Shown: one piece after another, positions 1-64,000 of the stretch
How the letters are laid out: every line of letters begins with the position of its first letter
Position numbering within the stretch: the first letter of the stretch is position 1
Source: an uncultured Alphaproteobacteria bacterium
GTDB taxonomy: Bacteria > Pseudomonadota > Alphaproteobacteria > Rhizobiales > Xanthobacteraceae
Assembly (NCBI GenBank): GCA_963790975.1
Contig: CAWBQV010000005.1
Span: forward strand, 124,948 to 188,947
DNA: 64,000 nt
Reading direction: 5' to 3'
Position numbers and translations under genes: made by a program
The notes under the pieces: model-generated
What the model was told of the DNA's origin: nothing
The model's database searches: none
Seen by the model: only the letters and a program-made list of their open reading frames with translations

Positions 1-193
1 GATCGGAAAAATTGATGTTCGGCGCCGGATGATTGACGATGATGCCCATGGCGCCTTCCGAAGAATGCGCACAGATATAGACCACCGAGCGCGAGAACCG
101 CTCGTCGCCCATCGCCGGCATGGCGATCAGCATCTGGCCGTCGAGATAGCCTCGGCGCCGGCTCTTTTCCGATGTGCCGCGCGGTAATTTCAT
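1..193 (-). CDS. YqgE/AlgH-family (UPF0301) protein, N-terminal fragment; gene continues beyond the left edge
   Basis: Minus-strand ATG at 193..191. My translation [62 protein letters not shown] matches the conserved N-terminus of this family. Confidence 0.7.
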
Positions 194-364
194 AGCAGAA
201 AGGTTAGCCGATCGATCCGTATTTGCAAACGAACGCGCCCGTCAAAAGTTCACGATATCCCACTCGATTGCGGCGACAGGGTGGCTCGACATTAACGTGT
301 CATCGAACTCTAACTCACGATCATGTCAGTGGCGTTGACGCGCGGTTCGCCTTAGACAGCGGCC

Positions 365-1222
365 ATGCCGACATTGCTTCGTTTGACATTTGCCCTCGCC
401 GCGTTGATCTGCCTCGCCGGCATGCCGGCGCGGGCACAAGACGCGTCCGATTGGGATGGGCAAGGCCATACCGCGGCGCGCCTGATCGCCGGTTCAAAGA
501 TCAAAACCGCCGACGCCGAATTTCTGCGCGCCGGTGTCGAAATCAAGCTCGATCCCGGCTGGAAGACCTATTGGCGCGATCCCGGCGATTCGGGAGTGCC
601 GCCGACGCTGGATTTTTCCGGCTCCGACAACGTGAAATCGGTAACGCTGTTGTGGCCCGCGCCGGAACTGTTTCCCGACGGCGCCGGCGGCAATTCGATC
701 GGCTATGTCGATCACGTCATCCTGCCGTTGCATATCGCGCCGACCGACGCGGCCAAACCATCGTCGCTGCAACTCAAGCTCGGCTACGCGGTTTGCGGAA
801 CTTTGTGCGTGCCGGTGGAAGCAAATCTTAAATTGCCGCTCTCCGGCGACGGCGCCGAGGAGGCCGCCCTCGAGAAGGCGGAGATTCGCGTGCCGCGGCG
901 TGTTGCATTGGGCCAGGTCAGCGGCAGTGACGGCAAAGGCCTTGCCATTCTCGCACTGCATGTCGAGCCCGGCGACGCGCATGAGCGCGTCGTGGTCGAG
1001 GTTGCGGCGCCCGCCGGCGCGCCGGTCAGTCTTTTCGTCGAAGGTCCGACGCCGGATTGGTCGCTGCCGGTGCCGCGACAGACCGGCACCGCCGGAGGCA
1101 CGCGGCAATTCACCTTCGATCTCGATGGGCTGCCGCCCGACACCAAGCCCGCGGGCGCGACGCTGACCTTCACCGCCGTTTCCGACGACGACGCCATCGA
1201 GGTTCCGGCCCATCTCGACTAA
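365..1222 (+). CDS. periplasmic DsbD/ScsB N-terminal-domain (thiol:disulfide interchange) protein
   Basis: 285-aa track ORF. Signal-peptide-like MPTLLRLTFALAALICLAGMPARA, then LDPGWKTYWRDPGDSGVPP and GYAVCGTLCVP motifs typical of the DsbD alpha-type domain. Confidence 0.7.
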   Translation: MPTLLRLTFALAALICLAGMPARAQDASDWDGQGHTAARLIAGSKIKTADAEFLRAGVEIKLDPGWKTYWRDPGDSGVPPTLDFSGSDNVKSVTLLWPAPELFPDGAGGNSIGYVDHVILPLHIAPTDAAKPSSLQLKLGYAVCGTLCVPVEANLKLPLSGDGAEEAALEKAEIRVPRRVALGQVSGSDGKGLAILALHVEPGDAHERVVVEVAAPAGAPVSLFVEGPTPDWSLPVPRQTGTAGGTRQFTFDLDGLPPDTKPAGATLTFTAVSDDDAIEVPAHLD

Positions 1223-1288
1223 TTCGCCGGGCACGCTAGTTTGGGCGCCCGAGAAACTTCAACCACCTTATGCGAGAGGATTGAGATC

Positions 1289-1771
1289 ATGGCTATCAAG
1301 GTCGGCGACCGCGTACCCACCGGCAGCTTCATGGTGATGACGGCCGAGGGGCCGAAGCCGAAGACCACGGACGAATTGTTCAAAGGCAAGAAGGTGGTGC
1401 TGTTTGCAGTGCCGGGCGCCTTCACGCCGACCTGCCACAAAAATCACCTGCCGGGCTTCGTCAAGAACGCGGGCGCGATCAAGTCCAAGGGCATCGACAC
1501 GATCGCGGTGACCGGCGTCAACGACGTGTTCGTGATGGATGCCTGGAAGAAAGCTTCCGGCGGCGATGCCATCGAATTTCTGGCCGACGGCAGCGCCAAT
1601 TGGGCCAAAGCATTGGGTCTGGTCGCTGACCTGACCGAACGCGGGCTCGGCGTACGGTCGCAGCGTTACGCCATGGTGGTCGAAGACGGCGTGGTGAAGA
1701 CGCTCAACGTCGAGGACGCGCCGGGCAAAGCCGAGATTTCCGGCGCCGATAATCTGCTGAAGTCGATCTGA
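1289..1771 (+). CDS. Prx5-type atypical 2-Cys peroxiredoxin
   Basis: GAGAGGA Shine-Dalgarno just upstream of ATG 1289. [10 protein letters not shown]...[14 protein letters not shown] peroxidatic-Cys motif. The track ORF start at 1241 is judged an upstream extension. Confidence 0.9.
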
Positions 1772-1788
1772 GGGACATTGGCATCGTC

Positions 1789-1817
1789 GTAGGGGCGGGT
1801 TTCAAACCCGCCCCTAC
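1789..1817. terminator. perfect 11-bp hairpin between convergent prx and rnhA (GTAG-leading, REP-like)
   Basis: GTAGGGGCGGG (1789-1799), loop TTTCAAA, CCCGCCCCTAC (1807-1817). It overlaps the rnhA stop codon at 1814..1816. Confidence 0.55.
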
Positions 1818-2273
1818 GAAAGCCGCCCACGAATTTCCGCGATCGCCTCTTGCACAAGTGCATCGGCGCGCTCGTTGAGGTCGTGACCCGAATGGCCACG
1901 CAGCCAGTGCCAGCGAATTCTGATGCTGGCCGAGTGCGGTCTCGAGACGCTGCCACAGATCGACATTCTTGACCGGCTTCCTGTCCGCGGTGCGCCAGCC
2001 GTTCTTCTTCCAGGTCTTGATCCAGGACGTGATGCCGTCGCGCAGATATTTGCTATCGGTGTGCAGGTCGATCCGGCATGGTCGCTTGAGCGCTTCGAGC
2101 GCGGAGATCGCGGCCATGAGCTCCATGCGATTGTTGGTGGAACTGGCTTCGCCGCCCTTGAGCTCCTTCTCGTGATCGCCAAAGGACAGTATCGCGCTCC
2201 AGCCGCCCGGACCCGGATTGGGCGAGCAACCACCGTCGGTATGAACGACAACGTGCGGCAGTTCGGTACTCAC
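1814..2273 (-). pseudogene. rnhA: ribonuclease HI, reading frame interrupted by one extra base (probably a sequence artefact)
   Basis: GTG start at 2273 overlaps the thrB stop (GTGA). Track ORF 1704..2456 gives [24 protein letters not shown]...[16 protein letters not shown]...[18 protein letters not shown]. The RNase HI C-terminus [22 protein letters not shown] continues in the frame of track ORF 1814..2251. The switch is at GAATTC 1915..1920. Length is 460 nt = 3n+1. Confidence 0.85.
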
Positions 2274-3238
2274 GGCGCGCTCACTCCGTAATCGCGCGCG
2301 CTTTTGATTTTCTGATGGAAGCGAAGCTTGCGCGCATATTCGCGCGGGTCCTTGGGCCGCACCAGCGCGCCGGGCGGCACGTCGAGCCAGTCGACCAGCC
2401 GGGTGAGCAGAAAGCGCAGCGCCGCCCCGCGGGCAAGGAGCGGCAGCTTGTCCCATTCGTCGTGCGACAGCGGCCGCACCTTGGCATAGGCGGCCAACAG
2501 CGCCCGGCCTTTGGTGACGTTATAGGAATGGTCGGACTCAAAGCACCAGGCGTTGAGACAGATGGCGACGTCGTAGGTCAACGTGTCGGTGCAGGCAAAA
2601 TAGAAATCGATTAGACCGGACAGTTTTTCGCCGAGAAAAAACACATTGTCCGGGAACAGGTCGGCGTGGATGACGCCCTGCGGCAGCCCGCGCGGCCAGT
2701 CGCGCTCCAGCACTTCAAGCTCGGCGGCGACCAGCGTCTCGAGATTGCGCTCGACCTTATGCGCGCGCTCGCGACAGCCTTCGTAGAGCTGGCGCCAGCC
2801 GGCGACCGACAGCGAATTCTCACGGCGCATGGGGAAATCGGCGCCGGCGAGATGCAGATGCGCCAGCGCCTCGCCAAGCGCCGCGCAATGGGCCGCGCTC
2901 GGTCGGCGGATCCACAAGCCATCGAGGAAGGTGACGATCGCGGCCGGCCGGCCGGCCAGTTTGCCCAAAAGCTTGCCGGCGCGGTTTTTCACCGGCTGCG
3001 GACAGGTGATGCCGTGGCTCGCCAGATGCTCCATCAGCGCCAGAAAGAACGGCAAATCGCGCTCGGCGACGCGCCGCTCATAGAGCGTGAGGATGTAATT
3101 GCCGCCGTTGGTGTGAACCAGGAAGTTGGAGTTTTCGACGCCCTCGGCAATGCCCTTATAGGCAAGCAGCTCGCCGATGTCGTAACCGGCAAGAAAGCGG
3201 CCAAGTTCCTCCGCCGCGACATCGGTGTAAACCGCCAT
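2270..3238 (-). CDS. thrB: homoserine kinase, type II (aminoglycoside-phosphotransferase fold)
   Basis: [57 protein letters not shown] is the characteristic ThrB type II N-terminus. [11 protein letters not shown] kinase motif. Start taken at the second Met (3238). Confidence 0.85.
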
Positions 3239-3286
3239 GAGGCGCTCCAAAAGTCCATGGCGGATTGCCCGGCATCGGTGCCCGCG

Positions 3287-3892
3287 TCAAGGTGTGCCGC
3301 CGGCAAGCCAGGCGGCGAAGCGGGCATAAAGGTCGGCGGTTTGCGGCCCTCGGTCGCGGTAGATCACGGGCGCCAGCGTGCGGCCCTGCGCATGCGCCAG
3401 CCGAAACGCCATGTAGCGGTACTGCTCCGGATAATGCGCGGTCGAGGCCGCCTCAAACAGCGCATCGAATTTGGGCGACGGCTCGACCGGATCGAGCCGG
3501 TCGCGCTCGTAGATCGCGGCGCGCTCGGCGATCAGCCAGCCGGTGCCGTGGCGTTCCAGCCGGTCGAGAAAGCGCGAGCACGAGGTCAGATCGACTTCGA
3601 CGCCCTCGAATTTCTGCCGCACGCGAATGATGACGGGCGTTTCGGCCACGGCGCGATCCTGCGCGATCTTGATGGCCGGCGCGAACAGATGATGGCGCGA
3701 CCAGTTGTGGCCGGCCTCAAAGCTCGCCCGGCAGCGTTCGACGAATTGCTCGAACGAGCCGCGAAACCACGAGATGGAAATATGGCCGTCGGGCGTGAAT
3801 GTGCCGCGCAGTTCCTGCCATTTGCCCTGGTCGCGATAGATGCCCCAGGCCTGGATCAGTTCGGCGATGGCGAGTTTTTCAGCAAATTCCAT
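3287..3892 (-). CDS. NTF2-like (SnoaL_4-type) protein
   Basis: 201-aa track ORF. MEFAEKLAIAELIQAWGIYRDQGKWQELRGTFTPDG resembles SnoaL-like/NTF2 family N-termini. Function unknown. Confidence 0.55.
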   Translation of the reverse strand: MEFAEKLAIAELIQAWGIYRDQGKWQELRGTFTPDGHISISWFRGSFEQFVERCRASFEAGHNWSRHHLFAPAIKIAQDRAVAETPVIIRVRQKFEGVEVDLTSCSRFLDRLERHGTGWLIAERAAIYERDRLDPVEPSPKFDALFEAASTAHYPEQYRYMAFRLAHAQGRTLAPVIYRDRGPQTADLYARFAAWLAGGTP

Positions 3893-3904
3893 GGCGCCCC
3901 CGGA

Positions 3905-4516
3905 TCACGCGTCATCGACGGGCTGTGTCGCGCGCGCCGACGGGCGCGCCGCGAACGAAGCGTGCCAATTGGCAAGGTGCAAATGGCCCTTGCGCCAATC
4001 TTCATCGGCAAAGCGGAAATCGAGATAAGACAGCGCGCAACCGATGGCGATATGGCCGATGCTGAACGGCATGGTGGTCAGCGCTTCGACTTCGCGTTCC
4101 AGACTGTCCAGCACGGCCGCTTTTCGCGCCGCCGTGCTCGCCATATGGGCGGCCGATGGTTGCGGGCGCTGGCGCTCGTTGCGCAGCGTCACCATCATAT
4201 CGAGAAAGCCGTCGCCGAGCGCTTGGCGGCGCAGCGCAATCATGCGCGCCTTGGACTGTTTCGGGAAAAGCTTCGGCGCGCCGTCGAGCGCGTCGAGATA
4301 TTCGCAGATGACGGGTGAATCATAGATCACCGTGCCGTCGTCGAGCACCAGCGTCGGTATTTTCGACAGCGGATTGTCCTTCATCAATTCCGCGTGCGGC
4401 GTGGTCATTTTCGCGACCGTGCGGATGCAGGTGATGCGATCAGCGACGCCGCGCTCGTGAGCGACGATCATGACCTTGCGCACGAAGGGCGAGCGCGGCG
4501 ACCAGTGCAGCTTCAT
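3905..4516 (-). CDS. glutathione S-transferase
   Basis: MKLHWSPRSPFVRKVMIVAHERG...NPLSKIPTLVLDDGTVIYDSPVICEYLD shows a GST N-terminal thioredoxin-like domain. Start taken at MKLHW (4516). Confidence 0.85.
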   Translation of the reverse strand: MKLHWSPRSPFVRKVMIVAHERGVADRITCIRTVAKMTTPHAELMKDNPLSKIPTLVLDDGTVIYDSPVICEYLDALDGAPKLFPKQSKARMIALRRQALGDGFLDMMVTLRNERQRPQPSAAHMASTAARKAAVLDSLEREVEALTTMPFSIGHIAIGCALSYLDFRFADEDWRKGHLHLANWHASFAARPSARATQPVDDA

Positions 4517-4675
4517 GGTCGATCCTTGGACCAATGCTCTCCCGGCGATGCCATTTTGAGCGCGGATAGTGATGGCGATTTAACAGCCCGGACGCTAGCA
4601 TTCTGCATCATCGTGGCCGGGCGATCCACCGCTCGCCGCCCCGCAACTCCCATCAGCCAACCGGAACATTTCGCA

Positions 4676-5275
4676 ATGGATTACGACCCGCGCAGCGAGC
4701 CGCACAATCTCGCGCATGACCCGACCACGAGCCTTGTCGTGCCGCGACCGATCGGCTGGATCAGCACCATCAGCCCCTCGGGCGTGGTCAATCTCGCGCC
4801 CTACAGTTTCTTCAACATGATCGCCAGCCATCCGCCCTTTGTCATGTTCTCCTCGAATTCGCGCAAGCACTCCCAAGCCCATGCCCAGAGCGGCAACGAA
4901 TTCGTATTCAATCTGGCGACCCACGAGCTGCGCAACGAGATGAACGTCAGCGGCGGCAACTATCCGGAGGATGTCAGCGAACCCGAAGTGGCCAAGCTTG
5001 CCATGACGCCGTCGCGCAAGGTCAAACCACCGCGCGTCGCTAAATCGCCGATCGCGCTCGAATGCATCTACTCGCAAACGGTGAATCTGGTCGGCAGCAA
5101 CGGCAAGAAGCACAATTACGAAATGGTAATCGGCGAAGTCGTCAATGTGCATATCGACGACGCCGTGATCGTCGACGGCTTGATCGATATGGCGCGCATC
5201 CGGGCAATCGGTCGGCTCGGCTATCGCGGCGATTACAGCGTCGTCGACAATATCTTCTTCATGGCGCGAGTGTAG
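4676..5275 (+). CDS. flavin reductase-like FMN-binding protein
   Basis: ATG at 4676 in the frame of track ORF 4394..5275. VVPRPIGWISTISPSGVVNLAPYSFFN is the flavin reductase domain signature. Confidence 0.85.
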   Translation: MDYDPRSEPHNLAHDPTTSLVVPRPIGWISTISPSGVVNLAPYSFFNMIASHPPFVMFSSNSRKHSQAHAQSGNEFVFNLATHELRNEMNVSGGNYPEDVSEPEVAKLAMTPSRKVKPPRVAKSPIALECIYSQTVNLVGSNGKKHNYEMVIGEVVNVHIDDAVIVDGLIDMARIRAIGRLGYRGDYSVVDNIFFMARV

Positions 5276-5370
5276 GGTGGGCATCGCGCGATTGGAATCC
5301 GCGTGGGCAAAATCGTACAGGCGCGATGCCCACGCGGACGGCTAGGCGCGAACGATTTTGCCCACCCTAC
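5272..5370. repeat. REPIN-like nested palindrome doublet (GTAG-type REP family)
   Basis: Outer arms are GTAGGGTGGGCA...TGCCCACCCTAC and inner arms are CGCGTGGGCA...TGCCCACGCG. It lies between convergent genes and has the same architecture as 62869-62969. Confidence 0.75.
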
Positions 5371-6245
5371 GAAGTCAATTTCGCGGCCATAGATACCGCC
5401 TCCTGCAATCCCTTCGCGATCCCACAGCCGGCGGCGGCGAGCGCCTCGAGTTTGGCGCCGGCGCTTTCGCGCGCGCTGCCGACGAGCGCGCCGGAATGCC
5501 CCATCTGCTTTTGCGCCGGCGCATGGCGGCCGACGACCATGGCGATGATGGGCTTGGCGAAGTTTTGCGCCGCTTCGGCAAAAGCATATTCCTTGTCGCC
5601 GCCGATCTCACCGCAGAACAGCACCGCCGTGGTCGCATCGTCGCTGGCGAGCGCTTGCAGATATTCATGCGGATTGCGGCCGATGACGGTGTCGCCGCCG
5701 ATATGGACGACAATGCGCTGGCCGATTCCGGCGAGCGTCAACTGCCGTGCCAAGGCAAGCGCCACCGTGCCGCTGCGCACCACGACCGCGAGGCGTCCCG
5801 GCATGCAGAAGCTCGGCGCGATGGAGCCGAGCAATCCGCGGCCCGGCACGAACAGGCCGAGCGCGTTCGGCCCAATGAGCCAGCTTCCCGCCGCGCGCGC
5901 AGACGTCACGGCGGCAAGCGCATCGTGCACCGGCACATATTCGGCCGCCGCCATGATGGTCGGAATATGCGCGGCTGCGCACGCGGCGATGGCATCGCGC
6001 ACGCCTGCGGCCGGCGTATATATCAGCGCGATGTTCGGCTGTTGCGGGATTTCAGCGATGTGATCGTAAAGCGGCAGACCGTCCATCGCGCCGCCGCCGC
6101 GGCCGAGCGCGACGCCGCCGATGAGCGGCGTGCCGGCGGCGATCATGCCGGCAACCTGATTGCGCGCATAGCGCCCGGTCGGGCTGACCACCGCGACGCG
6201 CCACGGCTCAGGCTCAAGGAACGGCAGCCGCAACTGGCCCGACAT
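5367..6245 (-). CDS. succinyl-CoA synthetase alpha-subunit-like CoA-binding protein
   Basis: 292-aa ORF. GGVALGRGGG, SRSGTL-like RSGTVA and phosphohistidine-loop-like QMGHSGALV motifs are collinear with SucD. Confidence 0.75.
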   Translation of the reverse strand: MSGQLRLPFLEPEPWRVAVVSPTGRYARNQVAGMIAAGTPLIGGVALGRGGGAMDGLPLYDHIAEIPQQPNIALIYTPAAGVRDAIAACAAAHIPTIMAAAEYVPVHDALAAVTSARAAGSWLIGPNALGLFVPGRGLLGSIAPSFCMPGRLAVVVRSGTVALALARQLTLAGIGQRIVVHIGGDTVIGRNPHEYLQALASDDATTAVLFCGEIGGDKEYAFAEAAQNFAKPIIAMVVGRHAPAQKQMGHSGALVGSARESAGAKLEALAAAGCGIAKGLQEAVSMAAKLTS

Positions 6246-6299
6246 GCGCTAATCTCTCGGAAATGGCGCCGGACGGCGCCAGGGAGGAAGCGGCCCATT

Positions 6300-7445
6300 A
6301 TGCGTCTTGCCGAGGTCGACGGAAAAGCCTTGCTGCGCCGCCACGGTCTAGCCGTGCCACGCGGCGTGCTGGTGCCGGCCGGCGACAATCCACCGGACGA
6401 AGCGGCATCCTGGCCCGGATTCTGGCTTAAGGCGCAAATCCTCGAAGGCGGCCGCGGCAAAAGCGGACTGGTCCGGCGCTTCGATAAACTCGCCGATATG
6501 CGCGATGCGCGCCGCCTGATCCTGGCCACGCTCGACGACGCCGATACGCCGCTTCTCCTCGAAGAGGCAGTGCCGATCGCGCGCGAGATTTTTGTTGCGG
6601 TCCGTGTCGACGGCACGGCGCAGCGGCTCGAACTTCTGATCGCGGCGCAGGGCGGCGAGAATGTCGAGCAATCGGCAAAGCTTGCGCGCATCCCGGTCGA
6701 CGACGCGGCAGCGCTGGCGGCGGATGCGATTTTTCCGGCCATCGCCAAGCTGTTTCCACGCGAGCTTGCGGCGCGGCTGGCGCGCTACGCCGCGCGGCTG
6801 CCGGAAATCGCCTGTCAGGAGGATCTTGAGCTTTTGGAGATCAACCCGCTGGCGCTGACGCAAGACGGCAGCCTGATCGCCTGCGATGCCAAAATCGTCC
6901 GCGACGACGCCGCCGGATTCCGCCACGACGCCGACGGGTTTGCCATCAGCCGCGAACTCGCCGAGCGCGCCATGACGCCGCTCGAACGCTCGGCGCGCGA
7001 TCTCGGTTTCCAGCTCGTCGAGACCAAAGGCGACGTCGTTCTCGTCACCTCGGGCGCAGGGCTTGCCATGATGATGATGGATCTGCTGGCCGATCACGGA
7101 TTGCGCGCCGCGACCTTCTTGGACAATCTGCGCGGGGCGCCGGATGAGACCATGACCGAGCGCTTGAAGATCGCTCGCGTACTTGCTGCGCGGCCGAACA
7201 TCAAGGCGATCGTGTTCCAGACCGTGATCGCCTCGCGCTCGCTTGCCGAGCGCGTCGATGCGCTCATCGCCTGGATCGGCGCCGAGCCGCTGCCGAAGCC
7301 GTTATTCGTCGGGCTCGCCGCCGGCCATGCCGCGACCCGCCAGATGAGTATCGAGGCGGCGGTGGAAAAGCTGCGCGCACTGGGCGTTGCCGCCTTCACC
7401 GACCCGGTCGCGCTGGTGCAAGCTGCGGCGCGGGCGGTCGGATAG
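6300..7445 (+). CDS. succinyl-CoA synthetase beta-subunit-like ATP-grasp protein
   Basis: AGGGAGGAAG upstream of ATG 6300. MRLAEVDGKALLRRHGLAVPRG resembles the SucC N-terminus. ELLEINPLA and VTSGAGLAMMMMD ligase-CoA-domain motifs. The long track ORF start (5358) is rejected. Confidence 0.7.
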   Translation: MRLAEVDGKALLRRHGLAVPRGVLVPAGDNPPDEAASWPGFWLKAQILEGGRGKSGLVRRFDKLADMRDARRLILATLDDADTPLLLEEAVPIAREIFVAVRVDGTAQRLELLIAAQGGENVEQSAKLARIPVDDAAALAADAIFPAIAKLFPRELAARLARYAARLPEIACQEDLELLEINPLALTQDGSLIACDAKIVRDDAAGFRHDADGFAISRELAERAMTPLERSARDLGFQLVETKGDVVLVTSGAGLAMMMMDLLADHGLRAATFLDNLRGAPDETMTERLKIARVLAARPNIKAIVFQTVIASRSLAERVDALIAWIGAEPLPKPLFVGLAAGHAATRQMSIEAAVEKLRALGVAAFTDPVALVQAAARAVG

Positions 7446-7477
7446 GACGGCAATTCGCCTGCGGTTTTAGGAGCGAC

Positions 7478-7714
7478 CTAGCTTGCGGCCGCAGCTTCCA
7501 CCTTCTTGCGGAAGCGCCAGAGCTGAAAGCCCTCGCCCTCGATGGCTTTTTCAATCGCCTCGCGGGAAAAATTATGCGGCGGCGCGCTGTCGGGTCCGAC
7601 GGCCCCCGTCACTGTCCACGGCCCGTGCTGCGCCGGCAGCCTGCTGCCGCGCAGATCGCCGGCAAAGGCGTGCAATTCGTTCCTGGTCTCGGACTTGAAG
7701 ATGAAGATACGCAT
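7478..7714 (-). CDS. small hypothetical protein
   Basis: 78-aa track ORF with protein-like composition (MRIFIFKSETRNELHAFAGDLRGSRLP...). No recognisable domain. Confidence 0.45.
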   Translation of the reverse strand: MRIFIFKSETRNELHAFAGDLRGSRLPAQHGPWTVTGAVGPDSAPPHNFSREAIEKAIEGEGFQLWRFRKKVEAAAAS

Positions 7715-7744
7715 GAACTGATCCTTTCTGCCATCTAGAGCGCA

Positions 7745-7835
7745 ATCGCTTCATATCGAAGCGATCGACGCTCCAGTTTTTTTCTTTAAGCATGATCTTT
7801 TCCGAAAACCGGTGTCCACTTTTCGGGATCATGCT
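7745..7835. repeat. composite intergenic hairpin element directly downstream of fdxA
   Basis: Hairpin ATCGCTTC/GAAGCGAT (7745-7765). A longer hairpin AGCATGATC..CCGAAAA..TTTTCGG..GATCATGCT (7789-7835) abuts the fdxA stop. Confidence 0.5.
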
Positions 7836-8171
7836 CTAGTCGCCCTGCCCTGGCGCGGGCGAGAACAACTGGAATTTGTCGGGCTTACCTTCCCACTCCT
7901 TGGCGTCCGCCGGCGGCTCACGCCGCACGGTGATATTCGGCCAGACCCTGGAATATTCGTTGTTGAGGGCGAGCCATTTTTCGAGACCAGGTTCGGTATC
8001 GGCCTTGATGGCGTCCACCGGGCATTCCGTCACGCACACCCCGCAGTCGATGCACTCATCGGGGTGGATCACGAGCATATTCTCGCCCTCGTAAAAGCAA
8101 TCCACGGGGCAAATCTCGACGCAATCCATCAACTTGCAGCGAATGCAGTTGTCGTCGACGACATAAGTCAA
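7836..8171 (-). CDS. fdxA: 7Fe ferredoxin (3Fe-4S/4Fe-4S)
   Basis: TTG start at 8171 gives (M)[54 protein letters not shown], the FdxA Cys pattern. 111 aa. Confidence 0.9.
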
Positions 8172-8370
8172 AATTGTCCGCCATTGTTGTTGAGCGGCGA
8201 GTGCGTTGTCGCAAATTGGATTGAAGGTCCGCCCGCCTTGAGCTGGCGTTTCGGTTGGCGGCACAATGCGCTTTTACCGCGTCAAAGTCGATGATTATGT
8301 CGGTTCGCGCGCAAAACGCGCATGGATTCGCCCGAAAATCGGCTTCCACGCTCCCGAGAGCGGGCGCGGC

Positions 8371-8634
8371 CTAAAAATCCTTGCTGTCGAGATCGTAGGA
8401 GCCTTTGCGGCCGCGCGAATAGACTTTGATCGCGGCGGCGTAAATCCGGTCGCGATTCATATCGAAGGCGTTGAGCAACCCTTTTTCGTCGCGGTTAATA
8501 TTCGGCTGAATGCGCTTGAGCGCCTCTTCAGTCACGAAAAACGACGTCTCCATCGCACTGTCATGTCCCCAGAACCGCACAGCATGCCGCGTCGGATCGT
8601 ACGAGCGGCTTGGATTTGGGAAATTCAGCGGCAT
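8371..8634 (-). CDS. DUF1488-like protein
   Basis: MPLNFPNPSRSYDPTRHAVRFWGHDSAMETSFFVTEEAL resembles DUF1488 proteins. Start taken at the internal Met (8634) so it does not overlap the upstream ORF. Confidence 0.6.
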   Translation of the reverse strand: MPLNFPNPSRSYDPTRHAVRFWGHDSAMETSFFVTEEALKRIQPNINRDEKGLLNAFDMNRDRIYAAAIKVYSRGRKGSYDLDSKDF

Positions 8635-8642
8635 CGCGGCAG

Positions 8643-8934
8643 CTACTTGGCCGCCGCCACCGGCACTTCCACCATGGTCGTTTGACAATCGATGCTGTCG
8701 TAAACGGAGACCTGAACGAGCGGGTAGCCGGTCTTGATCGTCGTTCCGGCCGCGACCGCGGTTTCAGCCGTGGTGTAGGATCCCTTGGTCTGCCGGTCGA
8801 CCTGGAGCAAATACCGGCCGGCCTCGGGCCGCCGGCGTTGCGACAGATGCTGCTCGACCGGCTCGGGAGCAGGATCGCCCGACGACTGCGCCGAGTCGTT
8901 CGAACTCGGGCAGCTTCATCTTTCGCGCCATCAT
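8643..8934 (-). pseudogene. small conserved-looking hypothetical ORF, frame interrupted by one extra base
   Basis: Frame 1 gives MMARKMKLPE. After dropping one T of GAGTTC (plus-strand GAACTC 8902..8907) the frame reads SNDSAQSSGDPAPEPVEQHLSQRRRPEAGRYLLQVDRQTKGSYTTAETAVAAGTTIKTGYPLVQVSVYDSIDCQTTMVEVPVAAAK through to TAG at 8643..8645. Length is 292 nt = 3n+1. Confidence 0.4.
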
Positions 8935-9044
8935 TAATTGCCGCCTGACTGGCTGTGAATTCTGCATATAATCACTGCAACCTTAAGAAGCCATGAGTGC
9001 TGCGAAAGATAGTTGAAGGGGACGATTACCGGCCGGATCCTGCG

Positions 9045-9296
9045 CTAACGAAACCCCTGCCGACGCATTGCGTAAAAGGCCGCGCAAATCGTTCGCCACG
9101 CCTGCGCGATTCCTCCACCAATGTCCCTGCGCGGGCCGGCGAGATCGAAAATGTAATCGCAGCCGTCACCGTTGCAGTAATAAGTACTCATGCCGCGCAG
9201 CTTTTCGGCAGACTCGGCATTTTCATGGGCGCAATCAGGACAAATCAGGAGGATGCGCGCCGCCGATAGAGTTCGCCGGATGTCGCTGCCCCCCAT
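9045..9296 (-). CDS. small zinc-ribbon-like hypothetical protein
   Basis: 83-aa track ORF with CPDC ... CNGDGC cysteine pairs. No other evidence. Confidence 0.4.
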   Translation of the reverse strand: MGGSDIRRTLSAARILLICPDCAHENAESAEKLRGMSTYYCNGDGCDYIFDLAGPRRDIGGGIAQAWRTICAAFYAMRRQGFR

Positions 9297-9479
9297 GAAG
9301 CAATCCTCGATCGCGCAATGCCTTGAGAACGAATCGTACGCAGTCTATCAAAAGGCCGTCATGGAGCGTTGCGGCAACGCGGCTTATCCCGGCAATTATC
9401 TCCTCTCTTGAGCTTGTCGCCCGTCCTTCCGCACCGCAATATGTGCGCTGCGTTGTCGTACGACTGAAATGCTTCCACC

Positions 9480-10307
9480 ATGATCTTCTTTCTCACCAGC
9501 GCGCCGCTGTGGCTTTCCGGCTTGCTCATCGTCGGCGTGGGCACCGCCTTGTCCATGCTCGGCCCGGTTATCGTGCGCCGCTACGTGACGCTCGAACGGC
9601 TGACCGCGAACAATGAGATCGCCGGATTCAAATATGCGGTTGTGGGCGTGCTCTACGCAGTATTGCTCGCCTTCGCCATCATCGTCGTGTGGGAGAAGTT
9701 CAACGATGCCGAGGCCAATGTCGCGCAGGAGGCCGGTGCCGCGGCGACGATCTATCGGCTTTCGCAGGGCATGGGCGAGAAACCCGGAGCGGACATTCGC
9801 GGCACCGTCAGCAACTATCTCAAACTCGCCATCGCCGACGACTGGCCGGCCATGGACCGCGGGACAATGGAAGGAAGCGAACCCGCCCGGCGAGCGCTCG
9901 ACGCGGTCTACTCGGCGCTTCTGACATCCGAACCGGCTGAGCGGGGCGGCAATGCGGTGGTGGTCGAACTCCTGCATCAGCTCGATCTTATGACGGAGGC
10001 ACGCCAATCGCGGCTGATTGCCTCGCAAGGTAACGTCCCCAACGTCGTATGGCTCGTTCTCTTCGGCGGCGCCGTGGTGACGGTCGTATTCACGTTTTTC
10101 TTCGGCACCCGCAATTTGCAGGTGCAGGTCATGATGGCGGGATTGCTCGCGCTCGTGGTTTTTTCCGAGCTCTGGACTGTCGTTGCCATCGAGCGGCCAT
10201 TCACCGGGACGGTTAAGGTCGAGCCCACTGCACTTGCCAATGTGCTGGCGGATTTCGGGACCGATAGCAGCGTTGGCGCCGCCCCGCCAACGCCGCCGCA
10301 GCGATAA
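9480..10307 (+). CDS. DUF4239-like (bestrophin-like) membrane protein
   Basis: 275 aa. Hydrophobic segments at the N- and C-termini with a soluble middle region, an arrangement typical of DUF4239. Confidence 0.65.
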   Translation: MIFFLTSAPLWLSGLLIVGVGTALSMLGPVIVRRYVTLERLTANNEIAGFKYAVVGVLYAVLLAFAIIVVWEKFNDAEANVAQEAGAAATIYRLSQGMGEKPGADIRGTVSNYLKLAIADDWPAMDRGTMEGSEPARRALDAVYSALLTSEPAERGGNAVVVELLHQLDLMTEARQSRLIASQGNVPNVVWLVLFGGAVVTVVFTFFFGTRNLQVQVMMAGLLALVVFSELWTVVAIERPFTGTVKVEPTALANVLADFGTDSSVGAAPPTPPQR

Positions 10308-10451
10308 CCGGGGAAAATCGGGGAGTTTCGGGAGCTTGTCCGGCCCCGCTTGGCACGGCAGTATTGGGGTAAGGCACAAGACCTCGCCAAGAGGCACGAT
10401 CCAGAGGGCAGCGGTTATCGGAGCTGTGCCGGCACGACTTGGGGCGCGCGC

Positions 10452-11294
10452 ATGAAGAGCATTCTCGTTCCGACCGAAAACGGTGCTGCGATGGCGTCGG
10501 CGCTCGATACGGCGCTGCTGCTCGCGCAGAAATTCGACGGCTGCATCGAGGGCTTTCCGCTGCGCCCTGCCGTCGCCGATCTCGTCGCCATGGATCCCGA
10601 CAGCGGGCTCACCATGGTGGCGGTGAAGGAGAACGACGCGGAAATGGTGCGGCAGGCGGAAATGCTGTTCCGCTCGTTCATGGAGAACCATCATATCGCG
10701 CAACGCTCCGGCGACGCCGAAGCCTCGCTGTCGTGGGCGTGGCTCAACGACGCGCCGAGCGGCCACGATTTCGTCGGCAGCTACGGCCGCGTCTTCGACA
10801 TGGTCGTATTGGCGCGGCCGGGCGACGAATGGCAAAGCCCGTCGATGATCACGCTGGAATCCGCTTTGTTCGAAAGCGGACGGCCGGTGCTGATCGCGCC
10901 GCCGGCCTCGCCGCATTCGCTCGCCACCAACATCCTGATCGCCTGGAACAACAGCACCGAGCAGGCGCGCACCATGGCCGACGCCATGCCGCTTCTTCGC
11001 CTCGCCAAGCAGATCACTATTTTGACGGTCGAGGGCGCAACCGTCGCCGGTCCGAGCGGCGAGCAGATGGCGCGTTCGCTGAAACTCAACGGCCTTGCCG
11101 CCGACTGCATCGCCATGAAGCCCGCCGGCAAACGCAGCGCCGGCGAAACCATCCTCACCAAAGCCGATGAACTCGGCTGCGACCTCATCGTCAAAGGCGC
11201 CTATACGCAAAGCCGACTGCGCCAGATGATTTTTGGCGGCACCACGCGGCACATCCTTGCCAACGCCAAGCTGCCGCTGTTGATGGCGCATTGA
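10452..11294 (+). CDS. tandem-domain universal stress protein
   Basis: ATG 10452 (MKSILVPTENG...). C-terminal LIVKGAYTQSRLRQMIFGGTTRHIL is the USP ATP-binding motif. Confidence 0.85.
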   Translation: MKSILVPTENGAAMASALDTALLLAQKFDGCIEGFPLRPAVADLVAMDPDSGLTMVAVKENDAEMVRQAEMLFRSFMENHHIAQRSGDAEASLSWAWLNDAPSGHDFVGSYGRVFDMVVLARPGDEWQSPSMITLESALFESGRPVLIAPPASPHSLATNILIAWNNSTEQARTMADAMPLLRLAKQITILTVEGATVAGPSGEQMARSLKLNGLAADCIAMKPAGKRSAGETILTKADELGCDLIVKGAYTQSRLRQMIFGGTTRHILANAKLPLLMAH

Positions 11295-11743
11295 TCCCGC
11301 AATTGGCATCGCTGTTTCAGGCGCTCGCGCCGTTTTCCTTCGCGCTGCTGCGCGTCGCCGTCGGGCTCGCGCTGGTGCCGCATGGCTTGCGCAACACGTT
11401 CGGCTTTTTCGCCAATACCGGCGTGCGCGCGGCGCTCGATCTGCCGGCGCTGGCAAAGTACCTCGATGAGAACGGCTATCGCCCGGGCAGGTTCTGGGCG
11501 CCGGCGATTTCGATCACGCAGCTCGTCGGCGGACCGCTCCTTGCGCTCGGCTTGTTCACCCGTCCGGTTGCCGCCGCAGTTCTGGTCTTCCTCCTGGTCG
11601 CCAATGTCGAGCGCTGGCGCATCGGCAAGTATTTTTGGAACCAGCTCGGACTCGAATATACGCTGATGTGGACCATCGCCACGTTCTACGTTTTCGTCCA
11701 CGGCGGCGGACCTTATTCGCTCGATCGCGTTATCGGCTGGTAA
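11291..11743 (+). CDS. DoxX-family membrane protein
   Basis: 150 aa with four hydrophobic segments. LLRVAVGLALVPHGL is a DoxX-type motif. The TTG start overlaps the USP stop. Confidence 0.75.
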   Translation: MIPQLASLFQALAPFSFALLRVAVGLALVPHGLRNTFGFFANTGVRAALDLPALAKYLDENGYRPGRFWAPAISITQLVGGPLLALGLFTRPVAAAVLVFLLVANVERWRIGKYFWNQLGLEYTLMWTIATFYVFVHGGGPYSLDRVIGW

Positions 11744-11812
11744 CCCTGCGGGCTGCCACGATATCTGGTCGTGTCATGCCTTTTCGGCGGGGCACACATC
11801 GATTGCGACGCC

Positions 11813-11838
11813 TTTGCAAACGCCCGCGCCTTTGCAAA
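11813..11838. promoter_or_regulatory. two copies of the palindrome TTTGCAAA spaced 18 bp apart, upstream of the cupin gene
   Basis: CGCCTTTGCAAAC occurs twice (TTTGCAAA at 11813-11820 and 11831-11838), about 80 bp upstream of ATG 11916. Confidence 0.25.
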
Positions 11839-11915
11839 CATCTGGCGGAGCCACTATACGTCAAGCAAAGATACGCATAGGGACGCGATCGCCCATACTT
11901 TAAGGAGACAACGCC

Positions 11916-13133
11916 ATGGCCACGGTGACGATGAAGGCCCCTGCCCCGGGCGGGCTTTCCAACAAAGCGCGCGAATTGATGGAGGCCATCAACACCGAGG
12001 CCGGCAAGCATCATGTCTGGGTCCGCACGCAGGCCAATTCGCCGGCGCAGAAACCGTGGTTCAGCGAAACCAGCGGCGAAGGCTCCGGCCAGCTCGGCAC
12101 CGGGCGCGTCGCCGTCAATCAGATGAAGACGCTTCCGCACATGTGGAAGTGGCAGGAATACAGCCCCTACCTCAGTCAGATTTCCGAAATCGCAAGCAAG
12201 GCTGACGTTTCGCCGATCGAATTCGCCGACCGCCAGAGCATTCTGTTGCTCAATCCCGGACTGAACGGCCGCCTGCAAGTGACCAACACCATCCGCTGCG
12301 CCATCTCGATCTACAATCCCGGCGACGTTGCCCCGGTGCATCTGCATTCGCCCAATGCGAGCCGCACCATCCTGTCGAAAAACGGCGGCTATACCGTGGT
12401 CGAAGGCGAGAAGGTGACCGCGAACTACGGCGATCTCATTCTGACGCCGAACGGCACCTGGCACGACCACGGCAACAATTCCGCGGAGCCGGTCGTGTGG
12501 ATCGACACGCTCGACTGGCCGCTGATGGAATTCCTCGACGCCGCCTGGGTCGATCACGACATGCCCGGCGCGCAGGGCAACACCAATGTGCAGTCGGTCA
12601 CCGTGGCCGACGGCTATTCGCGCAGTCTCTACAGCCACGGCGGCATCAAGCCGACATTCGTGAATCACAATCGCGGCGTCGGCCACGATCCGGCGCCGCT
12701 GTTCCATTATCGCGGCGCGGACGTGCTGGACATGCTGCACAGCCTGCGCAACGAGAAGGGCGACGCTTACGAAGGCATCAAGGTCGACTTCGTCAATCCG
12801 GTCACCGGCGAGCCGGTGTTCAAGACGCTCAATTATTCGGCGCAACTGTTACGCCCCGGCGAAGAAACCGAATTCAAGCGCGAGACCGCCGGCACTTATT
12901 ATGTGTGCATCGAAGGCTCCGGCGTCACCGAAGTCGGCGGCAAGCGCTTCGAATGGGGCCACAACGATCTGTTCGTCGTGCCGAACTTTCTGTGGCGGCG
13001 CCATATCAATACCGGCAAGACCGACGCCGTGATCTATTCGGTGTCGGACTCGGCGCTGATGCGCAATATCGGCCAATATTACGCGCAAGGGCGCGCCAAG
13101 AATGGCAAGGTGACGGAACTGGTGCTGCACTAG
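11916..13133 (+). CDS. bicupin protein, gentisate 1,2-dioxygenase-like
   Basis: AAGGAGA Shine-Dalgarno. 405 aa. GDVAPVHLHSPNASR and TPNGTWHDHGN cupin metal-binding motifs. Confidence 0.75.
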   Translation: MATVTMKAPAPGGLSNKARELMEAINTEAGKHHVWVRTQANSPAQKPWFSETSGEGSGQLGTGRVAVNQMKTLPHMWKWQEYSPYLSQISEIASKADVSPIEFADRQSILLLNPGLNGRLQVTNTIRCAISIYNPGDVAPVHLHSPNASRTILSKNGGYTVVEGEKVTANYGDLILTPNGTWHDHGNNSAEPVVWIDTLDWPLMEFLDAAWVDHDMPGAQGNTNVQSVTVADGYSRSLYSHGGIKPTFVNHNRGVGHDPAPLFHYRGADVLDMLHSLRNEKGDAYEGIKVDFVNPVTGEPVFKTLNYSAQLLRPGEETEFKRETAGTYYVCIEGSGVTEVGGKRFEWGHNDLFVVPNFLWRRHINTGKTDAVIYSVSDSALMRNIGQYYAQGRAKNGKVTELVLH

Positions 13134-13142
13134 GCGCATCGT

Positions 13143-13493
13143 TCAGCCGCGGCTTTCGTAGAAATCGCGCGGCATGCACTGGCGTGCCGTTCGCTCCGGC
13201 TTGCCGATATTCGTCGGCGTTTTTCGTAAAATCTTCTGGCGCGTCTCCCACTGCGTCGCGGGCGGCACGCTTTTGAGCGCGCGCTTGAGACAATGGTTCG
13301 GATCGCGACGGCAGGCGCGCAGGCGCCGGCACATCTTCATCCGGCAACGCAGCCACAGCGCAAAGGCGTCGCAATAGCGCCGCTGCTGCCGCGCCCGTTC
13401 CGCCGCATAGCGTTTGGCATAGTCCGCCAGCGCGCGTTTTGGCTTCGCCGTTATTGCCGCCTCACTTGAACGCGTTCCTTGGCGCGTCCGCAT
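13143..13493 (-). CDS. Cys/Arg-rich small protein, paralog of 60101..60454
   Basis: GGAGGA Shine-Dalgarno before ATG 13493. The 40-aa core RRYCDAFALWLRCRMKMCRRLRACRRDPNHCLKRALKSVP aligns without gaps to the second copy (20/40 identical, 5 conserved Cys). Confidence 0.5.
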   Translation of the reverse strand: MRTRQGTRSSEAAITAKPKRALADYAKRYAAERARQQRRYCDAFALWLRCRMKMCRRLRACRRDPNHCLKRALKSVPPATQWETRQKILRKTPTNIGKPERTARQCMPRDFYESRG

Positions 13494-13534
13494 CCTCGTC
13501 CTCCACAATGTCAAACAGCGCACGGATTCTTCCC

Positions 13535-13685
13535 GTCACCACCGGGCACAGCCGTTCGCTGAACGGCGTCGCTTCGCTCGCCTATGCCGGTGGTCCATGC
13601 TGACGTGACGCAACGCCAGCCATTCCTAATTTTGTTTCGGCCTCTTCGCCGCATGGATTGCCGGGTCAAGCCCGGCAATGACGAA
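13535..13685. repeat. two-hairpin composite repeat, copy with a 40-nt insertion in hairpin A
   Basis: GTCACCACCGGG (13535-13546) and CCGGTGGTCCATGCTGAC (13587-13604) are split by a 40-nt insert with its own hairpin GCCGTTC/GAACGGC. The unit ends with the 33-mer ATGGATTGCCGGGTCAAGCCCGGCAATGACGAA (13653-13685). Confidence 0.8.
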
Positions 13686-13706
13686 GAAGAAGGAACGGAC
13701 GAAAGA

Positions 13707-14147
13707 GAAGGAAGCGGAACGCCGGCAGGCGCAGTATTTCATGGCCCGCACGCAAGCGGCGTGCGGGGTGCACCACGGAAGAGGCGGCTTGCGCCGCCCT
13801 CCGCTTGCGGGCGCGCTCACCTGCCGACGTTCCACCACGGTTTTCGCCAGGGAGACTCTCGTCCCCGAGGCTCAGCTCCGGGCCAGGCTTCTCGGAACAC
13901 GGCGTGGCGGGGGTTACTCCGCCGGCGCCGCGCCCGGTTGCAGCGAAGCACCCCGCATGCCGGTCATAGTGCCGGCAGGCATGATGCCCGGGCCGCCCGA
14001 GTGCAGGGCTGATGAGGCCATGCCCGCGGGACACCGCACCCGCCCCATTCCGTCCGGCATCACCCGGACGGTGTCCTATCGGGCAGGATTTGATTCGGTC
14101 ATTTTGTCACCGAAACGGTGACCGACGTCAACGAGAATGTGACGATA
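13707..14147. other. conserved hairpin-dense noncoding module, copy 1 (candidate structured RNA; strand unknown)
   Basis: Collinear nucleotide similarity to 60847-61295 with conserved stems, variable loops, non-3n indels and a compensatory base-pair change. No credible ORF. Confidence 0.4.
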
Positions 14148-14289
14148 CTTTTCCGGGCGATTGGCCTGCACTTTGGGAAAACTGACAGGCCGACCCGATC
14201 CGGTGACAAAAAAGGGGGTGCCGCCACTGGTAACAACGGGCGGCGATATCCTGATTCAGTCAAGCGCAAGGACAATCGCCATTTGACTC

Positions 14290-14382
14290 GTCACCACCGG
14301 GCTTGACCCGGTGGTCCATGCTGACTCGCCGAACGGGCGGGATTGGCGCATGGATTGCCGGGTCAAGCCCGGCAATGACGAA
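14290..14382. repeat. two-hairpin composite repeat unit
   Basis: GTCACCACCGGGCTTGACCCGGTGGTCCATGCTGACTCGCC followed by the identical 33-mer ATGGATTGCCGGGTCAAGCCCGGCAATGACGAA (14350-14382). Confidence 0.85.
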
Positions 14383-14441
14383 TGAAAAAGTGCCGCGCGA
14401 CCTCGTGCGGGCTGTTGGTTCTGTCCGGCTACCTGGGCGTC

Positions 14442-14534
14442 GTCACCACCGGGCTTGACCCGGTGGTCCATGCTGACTCGCCGGACGCGCGGCATTGCCA
14501 TATGGATTGCCGGGTCAAGCCCGGCAATGACGAA
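14442..14534. repeat. two-hairpin composite repeat unit abutting the GIY-YIG stop codon
   Basis: Same 41-nt hairpin-A segment as 14290. Identical 33-mer at 14502-14534. Confidence 0.85.
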
Positions 14535-14822
14535 TCAGACAATCTCGTCCCATAGATCGCGCCAGTCGGGATTCGTCGAGCGGATCAGGTCGATCTTCCA
14601 CCGGCGCGACCAATGTTTGATATTCTTCTCGCGTTGGATTGCGGCGATCGCCGTTGCGTGCTGCTCGTAATAGACGAGCATTTTGACATTGTGTGCATTC
14701 GTAAATCCTTCGACTGCACCTTCGCGATGCTCATAGACGCGGCGAACGAGATCCCGAGTCATGCCGACATAGAGCGTTCCGCGCGGCCGGCTTGCCAATA
14801 TATAGACCCAATAGCTTCTCAT
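14535..14822 (-). CDS. small GIY-YIG nuclease family protein
   Basis: MRSYWVYILASRPRGTLYVGMTRDLVRRVYEHREG...MLVYYE shows the GIY-(10)-YVG, Arg and Glu motifs. The longer track ORF start (14861) lies inside the repeat and is rejected. Confidence 0.85.
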   Translation of the reverse strand: MRSYWVYILASRPRGTLYVGMTRDLVRRVYEHREGAVEGFTNAHNVKMLVYYEQHATAIAAIQREKNIKHWSRRWKIDLIRSTNPDWRDLWDEIV

Positions 14823-14835
14823 GCCGGCCGTCAGC

Positions 14836-14868
14836 ATGGATTGCCGGGTCAAGCCCGGCAATGACGAA
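14836..14868. repeat. fourth identical copy of the 33-nt hairpin-B element
   Basis: ATGGATTGCCGGGTCAAGCCCGGCAATGACGAA, same orientation as the other three, 14 nt upstream of the GIY-YIG start. Confidence 0.85.
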
Positions 14869-14924
14869 ATCAGGGGCTTCTTATCGGACCTCTACCCTGC
14901 GCCGTTTGCACGGAGAGGATGAGC

Positions 14925-14960
14925 GCAAAAGCAAACGGAGCGCGGCACGCCCGCGCTCCG
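14925..14960 (-). terminator. rho-independent terminator of the 14981..15466 gene
   Basis: 10-bp GC stem CGGAGCGCGG/CCGCGCTCCG (14936-14960), followed on the minus strand by TTTGCTTTTGC. Confidence 0.7.
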
Positions 14961-14980
14961 CTGCATTTTAGCTCAGAAGA

Positions 14981-15466
14981 TCAGGCGCCTTTGAGCTTCG
15001 AATTGCATTGGCTGTAATAGCCGCCGCCCTTCATGATCCATTTCAGGCCGCCATTGCCGTTGCTGGTCTTGTTGGCCTTGTACTGATCGAGACAGGTTTC
15101 CATCCGCGCCTTGCCCGCGGAAAGTTTTGAATATTTGGTATCGACCGCGCTCGGGAACACGGCGCTGCCGGTGGCGACCGGCGCGGCCGCAGGTGCAGGC
15201 GCCGGAGCGGGCGCGGCGGCTGGCGCAGAGGCAGTCGCCGGGGCCGGCGCCGCTGCCGCCGGGGCGGCCGGCGCGGCGGTCGCGTCGGAACCGCAATTGG
15301 CCTTGCGGAAGTCGTTCCATTTCATGCCGTTGAGCGTGCCGGCGGTCTTGGCCGCCTTGTACTTGGCGCTGCACTCGGTCATCGAGAGCGCGTGGGCCGA
15401 AGTTCCTTGCAGGGCGACGGCCGCGAGCACTGCGGCGGCACATAATGCGACATAACGCGTGGTCAT
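14981..15466 (-). CDS. secreted protein with two PsiF-like Cys-pair repeats joined by an Ala/Pro linker
   Basis: GAGGAAAC Shine-Dalgarno before ATG 15466. Signal peptide MTTRYVALCAAAVLAAVALQGTSAHA. Repeats ECSAKYKAAKTAGTLNGMKWNDFRKANC and ETCLDQYKANKTSNGNGGLKWIMKGGGYYSQC. Confidence 0.55.
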   Translation of the reverse strand: MTTRYVALCAAAVLAAVALQGTSAHALSMTECSAKYKAAKTAGTLNGMKWNDFRKANCGSDATAAPAAPAAAAPAPATASAPAAAPAPAPAPAAAPVATGSAVFPSAVDTKYSKLSAGKARMETCLDQYKANKTSNGNGGLKWIMKGGGYYSQCNSKLKGA

Positions 15467-15633
15467 GGGGGTTTCCTCGTGTTGCGTGACTGATTTGCGA
15501 ATTGAGTTCCAGGCTCGGGCGGCCGCGGTCGATTCGCCGCGACCGTGACAATTCCGGTCGGCAGCGCAAAGTCTGCCACGGGCATCGCCCGAAGAAAAGC
15601 CGGTGCCAGCGCGGCGCAACATGAAGCCGCGCC

Positions 15634-16386
15634 TTATTTGTGCGCCGCGTGGTCGTAAGGCTTGCCGATCATGTCGGCGCAACCGGCCCGGTTAGCCCAG
15701 TATTCCCAGGCGCGCCAGGTTTCGGGCGAATAGGGCTTGTAGCCGGCGAGACGCGCGGCGATCTCGCCTTTGGACAGCGGCTTCGGCTTGCCCCCCATAC
15801 GCATCGCATCCATCTGGACCCGCGCATTGCGTGGCAAATAGACCGAAAGCCGCACCACCTCGATGATCGAGCGGGCGGCGGAGGCAAAGCCATGGCCGCG
15901 CATCAGTGCCACATTACCGGCGCCCAGAGATTTCGCGAGATCGCGGCCCTGCGCCATGTTGGTGACCAGAAGATTGGTGTCGCCGAATTTCTTGCGAATG
16001 TCCCAGACCGGCACCTTGCCGCCGATGAAGGCGCCGGAATGGATCACCGGTTCGAGCGGTTTGTTGATCAGCCCGAACGGCAGCGTGTCTTCGGCGTGGG
16101 CATGCACGACGGCCATCACGTCGGGCCGCGCCTCGAAAATCGCCGCATGGATATGGCGCTCGAGATAGGGCTGGCGCTTGTCGTTGACCGGCTCGCCCGC
16201 GGCATCGAACTCGATCAGGTCGTGGCGCTCGACCAGTTCCGGCGCGCGCGAGCGCGACAAGAAAAAATGCTTCGGCTTGTCGGGATGCCGGACGCTGATA
16301 TGGCCGTAGGCATCGACCACATCTTCGTGGGACAGGATGCGATTGGCGACGACAAGGTCGCGCAACAGATCGTCGAGTTGGCTCAT
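15634..16386 (-). CDS. class II aldolase/adducin-family protein
   Basis: 250 aa. GHISVRHP...AVVHAHAED...MRGHGF metal-binding His pattern of class II aldolases. Confidence 0.85.
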   Translation of the reverse strand: MSQLDDLLRDLVVANRILSHEDVVDAYGHISVRHPDKPKHFFLSRSRAPELVERHDLIEFDAAGEPVNDKRQPYLERHIHAAIFEARPDVMAVVHAHAEDTLPFGLINKPLEPVIHSGAFIGGKVPVWDIRKKFGDTNLLVTNMAQGRDLAKSLGAGNVALMRGHGFASAARSIIEVVRLSVYLPRNARVQMDAMRMGGKPKPLSKGEIAARLAGYKPYSPETWRAWEYWANRAGCADMIGKPYDHAAHK

Positions 16387-16391
16387 GTCTT

Positions 16392-18101
16392 TCAGTGCAG
16401 CTCTTTGCGCAAAATCTTGCCGATATTGCTCTTCGGCAATTGCTCGACAAATTGGATGATGGTCGGCCTTTTGTAGCCGGCCAAGCGGGCGTGCAGAAAT
16501 TCAGTGAGGTCGGCCTTGTCGAGCGCGGGGTCGCGCTTGATGACAAAAAGCTTCACCGCCTGGCCGGTGCGCGCATCGGGCACGCCGATCACCGCCGCCT
16601 CAAGCACGCCGGGGTCCTGCATGGCGACGTCTTCCACTTCGTTGGGAAACACCTTGAAGCCGGAGACATTGATCATGTCCTTCTTGCGATCGAGCAGCCG
16701 TAAAAATCCGTCGCTGTCGAAGGCGCCGATGTCGCCGGTTTTGAGCCAGCCGTCGGCCGTGAGAACGTTGGCTGTCTCGTCCGGGCGTTGCCAATAGCCG
16801 AGCATGACTTGCGGTCCGTGCACCCAAACTTCGCCCGCTTCGCCGACGGGGAGGATTTTGCCGGCGTCGTCGCGGATGCTCACTTCGGTCGACGGCACCG
16901 GCAGGCCGACGGTGCCGACTTTGGGGGTCATGAACGGATTAATGCAGACAACCGGCGAGGCTTCGGTCAAACCATAGCCTTCGACCAGTGCGCTGCCGGT
17001 GATCGCGCGCCAGTGCCGCGCCACTTCGCTTTGTATCGCCGCGCCGCCGCCGACCGCGACGCGCAGCGCCTTGAAATCCAATTCGGCGAATTCCGGCGTA
17101 TTGACCAGGGCATTGAACAGGGTGTTGACGCCGGACATCCAGGTGATGTTGGCGTGGCGCATGGTGCGAATGAGTCGGTGCAGATCGCGCGGATCGGGAA
17201 TGAGAAAATCCAATCCGCCCATCATGGCGAAGCCTAAGAGGTTCGCCGTCAGGGAGAAGATGTGATAAAGCGGCAGCGGCGTGAGCACCCGTTCGTGCTC
17301 CACTTCGACGCCAGCTCCGATCCAGGACAGGCACTGCAGCGTGTTGGCGACCAGATTGCGGTGCGTCAGCATGGCGCCTTTGGCTACTCCGGTCGTTCCA
17401 CCCGTGTATTGCAGTAAGGCGACGTCGCCTGGGCGCGGCTGCGCATCCTGATAGTGCCCGCCCGGCGGCCGGTTGCAGGCGTCTTGCAGCATCGTGAACT
17501 TCTCGAAGTGCCAGGGCCGCACGCCGTGCGAGAGATAGGTATTGGCGAAATTGAACGCCCAGCGCTTGAGCGTGGGAACCAGATCGCCCAGACGCGACAC
17601 CACGACGTGCCGGATCTTGGTGTCGGCGATGATCTCGACCAGCTTGGACGCGAAATTCTCCATGATCACGATGACGCTGGCGCCGGAATCGGCGAGCTGT
17701 TCCTGCAATTCGCGCGGCGTGTAGAGCGGATTGACATTGACCACCGTGAGCCCGGCGCGCAGCGTGCCGAGAAACGTCACCGGATAAGCCAGCATGTTCG
17801 GCATCATCAGCGCGACGCGATCGCCCGGCTGGCAATTCAACTCCTCGATCAGGAACGCCGCAAAATCCCGGCTGTCGCGCTCCCACTCGGCGTAGCTCAT
17901 CCGCGCGCGCAGGAACTCGAATGCCGGACGCGCGGCATGCTGCCGGCAAGCCTCGATCAGCATGGCCGAGAGCGACGGATAAGCGTCGGGATCGATGGTT
18001 TTGGGCACGCCGGGCGGATAGGAGGCGAACCAGTTGGGCACCGGCGCCGCCTGTGTCTCGGTTTTGGCGGATGCCGCTTCGCCCGGCGTCAGAAGCGTCA
18101 T
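16392..18101 (-). CDS. fadD: long-chain fatty-acid--CoA ligase (AMP-binding)
   Basis: 569 aa. LQYTGGTTGVAKGAMLTHRN AMP-binding motif, GYGLTEASP, WLKTGDIG, and C-terminal PKSNIGKILRKEL. Confidence 0.9.
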   Translation of the reverse strand: MTLLTPGEAASAKTETQAAPVPNWFASYPPGVPKTIDPDAYPSLSAMLIEACRQHAARPAFEFLRARMSYAEWERDSRDFAAFLIEELNCQPGDRVALMMPNMLAYPVTFLGTLRAGLTVVNVNPLYTPRELQEQLADSGASVIVIMENFASKLVEIIADTKIRHVVVSRLGDLVPTLKRWAFNFANTYLSHGVRPWHFEKFTMLQDACNRPPGGHYQDAQPRPGDVALLQYTGGTTGVAKGAMLTHRNLVANTLQCLSWIGAGVEVEHERVLTPLPLYHIFSLTANLLGFAMMGGLDFLIPDPRDLHRLIRTMRHANITWMSGVNTLFNALVNTPEFAELDFKALRVAVGGGAAIQSEVARHWRAITGSALVEGYGLTEASPVVCINPFMTPKVGTVGLPVPSTEVSIRDDAGKILPVGEAGEVWVHGPQVMLGYWQRPDETANVLTADGWLKTGDIGAFDSDGFLRLLDRKKDMINVSGFKVFPNEVEDVAMQDPGVLEAAVIGVPDARTGQAVKLFVIKRDPALDKADLTEFLHARLAGYKRPTIIQFVEQLPKSNIGKILRKELH

Positions 18102-18353
18102 GAATGTTTCCCCGGCACGGCCGAAGCGCCGACAAGGCCGTTGCCGCCATTACCGGTGATTCCGGCAGCGAATGCATGCCGCAAAACGGGTTCCGCGCCG
18201 CAAAGCAGTGGCTCGTACCCGGCATAGTGGCTACTACTTTGCCCGACATACCTTTCGGGCGTCATCGGCTGGCCTTTACGCGCCGGTTCGCGCGGCTCGA
18301 TGCCGGTAAAGGCAAATGGTCGGTCGCCACTCGCCATTTCGTTATTCGCCCTA

Positions 18354-19784
18354 TTATTCCTCGCTCGACGCGAACAGTTGCTTGCCCACGGCGTTGAAGC
18401 GCGCCTTCTGATCGTCGCTCAGCGAGCCGTAGAAGTCCGCAAGCGCCGGCTGCACCGTCTCGACGGCTTGCAGCATCGCCTGCAGGCGATTGCCGATGGC
18501 CGACAACCGGCTCGGCGGCGTTGCCGGCAGTTCGCTCGGGCATGCGGCCTTGATCTTATCCGCCGCCTGCGATGTGGCCGACGTCAGCGCCGCAAGCTTG
18601 GCGCGCTGCGCGTCGTCGGGCTTGACGGCGGCGTCGATCTGATCGGACGGCCACGCCATGATCTTGGCGTCGCATTGCGCGGTCACGCTCGGCGCGGCCC
18701 CCTCGCCTTGCGGCGGCTGCGCCTGTTGCGGCGGCGCCATGTCGTTGAAGCGGGCTTTTTGCTCGTCGCTCAGCGCGACGTAGAACTTGTCGAGCGCCGG
18801 GCTGATGATATTGACGGCGTCGAGGAGCGATTGCAGCCGGCCTTGCATCTGGGTGAGGCGATCGATGGGGGTGAACGCAACGGTAGTCGGACAGTTCGAC
18901 TTGATCTCGTCGCTCGCCTTGACGACGGAGTTGCCGAGATTGTCGAGCAAGACGCTCTGCTGATCGTTGGGCCCGACCGCCGACTGGATCTGGTCGATCG
19001 GCCAGCTCGTGACCTCGGCCGCTTCGTCGGCGCAGCTATGCGCCATGTTTTGCGTCAGGTCCGCCATTCGCGCCGGCGCGCCGGGGCCCTGCACGTATTC
19101 GTCGTAGTCGTAGGGCGAGAAAATGGCGCCATAGATGTCGCCATAACCGTAGGCCCAGAACGGATCGTCGTAACCGTAATCGTAGGGCCACAGCGCGTAA
19201 TAGAAGAAATCGCCGTAGGCATAGGGCCAGAACAGCGGGCCGATCCAGCCGAGATGATGGTACGGGTGCCAGCCGTGGCCGAGGAACGGCCGGAACGCCG
19301 GATCGCCGGCGAAGCGCCGATGCGCCAGGAAGTCGTGCGGGTCACCCCTGAATGCAGCGCGAGCAAGCGGCGTGACATGCGCGCCGGTGACCAAAGGATG
19401 TACGCCCAACGCCAGCGGATGCGCCGTCGTTGCCAACGGATGCGTTCCCAAGGGCGTGACATGGCTGATGTGCGAAGACGGACTGCCGGACGGTCTGGCA
19501 AAGCGCGTCACGTGTGAACTGGAGACATGAGACGTGAAACGCGGGGCGGAGCGAGCGCTGAAATGGGCGCCACCGCCACCGCCGAAATGTCCACCGCCAC
19601 CACCACCGATGTGGCCGCCACCACCACCGCCACCATGTCCGCTGGCATGTCCGCCGCCGCCACCGCCGCCGGGCTTTGCAGCAAGTGCGGGCGCCGCTGC
19701 CAGGCAGAGCGCAAGACTGACCGCACCAAGGCCGGCCGCAATTTTCCGACCGGAAAATCTTCGCGCAGCGTTTGAATCTAACAT
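18354..19784 (-). CDS. periplasmic Spy/CpxP-family (LTXXQ-like) protein with Gly/His and aromatic low-complexity regions
   Basis: AAGGA Shine-Dalgarno before ATG 19784. Signal peptide ...LALCLAAAPALA. (G)nH repeats. Two tandem C-terminal domains ending FYVALSDEQKARFN and FYGSLSDDQKARFN. Confidence 0.65.
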   Translation of the reverse strand: MLDSNAARRFSGRKIAAGLGAVSLALCLAAAPALAAKPGGGGGGGHASGHGGGGGGGHIGGGGGGHFGGGGGAHFSARSAPRFTSHVSSSHVTRFARPSGSPSSHISHVTPLGTHPLATTAHPLALGVHPLVTGAHVTPLARAAFRGDPHDFLAHRRFAGDPAFRPFLGHGWHPYHHLGWIGPLFWPYAYGDFFYYALWPYDYGYDDPFWAYGYGDIYGAIFSPYDYDEYVQGPGAPARMADLTQNMAHSCADEAAEVTSWPIDQIQSAVGPNDQQSVLLDNLGNSVVKASDEIKSNCPTTVAFTPIDRLTQMQGRLQSLLDAVNIISPALDKFYVALSDEQKARFNDMAPPQQAQPPQGEGAAPSVTAQCDAKIMAWPSDQIDAAVKPDDAQRAKLAALTSATSQAADKIKAACPSELPATPPSRLSAIGNRLQAMLQAVETVQPALADFYGSLSDDQKARFNAVGKQLFASSEE

Positions 19785-19971
19785 TTTGGTAATCCTTCGC
19801 ATCACAACGCCACAGCGCGCCGTCGGTTCCGTCGCCTCCGCGACCGTGATGCTGCGATGCACTGTCGCTTGAATATCACAATGTCCGACTGAACCGTGCC
19901 GTACCTGCCCGTCCGAGGGACGCGCGATTGATATTGCAAGACGATCTATGCATGCTGATTTGGGCATGGTT

Positions 19972-19985
19972 ATGATCCAGATCAA
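19972..19985. promoter_or_regulatory. FNR/FixK-like box (aTGAT-CCAG-ATCAA)
   Basis: 9/10 match to TTGAT-N4-ATCAA in the divergent intergenic region between the Spy-like gene and the OMF gene. Confidence 0.3.
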
Positions 19986-20177
19986 ATGCGCTCGCCGGGG
20001 GCGGGAAATCGCGGCGCAGGCGATCGCGATGTGACCGGACTGCCGCCGGGCGCAGTCTGGCGGAGACCGTTTCGCACTGTACGTTTTTAAGCGTTGTCTT
20101 GCGTATTTGGGGCTTCCAGCAATGGGTTACCGGCAGTGCATGCGTTGGCGCATGCCGGTGTGCATCGGGGTAGTAGA

Positions 20178-21785
20178 GTGCGACGCACAGCTTACTCATC
20201 GTCGCAAGCCTGCGCGCCGCTCCACGCAATCATCATTGGATCGTTGATCGGCGGACTGACGCTCGCCGGCTGCGCGGTCGGCCCCAATTATTCGCGTGAA
20301 CCGGCTCCGGTTTCGCAGCAATACAAGGAGCTCAAGGGCTGGAAACTCGCTAATCCAAGCGACGATCGCGATCGCGGCGATTGGTGGACCGCCTACAAGG
20401 ACCGCGGACTCAACGAGCTTCTCCCGCAGGTTGAGATTTCGAACCAGACGGTTGCGGCCCAGGCCGCGGCCTATGAAGAGGCGCGCGCTATTATCAGAGA
20501 AGCCCAAGCCTCGCTGTTTCCGACGGCAACTGCCGGATATGGCGTCACCCGGACGCGTACCGGAGCTCTCGCTGGCACCACCGGCGGCAGCGCCGTCGGA
20601 TTTGGCCTCGGCACGCGATACATCTCGCAATATTCCGCGCCGATCAGCGGCAGCTGGGATATCGACGTCTGGGGCAAAATCCGCCGCCAGGTCGAGAGCA
20701 GCACCGCGGCCGCGCAAGCCAGCGCCGCCGATCTCGACAACGCAAAACTTTCCGCGCAGGCCGCGCTCGCCACTGCCTACTTCAATCTGCGAGCTTCGGA
20801 CTCGCTGATCGATCTGCTCTCGCACACGATCGCGGAATATAAGAAGACCTATGAGATCGTGAATAATCAGTTCAAAGCCGGTTTCTCCGTGACGGCAGGC
20901 GACGTGGCGACCGCCGATGCGCAGATTGCGACCACCGAGGCGCAGCTCTTCAACGTGCGCTCGCAGCGTGCTCAATTCGAGCACGCCATCGCAATTCTGA
21001 TCGGCAGGCCTCCCGCCGAGTTGACGATCGCACCACGCGATCTCGCCTCGGAAGGCATTCCGCGGACTCCGGTGGCGGTTCCTTCGGCACTGCTGGAACG
21101 GCGTCCGGACATTGCCGCCTCGGAGCGGACCATGCAGGCGCAGAACGCGCTCATCGGCGTCGCCGAGGCGGCGTACTTTCCCGACGTCTCGCTGTCCAGC
21201 ATGATCCAATATATCGGGCCTATTCCGCTGCCGTTTTCCGCCGCGCGCTCGATCGAATCCATCGGGGCGAGCGCGACGCAAACCTTGTTCAACGGCGGGC
21301 TCACTTCGGCGCAGGTCGATGCCGCGCGCGCCGTCTATTGGCAGAGCGTGGCCACTTACCGGCAAACGGTGCTCACGGCGTTTCAACAAGTCGAGGATGG
21401 GCTTGCGGCGATCAATTATCTATCGCAGCAGTTGGTTCAGGAACGCCGCGCGGTTGCCGACGAACGCCAAGCGGTGGATGTCTTCCTCAATCAATTTCAG
21501 GCCGGCACAGTCGCCTTTACCACCGTCGTCGTCGCAGAAATCCAGTTGCTCGCCGACGAGGAAGCCGAACTGACGGCGCGCCAGAATCTTTACCTCGCCA
21601 GCGTCAGCCTGATCGACGCGCTCGGCGGCGGCTGGGACACCATATTGTTGCCGGACCAGGTGCAGTTGCAGAAAGACTTCTCGCTGGTGCCGGAACTCGA
21701 ATCGACGACCCCGTTGGCCGTTGAGCTAATTCCCACCATTCAGACGCCATCCAACCCGCAGGGCGCGCCGTCCGGTCCACAATAG
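20178..21785 (+). CDS. RND efflux outer-membrane factor lipoprotein (NodT family)
   Basis: Lipobox LTLAGCAVGPNYSRE. WWTAYKD and LIDALGGGW motifs typical of OMF proteins. Start uncertain (GTG 20178 preferred; the track ORF begins at 20094). Confidence 0.85.
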   Translation: MRRTAYSSSQACAPLHAIIIGSLIGGLTLAGCAVGPNYSREPAPVSQQYKELKGWKLANPSDDRDRGDWWTAYKDRGLNELLPQVEISNQTVAAQAAAYEEARAIIREAQASLFPTATAGYGVTRTRTGALAGTTGGSAVGFGLGTRYISQYSAPISGSWDIDVWGKIRRQVESSTAAAQASAADLDNAKLSAQAALATAYFNLRASDSLIDLLSHTIAEYKKTYEIVNNQFKAGFSVTAGDVATADAQIATTEAQLFNVRSQRAQFEHAIAILIGRPPAELTIAPRDLASEGIPRTPVAVPSALLERRPDIAASERTMQAQNALIGVAEAAYFPDVSLSSMIQYIGPIPLPFSAARSIESIGASATQTLFNGGLTSAQVDAARAVYWQSVATYRQTVLTAFQQVEDGLAAINYLSQQLVQERRAVADERQAVDVFLNQFQAGTVAFTTVVVAEIQLLADEEAELTARQNLYLASVSLIDALGGGWDTILLPDQVQLQKDFSLVPELESTTPLAVELIPTIQTPSNPQGAPSGPQ

Positions 21786-22102
21786 CGGCCGGATTTGGCC
21801 GATTGACCTCGATTTCGCCAAAGCCCCGCCATCAAGGCCGGTTTGAAGGCCCCTACCCTCTGTCCAACCTCTTGATTAAGCGGCCGATTCCGCGGACACT
21901 AGCGGCGCAGAGCAGAGCCTCGCGTGACGCTTGCCAAATGGCCTTTGTGCCGCAAACCGCAGCGCGCCAGCCTGCCAGCACGGGCATTAGCGAATATTCA
22001 TTAGGCGAGCGATGTTGGCGCAATCTATAAAGTCGCAAAACGTCAGTCGATAATGCCGAGATCGATGAACGCCCATCATGGACGAACGAACGCGCAGAAC
22101 GG

Positions 22103-23449
22103 ATGACGAGGCGGCGCCGAGTGCCCGCCGAACCGTGCCGCGACCGGACATATGGACGCGCTGGCGGCCAAAATCCCGAACTCGGCATGGTGCTGGCCGC
22201 GCTGCTCGTCGCCTTCGTGGTCTACGAAGTCGTGCGCTGGGTCATGCCCGGTTCGCCGGCCGGCGGGCGTTTCCCGCAAGGCGCGGCGCAGACCGTCGGC
22301 GCCGGCACTGTCGCAACGAACAATGTCCGCGTCATCGTCAACGCACTCGGCACCGTCACGCCGCTCGCGACGGTGACCGTGCAAACGCAGATCAACGGTC
22401 AGCTTACCGATGTCGGTTTCACCGAAGGGCAACTGGTCAAGAAAGGCGACTTCCTGGCGCAGATCGATCCGCGGCCCTATGAGATCCTGAAAGAGCAATA
22501 TCAGGGCCAGCTCGCCCACGACGAAGGTCTGCTTGCCCAGGCGCAGATGGATCTCACGCGCTACCAGATACTGGCTCAGCAGAATTCAATCGCGAAGCAA
22601 CAGTCCGAGGATCAGGTCTTCATCGTGCAGCAATATGCCGGCTCGGTGAAGCAGGATCAGGGATTGGTCGATGCCGAGGATCTCAATCTCGCTTATTGCC
22701 ACATCGTTTCGCCGGTCACCGGCCGCGTCGGCTTGCGGCTGGTCGATCCGGGGAATTATGTGCAGACCTCGAGCAGCACCGGGATCGCCGTCATCACCCA
22801 GTTGCAGCCGATCACGGTGATCTTCTCCATTCCCGAAGACGATCTGCCGGACATCATGCCGCAATTTAATGCCGGCACGGAGCTCAGCGTCACCGCCTAT
22901 GACCGCGCCAACCTCCACGAGCTTGCCACCGGCAAGGTGGCGGCGGTCGACAACCAGGTCGACACCACCACCGGCACCGTGAGGGTACGCGCGCAGTTCG
23001 ACAATACCGACAATGCTTTGTTTCCGAACCAGTTCGTCAATGCGCGGCTTCTGGTGCAGACGATCGAAAACGCAGTCACGGTGCCGACGTCGGCGATCCT
23101 CAACGGCGCGCCGGGCGCCTATGTCTATGTCATCAACGCCGACAGCACGGTTTCGGTGCAACAGATCACGACCAGGGTCGTTGACGGCAAGCTGACCCAG
23201 GTCACCGCCGGGCTCACCGCCGGCCAGCGCGTTGTCGTCGATGGCACCGATCGCCTGCGCGACGGCCTGCATGTCGTCGTTGCTCCGGAAAACGGTCAGG
23301 ACGCCCCGGCCGCGGGCGGAGCGACGCGGACCCACGGCAGCGGTCAGGGCAGGAATTCCGGCGCCGCGCGAACGAGCCCGCCGGGCGGTAGCGCGCCGAG
23401 CGGCGGCAGTGCGCCGAGCAGCGGGAGCCCGCCGAGTGGCGGTCAGTAA
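22103..23449 (+). CDS. mdtA: RND efflux membrane-fusion protein
   Basis: 448 aa. LGTVTPLATVTVQTQINGQL, SPVTGRVGLRLVDPGNYV and TVPTSAI motifs of HlyD/MdtA-type adaptors. Followed by two RND pumps. Start uncertain (22103 or 22187). Confidence 0.85.
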   Translation: MTRRRRVPAEPCRDRTYGRAGGQNPELGMVLAALLVAFVVYEVVRWVMPGSPAGGRFPQGAAQTVGAGTVATNNVRVIVNALGTVTPLATVTVQTQINGQLTDVGFTEGQLVKKGDFLAQIDPRPYEILKEQYQGQLAHDEGLLAQAQMDLTRYQILAQQNSIAKQQSEDQVFIVQQYAGSVKQDQGLVDAEDLNLAYCHIVSPVTGRVGLRLVDPGNYVQTSSSTGIAVITQLQPITVIFSIPEDDLPDIMPQFNAGTELSVTAYDRANLHELATGKVAAVDNQVDTTTGTVRVRAQFDNTDNALFPNQFVNARLLVQTIENAVTVPTSAILNGAPGAYVYVINADSTVSVQQITTRVVDGKLTQVTAGLTAGQRVVVDGTDRLRDGLHVVVAPENGQDAPAAGGATRTHGSGQGRNSGAARTSPPGGSAPSGGSAPSSGSPPSGGQ

Positions 23450-23473
23450 CGCCCTGGTACGGCGGATTTTGCG

Positions 23474-26400
23474 ATGAACGTCTCGGAACCCTTCATTCTG
23501 CGCCCGGTGGGCACGTCGCTGTTGATGGCGGCGATCATGCTGTCCGGCATGGTCGCCTATTCATTCTTGCCGCTGTCGACCCTGCCTGAAGTCGATTATC
23601 CGACGATCCAGGTGCAGACGCTTTATCCGGGCGCCAGCCCGGAAGTGATGACGTCTTCGGTCACGGCACCGCTGGAGCGGCAATTCGGCCAGATGCCGGG
23701 GCTGAACCAGATGACGTCGGCAAGTTCCGGCGGCGCGTCGGTGATTACGCTGCAATTCAGCCTCGATCTTTCTCTCGACATCGCCGAGCAGGAGGTCCAG
23801 GCCGCGATCAACGCTTCGGGTAATCTGTTGCCGGCCGATCTGCCGGCGCCGCCGATTTACGCCAAGGTCAATCCCGCCGACGCGCCGATCCTGGCGCTCT
23901 CGGTGACGTCGAAAACCCTGGCGCTGACCGATCTCGAGGATTTGAGCGAGACCAGGCTCGCGCAAAAGATCTCGCAACTGACCGGCGTCGGGCTGGTCAG
24001 CGTCAGCGGCGGCCAGCGGCCAGCGGTGCGCATCCAGGTCAATCCGCAGGCGCTCGCGGCCTACGGTCTTGCCGTCGACGACGTCCGCACCACGCTCGGC
24101 AATATGAACGTCAATACGCCGAAGGGTAATTTTGACGGCCCGACCCAGGCCTTGACGATCAACGCCAACGATCAGGTGTCCAGCGCCGAACAATACAGCA
24201 CACTCATCATCGCCTATCGCAACGGCGCGCCGGTCAAGCTGTCGGACGTGGCCACGATCGTCAGCGGCCCAGAGAACACCAAGCTCGGCGCCTGGGCGAA
24301 TACGACGCCGGCGATCATCATCAACGTCCAGCGCCAGCCGGGCGCCAACATCATTCAGGTCGTCGACCGCATTCGGGCGCTGTTGCCGCAGATCACGGCG
24401 ACGCTGCCGACAGCCGCCCAGGTCGACGTACTGAGCGATCGCACCGTGACCATCCGCGCCTCGGTCGCCGATGTGGAATTCGAGCTCAGTCTCGCCATCG
24501 CGCTCGTCGTGCTGGTGATCTTTCTGTTTCTGCGCACGCTGCCAGGCACGATCATTCCGAGCCTGTCGGTACCGTTGTCGCTCGTCGGCACCTTTGGCGC
24601 GATGTATCTGCTCGGCTTCAGCCTCGACAATCTGTCTCTGATGGCGCTGACGATCGCCACCGGCTTCGTCGTCGACGACGCCATCGTCATGATCGAGAAC
24701 ATTGCCCGCTTCGTCGAAGAAGGCATGGACCCGCTCGAAGCGGCGTTGCGCGGCTCGGAGCAGATCGGCTTCACCATCATTTCGCTGACGATCTCGCTGA
24801 TCGCGGTGCTGATTCCGCTGTTGTTCATGGGCGATGTCGTCGGCCGCCTGTTTCATGAATTTTCCATCACGCTCGCGGTTACCATCGTCACATCCGCGGT
24901 CGTCTCGCTGACACTGGTGCCGATGTTGTGCGCCAAGCTTATCCGTCATCGCGCGGTAAGCGAGCGCTCGGCATTCGATCTCAAGGCCGAACAGGTCTTC
25001 AACGCGGTAATCGCACGCTACGACCGGGCGCTGAATTGGGTCTTGGACCGCCAACCGGCCACGCTCTTGGTCGCGGTCGCGACGCTGGCATTAACCGTGT
25101 TGCTCTATGTGCTGATCCCGAAGGGTTTCTTCCCGGTGCAGGATACCGGGATGATCCAGGCCATCACCGAAGCCTCGCAGAGCGTTTCCTATGACGCCAT
25201 GGCGGATCTGCAGAACAATCTCGCCGAAGCGGTCCTGAAGGACCCTGACGTCGTCAATCTAAGCTCGTTCATTGGCGTCGACGGCACCAATGAGACGCTC
25301 AATACCGGCCGCTTCCTGATCTCGCTCAAACCCCACGACGACCGCAGCCTGACCGCAAGCCAGATCATCAACCGTATTCAGGGCGAGGTGTCCGGCGTGG
25401 CCGGCATCACGCTCTACATGCAGCCGGTACAGGATCTGACGATCGACTCGACGCTTAGCCGCGCGCCGTATCATTTCGTGCTCGAAGACGCCAATCCCGG
25501 CGAATTCGCCACTTGGGTGCCGGTGCTGGTGCAGAAGCTGAGCCAATTGCCGCAGCTGACCAATGTGGCAAGCGACCTGCAGGAACAGGGATTGGCCATC
25601 AATCTCGTTATCGACCGGGCGACCGCGAGCCGGTTTGGTATCACGCCGGCGACCATCGACAACGTGCTCTACGACGCCTTCGGACAGCGCATCGTTTCGA
25701 CGATCTATACCCAGTCGAACCAGTATCGCGTGATTTTGGAGGTCGACCCCGATCTGCAGAAGACATTGACGGGCCTTGAGGCGCTTTACTTGCCGTCATC
25801 GTCGTCTTCGACCAACGGGCAGGTGCCGCTGACCGCGATCGGTCATGTCATCCAGCAAGCCTCGCCGCTGTTGATCACGCATTTCGGCCAGTTTCCGGCA
25901 ACGACGATCTCGTTCGACACCGCGCCCGGCTATTCGATCGGCGCGGCTATTACGGCGATCCAGCAGGCGGAGAGCACAGCCGGTCTACCGCTCAGCTTCA
26001 TCACCGCGTTCCAGGGCACTGCGGCGGCGTTTCAGTCGTCGTTGAGCAACGAGGTGTTCCTGATCCTCGCCGCCGTGGTGGCGATGTATATCGTGCTGGG
26101 CGTGCTCTACGAGAGCTTCGTGCATCCGGTCACGATCCTGTCGACCTTGCCGTCGGCGGGCGTCGGCGCGCTGTTGTCATTGATGGTGCTGCAATACGAC
26201 CTCGACGTCATCGCCATCATCGGCATCATTCTCCTGATCGGCATCGTCAAGAAAAACGCGATCATGATGATCGACTTTGCGCTTGAGGCCGAACGGGTCG
26301 AGGGATTGGCGCCGCGTGCCGCAATCCATCAGGCCTGCCTGTTGCGATTCCGCCCAATCACGATGACCACGATGGCCGCCATCCTCGGCGCCTTGCCGCT

Positions 26401-26602
26401 GATGCTGGGAACGGGAACCGGCTCCGAACTGCGTCAGCCGCTCGGTGTCGCCATCGTCGGCGGCTTGATCGTCAGCCAGATGCTGACGCTGTTCACTACG
26501 CCCGTCATCTATCTCTACTTCGACCGGCTGGCCATACGATTCATCGGGCGCGGGCCTTCGAACCCGATGAACCCGCTCATTCCGGAAGCGCCGGCCGAAT
26601 GA
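23474..26602 (+). CDS. mdtB: RND multidrug efflux permease
   Basis: 1042 aa. [19 protein letters not shown]-terminus. [16 protein letters not shown] and [16 protein letters not shown] motifs. Confidence 0.9.
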
Positions 26603-29600
26603 ATATTTCCGCACCCTTCATACACCGGCCGGTGGCGACCACACTGCTTACACTCGGCATCGCGCTGGCGGGTTTTCTCGCCTTCCTGAAATTGCCGGTC
26701 GCGCCGTTGCCGCAAGTCGATTATCCGACGATTTCGGTCGGCGCCCAGCTTCCCGGCGCCAGCCCGGAGACGGTGGCGACCAGCGTCGCCGAGCCGCTCG
26801 AGCGCCATCTCGGGCAAATCGCCGACGTCACCGAAATGACCTCGCAGAGCGGCATCGGACAGACCCGCATCACGCTGCAATTCGATCTCAACCGCGACAT
26901 CGACGGCGCGGCGCGCGACGTGCAGGCCGCCATCGTCGCCGCCCGCGCGGATCTGCCGTCGAGCCTGAAATCCAATCCGACCTATCGCAAGGTCAATCCG
27001 GCCGACGCGCCGATCCTCATCCTGGCTATGACGTCGAAGACGCTGACGCAAGGCCAGATGTACGACGCGGCCAGCAACGTCTTTCAGCAAGAGCTGTCGC
27101 AGATCAGCGGCATCGGCCAGGTCATCATCGGAGGCTCGGCGCTACCCGCGGTCCGCGTCGAGCTCAATCCGCAGGCGCTGTTCAAATACGGCGTCGGGCT
27201 GGAAGACATACGCGCCGCCCTGGCATCCGCCAATGCCAACAGCCCAAAGGGCACCATCGACGACGGCGATCGCCGCTATCAGGTCTACACCAACGATCAG
27301 TCGACCAAGGCCGCCGATTATATTCCGCTCGTCGTTGCCTATCGCAACGGCGCGGCGGTGCAATTGTCGGACGTCGCCGACATTCAGGATTCGGTCGAGG
27401 ACGTCCGCAATCTCGGACTGTCGCAAGGGCAGCCGTCGGTGCTGATCATCCTGTTCCGCCAGCCCGGCGCCAATATCATCGACGCCATCGACAGCGTGAA
27501 GGCCGAATTGCCGCAGCTGGAAGCGGCGATGCCGGCCGATGTCAACGTCACCATCGCCATCGACCGCAGCACCACGATCCGGCAATCGCTGCGCGATACC
27601 GAACTGACGCTGTTGATCGCCATTACTTTGGTGACGCTCGTCGTCTATCTGTTCCTGCGCAATCTCAGCGCTACGCTCATTCCGTCCGTCGCGGTGCCGG
27701 TTTCCATATTGGGCACCTTCGGCACCATGTATCTGTTCGGCTACAGCCTCGACATCCTGTCGCTCATGGCGCTCACCATCGCGACCGGCTTCGTGGTCGA
27801 CGACGCCATCGTCGTGCTGGAGAACGTTTCGCGCCACCTCGAGGCCGGCATGACGCGCATGGAGGCGGCGCTGCTGGGCGCGCGCGAAGTCGGATTTACC
27901 GTGCTGTCGATCAGTCTGTCGCTGATCGCGGTATTCCTCCCCATCCTGCTGATGGGTGGCATCCTCGGCCGGCTGTTTCGCGAATTTACCGTCACGCTCT
28001 CGATGGCCATTCTCATTTCGCTGGCGATTTCGCTGACCACCACGCCGATGATGTGCGCGTTCTTTCTGCGCCACACGCCGGGGGAGCAAACCCGGCGGCG
28101 CAACGGCTTGTTCGAGCGTGTTCTGTCCGGTTACGAGCGCTCGCTCGCCTGGGCGCTGCAGCATAGCCGGATCGTGCTTTGTATTTTCCTCGGCGCCATC
28201 GCGCTCAACATCGTGCTGTTCTACGTCGTGCCGAAGGGATTTTTCCCAGAGGAAGACACCGGACGGATGATCGGCTCGCTGCAAGCCGATCAAAGCGTCT
28301 CGTTCAAGCTGATGACTCAGAAGCTGCGGCAGATGATGGCCATCGTGCAGGCCGATCCCGCTGTCGAGCATGTCGTCGGCTATACCGGCGTAGGCAGCGG
28401 CGGCGGCTTCGGGCAGATCAATACCGGCTCCGTGTTCGTATCATTAAAGCCGCTCTCGGAGCGGCCGGGCATGGACCAGGTGATCGCGCGGCTGCGGCCA
28501 AAACTCGCCCAGGTTCCGGGCGGGCGGCTGTTTCTGACCGGGGTCCAGGATATCCGCGCCGGCGGCCGGCAAAGCAACGCCGAATACCAATACACGCTGC
28601 AGGCCGACGATGCCGATCTGTTGTTCCAATGGACGCCGCTTCTCGTCCAGGCGCTCGAACATTCCTCGGTGATGACCGACGTGAGCTCCGATCAGCAGCA
28701 ACGCGGACTGGAATCCGACCTCATCATCGACCGCCCCACCGCGTCGCGCTTCGGCATCACGCCGGCGCAGATCGACAACACGCTGTACGACGCATTCGGC
28801 CAGCGTCAGGTGTCCGTCATTTATAGCGCGATCAACCAGTACCACGTCGTCATGGAGATCGACCCGCGCTATACGCAGTATCCAGCGTCGATGCGCGATA
28901 TCTACGTGTCGACGTCGGGCGGCGGCGCCTCAGGGAGCGCAACATCGAACCTGCCGCAGGGGACCGTGACCGCGCCCGTCACATCGTCCGCGACGGAGTC
29001 CGCAACCTCGACGGCCGCGGCAAACGCCAATAACAATTCGGCACGCAACGCTGCCATCAATTCGCTGGCCAATACCGGCAAGAGCAGCACGTCGTCGGGC
29101 GCCGCGGTTTCGACCGCGGTGGAGACGATGGTGCCGCTCGCCGCATTCAGCCATTACAATGCCGGCAATGCGCCGCTATCGGTCAATCACCAGGGCTTGT
29201 TCGTGGCCGCCACCATTTCGTTCAATCTGGCGCCGGGCGCGGCGCTGGGCGACGCCGCAACCGAAATCGACAACGCGATCAAGCAAATCCGCATGCCGGT
29301 GTCGATTCACGGCAGCCTCGCCGGCACGGCGCAGGTGTTTCAACAATCGCTTAACAACGAGCCGGTCCTGATCGCAGCCGCGATCGCCGCCGTCTATATT
29401 CTTCTCGGCGTACTCTACGAGAGCTATATCCACCCGATCACGATCCTTTCGACGCTGCCGTCGGCGGGCGTCGGCGCGATATTGGCGCTGATGCTGTTCA
29501 ACACCGAATTCAGCATCATCGGATTGATCGGCGTCATCCTGCTCATCGGCATCGTCAAGAAGAATGCCATCATGATGATCGATTTCGCCATCGAGGCGAA

Positions 29601-29907
29601 ACGCGCGCATAATCTCAATTCGCGTGACGCCATCTTCGAAGCCTGCCGCTTACGGTTCCGCCCGATCATGATGACCACCACGGCCGCGATCCTCGGCGCG
29701 GTACCGCTGGCGGTGAGTTTCGGCAATGGCGGAGAAATCCGCCGGCCGCTCGGCATCTCGATCGTCGGCGGGCTCCTGATCAGTCAATTGCTGACGCTTT
29801 ACACGACGCCGGTGCTTTACCTGTACCTGGATCGGCTCGGCCAGTGGGCGCTGGCGACGCGAAGCCGGTTGTTGCCGGGGCTGTTCGGCGCGCCCGAGGC
29901 CGGTTAG
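26599..29907 (+). CDS. mdtC: RND multidrug efflux permease with a low-complexity periplasmic insertion
   Basis: 1102 aa. ATGA overlap with mdt[18 protein letters not shown]. Same RND motifs. Extra Ser/Thr/Ala/Asn-rich segment encoded about 28906-29130. Confidence 0.9.
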
Positions 29908-29941
29908 CGCGGTTTTCGCGCGGAAATTTTTGGCAATCTGC

Positions 29942-30268
29942 TTAGCGGATATAGAGCGGCGTGCGGCTATAGCAGCACGGCTCGGTTCCCGTCTGCACCA
30001 GCGGACCGAGCAGAGCGCGCAAGCGATGGACGTCGGCGCGCGCCGCGACGATTTGCGGGCCCTTCACACCTTCGTCGACGTCCGGATTGGCTTCCAGGTG
30101 GTTGATCAGCTTGACGTCGTCATAGAGGGCATCGCGGATGCACCAGTAACAAGGCGGCGCCTCGACCTGCCCAAATTCCTTTTGCCCCAAATCTTGGGCC
30201 ACGGCTGTCGATGCCACGCCGACAAAAGCGAGCAGGCTACACAGTGCAAGGATCCGGCGCATTGCCAA
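29942..30268 (-). CDS. small secreted hypothetical protein
   Basis: 108-aa ORF with signal peptide MAMRRILALCSLLAFVGVASTAVAQ and four Cys residues. Confidence 0.45.
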   Translation of the reverse strand: MAMRRILALCSLLAFVGVASTAVAQDLGQKEFGQVEAPPCYWCIRDALYDDVKLINHLEANPDVDEGVKGPQIVAARADVHRLRALLGPLVQTGTEPCCYSRTPLYIR

Positions 30269-30421
30269 ACTCCGGGGAACGAACGCGCATCATAGCCATA
30301 GCGCGGCCGTGAAGGAATGCCATTGCGCGATGTGCGACCGGTTAACTGCGCAATGGTGCGACAGGCCGCATAAAGCCTATGATGGCGGCCACAGAAGTCG
30401 CCGAAACGGGGAGGAAATGCG

Positions 30422-32059
30422 ATGAACGGGGCCGAGGTTATTGCCGAAATCCTCAAGCGCGAAGGCACGGAATTCCTGTCGTGCTATCCGCGTAACCCCG
30501 TGATCGAGCCCTGCGCGGCGCTCGATATCCGCCCGATCCTGTGCCGGCAGGAGCGCGTCGGGGTCGGCATCGCCGATGGCTTTTCGCGGATCAAGCGCGG
30601 CAAACGCAACGGCGTTTTCGCCGCCCAAGCAGGTCCGGGCATCGAGAATGCCTTCCCCGGCGTGGCGCAGGCGTTCTCCGAGAACGTGCCGCTCCTTGTC
30701 ATTGCCGGCGGCATGCCGCTGTCGCGGCAATATGTGCGGCCGGCGTTCCGGGCCGCCGACGTGCTTCGGCCCGTGACCAAATGGTCGGCGCTGGCGCATA
30801 CGGCGCAGGAGCTGCCGGATCTGCTGCGGCGCGCCTATCAGGCCATGCGCAGCGGCAAGGTCGGCCCGGTCCTGATCGAAGTGCCGGACGAGGTTTTCGC
30901 GGCTGAATTCAAGGGCACGCTCGATTACGTGCCGGTGCCGGTGCAGCGCGCTGCGCCCGATCCCGACGCGATTAAGAAAGCCGTCGAGATGCTGCTGGCG
31001 GCGAAGAATCCGATCCTATGGGCTGGCCAAGGCGTGCACTACGCCGAGGCCGCCGAGCAACTTGCGGCGCTTGCCGAAATGCTGCCGGCGCCGGTGGTCG
31101 CCACCAATCCCGGAAAGAGCGCCATCCCCGACAGCCATCCGCTGGCGCTCGGCGCGGCGACGCGCTCGCGATCGAAACCGTTTGCCGATTTCATGGGCCG
31201 CGCCGATCTCGTCCTGGCAATCGGTTCGAGCCTGACGGTGACCAATTTCGGGCCGTCGGTGCCGCCCGGCAAGACCATTATTCATTCCAGCAATGAAGCC
31301 TCCGACATCAACAAGGAATATCGCGCCGATCATGCAGTGGTCGGCGACGCGGCTTTGGTCATCGACGCGCTGATCGCCGAACTGCGCCGCAAGAAACCCG
31401 GCGGCGGCGGCAACGCGCTGACCGCGCTCAAGGAGGATATCGCCGCCGGCAAAAAAGCGTGGCGCGAGGAATGGTCGAAGCATCTGGATTCCGACGAAGT
31501 GCCGATCAACCAGTATCGCGTGATCCGCGACATGATGCGCACGCTCGATCGCGACAACGTCATCATCACTCACGATTCCGGAAGTCCGCGCGAGCAACTG
31601 TTGCCGTTCTGGGAGACCACGCGCGCCGGCTCCTACATGGGCTGGGGCAAGTCGACCCAGCTCGGCTATGGGCTCGGCATCACCATGGGCGCAAAACTCG
31701 CCGCGCCGGACAAGATGTGCATCAACGTCATGGGCGACGCCGCCATCGGCATGACCGGCATGGATATCGAGACCGCGGCGCGAAACCGCATCGCCATCCT
31801 CACCGTCGTCTTCAACAACGGCGTGATGGCGGCCGAACGCGACGTGCTCAAACTCTCGACCAAGAAATACGGCGCGCTTACCGTCAGCGGCAATTACGCC
31901 AAAGTGGCGCAGGGTCTCAATGTCGACTCGGCGCGCGTCGAGCGGCCGGCCGATATCGTCCCGGCGCTCAAGGATGCCGCCGCAGTCACCGAAAGCGGCG
32001 TGCCGTTCCTGCTCGAATTCGTCGTCAAGGAAGGCTACGACTTCTCGCGTTACGCCTGA
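30422..32059 (+). CDS. thiamine-diphosphate-dependent enzyme (acetolactate synthase-like family)
   Basis: GGGGAGGAAA Shine-Dalgarno. 545 aa. N-terminal PYR domain (GAEVIAEILKREGTEFLSCYP) and C-terminal GDAAIGMTGMDIETAARN...NNG ThDP-binding motif. Confidence 0.85.
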   Translation: MNGAEVIAEILKREGTEFLSCYPRNPVIEPCAALDIRPILCRQERVGVGIADGFSRIKRGKRNGVFAAQAGPGIENAFPGVAQAFSENVPLLVIAGGMPLSRQYVRPAFRAADVLRPVTKWSALAHTAQELPDLLRRAYQAMRSGKVGPVLIEVPDEVFAAEFKGTLDYVPVPVQRAAPDPDAIKKAVEMLLAAKNPILWAGQGVHYAEAAEQLAALAEMLPAPVVATNPGKSAIPDSHPLALGAATRSRSKPFADFMGRADLVLAIGSSLTVTNFGPSVPPGKTIIHSSNEASDINKEYRADHAVVGDAALVIDALIAELRRKKPGGGGNALTALKEDIAAGKKAWREEWSKHLDSDEVPINQYRVIRDMMRTLDRDNVIITHDSGSPREQLLPFWETTRAGSYMGWGKSTQLGYGLGITMGAKLAAPDKMCINVMGDAAIGMTGMDIETAARNRIAILTVVFNNGVMAAERDVLKLSTKKYGALTVSGNYAKVAQGLNVDSARVERPADIVPALKDAAAVTESGVPFLLEFVVKEGYDFSRYA

Positions 32060-32505
32060 GCGCCGGTCGCCGTCTGCTCGTTAGTCGCGACCGTATGCAA
32101 CAGCGAGCGCAGCTCCTTGGCGCGTTTGGAGCCGAACGCAGCCTCGAACCGCGTCTGCGCCTCCTGCCAGCCTTTGCGCCCGGCATGAAATCGGGCGACG
32201 CCCACGCCGGTCAGGCGCAATTCCTTGCGGCGGCGGTCGGATTTTCCCGGACCGACCGCGATCAAACCATCGCGCTGCAACGGCAGGATATTGCGCCCGA
32301 GCGTGGTGCGGTCCATCACCAGTTCGGCGGCCAGCGCGTTGATTGTCATCGAGCCTTTGCGTTGCAGCCTTGCAAGAATCGAATACTGGGTCGTGCGCAA
32401 GCCGCTCGGCGCGAGGAATTGGTCATAGAATTGCGTGACATGCCGCGTCGCCTGACGCAGCGCCAGACAATTGCATGCTGCCGGGTTGGTCGAATCCAGA
32501 GCCAT
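32050..32505 (-). CDS. MarR-family transcriptional regulator
   Basis: 151 aa. LRTTQYSILARL...MTINALAAELVMDRTTLGRNILPLQRDGLI winged-helix region. The 3' end overlaps the convergent ThDP gene by 10 nt. Confidence 0.85.
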   Translation of the reverse strand: MALDSTNPAACNCLALRQATRHVTQFYDQFLAPSGLRTTQYSILARLQRKGSMTINALAAELVMDRTTLGRNILPLQRDGLIAVGPGKSDRRRKELRLTGVGVARFHAGRKGWQEAQTRFEAAFGSKRAKELRSLLHTVATNEQTATGAQA

Positions 32506-32529
32506 CGGACTGCCTCGGGGTGCCGCTTG

Positions 32530-32553
32530 ATATAGGCGTATATACGCCTATAT
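32530..32553. promoter_or_regulatory. perfect 24-bp palindrome, probable MarR operator
   Basis: ATATAGGCGTATATACGCCTATAT is its own reverse complement. It lies in the 82-bp marR/MATE divergent intergenic region. Confidence 0.55.
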
Positions 32554-32587
32554 GCTGGCTCGTTCAATGGGCAGCCTTGGATGAACC

Positions 32588-34051
32588 GTGGGGAGCGGCC
32601 AAATGTCCTCGCAAACTCTTGCATCGGCCGAACCGCTTGCGGCCGCGCCTGCGATCGGCTCACCTGACAAAGTCCGCTACGACCCGCGCACGCGCGCCCT
32701 GATCGAGGGGCCGATTGTCGCAACGCTGGTGCGGCTCGCCGGGCCGAATATGGTGGTGATGCTGGCGCAGTCTTCGGTCGGTCTGATCGAAACCTATTTC
32801 GTCGGTAAGCTCGGCACCGATCCGCTCGCCGGCGTTGCGCTGGTTTTTCCTCTTTTGATGCTAATGCAGATGATGTCGGCCGGCGCGATGGGCGGCGGCA
32901 TGTCGTCGGCGATCGCGCGCGCGCTCGGCGGCGGCCGCCGCGACGATGCCAACGCGCTGGCGCTGCACGCGCTGGTCATCGCGATTGTGTTCGGTCTTGC
33001 CTTCACTGTCACGTTCCTTGCCGGCGGCCGCTGGCTTTACACGGAGATGGGCGGCTCCGGCGCTTCGCTTGAGGCGGCGACGACCTATTCCCATGTCGTC
33101 TTTGCCGGCGCCATCCTGGTGTGGCTGTTCAATTCGCTCGCCAATGTGATCCGCGGCACCGGCAATATGCTGTTCCCTGCTTTGGTCGCCGTAAGCGGCG
33201 TCGTCGTCCTCATCCCGTTGTCGGCCGCCCTGATCTTCGGTTTCGATCCGTTGCCAAAGCTCGGCGTCGCCGGCGGCGCGGTCGCGGTCCTTCTGTATTA
33301 TGCAGCCGGGGTCGTCGTGCTCGCGGCCTATCTGCGATCGGGCCGCAGCGTGGTGCGGCTGGCGATCGAGGGCGTGCGTCTGCGTTGGGCGTTGTTTGCC
33401 GACATCCTTCGCGTCGGCGCGGTCGCGGCGCTGATCACGGTGCAGACCAATCTCACCATCGCCATCGCAACCGGTCTCGTCGGCGCCTTCGGTCCCGCGG
33501 CGATTGCCGGTTACGGCACAGCGTCGCGGCTCGAATATCTGCTTATTCCGCTGGTCTTCGGTTTGGGCGGTCCGCTGGTCGCCATGGTGGGAACCAATAT
33601 CGGCGCCGGGCGGCAGGATCGCGCTTTGCGCGTGGCATGGATCGGCGCCGCCATCGCCGCAGGGCTGTGCGAACTGATCGGTTTAGCCGCCGCTGCGGCG
33701 CCGCGCGCCTGGCTGTCGCTGTTTGGCAGCGAGCCCGCAATGATCGACGCCGGGACGCGCTACCTGCATGCCGTCGGGCCGGCCTATGGGCTGTTCGGGC
33801 TTGGCATGGCGCTCTACTTCGCCTCGCAGGGCGCCGGTCACTTGCTGTGGCCGTTTCTCGCCAACATGGTGCGCCTGATCATCGCCGCCGGTGGCGGCTA
33901 TCTTGCCTTGCAATGGAGCGGCAATCTGACCGATGTTTTCATTGCCTTGGCGGTAGCGCTTGCAGCCTTCGGCCTGATCAATGCGGTGGCGGTCGCGGGA
34001 GGCGCATGGTTCAAGACCAGCGCGCACGGTCCACAGGGCCTCAAACAATGA
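32588..34051 (+). CDS. MATE-family efflux transporter
   Basis: 487 aa, about 12 hydrophobic segments. GPIVATLVRLAGPNMVVMLAQSSVGLIETYFVGKLG is a MATE N-terminal motif. Start at 32588 or ATG 32603. Confidence 0.85.
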   Translation: MGSGQMSSQTLASAEPLAAAPAIGSPDKVRYDPRTRALIEGPIVATLVRLAGPNMVVMLAQSSVGLIETYFVGKLGTDPLAGVALVFPLLMLMQMMSAGAMGGGMSSAIARALGGGRRDDANALALHALVIAIVFGLAFTVTFLAGGRWLYTEMGGSGASLEAATTYSHVVFAGAILVWLFNSLANVIRGTGNMLFPALVAVSGVVVLIPLSAALIFGFDPLPKLGVAGGAVAVLLYYAAGVVVLAAYLRSGRSVVRLAIEGVRLRWALFADILRVGAVAALITVQTNLTIAIATGLVGAFGPAAIAGYGTASRLEYLLIPLVFGLGGPLVAMVGTNIGAGRQDRALRVAWIGAAIAAGLCELIGLAAAAAPRAWLSLFGSEPAMIDAGTRYLHAVGPAYGLFGLGMALYFASQGAGHLLWPFLANMVRLIIAAGGGYLALQWSGNLTDVFIALAVALAAFGLINAVAVAGGAWFKTSAHGPQGLKQ

Positions 34052-34503
34052 CCGTTCACTATCTGGAAGATTTTGCCGCCGGGCAGGTATTCAACACCGG
34101 CCGGCACCGCGTCGACAAAGAACAGATCTTTGCCTTCGCGCGGCAATTCGATCCGCAACCGTTCCACACCGACGAAGAAGCCGCACGCAAATCGCCGTTT
34201 CAGGGCTTGGCGGCAAGCGGCTGGCACACCGCCGCGATGACCATGCGGCTGATGGTCGATGGCGAATTCAAGCCGGCCGGCGGCATTCTCGGCGTCGGCT
34301 TTGACGATTTGAGCTGGCCGCGTCCGGTTCGTGCCGGCGACGAATTGCATGCGCAAAGCGAAATACTGGACGTGCGGCCGTCCAAATCGAAACCCGACCG
34401 CGGCATGATCCGGGTGCGCACCACGACGTTCAATCAGAACAATGAACCGGTGATGATGTTTACCGGCAATCTCTTGGTGCCGAAGCGTCCCGCGTCTCAA
34501 TAG
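34048..34503 (+). CDS. MaoC-like (R)-hydratase/dehydratase
   Basis: ATGA overlap with the MATE stop. FARQFDPQPFHTDEEAARKSPFQGLAASGWHT hot-dog hydratase motif. Confidence 0.85.
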   Translation: MTVHYLEDFAAGQVFNTGRHRVDKEQIFAFARQFDPQPFHTDEEAARKSPFQGLAASGWHTAAMTMRLMVDGEFKPAGGILGVGFDDLSWPRPVRAGDELHAQSEILDVRPSKSKPDRGMIRVRTTTFNQNNEPVMMFTGNLLVPKRPASQ

Positions 34504-34512
34504 GAATCCCAC

Positions 34513-35448
34513 ATGCGTATTCTGGTCATCGGCGCCGGCGCGATCGGCGGCTATTTCGGCGGCAGGCAGCTGCAAGCCGGCCGCGACGTGACGTTCCTGG
34601 TGCGGCCGCGGCGCGCCGCGCAGCTTGCCAAGACCGGCCTCGTCGTCCGCAGCAGGCTCGGCGACGCCGAGCTGCCAAACCCGCCCACAATCACGGCCGA
34701 CGCGCTGGGCGAGCCGTTCGATCTCGTCCTGTTGAGCTTGAAAGCCTATGACCTCGCCGCCGCGATCGAGTCCTTCGCGCCCGCCGTCGGCCCGAACACG
34801 GCGATCTTGCCGCTGCTCAACGGCATGGCTCACCTGGACACGCTTGCGCAGCGTTTCGGCCGCGGGGCGGTGCTGGGCGGGCAATGCGTTATTTCCCTGA
34901 CGCTCGATCCCGAGGGCAGGATTCTCCACCTCAACGACACGCACTTTCTGTCATTCGGCGAAATCGACGGCTCGCTGTCGCCGCGCGCCGAGGCGATCGC
35001 CGCGACATTCTCCGGCGCCAACTTCGAATCGCGGTTGAGCAGAACGATTTTGCAGGAAATGTGGGAGAAGTGGTCGTTCATCGCGACCGCGGCCGCCACC
35101 ACCTGCCTGATGCGGGCGCCGTTCGGCGACGTCGTCGCCGCCGGTGGCGGCGAATACACGACCGGGCTTTATGACGAGTGCTGCGCCATCGCCACCGCAA
35201 ACGGTTTTCCGCCAAGCGAAGCCGCAACGCAACGCTCGCGCGCCATGATCACCGCGCCGGGGTCGCTGATCGCCGCCTCGATGATGCGGGATATCGAGCA
35301 TTACGCGCCGATCGAGGGCGATCATATCGTCGGCGATCTGTTGCGGCGCGGCGGCGATGCATCCGGCGAATTTCCGCTGCTGCGGATTGCCTATGCGCAT
35401 TTGCGGACTTATGAAGCGCGCCGCATGCGCGAAGCGGCCAAGACCTGA
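34513..35448 (+). CDS. panE: 2-dehydropantoate 2-reductase (ketopantoate reductase family)
   Basis: MRILVIGAGAIGGYFGG Rossmann N-terminus. 311 aa, ApbA/PanE-like layout. Confidence 0.75.
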   Translation: MRILVIGAGAIGGYFGGRQLQAGRDVTFLVRPRRAAQLAKTGLVVRSRLGDAELPNPPTITADALGEPFDLVLLSLKAYDLAAAIESFAPAVGPNTAILPLLNGMAHLDTLAQRFGRGAVLGGQCVISLTLDPEGRILHLNDTHFLSFGEIDGSLSPRAEAIAATFSGANFESRLSRTILQEMWEKWSFIATAAATTCLMRAPFGDVVAAGGGEYTTGLYDECCAIATANGFPPSEAATQRSRAMITAPGSLIAASMMRDIEHYAPIEGDHIVGDLLRRGGDASGEFPLLRIAYAHLRTYEARRMREAAKT

Positions 35449-35523
35449 GCCAGGAGTTGATCCGAGCCCTGTTGTCTGGGACTTTCAAAACACCACATAA
35501 TTGTTCTGCATAGCGAGGGCGTC

Positions 35524-35763
35524 ATGGCAAAGATCACCTATCATATAGTCGAGCACGACGGCGGTTGGGCCTACAAGGTCGACGGCGTATTCTCCGAGCC
35601 CTTCCCGTCCCACGACGCGGCCCGCGCCGCGGCGCTGCGCGTCGCCGAAGAGCAGCACGTGCCGGGCGAAACCCGCGCCATCTCGTGGGAAGACAAGAGC
35701 GGCAAGTGGCACGAAGAGCTGGCGCGCGGCGACGATCGGCCCGAGACCGACGTCGAGGGCTAA
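35524..35763 (+). CDS. DUF2188-like small protein
   Basis: ITYHIVEHDGGWAYKVDGVFSEPFPSHDAARAAA resembles the DUF2188 core. Confidence 0.55.
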   Translation: MAKITYHIVEHDGGWAYKVDGVFSEPFPSHDAARAAALRVAEEQHVPGETRAISWEDKSGKWHEELARGDDRPETDVEG

Positions 35764-35884
35764 AACGACCGCCGGGAGGGAACGGCCATGCGAGTCAGCT
35801 CCGCGCCGTAACAGCGCCGTCGCAAAGGCCCTGTTGAATTGCGGCCTTCGCCTGTATCGTGTGCGGGTTGTGGAACGCCGGGAC

Positions 35885-37579
35885 GTGAATAATAAATCCT
35901 GCCAGATCGTCGAGACCGCGCTAAGCGGTTATGAGCTGCTCAACAATCCGCTGCTCAACAAGGGCACGGCGTTCACCGACGTCGAACGCGACGAGTTCGA
36001 CCTGCACGGGCTATTGCCGCCGCACGTCGCGGAACTCGACTATCAGGTCCAGCGCCGGCTCGAGGCGTTTCGCGGACAGGCGAGCGATATCCAGCGCTAC
36101 GTGTTCCTGCGCGGCTTGCAGGATACCAACGAGATTCTGTTCTACGCGCTGTTAACCCGCAACATCGAAGAGCTGATGCCGATCGTCTATACGCCGACGG
36201 TCGGCCTTGGCTGCGAACTGTTCAGCCATCTGTTCCGCAGGCCGCGCGGCCTGTTTCTGAGCATTCCGCACAAGGACTTGATACGCCGCATCATTGGCCA
36301 TCCATGCTTCGACGGCGTCGAGGCCATCGTCGTCTCCGACGGCGAGCGCATCCTCGGCCTCGGCGACCAGGGCGCCGGCGGCATGGGTATTCCGATCGGC
36401 AAGCTGTCGCTCTACACCGCCTGCGCCGGTCTGCATCCGGCGACGACGCTGCCGGTCATTCTCGACGTCGGCACCGACAACAAGGAGCATCTGGCCGATC
36501 CGCTCTATATCGGCTGGCAGCACGAGCGCGTGCGCGGCGCGCAATACGACGAGCTGGTCGAGATTTTTGTCAGCGCCGTGCGCCAGCGCTGGCCGCATGT
36601 GCTCCTGCATTGGGAGGATTTTGCCATCGGTAACGCCAACCGGCTGTTGACGCGCTACCGCGATCAATTGTGCACCTTCAATGACGACATCCAGGGCACC
36701 GCCGCCATCGCGGTCGGCACGCTGCTCAGCGCCATCAATGTCACCGGCGTGCCGTTGATCGAGCAGCGCGTTGCAGTGTTCGGCGCCGGCTCGGCCGGCA
36801 CCGGCATATGCAGTTTGTTGCTTCGTGCCATGATCGATGCCGGCTTAAGCGAGAGCGAGGCGCGCGGCCGATTCTATCTCGTCGACCGCCAGGGCCTGTT
36901 AGTCGAGGGCATGCCCGATCAGCAGCCGTTCCAGTCGGCCTTCGACCAGCGGCGCGACCGCGTCGCCTCATGGACGCTCGAAGCGCCCGGCCGCATCGGC
37001 CTTGCCGACGTCATCGCCAACGCGCATCCGACGGTGCTGATCGGCACATCCGGGCGAGCGCATGCCTTCACCGAACCGCTGGTTCGCGCCATGGCCAAGC
37101 ATGTGCGGCGGCCGGTGATTTTTCCACTGTCGAATCCGACCGAACGCGCCGAAGCGACGCCGCAAGACCTTTTTGACTGGACGGAGGGTCGCGCCGTGAT
37201 CGGCACCGGCAGTCCGTTTCCGCCGATCAAGCGCGACGGCAAGATGTTCCGCGTCGACCAAACCAACAATGCCTATGTCTATCCGGGCATCGGCCTTGGC
37301 GCGATCGTAACTGACGCGCGCCGCATTTCGGACGCCATGTTCCTCGCCGCGGCACGGACAATTGCCGAAGCGTCGCCGGCCAAACGCGACCCGCAAGCCA
37401 ATCTGCTGGCGCCGCTCGTCGAAATACGCAGGCTCTCATTCCATGTCGCGCTTGCGGTGGCGAGGCAGGCTCAAGCCGAGGGTCTTTCCGCTGCGATGTC
37501 GGACGAAGCCCTCACCGCTGCCATTCGCGCCAAGATGTGGGAGCCGAATTATGCGCCCTATCGGCGCCTTCGCGGCTGA
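35885..37579 (+). CDS. NAD-dependent malic enzyme
   Basis: LLNNPLLNKGTAFTDVERDEFDLHGLLPP, VYTPTVG and VVSDGERILGLGDQGAGGMGIPIGKL are malic-enzyme signatures. Start uncertain (GTG 35885; the track ORF begins at 35834). Confidence 0.9.
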   Translation: MNNKSCQIVETALSGYELLNNPLLNKGTAFTDVERDEFDLHGLLPPHVAELDYQVQRRLEAFRGQASDIQRYVFLRGLQDTNEILFYALLTRNIEELMPIVYTPTVGLGCELFSHLFRRPRGLFLSIPHKDLIRRIIGHPCFDGVEAIVVSDGERILGLGDQGAGGMGIPIGKLSLYTACAGLHPATTLPVILDVGTDNKEHLADPLYIGWQHERVRGAQYDELVEIFVSAVRQRWPHVLLHWEDFAIGNANRLLTRYRDQLCTFNDDIQGTAAIAVGTLLSAINVTGVPLIEQRVAVFGAGSAGTGICSLLLRAMIDAGLSESEARGRFYLVDRQGLLVEGMPDQQPFQSAFDQRRDRVASWTLEAPGRIGLADVIANAHPTVLIGTSGRAHAFTEPLVRAMAKHVRRPVIFPLSNPTERAEATPQDLFDWTEGRAVIGTGSPFPPIKRDGKMFRVDQTNNAYVYPGIGLGAIVTDARRISDAMFLAAARTIAEASPAKRDPQANLLAPLVEIRRLSFHVALAVARQAQAEGLSAAMSDEALTAAIRAKMWEPNYAPYRRLRG

Positions 37580-37764
37580 GGCGACGGCCCAATTCACCCG
37601 CGCCGGCCTTGCAACTGCCTCTGAAGAATAAGAAGAATTTCACCCCAGCGATTGCTGTTTAGAACTCGTATAACAAACAGACTGCCGTAGTTTTTAATTA
37701 TTATAATTCCGTTCGACTGCGAAAATACAGTTCAGCATTGACAGCTATACTTGTGATGCTACGA

Positions 37765-37780
37765 AGATATTGAAATATCT
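37765..37780. promoter_or_regulatory. 7-2-7 perfect palindrome AGATATT-GA-AATATCT, candidate operator upstream of the TonB-dependent receptor
   Basis: Lies in a locally AT-rich 200-bp intergenic island, about 42 bp upstream of the receptor ORF. A TTGACA hexamer at 37738-37743 lies just upstream. Confidence 0.4.
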
Positions 37781-37821
37781 ACAGTTTTTTATGGTTCTAA
37801 ACTGGGTTCAGGGGCATTCGG

Positions 37822-40219
37822 GTGTTGCAATTAATCGGACACGGCAAGCCGCTTCGTCTGACGATCCGGCGCGTCGCCGCGATGTCAGTGCTTGCGATCG
37901 TGGCCCTAGTCGGCGCGCTTGTGAAAAGCTCCGCGCAAGACGCCAACACTCCGGCGACAACGCCCACCACATCTCCATCCGCAACGTCTCCGGCCGCAAC
38001 GTCTCCGTCAACCGCGGCTCCGCCCACGACGCCTCCATCCGCAACATCACCGTCTGCCGCGCCGGCCGGAGGACACCTGCCACAGATCGTGGTGACCGCA
38101 CCGAAGAATAAGCAAAGGCCAAAGGCGACCGCCGCGGCGCCGCCACCGCCGCAGCAACCAGGCGGGCCAACGCCCGCGCAGGCGGCTCTGGACAATAAGA
38201 TGACGGGGCTCGATCAGGCGCGGGACAATCTGCTGCCGAAAATCGGCGCCTCGACTTACACCGTCAGCCGCACCGCGATCGAGAGAATGCCCCAAGCCGA
38301 CAACACGCCGATCGACAAAATCATTCTGCAGATGCCGGGCGTGTCCTACGATTCGGCGGTCTCCAATCCTGATTTCCACGTCCGCAACGAATACGCCAAC
38401 GTGCAATTTCGGATCAACGGCGTCGTTGTTCCCGAAGGCGTTTCCGGCCTCGGCCCGTTTATCGACACCAATTTCATCGGCAGCATGTCGCTGCTCACCG
38501 GCGCGCTGCCCGCCGAATACGGTCTGCGCACCGCCGGCGTGCTCGATATCACGAGCCGGGCATTTGCCGAGCCGGGTGGCGACATCAGCGTCTATGGCGG
38601 CAGCCGGCAGACATTTACGCCGAGCTTCGATTACGGCGGCAGCTTCGGCAACTCCGAATACTTTGTCACCGCGCGCGGCAATTGGAGCGGCCTCGGGCTC
38701 GAAAATCCGACGCCGAGCTTGAACGCGAATCATGACGACACCCAGCAAGGCAAGTTCTTCGGCTATGCCTCGACGCTGCTCGACGAATCGACCCGCTTCA
38801 GCGTGATCACGGCCGCGTCTTACAGCGCGTTCCAGATTCCGAATAATCCGGGCCAGATGCCGCTCGGCGATTTTCCCTTTGGCGCGGCGGTGACAAATTT
38901 CGATTCAACGACGCTCAACGAAAACGAATACGATTCTTACTACGTCACCATGGCAACGCTGCAAAAGCACGGCACCGATGGTGATGCGCAGCTTGCGGTC
39001 TTTTCCCGCTATGCCGAAGTTCACTTCGTGCCCGATATATTCGGCGACATGGTGTTCAACGACGTCGCCTCCGACGTCATCCGGCAAAGCACGCTGACCG
39101 GCATGCAGGGCGACGCCTCGTATATCGTGAACAACCAGCACACGCTGCGCGGCGGGTTCGCGGTGAGCGGCGAGCAAACCAACGTCACCAACGTTTCCAC
39201 CGTCATGCCCGGCGATATCGGCGCGGTCACGGGACCGCCGTTCAACGTTACCGATCAAGCCTCGCTGCTCGGCTGGAACATTGGCACCTACGTCCAGGAC
39301 GAATGGAAGCTCACCAACCAACTAACGCTGAACATCGGCCTGCGCTTCGACCAACTGTATCAGTTCGTCGATGCCAACCAGCTCAGCCCGCGCTTCGGTT
39401 TCGTCTACAAGCCGTTCGAGGGCACCAGCTTTCACGCCGGCTACGCGCGTTATTTTACGCCGCCCTATCAGGCGCAGGCTACGCAGTCCAACATCGCGCT
39501 GTTCGCCAACACGACCAATCAGCCCGACATTTTCCAGGCGGATCCGGTCAAGCCCGAACGCTCGCACTATTTCGACGCCGGCATCGACCAGACGGTGCTG
39601 CCCGGCCTCGATATGGGGATCGATGCCTATTACAAGATGGCGAAGGACATGATCGATGACGGCCAGTTCGGCCAGGCCGTAGTGTTGACGCAGTTCAATT
39701 ATGCACGCGGCTACAGCGAGGGCGCGGAGTTCAAGCTCAAATATCACGAAGGCAACTTCTACGCCTATGCCAACTTCGCCTACAACATAACCCGCGCGAT
39801 CGACGTGGAGTTCGAACCAGTATCTCTTTGACGCCGCGACCTTTGCCTATTTGCAAAATAATTATCACTACACCGACGACATGCAGCGCATGACCGGCTC
39901 GGCCGGCGTATCGTACCGTTTCCCCGATACGACGGTGGTGACCGCAGACATGATCTACGGCAGCGGTCTGCGCACGGGGGATTTGTCCGACGGCGTCGAT
40001 CCTAACTCGGAGCACACGACGGCCTATGCCGTGATCAATACCGGCATCTCGCATGACTTCCGCTGGGCGGCCAATGCCAAGCCGGTCACCGTGCGGTTCG
40101 ACGTCGTCAACCTGTTCGACCAGGTCTACGAGCTTCGCGACGGCTCCGGCATCGGCGTGTTCGCGCCACAGTTCGGCCCGCGGCGCGGTTACTATATGGG
40201 CCTGTCGCAAAAGCTGTGA
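37822..40219 (+). pseudogene. TonB-dependent receptor, frame interrupted by one extra base (probably a sequence artefact)
   Basis: Track ORFs 37822..39831 and 39851..40219 are the two parts of one receptor (plug motifs, and a C-terminal beta-barrel ending ...RGYYMGLSQKL). Removing one T of GAGTTC (39808-39813) joins ...ITRAIDVE to SNQYLFDAATFAYLQNNYHYTDD. Length is 2398 nt = 3n+1. Confidence 0.85.
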
Positions 40220-40229
40220 TGAGAATTTC

Positions 40230-41714
40230 CTAGGCCGCACTGCTGGCGACGGCCCGATTTATTAGCATCGCGCGCACCGCCGTAAGCACGTCGTCGATCG
40301 CATCACGCCGATAGGCCCATTTCGGATCGTCGAGCGGCGGATAGACGACCATTGTGGCGTTGGCTTCGAAAAACAAAATGTCGCCTTCGCCGTTCACCGC
40401 AAAATCGATGCCGCCATAATCGAGATGGAGCGCGGCGCGAATGCGTTCGAGCGCGGCCATGCCGCGGCCTCCGATCGTATCCGCCATGTTATCCAGGAAG
40501 GCTGAATCCTCGGCGCGATTTTGCGGGGAATCCGCCATGTCGGCGGTGAAATAATGAACCTTCCAGCCGCGCGAAATCGCAAGGTGCAACGGATAGATTT
40601 TGCGATCGACAAACATGACGCGATATTTGCGGAACATCCCCTGCCCGTCTCGCGCGTCAAGCTCCTCGATCAGCCACACCTCGTCGCCGGGAATTTGCGC
40701 CACCGCCGCGTCGAGATGCCTTGCACTTTCGACACGCATGAAATGCCGGCCGGTATGGAAGCCGGGCGCACGCAGGAGCAGTGGAAAAGCAAATCCGGCC
40801 CCGGCAATAACAGCGGCGGCCTGCGCACCGCGCAGCCGATGCAGCAGCACACGCGCCATGCGCGGCGCCACGATATGCGGCAGGCCGCGCAACCGCTCGG
40901 CATTCGCCGCCCGTCCGGTTTCGAGTACCGCGCGCGGATGATTGATTACCGGCCGGCGCGTTCGGTTGAGCACAGAGGCGGCGGCTTCCAAGCCATCGCG
41001 GCATAAATCGGCATCGCCGATGCCGTTGAAGACGAGATCGTGCGCCGGCAGCGCCACGTTCGGGTCGTTATATTCGGTCACCAGCACGGTGGTCCGGAAA
41101 AAACGATCGTCGAGCAGCGCGCTCGCCGGGATGTTGCCGCCTGCCGCTGAAACGAGATGCAGGACCGCAACAGGCGGTCCGTCGCCGCGATAAGGCAGCG
41201 CCGTGAGAAAGTGGTTCGTAAAACCCTTGTCGCGATGCGTCCGCGTGCCGGCAGTGTCACCGATCTCGGCAAGGAGATTGCCGAGGCCGCGATGCGCATG
41301 GATGTGATCGGGATCCACGGCGAGTGCGGTTTCGAAGTGGATGCAGGCTTGCGCATGATCGCCGAGCAACAACAAGAGATTGCCCAGATTGACGTGCCCG
41401 TTGGGATTGCGCGGATGGTGCCGCACCGCCTCGCCGAACAGCGTGCGCGCGGCTTCACGATAGCCGGCATTGAGAACCAGCGTGCCGAAATCGTTCAAAG
41501 CGCCGAAATCAGTCGGGTTGCGCCGGATGAGCTCGAGATAGTCTTGCTTTGCCGCTTCGAACTCGCCCTGCTCGCGCAGCAGGCCGGCGCGCTGGAAGCG
41601 GGCCGCGATCGCGTCCGGATCGTGCTCCAGCACGCGGCCGAGCTCCTCGATCTGGACACGTGCGGTGCGGCGCGGACTTTGGCTCACGGTTGTTGCGGTC
41701 CTCGGCTCAGGCAC
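40230..41714 (-). CDS. TPR-repeat protein with C-terminal ATP-grasp-like domain
   Basis: 494 aa. N-terminal TPR-like repeats (ARFQRAGLLREQGEFEAAKQDYLELIRRNP...). C-terminal YRVMFVDRKIYPLHLAIS...LDYGGIDFAVNGEGDILFFEANATM resembles RimK/glutathione-synthetase-type ATP-grasp folds. Confidence 0.65.
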   Translation of the reverse strand: MPEPRTATTVSQSPRRTARVQIEELGRVLEHDPDAIAARFQRAGLLREQGEFEAAKQDYLELIRRNPTDFGALNDFGTLVLNAGYREAARTLFGEAVRHHPRNPNGHVNLGNLLLLLGDHAQACIHFETALAVDPDHIHAHRGLGNLLAEIGDTAGTRTHRDKGFTNHFLTALPYRGDGPPVAVLHLVSAAGGNIPASALLDDRFFRTTVLVTEYNDPNVALPAHDLVFNGIGDADLCRDGLEAAASVLNRTRRPVINHPRAVLETGRAANAERLRGLPHIVAPRMARVLLHRLRGAQAAAVIAGAGFAFPLLLRAPGFHTGRHFMRVESARHLDAAVAQIPGDEVWLIEELDARDGQGMFRKYRVMFVDRKIYPLHLAISRGWKVHYFTADMADSPQNRAEDSAFLDNMADTIGGRGMAALERIRAALHLDYGGIDFAVNGEGDILFFEANATMVVYPPLDDPKWAYRRDAIDDVLTAVRAMLINRAVASSAA

Positions 41715-41800
41715 GGCGAATCAGCCGCCGAATTAGAACAAAATTTACCATGACGGAGGACGATTCAAAGGCAGCACAAACCAGCCAAAAAGGCGCCGTC

Positions 41801-42952
41801 ATGGGAAAAATCGAAACCGCCGAGCGGATCACCCTTGGCGATCCGGTGCCGTGGTTCGGCGGGCCGCTCCTTGGCGAGGGCGCCTTCAATCTCCAAGTCG
41901 CGGCCGGCCGCTGGATCGCGCTGAGCTTTTTGGGCTCGCCGGCCAATCCGAAGGCAAAGCAGGAACTGGCCGCGCTCCTTAGCGACACCGATCTGTTCGA
42001 CGAAGATCGCATCGTTTTCTATGGCGTGCTGACCGCGCCGCCGGACGATCCGGCGCATTTCCTCAAGCTCTGCACGCCCGAGATCGGCTTCATCGCCGAT
42101 TATGACGGCGCCATCAGCCGCGCCTACGGCGCCGCCGACATGCCGCGCACCATCGTGCTCGACCCGATGTTGCGCGCGGTTGCCAATATTGCTTGGGACC
42201 ATGCTGGCGGACACATCGAGACGGTGCGCAGCGTGTTGCAAAGCCTGCCCGCGGTCGACGATTCCGCCGGCGTGCCCTTGACCGCGCCAGTGCTCATCGT
42301 GCCGCGCGTTCTGGACTTCACGCTGTGCGACTTCCTGGTGCAGTTTTACGAACAGCTCGGCGGCAAGGATTTCGGCTTTCTCCTCGACAGCGCCGGCAAC
42401 ACGGCGACCGTCGTCGATTACCGGCTCAAGCGCCGCAACGATCTCGGCGTCGTGCATCCGGACATACGTGACGCCATACGCGGCCAGATCGTCCGCCGTC
42501 TCGTTCCAGCGGTGGAGCGGTTTTTCCAGTTCTCGGCAACCCGCATGGATCGCTATATCGTCGCCTGCTACGACAGCGAACTCGGCGGGCATTTCCATCG
42601 CCACCGCGACAATGTCAACGCTGGCGCGCAGCACCGCCGTTTTGCCGTCACCATCAATCTCAACAAGGATTATGACGGCTGCGAACTGACCTTTCCGGAA
42701 TTCGGCCGCCGCGCTTACCGCGCGCCGCATGGCGGCGCCGTCGTGTTCTCCTGCGGCGCGCTGCATCAGGTCACGCCGGTGACACGCGGCCGGCGCTACG
42801 CCTTCCTCGCCTTCCTCTACGGCGAGGCCGACGCGGCGCTGCGCGAGAAAAACAACGCCAAGATCGTGCAAAGCGAATTCCGCTACGCCGGCGGCGCGTC
42901 TGATCGGTTGTTCCCCAAGGACGAACTCGCCGCCGAGCGCCGCGCCAGCTAA
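41801..42952 (+). CDS. fusion of a redoxin/AhpC-TSA-like domain and a 2OG-Fe(II) oxygenase domain
   Basis: N-terminal half (GRWIALSFLGSPANP...RTIVLDPMLRV) is thioredoxin-fold-like but has no CxxC. C-terminal half has the HRHRD (HxD) and ALHQVTPVTRGRRYAF (His, Arg) facial-triad and 2OG-binding motifs. Start at 41801 (AAAGG Shine-Dalgarno) or 41750. Confidence 0.65.
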   Translation: MGKIETAERITLGDPVPWFGGPLLGEGAFNLQVAAGRWIALSFLGSPANPKAKQELAALLSDTDLFDEDRIVFYGVLTAPPDDPAHFLKLCTPEIGFIADYDGAISRAYGAADMPRTIVLDPMLRAVANIAWDHAGGHIETVRSVLQSLPAVDDSAGVPLTAPVLIVPRVLDFTLCDFLVQFYEQLGGKDFGFLLDSAGNTATVVDYRLKRRNDLGVVHPDIRDAIRGQIVRRLVPAVERFFQFSATRMDRYIVACYDSELGGHFHRHRDNVNAGAQHRRFAVTINLNKDYDGCELTFPEFGRRAYRAPHGGAVVFSCGALHQVTPVTRGRRYAFLAFLYGEADAALREKNNAKIVQSEFRYAGGASDRLFPKDELAAERRAS

Positions 42953-43200
42953 GAAGCCGCAGAATAATCGAGAATAATTCCGCCGGCCGTTACCGACTTG
43001 CCATCGCGGAATTCCCGGCTTATATCGAATCCGTTCTGGGGATGGAGTTCCCCCGTAACCGCCATTCGGCTGATGACTCCTGCCGGGCGCTTGGCGTCGG
43101 TAGGAGTTTTCTTTTGCTCCCACTGTCTCCAAGACTGTTTATGTGACCGTTCGAAACGGGCGCGAGCCCTGTTGCGAGCGATCGCGCCGCGCATAGGAGA

Positions 43201-44424
43201 ATGACGATGACGCCGGTCTGGACATTGTTCACGCTGTGGATTGGTCTCGCGCTGATCGCGGGCCTGCTGTCGTATTGGCTTAAGGTTTCCACCGCACTCA
43301 CCGAAATCTGCGTCGGCACAGCGGCGCAGCTCATCCTCGGCACCGCGTTCGGAGCGACCGTGCTCGGCGGCGACGAGGGCTGGATCAAATTCCTCGCCGG
43401 CATCGGCGCCATTCTGCTGACCTTCCTCGCCGGCGCCGAACTTGATCCGGTGGTTTTCAAAAAACGCTGGAAAGAGGCGACCGCGCTCGGCCTTGTCGGC
43501 TTCTTCTTCCCGTTTTTCGGCTGCGCCGCAGCGGCGCATTACGTTCTCGGCTGGGAGGTGATGCCGAGCTGGCTTGCCGGCGTCGCGCTCTCTACCACGT
43601 CGGTCGCCGTGGTCTACGCCGTGATGGTCGAATACGGGCTCAACAAGACCGAATACGGCAAGCTGGTGCTGGCCGCCTGTTTCATCAACGACCTTGGTAC
43701 CGTGCTGGCGCTGGGTTTCATCTTCGCGCCGTTCACGCTGCACACTCTGATCTTTGCCGGGGCGGCGGTCGCGGTGTTCGCGGTGCTGCCCTGGGTGGCG
43801 CCGTGGTTTAACGGCAAGTTCGGCAATCGGCCCTCCGAGATGGAGATAAAATTCCTGCTGTTTTGCCTGTTGGGCCTCGGCGCGCTCGCCGGCTGGGCCG
43901 ACAGCGAAGCGGTGCTGCCGGCCTACATCATCGGCATGATGCTCGCCGGCACTGTCGGCAAGGATCATGTTCTGGTCCGCCGCATGCGCGGGATGACCTT
44001 CGGCTTGCTCACCCCGTTCTATTTCATCCGCGCCGGCTCGTTTGTCTCGATCCCGGCGCTGATCGCGGCACCGTTTGCGTTTTTCTTCATGCTGGCCGCC
44101 AAGATGGTGAGCAAGTTCTTCGGCGTCTATCCGGTGACGCGAATCTACAAGACGCCCAATCCGGAGGCGATGTACACGACGCTGCTGATGTCGACCGGGC
44201 TCACCTTCGGCACCATCTCATCGCTGTTCGGGCTGTCGCATGGTATCATCACGCAATCGCAGTATTCGATCCTGGTCGCCGGCGTGATCGGCAGCGCGGT
44301 GATCCCCACCCTGATCGCCAACGCTTTTTACCTGCCGCATCATTTGCTGCCGCAGGAGGAGGAAGAGGTCGAGCGGGTCTTGAGCGAGCCCACGGGCGCG
44401 GTGGATTTGCCACAGGCCGAGTGA
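43201..44424 (+). CDS. cation:proton antiporter (CPA family)
   Basis: AGGAGA Shine-Dalgarno. 407 aa, highly hydrophobic. LLTFLAGAELD and ALSTTSVAVV motifs of Na+/H+ exchanger family proteins. Confidence 0.85.
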   Translation: MTMTPVWTLFTLWIGLALIAGLLSYWLKVSTALTEICVGTAAQLILGTAFGATVLGGDEGWIKFLAGIGAILLTFLAGAELDPVVFKKRWKEATALGLVGFFFPFFGCAAAAHYVLGWEVMPSWLAGVALSTTSVAVVYAVMVEYGLNKTEYGKLVLAACFINDLGTVLALGFIFAPFTLHTLIFAGAAVAVFAVLPWVAPWFNGKFGNRPSEMEIKFLLFCLLGLGALAGWADSEAVLPAYIIGMMLAGTVGKDHVLVRRMRGMTFGLLTPFYFIRAGSFVSIPALIAAPFAFFFMLAAKMVSKFFGVYPVTRIYKTPNPEAMYTTLLMSTGLTFGTISSLFGLSHGIITQSQYSILVAGVIGSAVIPTLIANAFYLPHHLLPQEEEEVERVLSEPTGAVDLPQAE

Positions 44425-44493
44425 TGTCGCAGGATAAAAATCCTGAACGGCAGTGGACGCGAACAAAAGACGTAAATAAGGGGAGACGCCGCC

Positions 44494-45303
44494 ATGGATT
44501 TGGCGATGACGGGCAAGAAGGCGATCGTCACCGGGGCAAGCGAAGGCATCGGCAAGGCGATTGCGCGCGCGCTGGCCAAAGAAGGCGCCGATGTCGCGAT
44601 CTGTGCACGGCGGAAGGAGCCGCTCGAAGCCGCCGCCGCCGAGATCGCCAGGGAGAGCGGACGCAAGATTTTTGCCATCACCGCGGACCTGACCAAGCCG
44701 CAAGACGCGGAGAATTTCTGCAACAAGGCGCATGCGGCGCTGGGGCGGATCGACATCCTGGTCAACAATGCCGGCTCCGCGCCGGGCGGCGTCCTCGAAC
44801 ATTTGAGCGAAGACGATTGGGCGAAAGCGCTGCAGCTCAAATTCATGGGCTATGTGCGCTGCATGAAGCACGTGCTGCCGATCATGCAAAAACAGAAGAA
44901 GGGCCGCGTCGTCAATCTGATCGGCAATGACGGCGTCAAAGTCTCGTACTGGGAGATTGCGCCGGGCGCCGCCAACGCCGCGGGGCAGAATTTGACCAAG
45001 TCGCTGGCGAGCCAATACGGCAAGCACAATATCAGCTTCGTCGCCGTCAACCCCGGCCCGGTGCGCACCGAGCGCTGGGCCGGCCTGGTCAAGGCGATGG
45101 CGCGCGACATGAAGCTTTCCTACGAGGACGCCGACAAGCTCGCGCCGGCCTCGATCCCGCTCGGCCGCATCGCCGAGAGCGAAGAAGTCGCCAATCTCGT
45201 CACTTTTCTCGCCTCCGACCTCGCCTTCTTCGTCAATGGCACCATGATCGAAATCGACGGCGGTCAGGACAAGGTGCTGATGGACCGCATGCGGGACCGG
45301 TAA
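44494..45303 (+). CDS. SDR-family oxidoreductase
   Basis: KKAIVTGASEGIGKAIA (TGxxxGxG), NNAG, and a YxxxK-type region. 269 aa. Confidence 0.9.
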   Translation: MDLAMTGKKAIVTGASEGIGKAIARALAKEGADVAICARRKEPLEAAAAEIARESGRKIFAITADLTKPQDAENFCNKAHAALGRIDILVNNAGSAPGGVLEHLSEDDWAKALQLKFMGYVRCMKHVLPIMQKQKKGRVVNLIGNDGVKVSYWEIAPGAANAAGQNLTKSLASQYGKHNISFVAVNPGPVRTERWAGLVKAMARDMKLSYEDADKLAPASIPLGRIAESEEVANLVTFLASDLAFFVNGTMIEIDGGQDKVLMDRMRDR

Positions 45304-45479
45304 TTAACGCGCATAATCGCGTCCTGAACGCGCGCCCTGCGGAATCGATTCAATTTTAGGCGATCTTCAATCTCATTTGAGTGGATCGCGCACGTCAATT
45401 TTAGAAAATTTCAGTGACATTGCTCCCCATCGGGAACCGGCGTGTTGCACGCGCCGCGATTGCCCGAGGGGGAAGCGTT

Positions 45480-45767
45480 ATGAACGATTTCTTGGCTACC
45501 TGGTTCGAGGCCGTGCGGTTCACCTGCGAGGCGCAGAGCGTCATTTCGGCCCGCCTGATGCTGTTCGCCTCCGGCGCGCCGAATGCCGCCGAAGAGGCCA
45601 CCCGCATGATTTCGGAAAAAATCGAAGCCTTCACCGTCGCCGGCATGGCGGCCGAACGGGCGCTGTCCGACGGGCTCGGCATCTATGTCGCGGCCGAGCG
45701 CGCCTATTCGCCGCTGCAGGCGTGCGTGCATGCCAATAGCGGCCGGCTCCTTCACGCCTATCACTAA
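45480..45767 (+). CDS. small hypothetical protein
   Basis: GGGGAAG Shine-Dalgarno before ATG 45480. MNDFLATWFEAVRFTCEAQSVISARLMLFASG... has protein-like composition. No recognised domain. Confidence 0.45.
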   Translation: MNDFLATWFEAVRFTCEAQSVISARLMLFASGAPNAAEEATRMISEKIEAFTVAGMAAERALSDGLGIYVAAERAYSPLQACVHANSGRLLHAYH

Positions 45768-45782
45768 CGCAGAAGCCTCGCC

Positions 45783-45861
45783 GTCATTGCGAGCGAAGCG
45801 AAGCAATCCAGCTCGGTGCGAAGGAGCTGGATTGCTTCGTCGCTACACTCCTCGCAATGAC
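45783..45861. repeat. nested inverted-repeat element (GTCATTGCGAG family)
   Basis: Outer arms are GTCATTGCGAG/CTCGCAATGAC and inner arms are GAAGCAATCCAGCTC/GAGCTGGATTGCTTC. A partial copy GTCATTGCGAGCG lies at 60073-60085. Confidence 0.65.
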
Positions 45862-45875
45862 GAAGTGAAACGAAT

Positions 45876-45902
45876 GAGGACGGGCGCCTAGAACCCGTCC
45901 TC
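45876..45902 (-). terminator. hairpin downstream of degP
   Basis: GAGGACGGG/CCCGTCCTC 9-bp stem with a 9-nt loop, 60 nt past the degP stop. The minus-strand tail ATTCGTTTCAC is moderately T-rich. Confidence 0.5.
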
Positions 45903-45962
45903 AGACGAACGACCTGCCGACATCAGCCGGGAGACCACGGCCGCGCCGGCAGGCCGAACACT

Positions 45963-47621
45963 TCACGCATTACCGAGCGGCAGCGCCACGAAGCGGGTGG
46001 CGTCGCCCATTTTCACGCGCATCAGCACTTCATGCTTGCCTTGCGCCGCGGCGTCCTTGAGCGCGCTGCGCACATCGCCGGCATTGGCGACGGGTTTGCC
46101 GCCGACGTCGAGGATGACGTTGCCGGTGGCAAAACCTTCGTCGGCCGCCGGCCCGTTGGGATCGACCGCGGTGACCACGACGCCCTGGCTGCCGGCGCCG
46201 GACACTTCGCTCGCCGGCGCCACTTGCAGGCCGAGATGCGGTACGCCGCCGGTCGGCTGCGCGGCGCCGGTATCGGCATTAGCCTGCCGCTGCTCGTTCG
46301 GCATCTGCTGCAGCGTCAACGACACCGTCTTCTGTTGACCCTGGCGGATGATGTCGAGCTTGACGGACGAATCCGGCGCCAGCATGCCGATGGTGCGGGC
46401 GAGATCGCGGGCGTCCTTCACCGGCGTGCCGTTGACCGTGGTGATGACGTCGCCGGACTGGATGCCGGCCGCCGCGGCGGGACTGCCGTTCTGCGGCTGG
46501 TCGACCAGCGCGCCTTGCGCCTTCGTCAAGCCGAGGCTGTCGGCGATGCCGGCGGTCACCGGCTGGATCGAAACGCCGAGCCAGCCGCGCGTGACATGGC
46601 CGGACTTCTCCAGTTCGGCCACCACCGCTTTCGCGGTATCGGCCGGGATGTCGAAGCCGATGCCGACCGAACCGCCAGACGGCGAATAGATCGCAGTGTT
46701 GACGCCGATCACGTAGCCCTCGACGTCGAACGCCGGTCCGCCGGAATTACCCTTGTTGATGGGCGCGTCGATCTGGATGTAGTCGTCATAGGGCCCCGCG
46801 CCGATGTCGCGGCCGCTGGCGGAAACAATGCCCGCCGTCACGGTGCCGCCGAGACCGAACGGATTACCGACGGCGACCACCCAGTCGCCGACTTTCGGCG
46901 GCGTGCTGGCGAATTGCACGTAAGGGAAGTCGCTCTTGCCGTCGACCTTGATCACGGCGAGGTCGGTCTTGGGATCGGTGCCGATGACTCTGGCCGTGTA
47001 GATCGAGCCGTCATCGGTCGTGACCTGCACCGATTTGGCGTGATCGACGACGTGATTGTTGGTCACGGCATAGCCGTCCGGCGAGATGAAGAAGCCGGAG
47101 CCTTCGCCGACAATGGTTTGATGGCGTTGCGGCGAATTCTGGCCTTGCTGGCCTTGCTGGCCTTGCTGGCCTTGCTGGCCTTGCTGGCCTTGCTGGCCTT
47201 GCTGGCCTTGCTGGCCTTGCTGGCCTTGCTGGCCTTGCTGGCCGAACTGATCGCCGAATTGCTGGAAGAATTTGTCGAACGGCGAGCCCGGCTGGGCGGG
47301 GATGGCCTGCTGGTCGTCGCCGTTATTGCCGTTGCCGTCGCCGCCATCCTGCATCATCGCCGGCTCGGCGGAGGCGGGGATTTTGACCCGCACCGAGATC
47401 ACCGCGGGTTTCACTTTGGTGACGAGGTCGGCGAAACCGGCCGGATGATCGAGCGTCGCGTCGGCCGCGCTCGCGGTCGGGGTGGCGAAGCCGGTCGGCC
47501 AGTAGTTACTCAGGCCGGCAAGCAACAGCGCCGCGCCGATGCCGGCGACGGACGCCAAAAGCTTGATGCGCCGGGCCGTGAGGACCCTGGCTTTACGTGA
47601 ATCGGGATTGTCCTGCGTCAT
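45963..47621 (-). CDS. degP: Do/DegP/HtrA-family periplasmic serine protease with two PDZ domains
   Basis: GGAGAC Shine-Dalgarno before ATG 47621. GSGFFISPDGYAVTNNHVV (His), DLAVIKV (Asp) and GNSGGPAF (Ser) catalytic motifs. Two PDZ-like regions. Confidence 0.9.
   Translation of the reverse strand: MTQDNPDSRKARVLTARRIKLLASVAGIGAALLLAGLSNYWPTGFATPTASAADATLDHPAGFADLVTKVKPAVISVRVKIPASAEPAMMQDGGDGNGNNGDDQQAIPAQPGSPFDKFFQQFGDQFGQQGQQGQQGQQGQQGQQGQQGQQGQQGQQGQQGQNSPQRHQTIVGEGSGFFISPDGYAVTNNHVVDHAKSVQVTTDDGSIYTARVIGTDPKTDLAVIKVDGKSDFPYVQFASTPPKVGDWVVAVGNPFGLGGTVTAGIVSASGRDIGAGPYDDYIQIDAPINKGNSGGPAFDVEGYVIGVNTAIYSPSGGSVGIGFDIPADTAKAVVAELEKSGHVTRGWLGVSIQPVTAGIADSLGLTKAQGALVDQPQNGSPAAAAGIQSGDVITTVNGTPVKDARDLARTIGMLAPDSSVKLDIIRQGQQKTVSLTLQQMPNEQRQANADTGAAQPTGGVPHLGLQVAPASEVSGAGSQGVVVTAVDPNGPAADEGFATGNVILDVGGKPVANAGDVRSALKDAAAQGKHEVLMRVKMGDATRFVALPLGNA
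47141..47239. repeat. 11 perfect tandem copies of a 9-bp unit (GGCCTTGCT) inside degP, encoding (QQG)11
   Basis: Counted directly: the units run 47141-47239 and are followed by a partial unit GGCC. Confidence 0.95.
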
Positions 47622-48050
47622 GACATAGTCTCCATCGATGGCTGTGGCCCAGCGGCCGTTGCCGGTACATTTGGGGCATGCCGGCTTACAACGACCTGAC
47701 CGGCGCATTAATTCGGAGAAAGTTTTGCCGACGCGCTTGCGCCGCCGGCGCGGCGGCCGGCGCGTCGAAAAAAATTGCCAGCGACGTTGACGCCGATGGC
47801 GGCGGCAAGAGTCCGCTTGGACCCGGCATCGCAGTCGCGGAGCCAGACCTCACAACGACTGCCTAATAATTGGGCGGCGACTGCCTAGGAGGCCTCTGGA
47901 CCGCATTCGGTGCCGCACGGCCGTCACAACACATCCGTCAAATCAATGGCTTGCGCTGCGGCAACGGCGGCGCGCCGCGTGGCACGCCGCTTGCGGAAGA
48001 GTGTGCAAGCCAACAATGCGCGAGCCATTGCGCCAACCTGGGAGGCTTCA

Positions 48051-49667
48051 ATGAAGCGCCGCGACTTCCTCAAATCCGTAACAGCGCTCACCGCCGCGGC
48101 CGCCGTTCCGGCGCCCGCCGTTTGGTCGCCGGCCAAGGCCCAAGCCCGCAACGAGACACTGCTGCTTGTCACCGAGAACGGCCCCAACAATCTCGACATT
48201 CATGGCGTCGGCACCAACCGGCCCGGCTATGAGGCGTCGTGGAATTGCTACGACCGGCTGATCACGCATCCGAAGAAAACGCTGTCCGACGGCTCGCTGT
48301 CTTACGACCGCGACAATTTCGAGCCCGAGCTCGCCGAGGACATGAATGTCGGCGACATGTCGGTCACCTTCAAGCTGAAGAAGAGCGCCAAATTTCAGGA
48401 CGGCACGCCGGTCACCGCCAATGACGTGAAATGGTCGTTCGACCGCGCCGTGTCGGTCGGCGGCTTTCCTACGGTGCAGATGAAAGTCGGCTCGCTCACC
48501 AGCAAGGATCAGTTCGTCGTCGTCGACGACGCGACCTTCCGCGTCGATTTTCTGAAAAAAGACCGGCTCACCGTTCCCGATCTCGCGGTGATCGTGCCCG
48601 GCATCTACAATTCCGCACTGGTGAAGTCGAAGGCGACCGATCAGGATCCGTGGGGCCTGGAATATACCAAGCTCAATACCGCAGGCTCCGGCGCCTTCAA
48701 GGTGACGAGCTGGCAGCCCGGCACCGAAGTCGTCTACGAGCGCAACGATGACTGGGTTGGCGGCAAGCTGCCGCAACTGAAGAAAGTCATCTGGCGCACC
48801 ATCCCCTCAGGCGGCAACCGCCGCGCTTTGATGGAGCGCGGCGACGCCGACATCTCGTTCGATTTGCCCCCCAAGGACTTCACCGAGATGAAGCAGGAGG
48901 GCAAGCTCAAGATGATCTCCAATCCGATCGGCAACGGCATGTATAGCGTGGAAATGAATGTCGTGAACCCGCCGTTCAACAATCCGAAAATCCGCCAGGC
49001 CGTGGCCTTCGCGATCCCGTATCAGAACATCGTCGACTCGGCGATGTTCGGCAATTGCAATCCGCTGTTCGGCGGCCCCTCGAATACCGTCTCGACCATC
49101 GCCTGGCCGCAGGCCACCGGCTATGCCACCAATATCGACAAAGCCAAGGCGGTCATCGCCGACGCCGGCGGCGCCCCCATCGACACCACCATCTCATTCG
49201 ACCTCGGCGACGCGGTGAAATGCGAACCGGTCGCCGAATTGCTGCAGGAGAGTCTCGGCCATATCGGCATCACCTCGACCATCAACAAAGTGCCGGGCGC
49301 GAACTGGCGCAGCGAGATGGCCAAGAAGACCATGCCGCTGATGATCAACTTCTTCTCGGGCTGGCTCGATTATCCGGAATACTTCTTCCTGTGGTGCTAT
49401 TCCGGCCAGAACGCGATCTTCAACACGCCGAGCTACGTCAACCCGGCCATGGATGCGCTGATCAACGGCGCCCGTGACGCCGCCGCCACTGGCGACAACG
49501 CCAAATACGCGACCGACGTCGAGGGCTTCATTTCCATGGCGTATACGGACGTGCCGCGCGTGCCGCTGTTTCAGCCGTATCTGAACGTCGCGACCCAGGG
49601 CAACATTTCCGGCTACTCCTACTGGTTCCATCGCCAGGTCGACTATCGCTCGATCGTGAAAGCGTGA
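48051..49667 (+). CDS. ABC transporter substrate-binding protein, family 5 (peptide/nickel type), Tat signal
   Basis: GGGAGG Shine-Dalgarno before ATG 48051. MKRRDFLKSVTALTAAAAVPAPAVWSPAKA twin-arginine signal. 538 aa. Confidence 0.9.
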   Translation: MKRRDFLKSVTALTAAAAVPAPAVWSPAKAQARNETLLLVTENGPNNLDIHGVGTNRPGYEASWNCYDRLITHPKKTLSDGSLSYDRDNFEPELAEDMNVGDMSVTFKLKKSAKFQDGTPVTANDVKWSFDRAVSVGGFPTVQMKVGSLTSKDQFVVVDDATFRVDFLKKDRLTVPDLAVIVPGIYNSALVKSKATDQDPWGLEYTKLNTAGSGAFKVTSWQPGTEVVYERNDDWVGGKLPQLKKVIWRTIPSGGNRRALMERGDADISFDLPPKDFTEMKQEGKLKMISNPIGNGMYSVEMNVVNPPFNNPKIRQAVAFAIPYQNIVDSAMFGNCNPLFGGPSNTVSTIAWPQATGYATNIDKAKAVIADAGGAPIDTTISFDLGDAVKCEPVAELLQESLGHIGITSTINKVPGANWRSEMAKKTMPLMINFFSGWLDYPEYFFLWCYSGQNAIFNTPSYVNPAMDALINGARDAAATGDNAKYATDVEGFISMAYTDVPRVPLFQPYLNVATQGNISGYSYWFHRQVDYRSIVKA

Positions 49668-49674
49668 CGGCCTC

Positions 49675-49698
49675 CCTCTCCCCGTACGCGGGGAGAGG
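49675..49698 (+). other. intercistronic 10-bp hairpin between the SBP and first permease genes
   Basis: CCTCTCCCCG-TACG-CGGGGAGAGG in the 44-nt gap between 49667 and 49712. Confidence 0.5.
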
Positions 49699-49711
49699 TG
49701 GAGAAGTGTAA

Positions 49712-50725
49712 ATGCTGACGACTTCTCTCAAACGCCTCATCACCGTGATTCCGACGCTGATCGGCGTCATCATCGTGACGTTCCTGCTGACGCGCGTGTT
49801 GCCGGGCGATCCGGCGGTGTATTTCGCCGGTCCCGCGGCGACGCCGCAATCGATTGCCGATATCCGCAAATCGCTCGGCCTCGACCAGTCGCTGCCCAAG
49901 CAGTTTTTGCACTATGTCGACGACCTCGCCCACGGCAATCTCGGCAATTCGCTCGCCACCGGCCAGCCAGTGACGGCCGAAATCGTCTCGCGGTTGCCGG
50001 CGTCGGCCGAGCTGACGCTGTTCGGGCTGATCATCTCGATGGTGATCGCCATTCCGCTCGGCATCCTCGCCGCGGTCAAGCAAGGCTCCTGGATCGATCA
50101 TACCTGCCGCATCGTGGCGACGGCAGGCGTCTCGTTGCCGGTGTTCTTCACCGGGCTCCTCTTGATCTACCTGTTCTACTTCCGGCTCGGCTGGGCACCG
50201 GCGCCGCTCGGCCGGCTCGACGTTTTCTTCGACGCGCCGCCGCGCGTGACCGGCTTCTATCTGGTCGACAGCCTGCTCGCGGGCGAGCCCGGGATATTCC
50301 TGGCGAGCCTCAAGCAGCTCATCCTGCCGGGGCTGACGCTCGCCATTTTCTCGCTGGCGCCGATCGCGCGCATGACGCGGGCCTCGATGCTGGCGGTGCT
50401 GTCCGCGGATTTCGTGCGCACCGCACGCGCCAGCGGACTGTCGTCCTACACCGTGGTCATGACCTATGCGTTCCGCAATGCCATGCTGCCGGTCATCACC
50501 ACGCTCGGCATGGTGTTCTCGTTTCTGCTCGGCGCCAATGTGCTGGTCGAGAAGGTGTTCGCCTGGCCCGGCATCGGCTCGTTCGCGGTCGAGGCGCTGA
50601 TCGCGTCGGACTTCGCACCGGTGCAGGGTTTTGTGCTCACCATGGCGGTGATGTACGTCGCGCTCAATCTGTTGATCGACGTTCTTTACGGCGTCGTCGA
50701 TCCTCGCGTGAGGCTTGAGGGATGA
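49712..50725 (+). CDS. ABC transporter permease (DppB/OppB-like)
   Basis: 337 aa. MLTTSLKRLITVIPTLIGVIIVTFLLTRVLPGDP is a typical N-terminus for this family. Confidence 0.9.
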   Translation: MLTTSLKRLITVIPTLIGVIIVTFLLTRVLPGDPAVYFAGPAATPQSIADIRKSLGLDQSLPKQFLHYVDDLAHGNLGNSLATGQPVTAEIVSRLPASAELTLFGLIISMVIAIPLGILAAVKQGSWIDHTCRIVATAGVSLPVFFTGLLLIYLFYFRLGWAPAPLGRLDVFFDAPPRVTGFYLVDSLLAGEPGIFLASLKQLILPGLTLAIFSLAPIARMTRASMLAVLSADFVRTARASGLSSYTVVMTYAFRNAMLPVITTLGMVFSFLLGANVLVEKVFAWPGIGSFAVEALIASDFAPVQGFVLTMAVMYVALNLLIDVLYGVVDPRVRLEG

Positions 50726-51606
50726 CCGATATCGCAGTAGCGCCCCGGCCTCCAAGCGGACTTGCCGCGCTCATCCGTCATGGCCGCTATGTCATTTCCG
50801 AAAATCCGGTCACCGGGCTTGCCTTCGGCCTGTTCGTGCTGATCCTGATCGCAGCCGTGATCGGACCCTGGATCGTGCCCTACGATCCGCTGGCGAGCGC
50901 AGCCTCGGCGACGCTCAAGCCGCCGTCGCTCGAACACTGGTTCGGCACCGACCAACTTGGCCGCGACGTCTTCAGCCGCGTCGTGGTCGCGGCGCGCCTC
51001 GACGCCACCATCGCCATCGCTTCCGTCGCGCTGGTGTTCCTGATGGGCGGGCTGGCCGGTGTCGCCGCCGGCTATTACGGCGGCTGGACCGACCGTATCG
51101 TCAGCCGTATCGCCGACACCATCATGGCGTTCCCGCTGTTCGTGCTCGCCATGGGCATCGTCGCGGCGCTCGGCAACACGGTGCAAAACATCGTGCTGGC
51201 GACCGCGATCATCAATTTTCCGCTCTATGCGCGCATCGCCCGCGCCGAGGCCAATATCCGCCGCGAGGCCGGCTATGTCGAAGCCGCGCGGCTCTCGGGC
51301 AACAGCGAATGGCGTATCCTGACCTTCCAGATTCTGCCCAATGTCTTTCCGATCCTGGTGGTGCAGATGTCGCTGACCATGGGCTACGCCATCCTCAATG
51401 CTGCGGGCCTGTCCTTCATCGGGCTTGGCGTGCGGCCGCCGACGCCGGAATGGGGCATCATGGTCGCCGAAGGCTCCGCCAATATCATTTCCGGCGAATG
51501 GTGGATCGCGTTCTTTCCCGGCGCCGCGTTGATGGTCGCGGTGTTCTGCTTCAATCTGCTCGGCGACGGCTTGCGCGACCTGGTCGACCCCAGGAGACGG
51601 ACATGA
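50722..51606 (+). CDS. ABC transporter permease (DppC/OppC-like)
   Basis: 294 aa. 4-nt overlap with the upstream gene. HWFGTDQLGRDVFSRV motif. Confidence 0.9.
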   Translation: MTDIAVAPRPPSGLAALIRHGRYVISENPVTGLAFGLFVLILIAAVIGPWIVPYDPLASAASATLKPPSLEHWFGTDQLGRDVFSRVVVAARLDATIAIASVALVFLMGGLAGVAAGYYGGWTDRIVSRIADTIMAFPLFVLAMGIVAALGNTVQNIVLATAIINFPLYARIARAEANIRREAGYVEAARLSGNSEWRILTFQILPNVFPILVVQMSLTMGYAILNAAGLSFIGLGVRPPTPEWGIMVAEGSANIISGEWWIAFFPGAALMVAVFCFNLLGDGLRDLVDPRRRT

Positions 51607-52604
51607 CAGCCGCGCTTTCTGTCGAAGGCTTAAGCGTCGAATTCCGCACCCGCTCCGGCATTGTGCGCGCGCTCGATAATGTCAGTTTCAGCGTCGACAA
51701 AGGCGAGACCATCGCACTGGTCGGCGAATCCGGATCGGGCAAATCGGTCACCGCCTATGCGGTGATGGGCATTCAGGATCCGGCCGGCCGTGTCACCGCC
51801 GGCCGCGCCATGCTCGGCGATCTCGATCTGCTCTCGGCCAAGCCCGGCAAGCTTGCGCAGGTGCGCGGCCACGACATCGCGATGATTTTTCAGAACCCGC
51901 GCACCGCGCTCAATCCGATCCGCACAGTCGGCCGCCAGATCGCCGACGTGCTGATGCGTCACGGCAAGGTGTCGCGCGCCGATGCGCCGGCAAAGGCAGT
52001 CGACATGCTGCGCGCGGTCGGCATCACCGATCCGGAGCGGCGGACCAAAGCCTATCCGTTCGAAATGTCGGGCGGCATGTGCCAGCGCGTCATGATCGCG
52101 ATCGCGCTTGCGGCAAAACCATCGGTGCTGATCGCCGACGAGCCGACCACCGGGCTGGATGTCACCACGCAGGCGGTGATCATGGATCTGGTCAACGATC
52201 TCGCCAAAGAGATGGGCATGGCGACGGTCTTCATCACCCACGATCTGGCGCTCGCCGGCCAGCGCTCCGCGCGCATCGTGGTCATGCATGCCGGCCACGT
52301 CGTCGAGAACGCGCCGACCGCCGAACTGTTCGCCAATCCGCGCCATCCTTATACCGCCGAGCTGATAGCGGCGACGCCGGACTCGGCGCAACATCTCGAC
52401 GAGCTCGCGTCGATTCCCGGCTCGCTGCCCGATCTGCGCCGCACCGATCTGCCGGCGTGCCGCTATTCCGAGCGCTGCCCGCGCAAGCTTGCCGCCTGCG
52501 CGCAACCGCTGCCGCGGCCGGCGCCGGGCGAAAGCCATATCGTCGCCTGCTGGAATCCGCTGCCCGAACGGACCATCGCGGCGCCGAAAGTGAGCGCGGC
52601 ATGA
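51603..52604 (+). CDS. ABC transporter ATP-binding protein (DppD-like)
   Basis: ATG 51603 overlaps the upstream stop. Walker A GESGSGKS, signature MSGGMCQRV, Walker B VLIADEPTTGLD. Confidence 0.9.
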   Translation: MTAALSVEGLSVEFRTRSGIVRALDNVSFSVDKGETIALVGESGSGKSVTAYAVMGIQDPAGRVTAGRAMLGDLDLLSAKPGKLAQVRGHDIAMIFQNPRTALNPIRTVGRQIADVLMRHGKVSRADAPAKAVDMLRAVGITDPERRTKAYPFEMSGGMCQRVMIAIALAAKPSVLIADEPTTGLDVTTQAVIMDLVNDLAKEMGMATVFITHDLALAGQRSARIVVMHAGHVVENAPTAELFANPRHPYTAELIAATPDSAQHLDELASIPGSLPDLRRTDLPACRYSERCPRKLAACAQPLPRPAPGESHIVACWNPLPERTIAAPKVSAA

Positions 52605-53635
52605 CAACTTTGCTCGACGTTGCCGAAGTCTCGAAAGTGTTTCCGGTCGCCGGCGGCCCGGGCGCCTGGACGCGGCTGAAGCGGCGCATCGCCGGTGGCG
52701 TCGAGAAGCTGCCGAAAGTCTATGCCGTCGACAATGTCAGCTTTACCGTCGAGCAAGGCGAGACGGTTGGCCTCGTCGGCGAATCCGGCTGCGGCAAATC
52801 GACTTTGGTGCGTGCGCTGACCCGCCTGATCGACGTCAGCGACGGCATCGTCAAGCTCGGCGCGCGCGAAGTGTCGGTCAAGCCGGCCCGCGTATTCGCC
52901 CGCGACCGCGATCGCGCCCGCATTCAGATGGTGTTTCAGGACGCCGGCGAAAGCGTCAACCCACGCTTCACCGCGTTCGACGCCATCGCCGATCCGCTGC
53001 GCCGGCTGCGCAAATTGCGCGGCAAGGCGCTCACCGAGCGCGTCGAGACCGTGGCGAGCCAATGCGGGCTGCCGCTCGCGCTATTGCCGCGTTATCCGCA
53101 TCAATTGTCCGGCGGCCAGCGCGCCCGCGTCGGCATTGCGCGCGCCATTGGGGTCGAGCCCGAACTCCTTGTGCTCGATGAGCCGACCGCGGCGCTCGAC
53201 GTTTCGGTTCAGGTCGTGATTCTTAAATTGTTGCAACGCCTGCAGAAAGAATTCGGCATGAGCTATCTGTTCGTGTCGCACGATCTTTCGGTGGTGCGGC
53301 TGCTGTGCAACCGCGTGCTGGTGATGTATCTCGGCAAGATCGTGGAATCCGGCCCGGCCGACGAAGTCTTCGAGCATCCGCTGCATCCTTATACCCAGGC
53401 GCTGGTCGCCGCGGTGCCGCGGCTGCATGACGATGGCGTCGCACGGTTGCGCCTGATCGGCGAGCCGCGCAGCCCCGTCGATCCCGATCCGAATGTGTGC
53501 CGCTTCTACGGCCGCTGCCCGCGCGGCACCGATGCCTGCAAGACCACCATGCCGGCGCTGCGCAGTTTCGGCGCGCATCAGGTCGCCTGCCATTTCGCCG
53601 AGGAATTTTTGCCGCAGCAAAAAGCCGCGTCATGA
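52601..53635 (+). CDS. ABC transporter ATP-binding protein (DppF-like)
   Basis: ATGA overlap. Walker A GESGCGKST, signature LSGGQRARV, Walker B LLVLDEPTAALD. Confidence 0.9.
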   Translation: MTTLLDVAEVSKVFPVAGGPGAWTRLKRRIAGGVEKLPKVYAVDNVSFTVEQGETVGLVGESGCGKSTLVRALTRLIDVSDGIVKLGAREVSVKPARVFARDRDRARIQMVFQDAGESVNPRFTAFDAIADPLRRLRKLRGKALTERVETVASQCGLPLALLPRYPHQLSGGQRARVGIARAIGVEPELLVLDEPTAALDVSVQVVILKLLQRLQKEFGMSYLFVSHDLSVVRLLCNRVLVMYLGKIVESGPADEVFEHPLHPYTQALVAAVPRLHDDGVARLRLIGEPRSPVDPDPNVCRFYGRCPRGTDACKTTMPALRSFGAHQVACHFAEEFLPQQKAAS

Positions 53636-53901
53636 AACGCAAGACCGCAAAAAAAGCCAAGCCGGCAAAAACCGAGCCGGCCGCGCGGCATAAGAAGCCA
53701 CCGCATAGCGCTCCCGCGCCCGCGGGGCAAGACGAAGCGGCGCTGGTGGCGGCGGCCGCGCAGGCGCTGTCGCTGACGCTCGATCCGTCCTGGGAGGCCG
53801 GCGTCACATTCAATCTGCACCTGATCCTGCGCCATGCGGCTTTGGTCGAGGAATTCGCTTTGCCCGACGACGCCGAACCCGCGCCGATATTCCATGCTTG
53901 A
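53632..53901 (+). CDS. AtzG-like small protein (DUF4089) with a basic N-terminal extension
   Basis: ATGA overlap with the ATPase stop. The C-terminal ALVAAAAQALSLTLDPSWEAGVTFNLHLILRHAALVEEFALPDDAEPAPIF matches the DUF4089/AtzG pattern as I recall it. Confidence 0.65.
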   Translation: MKRKTAKKAKPAKTEPAARHKKPPHSAPAPAGQDEAALVAAAAQALSLTLDPSWEAGVTFNLHLILRHAALVEEFALPDDAEPAPIFHA

Positions 53902-55298
53902 TACGCCCGCCGCCGATTTCGATTTCGCCACCGCGGCCGACATCGCCGCAGCGGTCACTTCGGGCCGGGCGAGTGCCGTCGCCGTGGTCGAGGCGGCGCT
54001 GGCGCGCATCCGCGAGCGCGACCCGGTGCTCAATTCGTTTACCGCGGTGACCGACGAGCGTGCGCTCCTTCGCGCCCAGGCGATCGATGCCACACGCGAG
54101 CGCGGCGAGCCGGCCGGCCCGCTCGCCGGCGTGCCGTTCGCGGTCAAGAATCTGTTCGACGTCGCCGGCCTGCCGACGCTCGCCGGCTCGAAAATCAACC
54201 GCGACGATCCGCCCGCCAGCCGCGACGCCGCTCTGATCGAGCGGCTGGAAGCCGCCGGCGCCATTCTTCTCGGCGCGCTCAATATGGGCGAATACGCCTA
54301 CGACTTCACCGGCGAGAATATTCACGACGGCCCCTCGCGCAATCCGCACGATCACAACCGCATGGCCGGCGGCTCGTCCGGCGGGTCCGGCGCCGCGGTC
54401 GGCGGCGGAACTCGTGCCGCTTGCGCTCGGCTCCGACACCAACGGCTCGATCCGGGTGCCGTCGTCGCTGTGCGGCATCTTTGGGCTTAAACCCACTTAC
54501 GGCCGGCTCACCCGCGCGCGGACGTTTCCGTTTGTCGCGAGCCTCGACCATCTCGGCCCGTTCGCGCGCAGCGCGCGCGATCTCGCGCTCGCCTATGACG
54601 CCATGCAGGGTTTCGATCCTGACGATGCCGCCTGCGCCGATCGTCCCGCCGATCCGGTGACGCCGCTTCTCGACCTCGGCGCCGACGGTTTGCGCGTTGC
54701 CGTCGCGTCGGATTATTTCAAATGCAAGAGCGGCGAGGCCTGCTACGCCATCGACCGCGTCGCCTCAGCCCTCGGCGCCAATCGCGACATCGAAATTCCA
54801 CAGGCCGAGCGCGCCCGCTCGGCGGCATTCATCATCACCGCGACCGAAGGCGCGAGCCTGCATCTCGACCGGCTGCGCAAGCGTGCGCCGGATTTCGATC
54901 CCGCCGTGCGCGACCGCTTGCTTGCCGGCGCCATGGCGCCGGCCGCGCTGACGGTGAAGGCGCAGAAATTCCGCCGCTGGTACCACGAGCAGGTTTTGCA
55001 GCTGTTCAAGGAGGTTGACGCAATTCTGGCTCCGGCGACGCCATGCACCGCGCCGTTGATCGGGCAAAAAACCTTCATGCACGGCGACGTCGAATTGCCG
55101 GTGCGCGCCAATCTCGGCCTCTATACGCAGCCGATTTCCTTCATCGGCCTGCCGGTGGTGGCCGTGCCGGTGCCGCTTTCGCCGCTGCCGATCGCGGTCC
55201 AGATCATCGCCGCGCCCTGGCGCGAGGACGTGGCGCTGCGGCTCGCGCACGCGCTCGAACGCAAGGGCGTGGTCGCAGCGATGCGGCCGGCGATGTAA
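53894..55298 (+). pseudogene. AtzE-like amidase-signature amidohydrolase, frame interrupted by one extra base (probably a sequence artefact)
   Basis: Track ORFs 53834..54490 and 54414..55298. The amidase signature GGSSGGSGAAVGGG | LVPLALGSDTNGSIRVPSSLCGIFGLKPTYGR is split at GAACTC 54408-54413. Length is 1405 nt = 3n+1. Confidence 0.85.
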
Positions 55299-55350
55299 CT
55301 TCGTCCCGCCCGCGATAGCGGGGGCTGACAATTCCATCGAGGAGATAATA

Positions 55351-55737
55351 ATGCAGCTCGACCTGCCGGAGGTCGTCGCCGAAGTTAAAGTTGCGTTCGA
55401 GCGCTACGAAAAGGCTTTGGTATCGAACGATGTCGCGGCGCTCGACGCGCTATTTCATCACGATGCGCGCACCATTCGTTACGGCAGCGAGGAGAATCTC
55501 CATGGCATCGACGAGATCAAGGCGTTTCGCGCCGCGCGATCACCGGCCGGTCTTGCGCGCACTTTGTCCAAAACCGTCATCAGCACTTACGGCCGCGATT
55601 TCGCCGTGGCTTCGACGCTCTTCTATCGTCCTACGACACCCGGCAGAGTCGGCCGGCAGATGCAGACCTGGGTGCGTTTCCCGCAAGGCTGGCGCGTCGT
55701 CGCCGCGCATGTGAGTGTCATCGACGAATCGAAGTAG
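55351..55737 (+). CDS. AtzH-like NTF2-fold protein (DUF3225)
   Basis: GAGGAGA Shine-Dalgarno. VAFERYEKALVSNDVAALDALFHHDARTIRYGSEENLHGIDEIKAFRAAR...TWVRFPQGWRVVAAHVS matches the AtzH-like family pattern as I recall it. Confidence 0.75.
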   Translation: MQLDLPEVVAEVKVAFERYEKALVSNDVAALDALFHHDARTIRYGSEENLHGIDEIKAFRAARSPAGLARTLSKTVISTYGRDFAVASTLFYRPTTPGRVGRQMQTWVRFPQGWRVVAAHVSVIDESK

Positions 55738-55753
55738 CCGCCGGGCGGTGCGC

Positions 55754-56851
55754 ATGGGGTGGAAGTGCATTGTCGTGGTTGTCTGCTGGACGCTCGCCGC
55801 CATGAGCGTGGCGCGGGCGGACGGTCCGTTTGTCCTGCAGCCGCTGCGCGTGCCGCTGGGCGGCGATTTGGGCACGCTCGAAGCCCTGTTCGTCCGCCCG
55901 AGCGGGCCAGGCCGCTATCCGCTGGCGCTGATCGCGCATGGCTCGCCGCGGTCGCCGGCCGAGCGGCCCGGCATGACGCCGCTCGGGCTGCTGCCGCAGG
56001 CGCTGGAATTTGCCCGGCGCGGCTGGGCCGTGGTGATCGTGATGCGCCGCGGCTATGGCGGCTCCGACGGCGGCTGGGCGGAAACTTTCGGCGGCTGCGC
56101 CAATCCCGATTACACCGATGCCGGGTTCGCCGGCGCCGACGATCTCAAGACCACGCTCGAATTTGTCTCGCACCGGCCTGACGTCGACCCGGCGCGGCTG
56201 ATCGCGGTCGGCGTGTCGGCGGGCGGCTTCGCCACCGTCGCACTCACCGCCGATCCGCCGCCCGGTCTCGTCGCCGCGATCAGTTTTGCCGGCGGCCGCG
56301 GCTCGGAGGAAACCGACAAAGTGTGCCGGCCGGACCGGCTGATCGACGCCTTCCAAGCCTTCGGCAAACGCTCGCGCGTGCCGATGCTGTGGGTCTATGC
56401 TGAAAACGATCATTTCTTCGGACCGGCTTTGGCGCAGCAGCTCAAGGCGGCGTTCACCGCGGGCGGCGGCAATGTCGATTTCGTCGCCGCGCCGGCGTTC
56501 GGCAGCGACGGCCACACGCTGTTTTCGCCGGCCGGCATCGCGGCCTGGACGCCCTATGTCGAACAATTCCTGCAAGCGCAGAACCTGACAATGCGCGCGG
56601 AGCCGTTGCCGCTGCCGCCGCCCTCGATCACCGCGCCGCCGCAGCTCGGCGCCAACGGCCAGGACGCTTTTGCGACATTTCTGATCGACGCGCCACACAA
56701 GGCGTTCGCGCTGGCCCCGGACGGTCATTTCGGCTGGAAGAGCGGCATGCGGACCGTCGAAGCGGCGCGCGCGGCCGCGCTTAAATTCTGTCAGCAGAGC
56801 GCAAAGAATTGCAGCGTGATGTTTGTCGACGATGCGGCGGTGGCGCATTGA
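55754..56851 (+). CDS. secreted alpha/beta hydrolase (dienelactone-hydrolase-like) with C-terminal DUF4189-like domain
   Basis: Signal peptide MGWKCIVVVVCWTLAAMSVARA. GVSAGG nucleophile-elbow motif. C-terminal AFALAPDGHFGWKSG...AAALKFCQQSAKNCSV resembles DUF4189. Confidence 0.7.
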   Translation: MGWKCIVVVVCWTLAAMSVARADGPFVLQPLRVPLGGDLGTLEALFVRPSGPGRYPLALIAHGSPRSPAERPGMTPLGLLPQALEFARRGWAVVIVMRRGYGGSDGGWAETFGGCANPDYTDAGFAGADDLKTTLEFVSHRPDVDPARLIAVGVSAGGFATVALTADPPPGLVAAISFAGGRGSEETDKVCRPDRLIDAFQAFGKRSRVPMLWVYAENDHFFGPALAQQLKAAFTAGGGNVDFVAAPAFGSDGHTLFSPAGIAAWTPYVEQFLQAQNLTMRAEPLPLPPPSITAPPQLGANGQDAFATFLIDAPHKAFALAPDGHFGWKSGMRTVEAARAAALKFCQQSAKNCSVMFVDDAAVAH

Positions 56852-56857
56852 TCGTCA

Positions 56858-58213
56858 CTATTCCAGCACGCCGAGCGGCAGGCCGGTCGAAGCCTGGAAT
56901 TGCCGGCCGACCGACGCCAGCATCGCGTCTTGCCCGCCCGGCGCAAGCAAAGTGACGCCGAACGGCAGTCCGTCCGGGCGCATCGAGGACGGTAGCGCGA
57001 GCCCGCACAGATCGAGCAGGTTGGCGAAATTGGTGTAGGTGCCGAGCTTGCTGTTGAGCGCGATCGGATCGGCCAAAACTTGCTCGATCGTGTAGATCGT
57101 CGGCGCCGTCGGCAGTATCAGCGCGTCGATGGCGCGGAACGCGCGGTCGCGCATGCGGCGGAATCTTTCGAGCTTGTAGAACGCTGTGAACGCATCGGCG
57201 GCAGTGGCCTTGGCACCGGCGGCAATGATCTGCCGCGTCACCGGATGAATGGCGTCCGGCGAAGACGCGAGCAAGTCTTTGATGGTGAGATAACGCTCGG
57301 CCACCCAAGGCCCGTCATAAAGAAGCTTCGCCGTGGCATGGAACGGTTCCATATCCACTTCGACGATGCTCGCGCCGAGACCGGCCAAGGACTTGAGCGC
57401 CGCGTCGTAAGCGGCGGCGGCAAGCTTGTCGCCGAAGAACAGCCGCTGCGCGGCAAGCGGCACGCCGAGCTTGATGCCCCGCGGCACCGGTCCGACGGCG
57501 CCCAAGGGACGCGAACGCGAATAAGGATCGGCCTCGTCCGGACCGGCGATGACAGCAAGCGTCGCAATCGCGTCATCCACCGTGAGTGCGAAAACCGAAA
57601 CGCAATCGAGCGTGCGGCAGGCCGGCACGACGCCAGCAGTCGAGACCATGCCAAGGCTCGGCTTCAACCCGACGATATTGGCAAATGCGGCGGGCACACG
57701 GCCCGATCCCGCGGTGTCGGTGCCGAGCGCGACAGGCGCGATGCCGGCGCCGACGGCGAGCGCGGCGCCGGTGCTCGATCCGCCCGGAATGAATTTTGCG
57801 TCGAACAGGTTGCGGCCGATGCCGTAAGGCGTGCGCACGCCGACAAGGCCGGTGGCGAACTGGTCGAGATTGGTCTTGCCAAGAATGATCGCGCCGGCCG
57901 CGCGCAGCCGCGCCACGGCGATTGCGTCCTTTTTGGCGCGATAGAGAAAAGCCGGACAGGCGGCGGTGGTCGGCAGGCCTTCGACGTCGATATTGTCCTT
58001 CACCGTGACCGGGATGCCGTAGAGCGGCAGCGCCTTGTCGCCGCCGGCAAGCGCTTTGGCTTCGGCGAGAACGTCTTTCTCGTCGCGTAACGTTATAAAG
58101 ATCGCCGGATCGTCATGGGCGCGGATGCGCGCGTAGCTGCGCGCGACGACGTCCGCGGGCGTCACCGCGCCGCTCCGATAGGCGTTGAGGATTGCGGCGA
58201 CCGTCTCGGTCAC
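56858..58213 (-). CDS. amidase-signature amidohydrolase
   Basis: 451 aa. GIPVTVKDNIDVEGLPTTAACPAF, GGSSTGAALAVGAG and ALGTDTAGSGRVPAAFANIVGLKPSLG motifs. Confidence 0.9.
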   Translation of the reverse strand: MTETVAAILNAYRSGAVTPADVVARSYARIRAHDDPAIFITLRDEKDVLAEAKALAGGDKALPLYGIPVTVKDNIDVEGLPTTAACPAFLYRAKKDAIAVARLRAAGAIILGKTNLDQFATGLVGVRTPYGIGRNLFDAKFIPGGSSTGAALAVGAGIAPVALGTDTAGSGRVPAAFANIVGLKPSLGMVSTAGVVPACRTLDCVSVFALTVDDAIATLAVIAGPDEADPYSRSRPLGAVGPVPRGIKLGVPLAAQRLFFGDKLAAAAYDAALKSLAGLGASIVEVDMEPFHATAKLLYDGPWVAERYLTIKDLLASSPDAIHPVTRQIIAAGAKATAADAFTAFYKLERFRRMRDRAFRAIDALILPTAPTIYTIEQVLADPIALNSKLGTYTNFANLLDLCGLALPSSMRPDGLPFGVTLLAPGGQDAMLASVGRQFQASTGLPLGVLE

Positions 58214-58220
58214 TTCGCGC

Positions 58221-60014
58221 TCACTTCACCGGCGCGGCATCGGGAATGAAGCGCTGGCCGAACACCGGCTCCTTATACGGCGTCGGCGGCAATTCCCAGG
58301 CGCCGGTCGACGGCGGGCGCACTTCGGCGTCGACATGCACGTCGATGACGAACGGCTTGTTGGCCTTGACCGCGTGCTCGAGTGCGCCGCGGAAATCCTG
58401 CGACTTGGTCACGGTCAGCGCGTCGACGCCGGTGGCCTTGGCCCAGGCGGCAAAATCCGGATTGAACGGTTTGTTGTTGGGGCCTTCATGGAACATGGTG
58501 CCGTATTCGCGGCCGCCGAACATGCCGAGCTGAATGTCGCGGATCGAGACCCAGCCGAAATTGTTCCAGATCACCCACACCACCGGGATGTTGTATTCGA
58601 CCGCGGTGCACAGCACGTGCGGCACCATGGTGAAGCAGCCGTCGCCGGTGACCGCGACCACCGGCCGGTCCGGCGCCGCAAGTTTTGCGCCGAGCGCGCC
58701 GCAGGCGCCAAAACCCATGGCGGAAAAGCCCCAGGAGTTGAGCATGGTCTGCGGCTTCCGCGCGTTCCAGAACTGCATGTACCAGTTGTGGCTGACGCCG
58801 ACGTCGCAGCAGATGATGGCGTCCGGCGGCAGCACCGCCTGGCAATCGGCGACCACCCGCTCGGGCCGCAGCGGCGAAGTGTGCAGCTCGAAATTCGGAG
58901 CCACGAATTTTTCCCATTCGGCGCGCCATTTGGCGATGTCGGCGAGCCATTCCTTGGTGGCGCCGAGTTTTACCCGGCGGCGTTCGAGTTCGGCGAGAAG
59001 CTGGCGCAGAAACGTGCGCGCGTCGGCAAGAAGGCCGAGGTCCGGCGGATAATTGCGGCCGAGCTCGGCCGGATCGACGTCGGCATGGATGAGTTTGGTG
59101 TGCGGGAAATTCCACGAATAGCCCGGCATCCATGACGAGGCCGAGCGGTCGTCGAAGCGTGCGCCGATGGCAATGACGAGATCGGCGCGGCGGCCGGCTT
59201 CGTTGGCGGGAAACGCGCCGTTACGCCCGATGAAGCCGAGCGACAGCGCATCGGTCATGTCGAGGCAGCCCATGCCGTTGGGCGAGGAGATCACCGGGAT
59301 GCCGAGCTTTTTGGCGAACTCGGTCAGTTCGCGGCTCGCTTCCGACAGCGTCACGCCGTGGCCGATGAAGAGCACCGGCCGCTGTGCGGCAAGGATCATA
59401 TCGAGCGCGCAGGAAATCTCCTCGGGCGAGGCGCCGCTGCGTTGTGCGTTGAGCGGCGGCGCCGCCGGCGGCAGCTCGACCTCGTCCTCCTCCTGGAACA
59501 CGTTGAACGGCACGTCGATATTCACCGGTCCGGGCCGGCCCGACAGCATCGTCGTCATCGCCTGGCGCAACGCGAGCGGCAGCATGTCGACGCGGGTCGG
59601 CTGAAAGCTGCGCTTGACCACCGGACGAATGACATTGACGAAATCGGCCTGGAAATGCCGGTTGATCTCCTGGAACGGGCTGCGGTTGAACTGCGACGTC
59701 GGCACGTTGGCGGTGATGGCCAGAAGCGCCGAGGAATCCGTCAGCGCACAGGCGAGCGGCATCACGATATTGGCGGAGCCCGGCCCGCACGAGGTCAGCG
59801 TCGCCACCGGCTTGTGGCGCACGCGGAAATAGGCGTCCGCCATATGAGCCGCGACCTGCTCGTGGCGCGGCGAAACGAGCTTGATGCGGTCACGCGCCTG
59901 GTAGAGCGGATCGAGCATGCCGACATTGCCATGCCCGCAAATGCCGAAGACATAGGGAATGTCGTTCTCGATCAGATATTCGGTGATCAGTTCGGCGCCC
60001 TTCATGCGAGGCAT
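58221..60014 (-). CDS. thiamine-diphosphate-dependent enzyme (acetolactate synthase large-subunit-like)
   Basis: AGGAG Shine-Dalgarno before ATG 60014. MPRMKGAELITEYLIENDIPYVFGICGHGNVG PYR domain. GDGCFTMVPHVLCTAVEYNIPVVWVIWNN ThDP motif. The longer track ORF start (60371) is rejected. Confidence 0.85.
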   Translation of the reverse strand: MPRMKGAELITEYLIENDIPYVFGICGHGNVGMLDPLYQARDRIKLVSPRHEQVAAHMADAYFRVRHKPVATLTSCGPGSANIVMPLACALTDSSALLAITANVPTSQFNRSPFQEINRHFQADFVNVIRPVVKRSFQPTRVDMLPLALRQAMTTMLSGRPGPVNIDVPFNVFQEEDEVELPPAAPPLNAQRSGASPEEISCALDMILAAQRPVLFIGHGVTLSEASRELTEFAKKLGIPVISSPNGMGCLDMTDALSLGFIGRNGAFPANEAGRRADLVIAIGARFDDRSASSWMPGYSWNFPHTKLIHADVDPAELGRNYPPDLGLLADARTFLRQLLAELERRRVKLGATKEWLADIAKWRAEWEKFVAPNFELHTSPLRPERVVADCQAVLPPDAIICCDVGVSHNWYMQFWNARKPQTMLNSWGFSAMGFGACGALGAKLAAPDRPVVAVTGDGCFTMVPHVLCTAVEYNIPVVWVIWNNFGWVSIRDIQLGMFGGREYGTMFHEGPNNKPFNPDFAAWAKATGVDALTVTKSQDFRGALEHAVKANKPFVIDVHVDAEVRPPSTGAWELPPTPYKEPVFGQRFIPDAAPVK

Positions 60015-60100
60015 CGTCACTCCTGTCGGCTCACGGTCTTTCCCGCGGCCCGTTTCTAGCACGGTCCAAACCGTCATTGCGAGCGCGACTAATCGCACAA

Positions 60101-60454
60101 TTACGACTCGGCTTGAGTTTTGGCGCGGGTTTTCTGATTCTTCGCATCGTGCAGGCAAAGCGAATAGTGCGCATAGTGGTGGGCCATTCGGATGAAGCGG
60201 TCGGCATTTGCGGACGCCTCGGCCAGCATCCGATCGTGCGCGGCAACGCCGGCGTCGTACGGAACGCTCTGCCATCGGCTTTGCAGACAAGCGCCCTGAT
60301 CCCCCCTGCATCGCCTGGCGCTGCGGCACGGCCTGTACCGGCAGTCGCGCCAGAACGCGAACATGTCGCAATATTTCCGCGCGACGATCGCGCAGGCGGC
60401 GTCATGGCGCGCCTGCCATTCGTGCGGCGACAGCTTCTCTTCGCTTTTGCTCAT
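60101..60454 (-). CDS. Cys/Arg-rich small protein, paralog of 13143..13493
   Basis: AAGGAG Shine-Dalgarno before ATG 60454. Core RKYCDMFAFWRDCRYRPCRSARRCRGDQGACLQSRWQSVP shares the C-x8-C-x4-C-x5-C-x6-C pattern with the first copy. Confidence 0.5.
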   Translation of the reverse strand: MSKSEEKLSPHEWQARHDAACAIVARKYCDMFAFWRDCRYRPCRSARRCRGDQGACLQSRWQSVPYDAGVAAHDRMLAEASANADRFIRMAHHYAHYSLCLHDAKNQKTRAKTQAES

Positions 60455-60846
60455 GGCAATAGTTCTCCTTCTCGCGATGCATTTCTTCATCCCGCCCCGC
60501 GCTAGCGGGAAAGCCACGTCGAAAACAGCGTTTGGAGATGACGAATTTTTCAAGGTAGGGATTGGCATCGTTAGCCCGTCACAGCGAGGCATTGAAGCCG
60601 CATTTTGGCTGGCGAGGTAGAGGCGAGCCATTCGACGTAACGCATCCTGAGTACGCACTTTCGTCCGTGGTTCGGTGCGGGGGGCGGGAAGGCCACAATC
60701 CGATTCAGGCGTCGCGTCGAGTGGCCTACTTTAGCGGATATCGCTATACCCCCCCGCTATCGCGGGGGCGGATAATTCTTCACCGTTCTCGCGACGCATT
60801 CGCGCCCGAGGTTTTGCAAAAGGAAATTTCAAGAACCTCCCAAAAA

Positions 60847-61295
60847 GAAGGGAGGCGAAGCGCCGAAAGGCGCATCCAACCATTGGCCGCGTCAGGGTGA
60901 CGGGCGTTGCCGCCCATCCAACCGTCGCCGCGGCGCGCGTCCAGCGGGACGCGCTCGCCTTTCGGCGCTCCACCGCGGCTCTCGCCGGAGGCTTTTGGCC
61001 CTACTGGCTCAGCTCCAGGCCATGCTTCCTGGGACGTGGATCCAGCGGGCGTTACCCGCCATCACCTGTCCCAGTCCAGGGACAGCACCTCCCGCGCCGG
61101 CCGTAGTACCGGCGTGAATGATGCCCGGAGCCGCCCGGGCGCGGCTCGTAACGCCGCGCGCGGGGACCGCCCTCGTTCCACTTTCGAAAGTACCCTCGCG
61201 AAAGTACCCTCGCGAAAGGCCCCTCCGTGAACGAGATGGGGGATTGTATCCGATATGGTGACGGATGTCAAGAGAGTGTCACTAATAAAGTGACA
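60847..61295. other. conserved hairpin-dense noncoding module, copy 2 (candidate structured RNA; strand unknown)
   Basis: Collinear with 13707-14147. It contains the GNRA-capped stem GCGCC-GAAA-GGCGC, a GCGGG-CGTTA-CCCGC hairpin, a GCCGG-8nt-CCGGC hairpin and a 3' GTCAC/GTGAC hairpin. No credible ORF. Confidence 0.4.
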
Positions 61296-61306
61296 AGGCG
61301 CAACCC

Positions 61307-61947
61307 GTAGGATGGGTAGAGCGTAGCGAAACCCATCATCTTTCTATCGGCCCATCATCGCTCCCCGAAACCGCGCTCATTGTCCACCGCATCTCCCGCC
61401 CAGTCGAGCGGATAGACGCCAAGCCGCACCATGCGATGAAACGACGAATACGGCCAATCTCTCACTCGGCTGACATGTCCATGCTTCACCGGATTGAAAA
61501 GAATGTAATCGACGTGCCGCGCGAGATCCGCTTCGTCGCGCAACGTGTGCTCCCAATAGCGCCGCTGCCAGATGCCGCGCTCGGCTTTGCCGGCGCGGCT
61601 CTCTGAAATCCGCTCGCCTGCCGGCAGAGCGCGGGAGAATGCCGATTTGATCTGCCGCCAGCGCAGCGCAAAGTCAGCATCATCTTGCGGCAATGTCCAA
61701 ACCGCATGCAGATGATCGGGCAGGACAACGATCGCGTCGATTTCGAACGGATGGCGCCGCCGCACTTCACGGAATGCTTGGCGCAGCAAATCGATGTAAT
61801 CGGTAAGCAGACGCAGCCGCCGTTCGGCGAGATTTACCGTGAAGAAAAAGCTGCCGCCGGAAATAAAATTGCGTCGATAGTTGGTCATCGCCTCAGCATT
61901 GCAAAACCGCCGAGGCGATGGGTTTCGCTTCGCTCTACCCATCCTAC
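61307..61947 (-). mobile_element. REP-RAYT-REP unit (REPtron-like)
   Basis: GTAGGATGGGTAGAGCGTAGCGAAACCCATC (61307-61337) and its inverted copy GATGGGTTTCGCTTCGCTCTACCCATCCTAC (61917-61947) flank the transposase gene. Confidence 0.75.
61355..61888 (-). CDS. REP-associated tyrosine transposase (RAYT, IS200/IS605-like Y1 HUH enzyme)
   Basis: MTNYRRNFISGGSFFFTVNL...VVLPDHLHAVW (HUH motif)...RGIWQRRYWEH...HVDYILFNPVKHG (catalytic Tyr region). Start at the internal Met 61888; the longer track ORF runs into the REP. Confidence 0.8.
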   Translation of the reverse strand: MTNYRRNFISGGSFFFTVNLAERRLRLLTDYIDLLRQAFREVRRRHPFEIDAIVVLPDHLHAVWTLPQDDADFALRWRQIKSAFSRALPAGERISESRAGKAERGIWQRRYWEHTLRDEADLARHVDYILFNPVKHGHVSRVRDWPYSSFHRMVRLGVYPLDWAGDAVDNERGFGER

Positions 61948-61962
61948 GGGCTGCGCGCCTTT

Positions 61963-62025
61963 GCCCACCCTACAACTACTGCCGCGCATATCCGCGTGGG
62001 CTTCGCTGCGCTCAGCCCACCCTAC
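61963..62025. repeat. cluster of GTAG-type REP arms
   Basis: GCCCACCCTAC at 61963-61973 and 62015-62025, with CGCGTGGGC at 61993-62001. These are the same arm sequences as in the REPIN doublets. Confidence 0.7.
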
Positions 62026-62113
62026 GTGCTGGTGGCCAAGTCGGCTACGGCCGACTTTTTTGCCGCCCCCTTCGAGGGCCGCTGCGAGGCGACCTCAGGG
62101 TGACGGATTACAG

Positions 62114-62839
62114 TTACTTGCCGCGCCGCTTCACCCGGCGCGCGAGATAATCGAAATTGATCTGGAATTGCTCGGGCCGGGTGATGTCGTCGCGCAGTTT
62201 CTCGATGTCGGCGCGCGGAAATTCCGGCGCCACTTCGCCGGCGGTTTCCGCGATCAACTGCACCATGGCGCCGTTCTCCAGCATGATGGTGCCGATGACG
62301 GCTTCCGCAATGGTGGCGCCGGTGACCACGACGCCGTGGTTCTTCAACAATACGCCGCGGCCGAAGCCGAGTGCGCGCGCCACGCCCGCGCCCATGGCGG
62401 GACTGCGGATCAGATTGATGGTGTCGGTATAGGTGCCGAGCGCCTCGTAGAACAGCGCGCCGGGCTGGCTGTAGCATTTGAGCGTGCGGCCGGTCGACGA
62501 CAGCGCGGTCGAATAGGTCGGATGGGTGTGAATGACGCAATTGACGTCGGGCCGCGCCTTAAGAATCTCGGAATGGATAAAGACCTCGCTGTGCCGGCGC
62601 GCGGTGCCTGAGACGACATTGCCGTCGAGATCAATGGTAAGAATATTTTGCATCGTGATCTCGTCGAGACCGATGCTGTGCGCCTTCATGAAGAAGAGTT
62701 TTGGATTGTCGGGCAGGCGAAACGAAATATGGCCGCGGGTGAAATCGTCCTGGCCCTCGGCGACCAGCACTTTTCCGGCGGCTATCAGGTCTTGCTTGAT
62801 CGCCTTATGCGAGGCTTTCTCCCGGTTCGACTTGAGCAT
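62114..62839 (-). CDS. class II aldolase/adducin-family protein
   Basis: GHISFRLP...CVIHTHPTY...LKNHGVV metal-binding His pattern. Start at 62839 or 62848. Confidence 0.85.
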   Translation of the reverse strand: MLKSNREKASHKAIKQDLIAAGKVLVAEGQDDFTRGHISFRLPDNPKLFFMKAHSIGLDEITMQNILTIDLDGNVVSGTARRHSEVFIHSEILKARPDVNCVIHTHPTYSTALSSTGRTLKCYSQPGALFYEALGTYTDTINLIRSPAMGAGVARALGFGRGVLLKNHGVVVTGATIAEAVIGTIMLENGAMVQLIAETAGEVAPEFPRADIEKLRDDITRPEQFQINFDYLARRVKRRGK

Positions 62840-62868
62840 TGCCCTCACCCGTTCTGCGAATTCAGGCC

Positions 62869-62969
62869 GTAGGGTGGGTAAAATCGTTCGCTCCGGCTCA
62901 CCGCGTGGGCATTGCGCTCGACGATTTTGCCCACGCGGTTAGAGAGCGCGAGCGCAATGCCCACCCTAC
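62869..62969. repeat. REPIN-like nested palindrome doublet, twin of 5272-5370
   Basis: GTAGGGTGGGTAAAATCG...CGCGTGGGCATTGCG...CGATTTTGCCCACGCG...GCAATGCCCACCCTAC. Confidence 0.75.
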
Positions 62970-63061
62970 ACAACCGCGAATTCAACACGCAACAGAACAG
63001 GGAATTGCGGGCGCCTCAAGAGGGAATTTCGCGCGAAAAAAGCGGCGCCGCGCGGCGACGC

Positions 63062-64000
63062 TTAGGCTGCCGATTTCGCAGCCGCCGATTTCGCGGCCAC
63101 CGATTTCGCAGCATTTGCCGCGCGGTCGGGCGGCGTGTTGCCGTGGATGAGGTCGTGAATCGCGGACAGTTTTTCGACCACCGGCGGCGACAGGATGAAG
63201 GGATAGATATCGAGAAGCCCCATGGTCCGGTTGAGGCTGTTGAGCGCGTTGCTCAACGGCAGCCAGGTTTCGATCAGCGGCAAGGCCTCGCGTACTTTGT
63301 ACGGATCGAAATCGACCTGGGCGTCGAGTTCGCCCGGCCGCGCCAGCCGCGGATGCACATACATGCCGAAGGCGCGGGCCATTTCCAGCGTATCGACAAT
63401 GTGCAGGTAATGCGCCCAGGTTTCGGCGAAATCCTCCCATGGATGCGACGTCGCATAGGCGCTGATGAAATTCTCCTGCCAGTTGGCGACGGCGCCGTTG
63501 GCGTAATAGTCGTCCAGCGCCTGGCCGTAATCGGCGGTCTCGTCGCCGAAGATCTTGCGGCATGCCACCAATAGTCCGCCGTCGCGCACCAACACGTCCC
63601 AGAAATAATGGCCGACCTCGTGGCGGAAATGACCGAGCAGTGTGCGATAGGGCTCGTGCATGGTGGTGCGCCGCTTCTCGCGCTCGGCGTCGTCGGCTTC
63701 CTCGAGCGCGAGCGTGATCAGGCCGTTGTCGTGGCCGGTCATGACGCGGGGGCCGTCGACGTGCTTCGGGCTCGCCAGAAAATCGAACACCAGGCGTTCG
63801 CCGCCATTGTCGCCCTTTTCGTCGAGCGGCAGATCGAGCTTCATCAGCGTGTAGAACAACCGGCGCTTGGCGAGCTCGATCTTGCGCCAGGCGACGACAT
63901 TGTCGGCAACGCGCGTGTCGGGAATGGTCCGGTTATGCCGGCAGGCCGCGCAATAGCTATCGGGCGCGTCGGCCTCGATCATCCAGTTGCAAACCTCGAA
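63062..64000 (-). CDS. putative zinc-binding metallopeptidase (HExxH), N-terminus beyond the right edge
   Basis: HFRHEVGHYFWD (HExxH) and SHPWEDFAETWAHYLH motifs. The frame stays open to the window end (..FEVCNWMIEADAPDSYCAACRHN). The C-terminal AAKS repeats are encoded by 3 x 15-nt tandem repeats at 63067-63111. Confidence 0.65.
   Translation of the reverse strand, partial: FEVCNWMIEADAPDSYCAACRHNRTIPDTRVADNVVAWRKIELAKRRLFYTLMKLDLPLDEKGDNGGERLVFDFLASPKHVDGPRVMTGHDNGLITLALEEADDAEREKRRTTMHEPYRTLLGHFRHEVGHYFWDVLVRDGGLLVACRKIFGDETADYGQALDDYYANGAVANWQENFISAYATSHPWEDFAETWAHYLHIVDTLEMARAFGMYVHPRLARPGELDAQVDFDPYKVREALPLIETWLPLSNALNSLNRTMGLLDIYPFILSPPVVEKLSAIHDLIHGNTPPDRAANAAKSVAAKSAAAKSAA

Follow-up and report, generated by a model that had tools for sequence, protein, structure and literature searches.

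Large structured RNAs in bacteria

Bacterial RNA classes that are both large and complex in fold are rare, and RNase P, tmRNA, OLE, ROOL, GOLLD and HEARO/omega RNA each opened new biochemistry. OLE RNA is the large structured RNP RNA of anaerobic or extremophilic Firmicutes. It is about 600 nt long and has its partner gene, oapA, adjacent, and the partner is a membrane protein. Large RNAs have also been treated together as a group, termed “ornate” RNAs (PMC12286853). The DNA analysed here, termed the window, is a stretch of 64,000 nucleotides from an uncultured member of the Xanthobacteraceae, and it contains two copies of an RNA gene that is best introduced by comparison with these systems.

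The window RNA resembles OLE RNA in several ways. Both are large multi-helix ncRNAs defined by covariation, and both combine highly conserved junction nucleotides with variable peripheral arms. In linked loci, the RNA is also directly followed, on its own strand, by a small gene for an uncharacterised protein, a likeness of genomic linkage. The window RNA differs from OLE RNA in having no sequence or structure match in Rfam, in being about 400 nt rather than about 600 nt long, in occurring as multiple copies of which most lack the protein gene, and in its alphaproteobacterial rather than Firmicutes host. The candidate partner also differs, being soluble-looking, basic, Cys-rich and all-alpha, while that of OLE is a membrane protein.

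Like ROOL, GOLLD and raiA, the window RNA is an orphan bacterial RNA of complex fold with its own transcription unit; some of these are multi-copy, and several peripheral arms of the window RNA are capped by GNRA-type loops (GCAA, GCGA, GUAA; read from alignments). In contrast to them it has no Rfam match, is not tied to prophages or tRNA genes, and possesses a conserved operator-bearing promoter and a downstream hairpin, termed H2; it is also smaller than ROOL and GOLLD. HEARO/omega RNAs (IscB, IsrB) and other guide RNAs encoded by transposons are likewise multi-copy structured RNAs of 200–400 nt, often without an adjacent ORF and with a pseudoknot. However, the window RNA has no adjacent IscB, IsrB, TnpB or TnpA-type partner, no guide-like variable end and no match to the Rfam HEARO model, and the RAYT gene near it belongs to a separate REP-flanked unit. 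Finally, multi-copy regulatory RNAs such as the protein sponges CrcZ/CrcY and RsmX/Y/Z and the alphaproteobacterial sRNAs AbcR and alpha-r14 also occur as several paralogues per genome with conserved promoter architecture, a feature that suggests that the copies described here form one regulon. In those families, short hairpins or motifs are simply strung together, whereas the window RNA is built from long-range helices into a closed fold of three domains with invariant junctions, and no repeated sponge motif is evident in it. A CsrA/Rsm-type sponge was dropped as a candidate because the GGA motifs sit inside covarying helices (by eye).

Two copies of one element

A first-pass annotation described positions 60847–61295 as the second copy of a conserved, hairpin-dense noncoding module at 13707–14147. 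The blastn, 23-mer and nhmmer comparisons agree that these are two copies of one element, about 70% identical. The copies align at 71% identity over 229 nt (blastn, E 5e-18) and have an exact 23-mer in common; none of 100 shuffles reproduced such sharing. A nhmmer search of the window returned exactly two copies, at 61239–60842 and 14095–13701, both on the minus strand. The similarity between the window copies is far above chance. In both, the element also keeps the same order with a homologous Cys-rich ORF (33% identity, E 1e-12).

60847–61236, minus strand: structured RNA copy 2, from the predicted transcription start (~61236) through the 3′-tail pseudoknot strand (nhmmer E 4e-90)
13701–14095, minus strand: structured RNA copy 1, a paralogue with helices as in copy 2 (nhmmer E 4e-58 and helix mapping)
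60101–60454, minus strand: Cys-rich small ORF copy 2, 117 aa, with ribosome-binding site GGAG
13143–13493, minus strand: Cys-rich small ORF copy 1, 116 aa, with its ATG at 13493 and open back to 13523 (profile E 1.5e-39)

The hairpin-dense module is a minus-strand RNA gene and not a module of both strands. What had been taken for its 3′ end is the promoter and operator, and the strand, the long-range helices, the pseudoknot and H2 had not been recognised. The RNA core is about 390 nt long, or about 450 nt if the predicted transcript extends to H2. The individual sequence features of the earlier description are all present, including GCGCC-GAAA-GGCGC (60860–60873), GCGCGTCC/GGACGCGC, GCCGG/CCGGC, GCGCGGC/GCCGCGC and CTCGTTC...GAACGAG, and the left REP starts about 12 nt past 61295. 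The tandem repeat reported at about 61185–61215 was found as two copies of CGAAAGTACCCTCG (61185–61198 and 61199–61212, 14 nt each). This duplication lies in hairpin P1a, is unique to copy 2 and is missing in orthologues (per-sequence folds). In copy 1, P1 is formed by 14081–14087/14039–14045 and P9 by 13818–13836/13713–13731, the −10 box is weaker and canonical H2 is absent.

Around 200 copies of the family were recovered from MAGs and metagenomes of soil and peat Xanthobacteraceae, and as many as 7 occur in a single MAG. Species-representative genomes contributed 99 loci and metagenomes at least 97, and divergent members were also reached via the Cys-rich protein. The copies are 67–92% identical, mostly 70–85%. 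Because conserved sequence patterns served to gather the RNA-first samples, family-wide conservation of those motifs is overestimated. “Human gut” contigs from the metagenome scan were pattern false positives with no nhmmer match.

Fold and covariation

The RNA folds into a 5′ P1 domain, a central domain and a 3′ domain, with the following elements in copy 2.

61172–61235, minus strand: P1 domain, with P1 (61229–61235/61172–61178), an internal loop and hairpin P1a; compensatory changes in 5/6 pairs
60975–61170, minus strand: central domain, closed by P2 (61166–61170/60975–60979) and holding P3–P8
61153–61164/61134–61145, minus strand: P3, central domain
61123–61133/61010–61020, minus strand: P4, central domain; pair 135/319 is UG 55, UA 48, CG 37
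61109–61116/61093–61100, minus strand: P5, central domain
61090–61092/61080–61082, minus strand: P5a, a small hairpin; pair 171/183 is GC 68, UA 34, CG 15, AU 8
61065–61074/61029–61039, minus strand: P6, central domain
61055–61059/61045–61049, minus strand: P7, central domain
61006–61008/60984–60986, minus strand: P8, central domain
60854–60974, minus strand: 3′ domain, closed by the 19-bp helix P9 (60956–60974/60854–60872), which carries variable arms P9a and P9b
60948–60952/60937–60941, minus strand: variable arm P9a, 3′ domain
60928–60933/60887–60892, minus strand: variable arm P9b, 3′ domain, GCAA-capped in copy 2
60847–60852, minus strand: 3′-tail pseudoknot strand CCCUUC, pairing with GGAGGG (61221–61226) in the P1 internal loop

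These 85 pairs in 12 helices have 98.2% of cells paired, compared to 91.8% in shuffles, of which 0/500 reach the observed value. Double-sided changes are found at 39 pairs, a number likewise reached by 0/500 shuffles, as against 24 in shuffles and 8–14 in slid controls, in which about 40% of cells are paired. Canonical pairs fill 97.9% of the pair cells in a set of 140 distinct full-length copies, where G-U cells outnumber A-C cells by 1297 to 70. This strong asymmetry indicates strand-specific structure in RNA, since the symmetry of double-stranded DNA would not yield it. Thus the structure exists at the RNA level and belongs to the minus strand. Both the covariation on one strand and the promoter described below are generic features of a structured ncRNA gene.

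The junctions of the central domain (P2–P8) are invariant, while the peripheral arms are variable. P9 (helix 10) shows compensatory changes in 8/19 pairs (e.g., pair 370/568, GC 32 and AU 29), and helices 11 and 12 of the 3′ domain show them in 5/5 and 4/6 pairs. Four of the pairings proposed in the first-pass annotation (P1, P3, P5 and P9a) are supported by compensatory changes. Two others stood as sequences but not as structures. The GNRA cap reads UUUC on the RNA strand, and its local hairpin is instead the 3′ strand of P9, while CTGTCCC/GGGACAG has no covariation support and its bases are used by a hairpin GGGA..UCCC and by P6.

The initial pseudoknot candidate, GGGAGGUG (alignment A4 columns 170–177) with tail CGCCUCCC, was rejected for its many mismatches and lack of covariation, and it also competes with a well-supported extension of P9. 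The real partner of the tail is the P1 internal loop. Cognate loop/tail duplexes have a mean energy of −8.9 kcal/mol compared to −6.4 for non-cognate ones, and 0/300 permutations reach the observed mean. Covarying examples include CCGAGGGG/CCCCUCGG, CGAAGGG/CCCUUCG and AAAAGGA/UCCUUUU.

It could be argued that the element is an unannotated protein-coding gene or its remnant, as ORFs of 69–147 aa overlap both copies. Such ORFs are expected in GC-rich DNA, however, and frame analysis refutes this explanation, leaving it a negligible probability: the two window copies have their conserved blocks in different frames, indels in the variable arms are not multiples of three, and among 139 copies no reading frame stays open in more than 24%. 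Nor is a DNA-level repeat without RNA function (REP/BIME-like, MITE-like or a protein-binding array) at all probable, and this explanation is largely refuted. It would suit a GC-rich, palindrome-rich intergenic sequence that contains GTCNC palindromes and lies near REPs and a RAYT gene, but not the 85 pairs kept by compensatory changes, the G-U over A-C asymmetry, the covariation of long-range helices and pseudoknot, the promoter at a fixed distance, or a length and complexity far above those of REPs.

Predicted promoter and operator

Upstream of the RNA lies a predicted promoter accompanied by palindromes in both window copies.

61243–61271, minus strand: sigma-70-type promoter TTGACA-N17-TACAAT, 11/12 consensus matches, the sole such site within 60000–61400
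61278–61294, no strand assigned: operator-like palindrome O1, GTCAC-N7-GTGAC, 6 nt upstream of the −35 box (read from sequence)
14103–14143, minus strand: copy 1 promoter and operator region, with a GTCAC half-site, TTGACG (14126–14131) and palindrome GTCAC-N7-GTGAC (14106–14122)

In copy 2, the promoter spacer holds a further site, GTCAC-N7-GATAC (O2), which overlaps the −10 box. In copy 1, the palindrome itself overlaps the spacer and the −10 box, which is the weaker GACAAA, and the consensus scan missed this site. Across the family, 37/68 copies have TTGACN-N16-18-TANNNN at a constant distance from the RNA core (exact TTGACA in 32 of these), and most copies without such a promoter call had no upstream sequence in the extraction. 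In 25 of the 68 aligned copies, GTCNC-N7-GNGAC precedes the −35 box by 4–7 nt, and a further GTCNC half-site occurs within the spacer of 32/37 promoters. Because copies of a palindromic operator lie on either side of the promoter and also overlap it, the candidate operator presumably controls transcription of the RNA through a repressor. A sigma-54 promoter upstream of H2 (TGGC..TTGCA) was considered as well and dropped, given that its GG-to-GC spacing is 8–9 nt rather than 10, and variable (by eye).

Known RNA families and mobile elements

Rfam 15 contains 4227 covariance models, including RNase P, tmRNA, 6S, SRP, HEARO, OLE, ROOL, GOLLD and raiA as well as riboswitches and Rhizobiales/Bradyrhizobium sRNAs. 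At gathering thresholds across the whole window, neither RNA copy was matched. Searching both copies at E <= 10 gave only sub-threshold chance matches (miRNA models etc.) far below gathering, and seven loci with other family members gave nothing on the RNA at E <= 1. ARAGORN predicted no tRNA or tmRNA, and a literature search found no description of such an RNA family. By these searches, the RNA family matches no described RNA family. A fluoride riboswitch at 43029–43089 is the only gathering-threshold Rfam match in the window.

REP/BIME elements are imperfect palindromes of ~20–40 nt with a 5′ GTAG-type motif, which occur in clusters and in inverted pairs around a RAYT gene. MITE and IS elements have terminal inverted repeats, target-site duplications at their ends and near-identical copies. 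The true REPs near copy 2 are separate from the RNA, at ~61300–61340 and 61917–61956; they are 95% identical, inverted, and flank the Y1_Tnp ORF (RAYT) at 61355–61942. The module, at ~450 nt, has no sequence in common with them, and 63/68 RNA-first copies have no RAYT-like ORF within 3.5 kb (neighbour clustering). Membership in the MITE or IS class was rejected as well: neither the RNA unit nor the RNA and ORF cassette was found to be bounded by inverted or direct repeats, and the copies are 67–92% identical. No similarity was detected to REP, IS, plasmid or phage sequences (the latter two by blastn in distant mode). No known repeat family accounts for the element.

The RNA gene is independent of neighbouring genes. 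Of the first likely genes downstream, 35 share the strand of the RNA and 33 lie on the other one, and 8 loci have none; the only recurrent neighbours are the Cys-rich ORF and one syntenic gltX–gltA/TctC locus. Clustering of neighbours in 104 loci, 3.5 kb on either side, revealed no recurrent nuclease, recombinase or reverse transcriptase gene. A tRNA or tmRNA gene occurs in only 6/232 loci, on which basis an association with tRNA genes or integration hotspots was rejected.

These neighbourhoods bear on the idea that the RNA belongs to a selfish or mobile system, serving as guide, template or scaffold (omega/HEARO, bridge or retron-like) for a partner encoded elsewhere, with its spread reflecting mobility. 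Up to 7 copies occur in one MAG and in unrelated contexts, some are truncated or IS-interrupted (L004, L012, L038, L053, L091), and a RAYT gene and REPs adjoin copy 2. We nevertheless regard such a system as improbable. No recurrent neighbour encodes a transposase, reverse transcriptase, IscB, TnpB or recombinase, the unit ends carry no terminal inverted repeats or target-site duplications, and paralogues that are 70–85% identical imply no recent burst. Moreover, there is no evident variable guide-like segment beside the scaffold and no match to HEARO or another Rfam family, none was seen in plasmids or phages, and one locus is syntenic across species.

The Cys-rich gene and hairpin H2

The two Cys-rich ORFs of the window belong to a protein family whose profile covers 371 clusters at 50% identity, with the core Y-C-x2-F-x2-W-x2-C-R-x3-C-R-x4-C-x6-C-L. 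The protein has no match in Pfam, NCBIfam, PADLOC or PDB, including the PDB sequence profile. Its AF2 model is all-alpha (pLDDT 84), and Foldseek gave no PDB match to this model at E <= 0.001.

In loci collected from the ORF, the RNA always lies upstream (8/8). The converse is less frequent: the ORF is beside the RNA in 22/83 copies, a count that takes in ORF-first and duplicate loci, with an RNA-first share of roughly 20%, and in 6/51 of an independent metagenome sample, so that the overall share is ~12–20%. The Cys-rich gene is an optional downstream companion, and the linkage runs one way, from ORF to RNA. RNA and ORF occur together in at least four genomic contexts (gltX–gltA, DUF4112 and the two window sites), which indicates that the pair was duplicated or relocated as a unit. 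The first-pass annotation had suggested a transposed or duplicated two-part cassette. The shared unit holds, with the reservation that it is not obligate, while transposition with target-site duplications does not, as neither these nor terminal inverted repeats were found at the cassette ends. There are no transposon hallmarks; an RNA gene and an accessory small protein gene have been duplicated here as a unit. In genomes with 6–7 RNA copies, no ORF is adjacent to those copies. This means that a protein partner, if any, is not always encoded beside the RNA, and a dedicated partner may be absent.

60788–60810, minus strand: conserved downstream hairpin H2, CUCGG-GCGC-GAAU-GCGU-C-G-CGAG followed by AAC (pattern and covariation)

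The strict H2 pattern has 72 matches in 834 kb, and 68 of the 72 lie on the same strand as an RNA copy, 21–200 nt downstream of it. An H2-like hairpin accompanies 131/159 copies. Its inner stem covaries (pair 2: GC 33, GU 27, AU 21; pair 3: CG 73, UA 17). No canonical intrinsic terminator was found after the RNA, and H2 has no U-tract. A strand exchange between H2 and P1 was discarded for lack of covariation between them (by eye). At locus L007, no spacer separates H2 from the ribosome-binding site and start of the ORF, and this arrangement is probably ancestral.

This layout invites an interpretation of the RNA as a giant cis-regulatory 5′ leader, riboswitch- or attenuator-like, in which alternative pairing of P9, tail and H2 would govern read-through into the Cys-rich ORF and other genes. 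The RNA always precedes the ORF on the same strand (8/8), H2 adjoins the ribosome-binding site in L007, the two strands of P9 are each palindromic (GCGCC-GAAA-GGCGC and GCGCC-UUUC-GGCGC) and could fold back locally rather than build the long helix, and the C/U-rich, G-poor tail resembles a Rho-utilisation (rut) site. In principle, P9 with its palindromic strands, the tail that forms the pseudoknot and H2 beside the ribosome-binding site could pair alternatively. Covariation supports a single fold with the long-range P9 helix. The genomic location is not that of a riboswitch or 5′ leader, as the ORF follows only ~12–20% of copies and the next gene lies on the opposite strand in 33 cases versus 35 on the same strand. 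The RNA–ORF spacer also tolerates REP insertions and a 302-bp insertion, and a size of ~400 nt with multi-copy paralogy is unlike known leaders. A leader role is considered unlikely, although the strict tie of ORF to RNA and the position of H2 would suit such a role as well at the loci that have the ORF.

Proposed function

The explanation that we favour, and consider somewhat probable, is a free-standing, multi-copy gene for a large compact ncRNA that has its own promoter and operator, a pseudoknot and H2, and that would act in trans, perhaps within an RNP, with the Cys-rich protein gene as an accessory. The minus strand would be transcribed from the strong predicted sigma-70-type promoter under repressor control via GTCNC-N7-GNGAC. 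The transcript is predicted to fold into a 5′ P1 domain, a central P2–P8 domain and a 3′ P9 domain, and its ends would be locked together by the pseudoknot, in which the pyrimidine-rich 3′ tail pairs with the internal loop of P1. H2, 20–200 nt downstream, may mark the transcript end or a processing site, and would precede the ribosome-binding site of the Cys-rich ORF where that ORF is present. Our best guess for the function is a trans-acting RNA or RNP; its architecture and genomic independence suggest an RNP subunit or scaffold, or a regulatory RNA. The small basic Cys-rich protein could be co-transcribed by read-through and is a candidate RNA partner or, alternatively, the operator repressor.

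A more far-reaching proposal is offered tentatively, as possible but rather doubtful. An undescribed “ornate” pseudoknotted RNA and small Cys-rich (metal- or Fe-S-binding) all-alpha proteins might constitute a novel RNP or ribozyme-like machine, expressed as a multi-gene regulon under repressor control in the abundant, uncultured Xanthobacteraceae of soil and peat.

Peat and forest-soil metagenomes are rich in this family, which has a tightly linked but optional gene for an uncharacterised Cys-rich protein family of 371 clusters at 50% identity. It offers a tractable system (an RNA of ~400 nt, a 110-aa protein and a 17-bp operator) from a lineage without a cultured model. It also serves as a warning to annotators that such “intergenic repeats” are genes. 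If the function proves analogous to that of a known RNA type, the RNA would still be a new structural solution.

The spacer insertion at copy 2

At copy 2, the spacer between H2 and the ORF has been enlarged by a lineage-specific insertion.

60484–60785, no strand assigned: 302-bp insertion between 15-bp direct repeats TTCTCGCGAYGCATT at 60469–60483 and 60786–60800

The insertion has no second copy in the window or in any locus, and it contains 21-nt inverted repeats at 60489–60509 and 60753–60773. This pair of direct and inverted repeats marks only the separate spacer insertion and not the ends of the RNA unit.

A structured RNA gene in two diverged copies

The noncoding module at window positions 60847–61295 (copy 2) had been proposed as a second copy of one at 13707–14147 (copy 1). 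This relationship is borne out, and the copies have diverged, with about 70% identity over a central 230 nt (E 5e-18; MAFFT, blastn). A 23-mer, GGCTCAGCTCCRGGCCAKGCTTC, is identical in both and was matched in none of 100 shuffles. A profile search (nhmmer) of the window detects these two copies and no other, at 61239–60842 and 14095–13701, both on the minus strand. The small Cys-rich ORFs downstream of them (60101–60454 and 13143–13493, minus strand) are homologous, with 33% identity (E 1e-12). Since the nucleotide identity of the modules exceeds the protein identity of the ORFs, the comparison points to selection on the noncoding sequence itself.

In copy 1, two GCGCC-containing segments form a long-range pairing whose C-A mismatches on the plus strand read as G-U on the minus strand. 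RNAalifold predicts a multi-domain fold from an alignment of 62 intact copies (A4); with one hairpin added, it comprises 12 helices with 85 pairs in all. Standard pairs fill 98.2% of 5262 cells in A4, a level that none of 500 column shuffles attained (91.8%), and pairing drops to 39–44% when partners are slid by 1–3 columns. Compensatory changes occur at 39 pairs, compared to 24 in shuffles and 8–14 in the slid controls. Across 140 distinct full-length copies, pairing is found in 97.9% of 11,826 cells, and there are 1297 G-U/U-G cells to 70 A-C/C-A cells, which fixes the RNA strand. Helix P4 was invariant in the first set because the search pattern itself fixed it; in the 140-copy alignment its pairs are C-G, U-G and U-A, and one pair of a small hairpin, GGGA..UCCC, occurs as each of the four Watson-Crick types.

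The fold also contains a pseudoknot, formed by the P1 internal loop (..RAGGR..) and a pyrimidine tail after the 19-bp closing helix P9. Its two sides covary (CCGAGGGG/CCCCUCGG, CGAAGGG/CCCUUCG, GGAGGG/CCCUCC, AAAAGGA/UCCUUUU), and cognate sides pair 2.5 kcal/mol better than non-cognate ones, a difference equalled in 0 of 300 permutations. Junction nucleotides are almost invariant. The peripheral arms vary in length (P1a, the P3 loop, P9a, P9b and an optional 10–75-nt insertion in P6), several of them capped by GNRA-type loops.

Every stem and repeat listed in the first-pass annotation lies within 60847–61295. Those corresponding to P1, P3, P5 and P9a are upheld by the alignment, and the 14-nt tandem duplication is real, extending hairpin P1a in copy 2 alone. 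The supposed GNRA hairpin is instead one strand of P9, and the CTGTCCC/GGGACAG hairpin lacks conservation in the alignments. The copy 2 fold runs from about 61236 to 60847, nearly the boundaries first drawn once promoter and operator are added. The module is very probably a true gene for a structured RNA, read from the minus strand.

Promoter, operator and downstream hairpin

Read on the minus strand, what had been taken for the 3′ end of the module is its promoter. The features around copy 2 are as follows.

Features flanking the copy 2 RNA
61271–61243, minus strand: sigma-70-type promoter TTGACA-N17-TACAAT, 11 of 12 consensus matches, the sole such site in 1.4 kb
61278–61294: perfect palindrome GTCAC-N7-GTGAC upstream of the promoter, as read from the sequence
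Overlapping the promoter spacer and −10 box: imperfect second palindrome GTCAC-N7-GATAC, also read directly
60788–60810: hairpin H2, family-wide sequence CUCGG-RYGC-loop-GCRY-C-G-CGAG-AAC, placed 21–200 nt after P9 across the family
60484–60785: 302-bp insertion between H2 and the ribosome-binding site of the Cys-rich ORF, flanked by 15-bp direct repeats TTCTCGCGAYGCATT, with 21-nt inverted repeats near its ends

In 37 of 68 aligned family members, TTGACN-N16-18-TANNNN recurs at constant spacing from the RNA core (exact TTGACA in 32); copies without it were mostly extracted without upstream sequence. GTCNC lies inside the spacer of 32 of the 37 promoter-bearing copies, and the upstream palindrome stands 4–7 nt from the −35 box in 25 of the 68. 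The module is shown to belong to a family of free-standing genes that encode a large pseudoknotted RNA and share a conserved promoter flanked by operators.

Strict matches to H2 lie downstream of the RNA, in the right position and orientation, in 68 of 72 cases within 834 kb of fetched DNA. An H2-like hairpin, with a covarying inner stem, is found in 131 of 159 copies, and REP-like elements are frequently interposed between it and the core. The direct repeats of the 302-bp insertion duplicate the 3′ half of H2, and neither the window nor 232 loci yielded a second copy of the insertion; by its ends it looks like a MITE. It explains the spacer described earlier as containing small repeats. At one locus from another genome (L007), H2 is followed immediately by AAGGAGAAACTTTGCC-GTG-AGCAAAAGCGAAGAC, a ribosome-binding site (AAGGAG) and the N-terminus of the Cys-rich protein. 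The full ORF was not detected there and has probably decayed; its arrangement of H2, ribosome-binding site and ORF is likely the ancestral layout.

Distribution of the RNA family

Searching one genome per species (185,579 species) with an exact pattern gave 99 loci, of which 98 belong to uncultured Xanthobacteraceae, Hyphomicrobiales or unclassified alphaproteobacterial MAGs, and one to a 2.9-kb contig binned as Stellaceae. Copy number reaches 7 per MAG. A looser pattern applied to metagenomes gave at least 120 loci, at least 97 of them confirmed by nhmmer, all from peat or forest soil. Among the 120 matches listed, 23, including all "human gut" contigs, were without an nhmmer match and were rejected as false positives (L118, L122, L128, L130, L131, L134, L135, L142, L144, L160, L164, L165, L170, L180, L183, L187 and others). 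Many of these share an identical 121-nt match length, which points to another conserved sequence, probably a gene, as what the degenerate pattern caught.

A profile of the Cys-rich protein retrieved 371 clusters at 50% identity, and five distant homologues led to five more RNAs, 1 to more than 3 positions off the first pattern. Both scans therefore understate the breadth of the RNA family. At one locus (L004, 1350–3624) an IS1595-family transposase element splits the RNA close to its 5′ end, and four other copies (L012, L038, L053, L091) are truncated at that end, so some paralogues are pseudogenes.

The Cys-rich ORF and other neighbors

The copy 2 ORF has 94 homologues, all unnamed, in Xanthobacteraceae-type MAGs and metagenomes. 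All three homologue loci fetched with context carry the module 300–700 nt upstream on the ORF's strand, and gltX and gltA after the ORF. Sampled from the ORF, the RNA lies upstream on the same strand in 8 of 8 loci. Sampled from the RNA, the ORF adjoins 22 of 83 copies, a count that includes ORF-first and duplicate loci, the real share being roughly 20%; in the metagenome set it adjoins 6 of 51, and in MAGs with 6–7 copies it adjoins none. These counts show that the RNA stands on its own and that the ORF is its accessory, found without the RNA in none of the eight loci.

The protein is basic, predicted to be all-alpha (pLDDT 84), and has the core Y-C-x2-F-x2-W-x2-C-R-x3-C-R-x4-C-x6-C-L with five invariant cysteines. 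Neither by sequence nor by fold was a relative found in Pfam, NCBIfam, PADLOC or the PDB.

Apart from this ORF, the sole recurrent neighbor is one syntenic TctC...RNA-ORF-gltX-gltA locus; the RNA has no recurrent transposase, reverse transcriptase or nuclease beside it, and tRNA genes are seldom near. In a single case, about 350 nt separate an RNA copy from a downstream tmRNA gene of the permuted (two-piece) type (L020:870–1231). The nearest credible gene downstream shares the RNA's strand in 35 cases and runs opposite to it in 33.

A duplicated two-part cassette, as first proposed, stands only in a weak form, in which RNA and ORF were copied or relocated together; of transposition there is no sign. 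The window holds two ancient paralogous RNA-ORF pairs, and further contexts exist elsewhere.

Novelty and proposed role

Rfam 15 models gave no match to any of nine members tested, permissive E-values included, and no description of this family was found in the literature. The module failed the defining tests for a REP/BIME element and for a MITE or IS element, that for a cis leader on gene orientation, and that for a guide-RNA system, with no cognate enzyme. On these grounds the RNA is rated as a new class; its function may prove analogous to an existing type. The closest functional analogues are the orphan "ornate" RNAs, above all OLE with its adjacent partner gene. No sequence or structure is common to them and this RNA, which also stands apart by its size, its host, its copy number, its H2 element, and its promoter and operator.

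Because the genomic context is random and several paralogues share one promoter architecture, the RNA may act in trans, a reading we moderately favor over a cis leader. Its closed fold, invariant junctions and variable arms, several with GNRA-type loops, suggest an RNP scaffold or ribozyme-like RNA rather than a base-pairing sRNA. The transcript might end or be processed at or near H2, with the C/U-rich tail as a possible Rho-loading site, and the ORF, where present, would be expressed by read-through. Its product could be the RNA's partner or a repressor of the GTCNC-N7-GNGAC operator. Confidence in any specific biochemical role for the RNA is low.

Other elements in the window

Directly upstream of the copy 2 promoter is a separate unit, a RAYT (IS200-like Y1 transposase, Pfam Y1_Tnp; ORF 61355–61942, minus strand) with a REP on either side, the two in inverted orientation at about 61300–61340 and 61917–61956 and 95% identical over 40 nt. 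Just 5 other loci have a RAYT-like ORF within 3 kb of the RNA. Around copy 1, two short repeat families, GTCACCACCGGGCTTGACCCGGTGGTCCATGCTGAC-like and TGGATTGCCGGGTCAAGCCCGGCAATGACG-like, occur several times (13560–13700, 14280–14560), including between the RNA and its Cys-rich ORF. A nearby ORF (14535–14861, minus strand), starting ...YWVYILASRPRGTLYVGMT..., is GIY-YIG-like in appearance. The sole Rfam match in the whole window is a fluoride riboswitch (crcB motif) at 43029–43089 on the plus strand, scoring 57.9 bits where the gathering threshold is 34.
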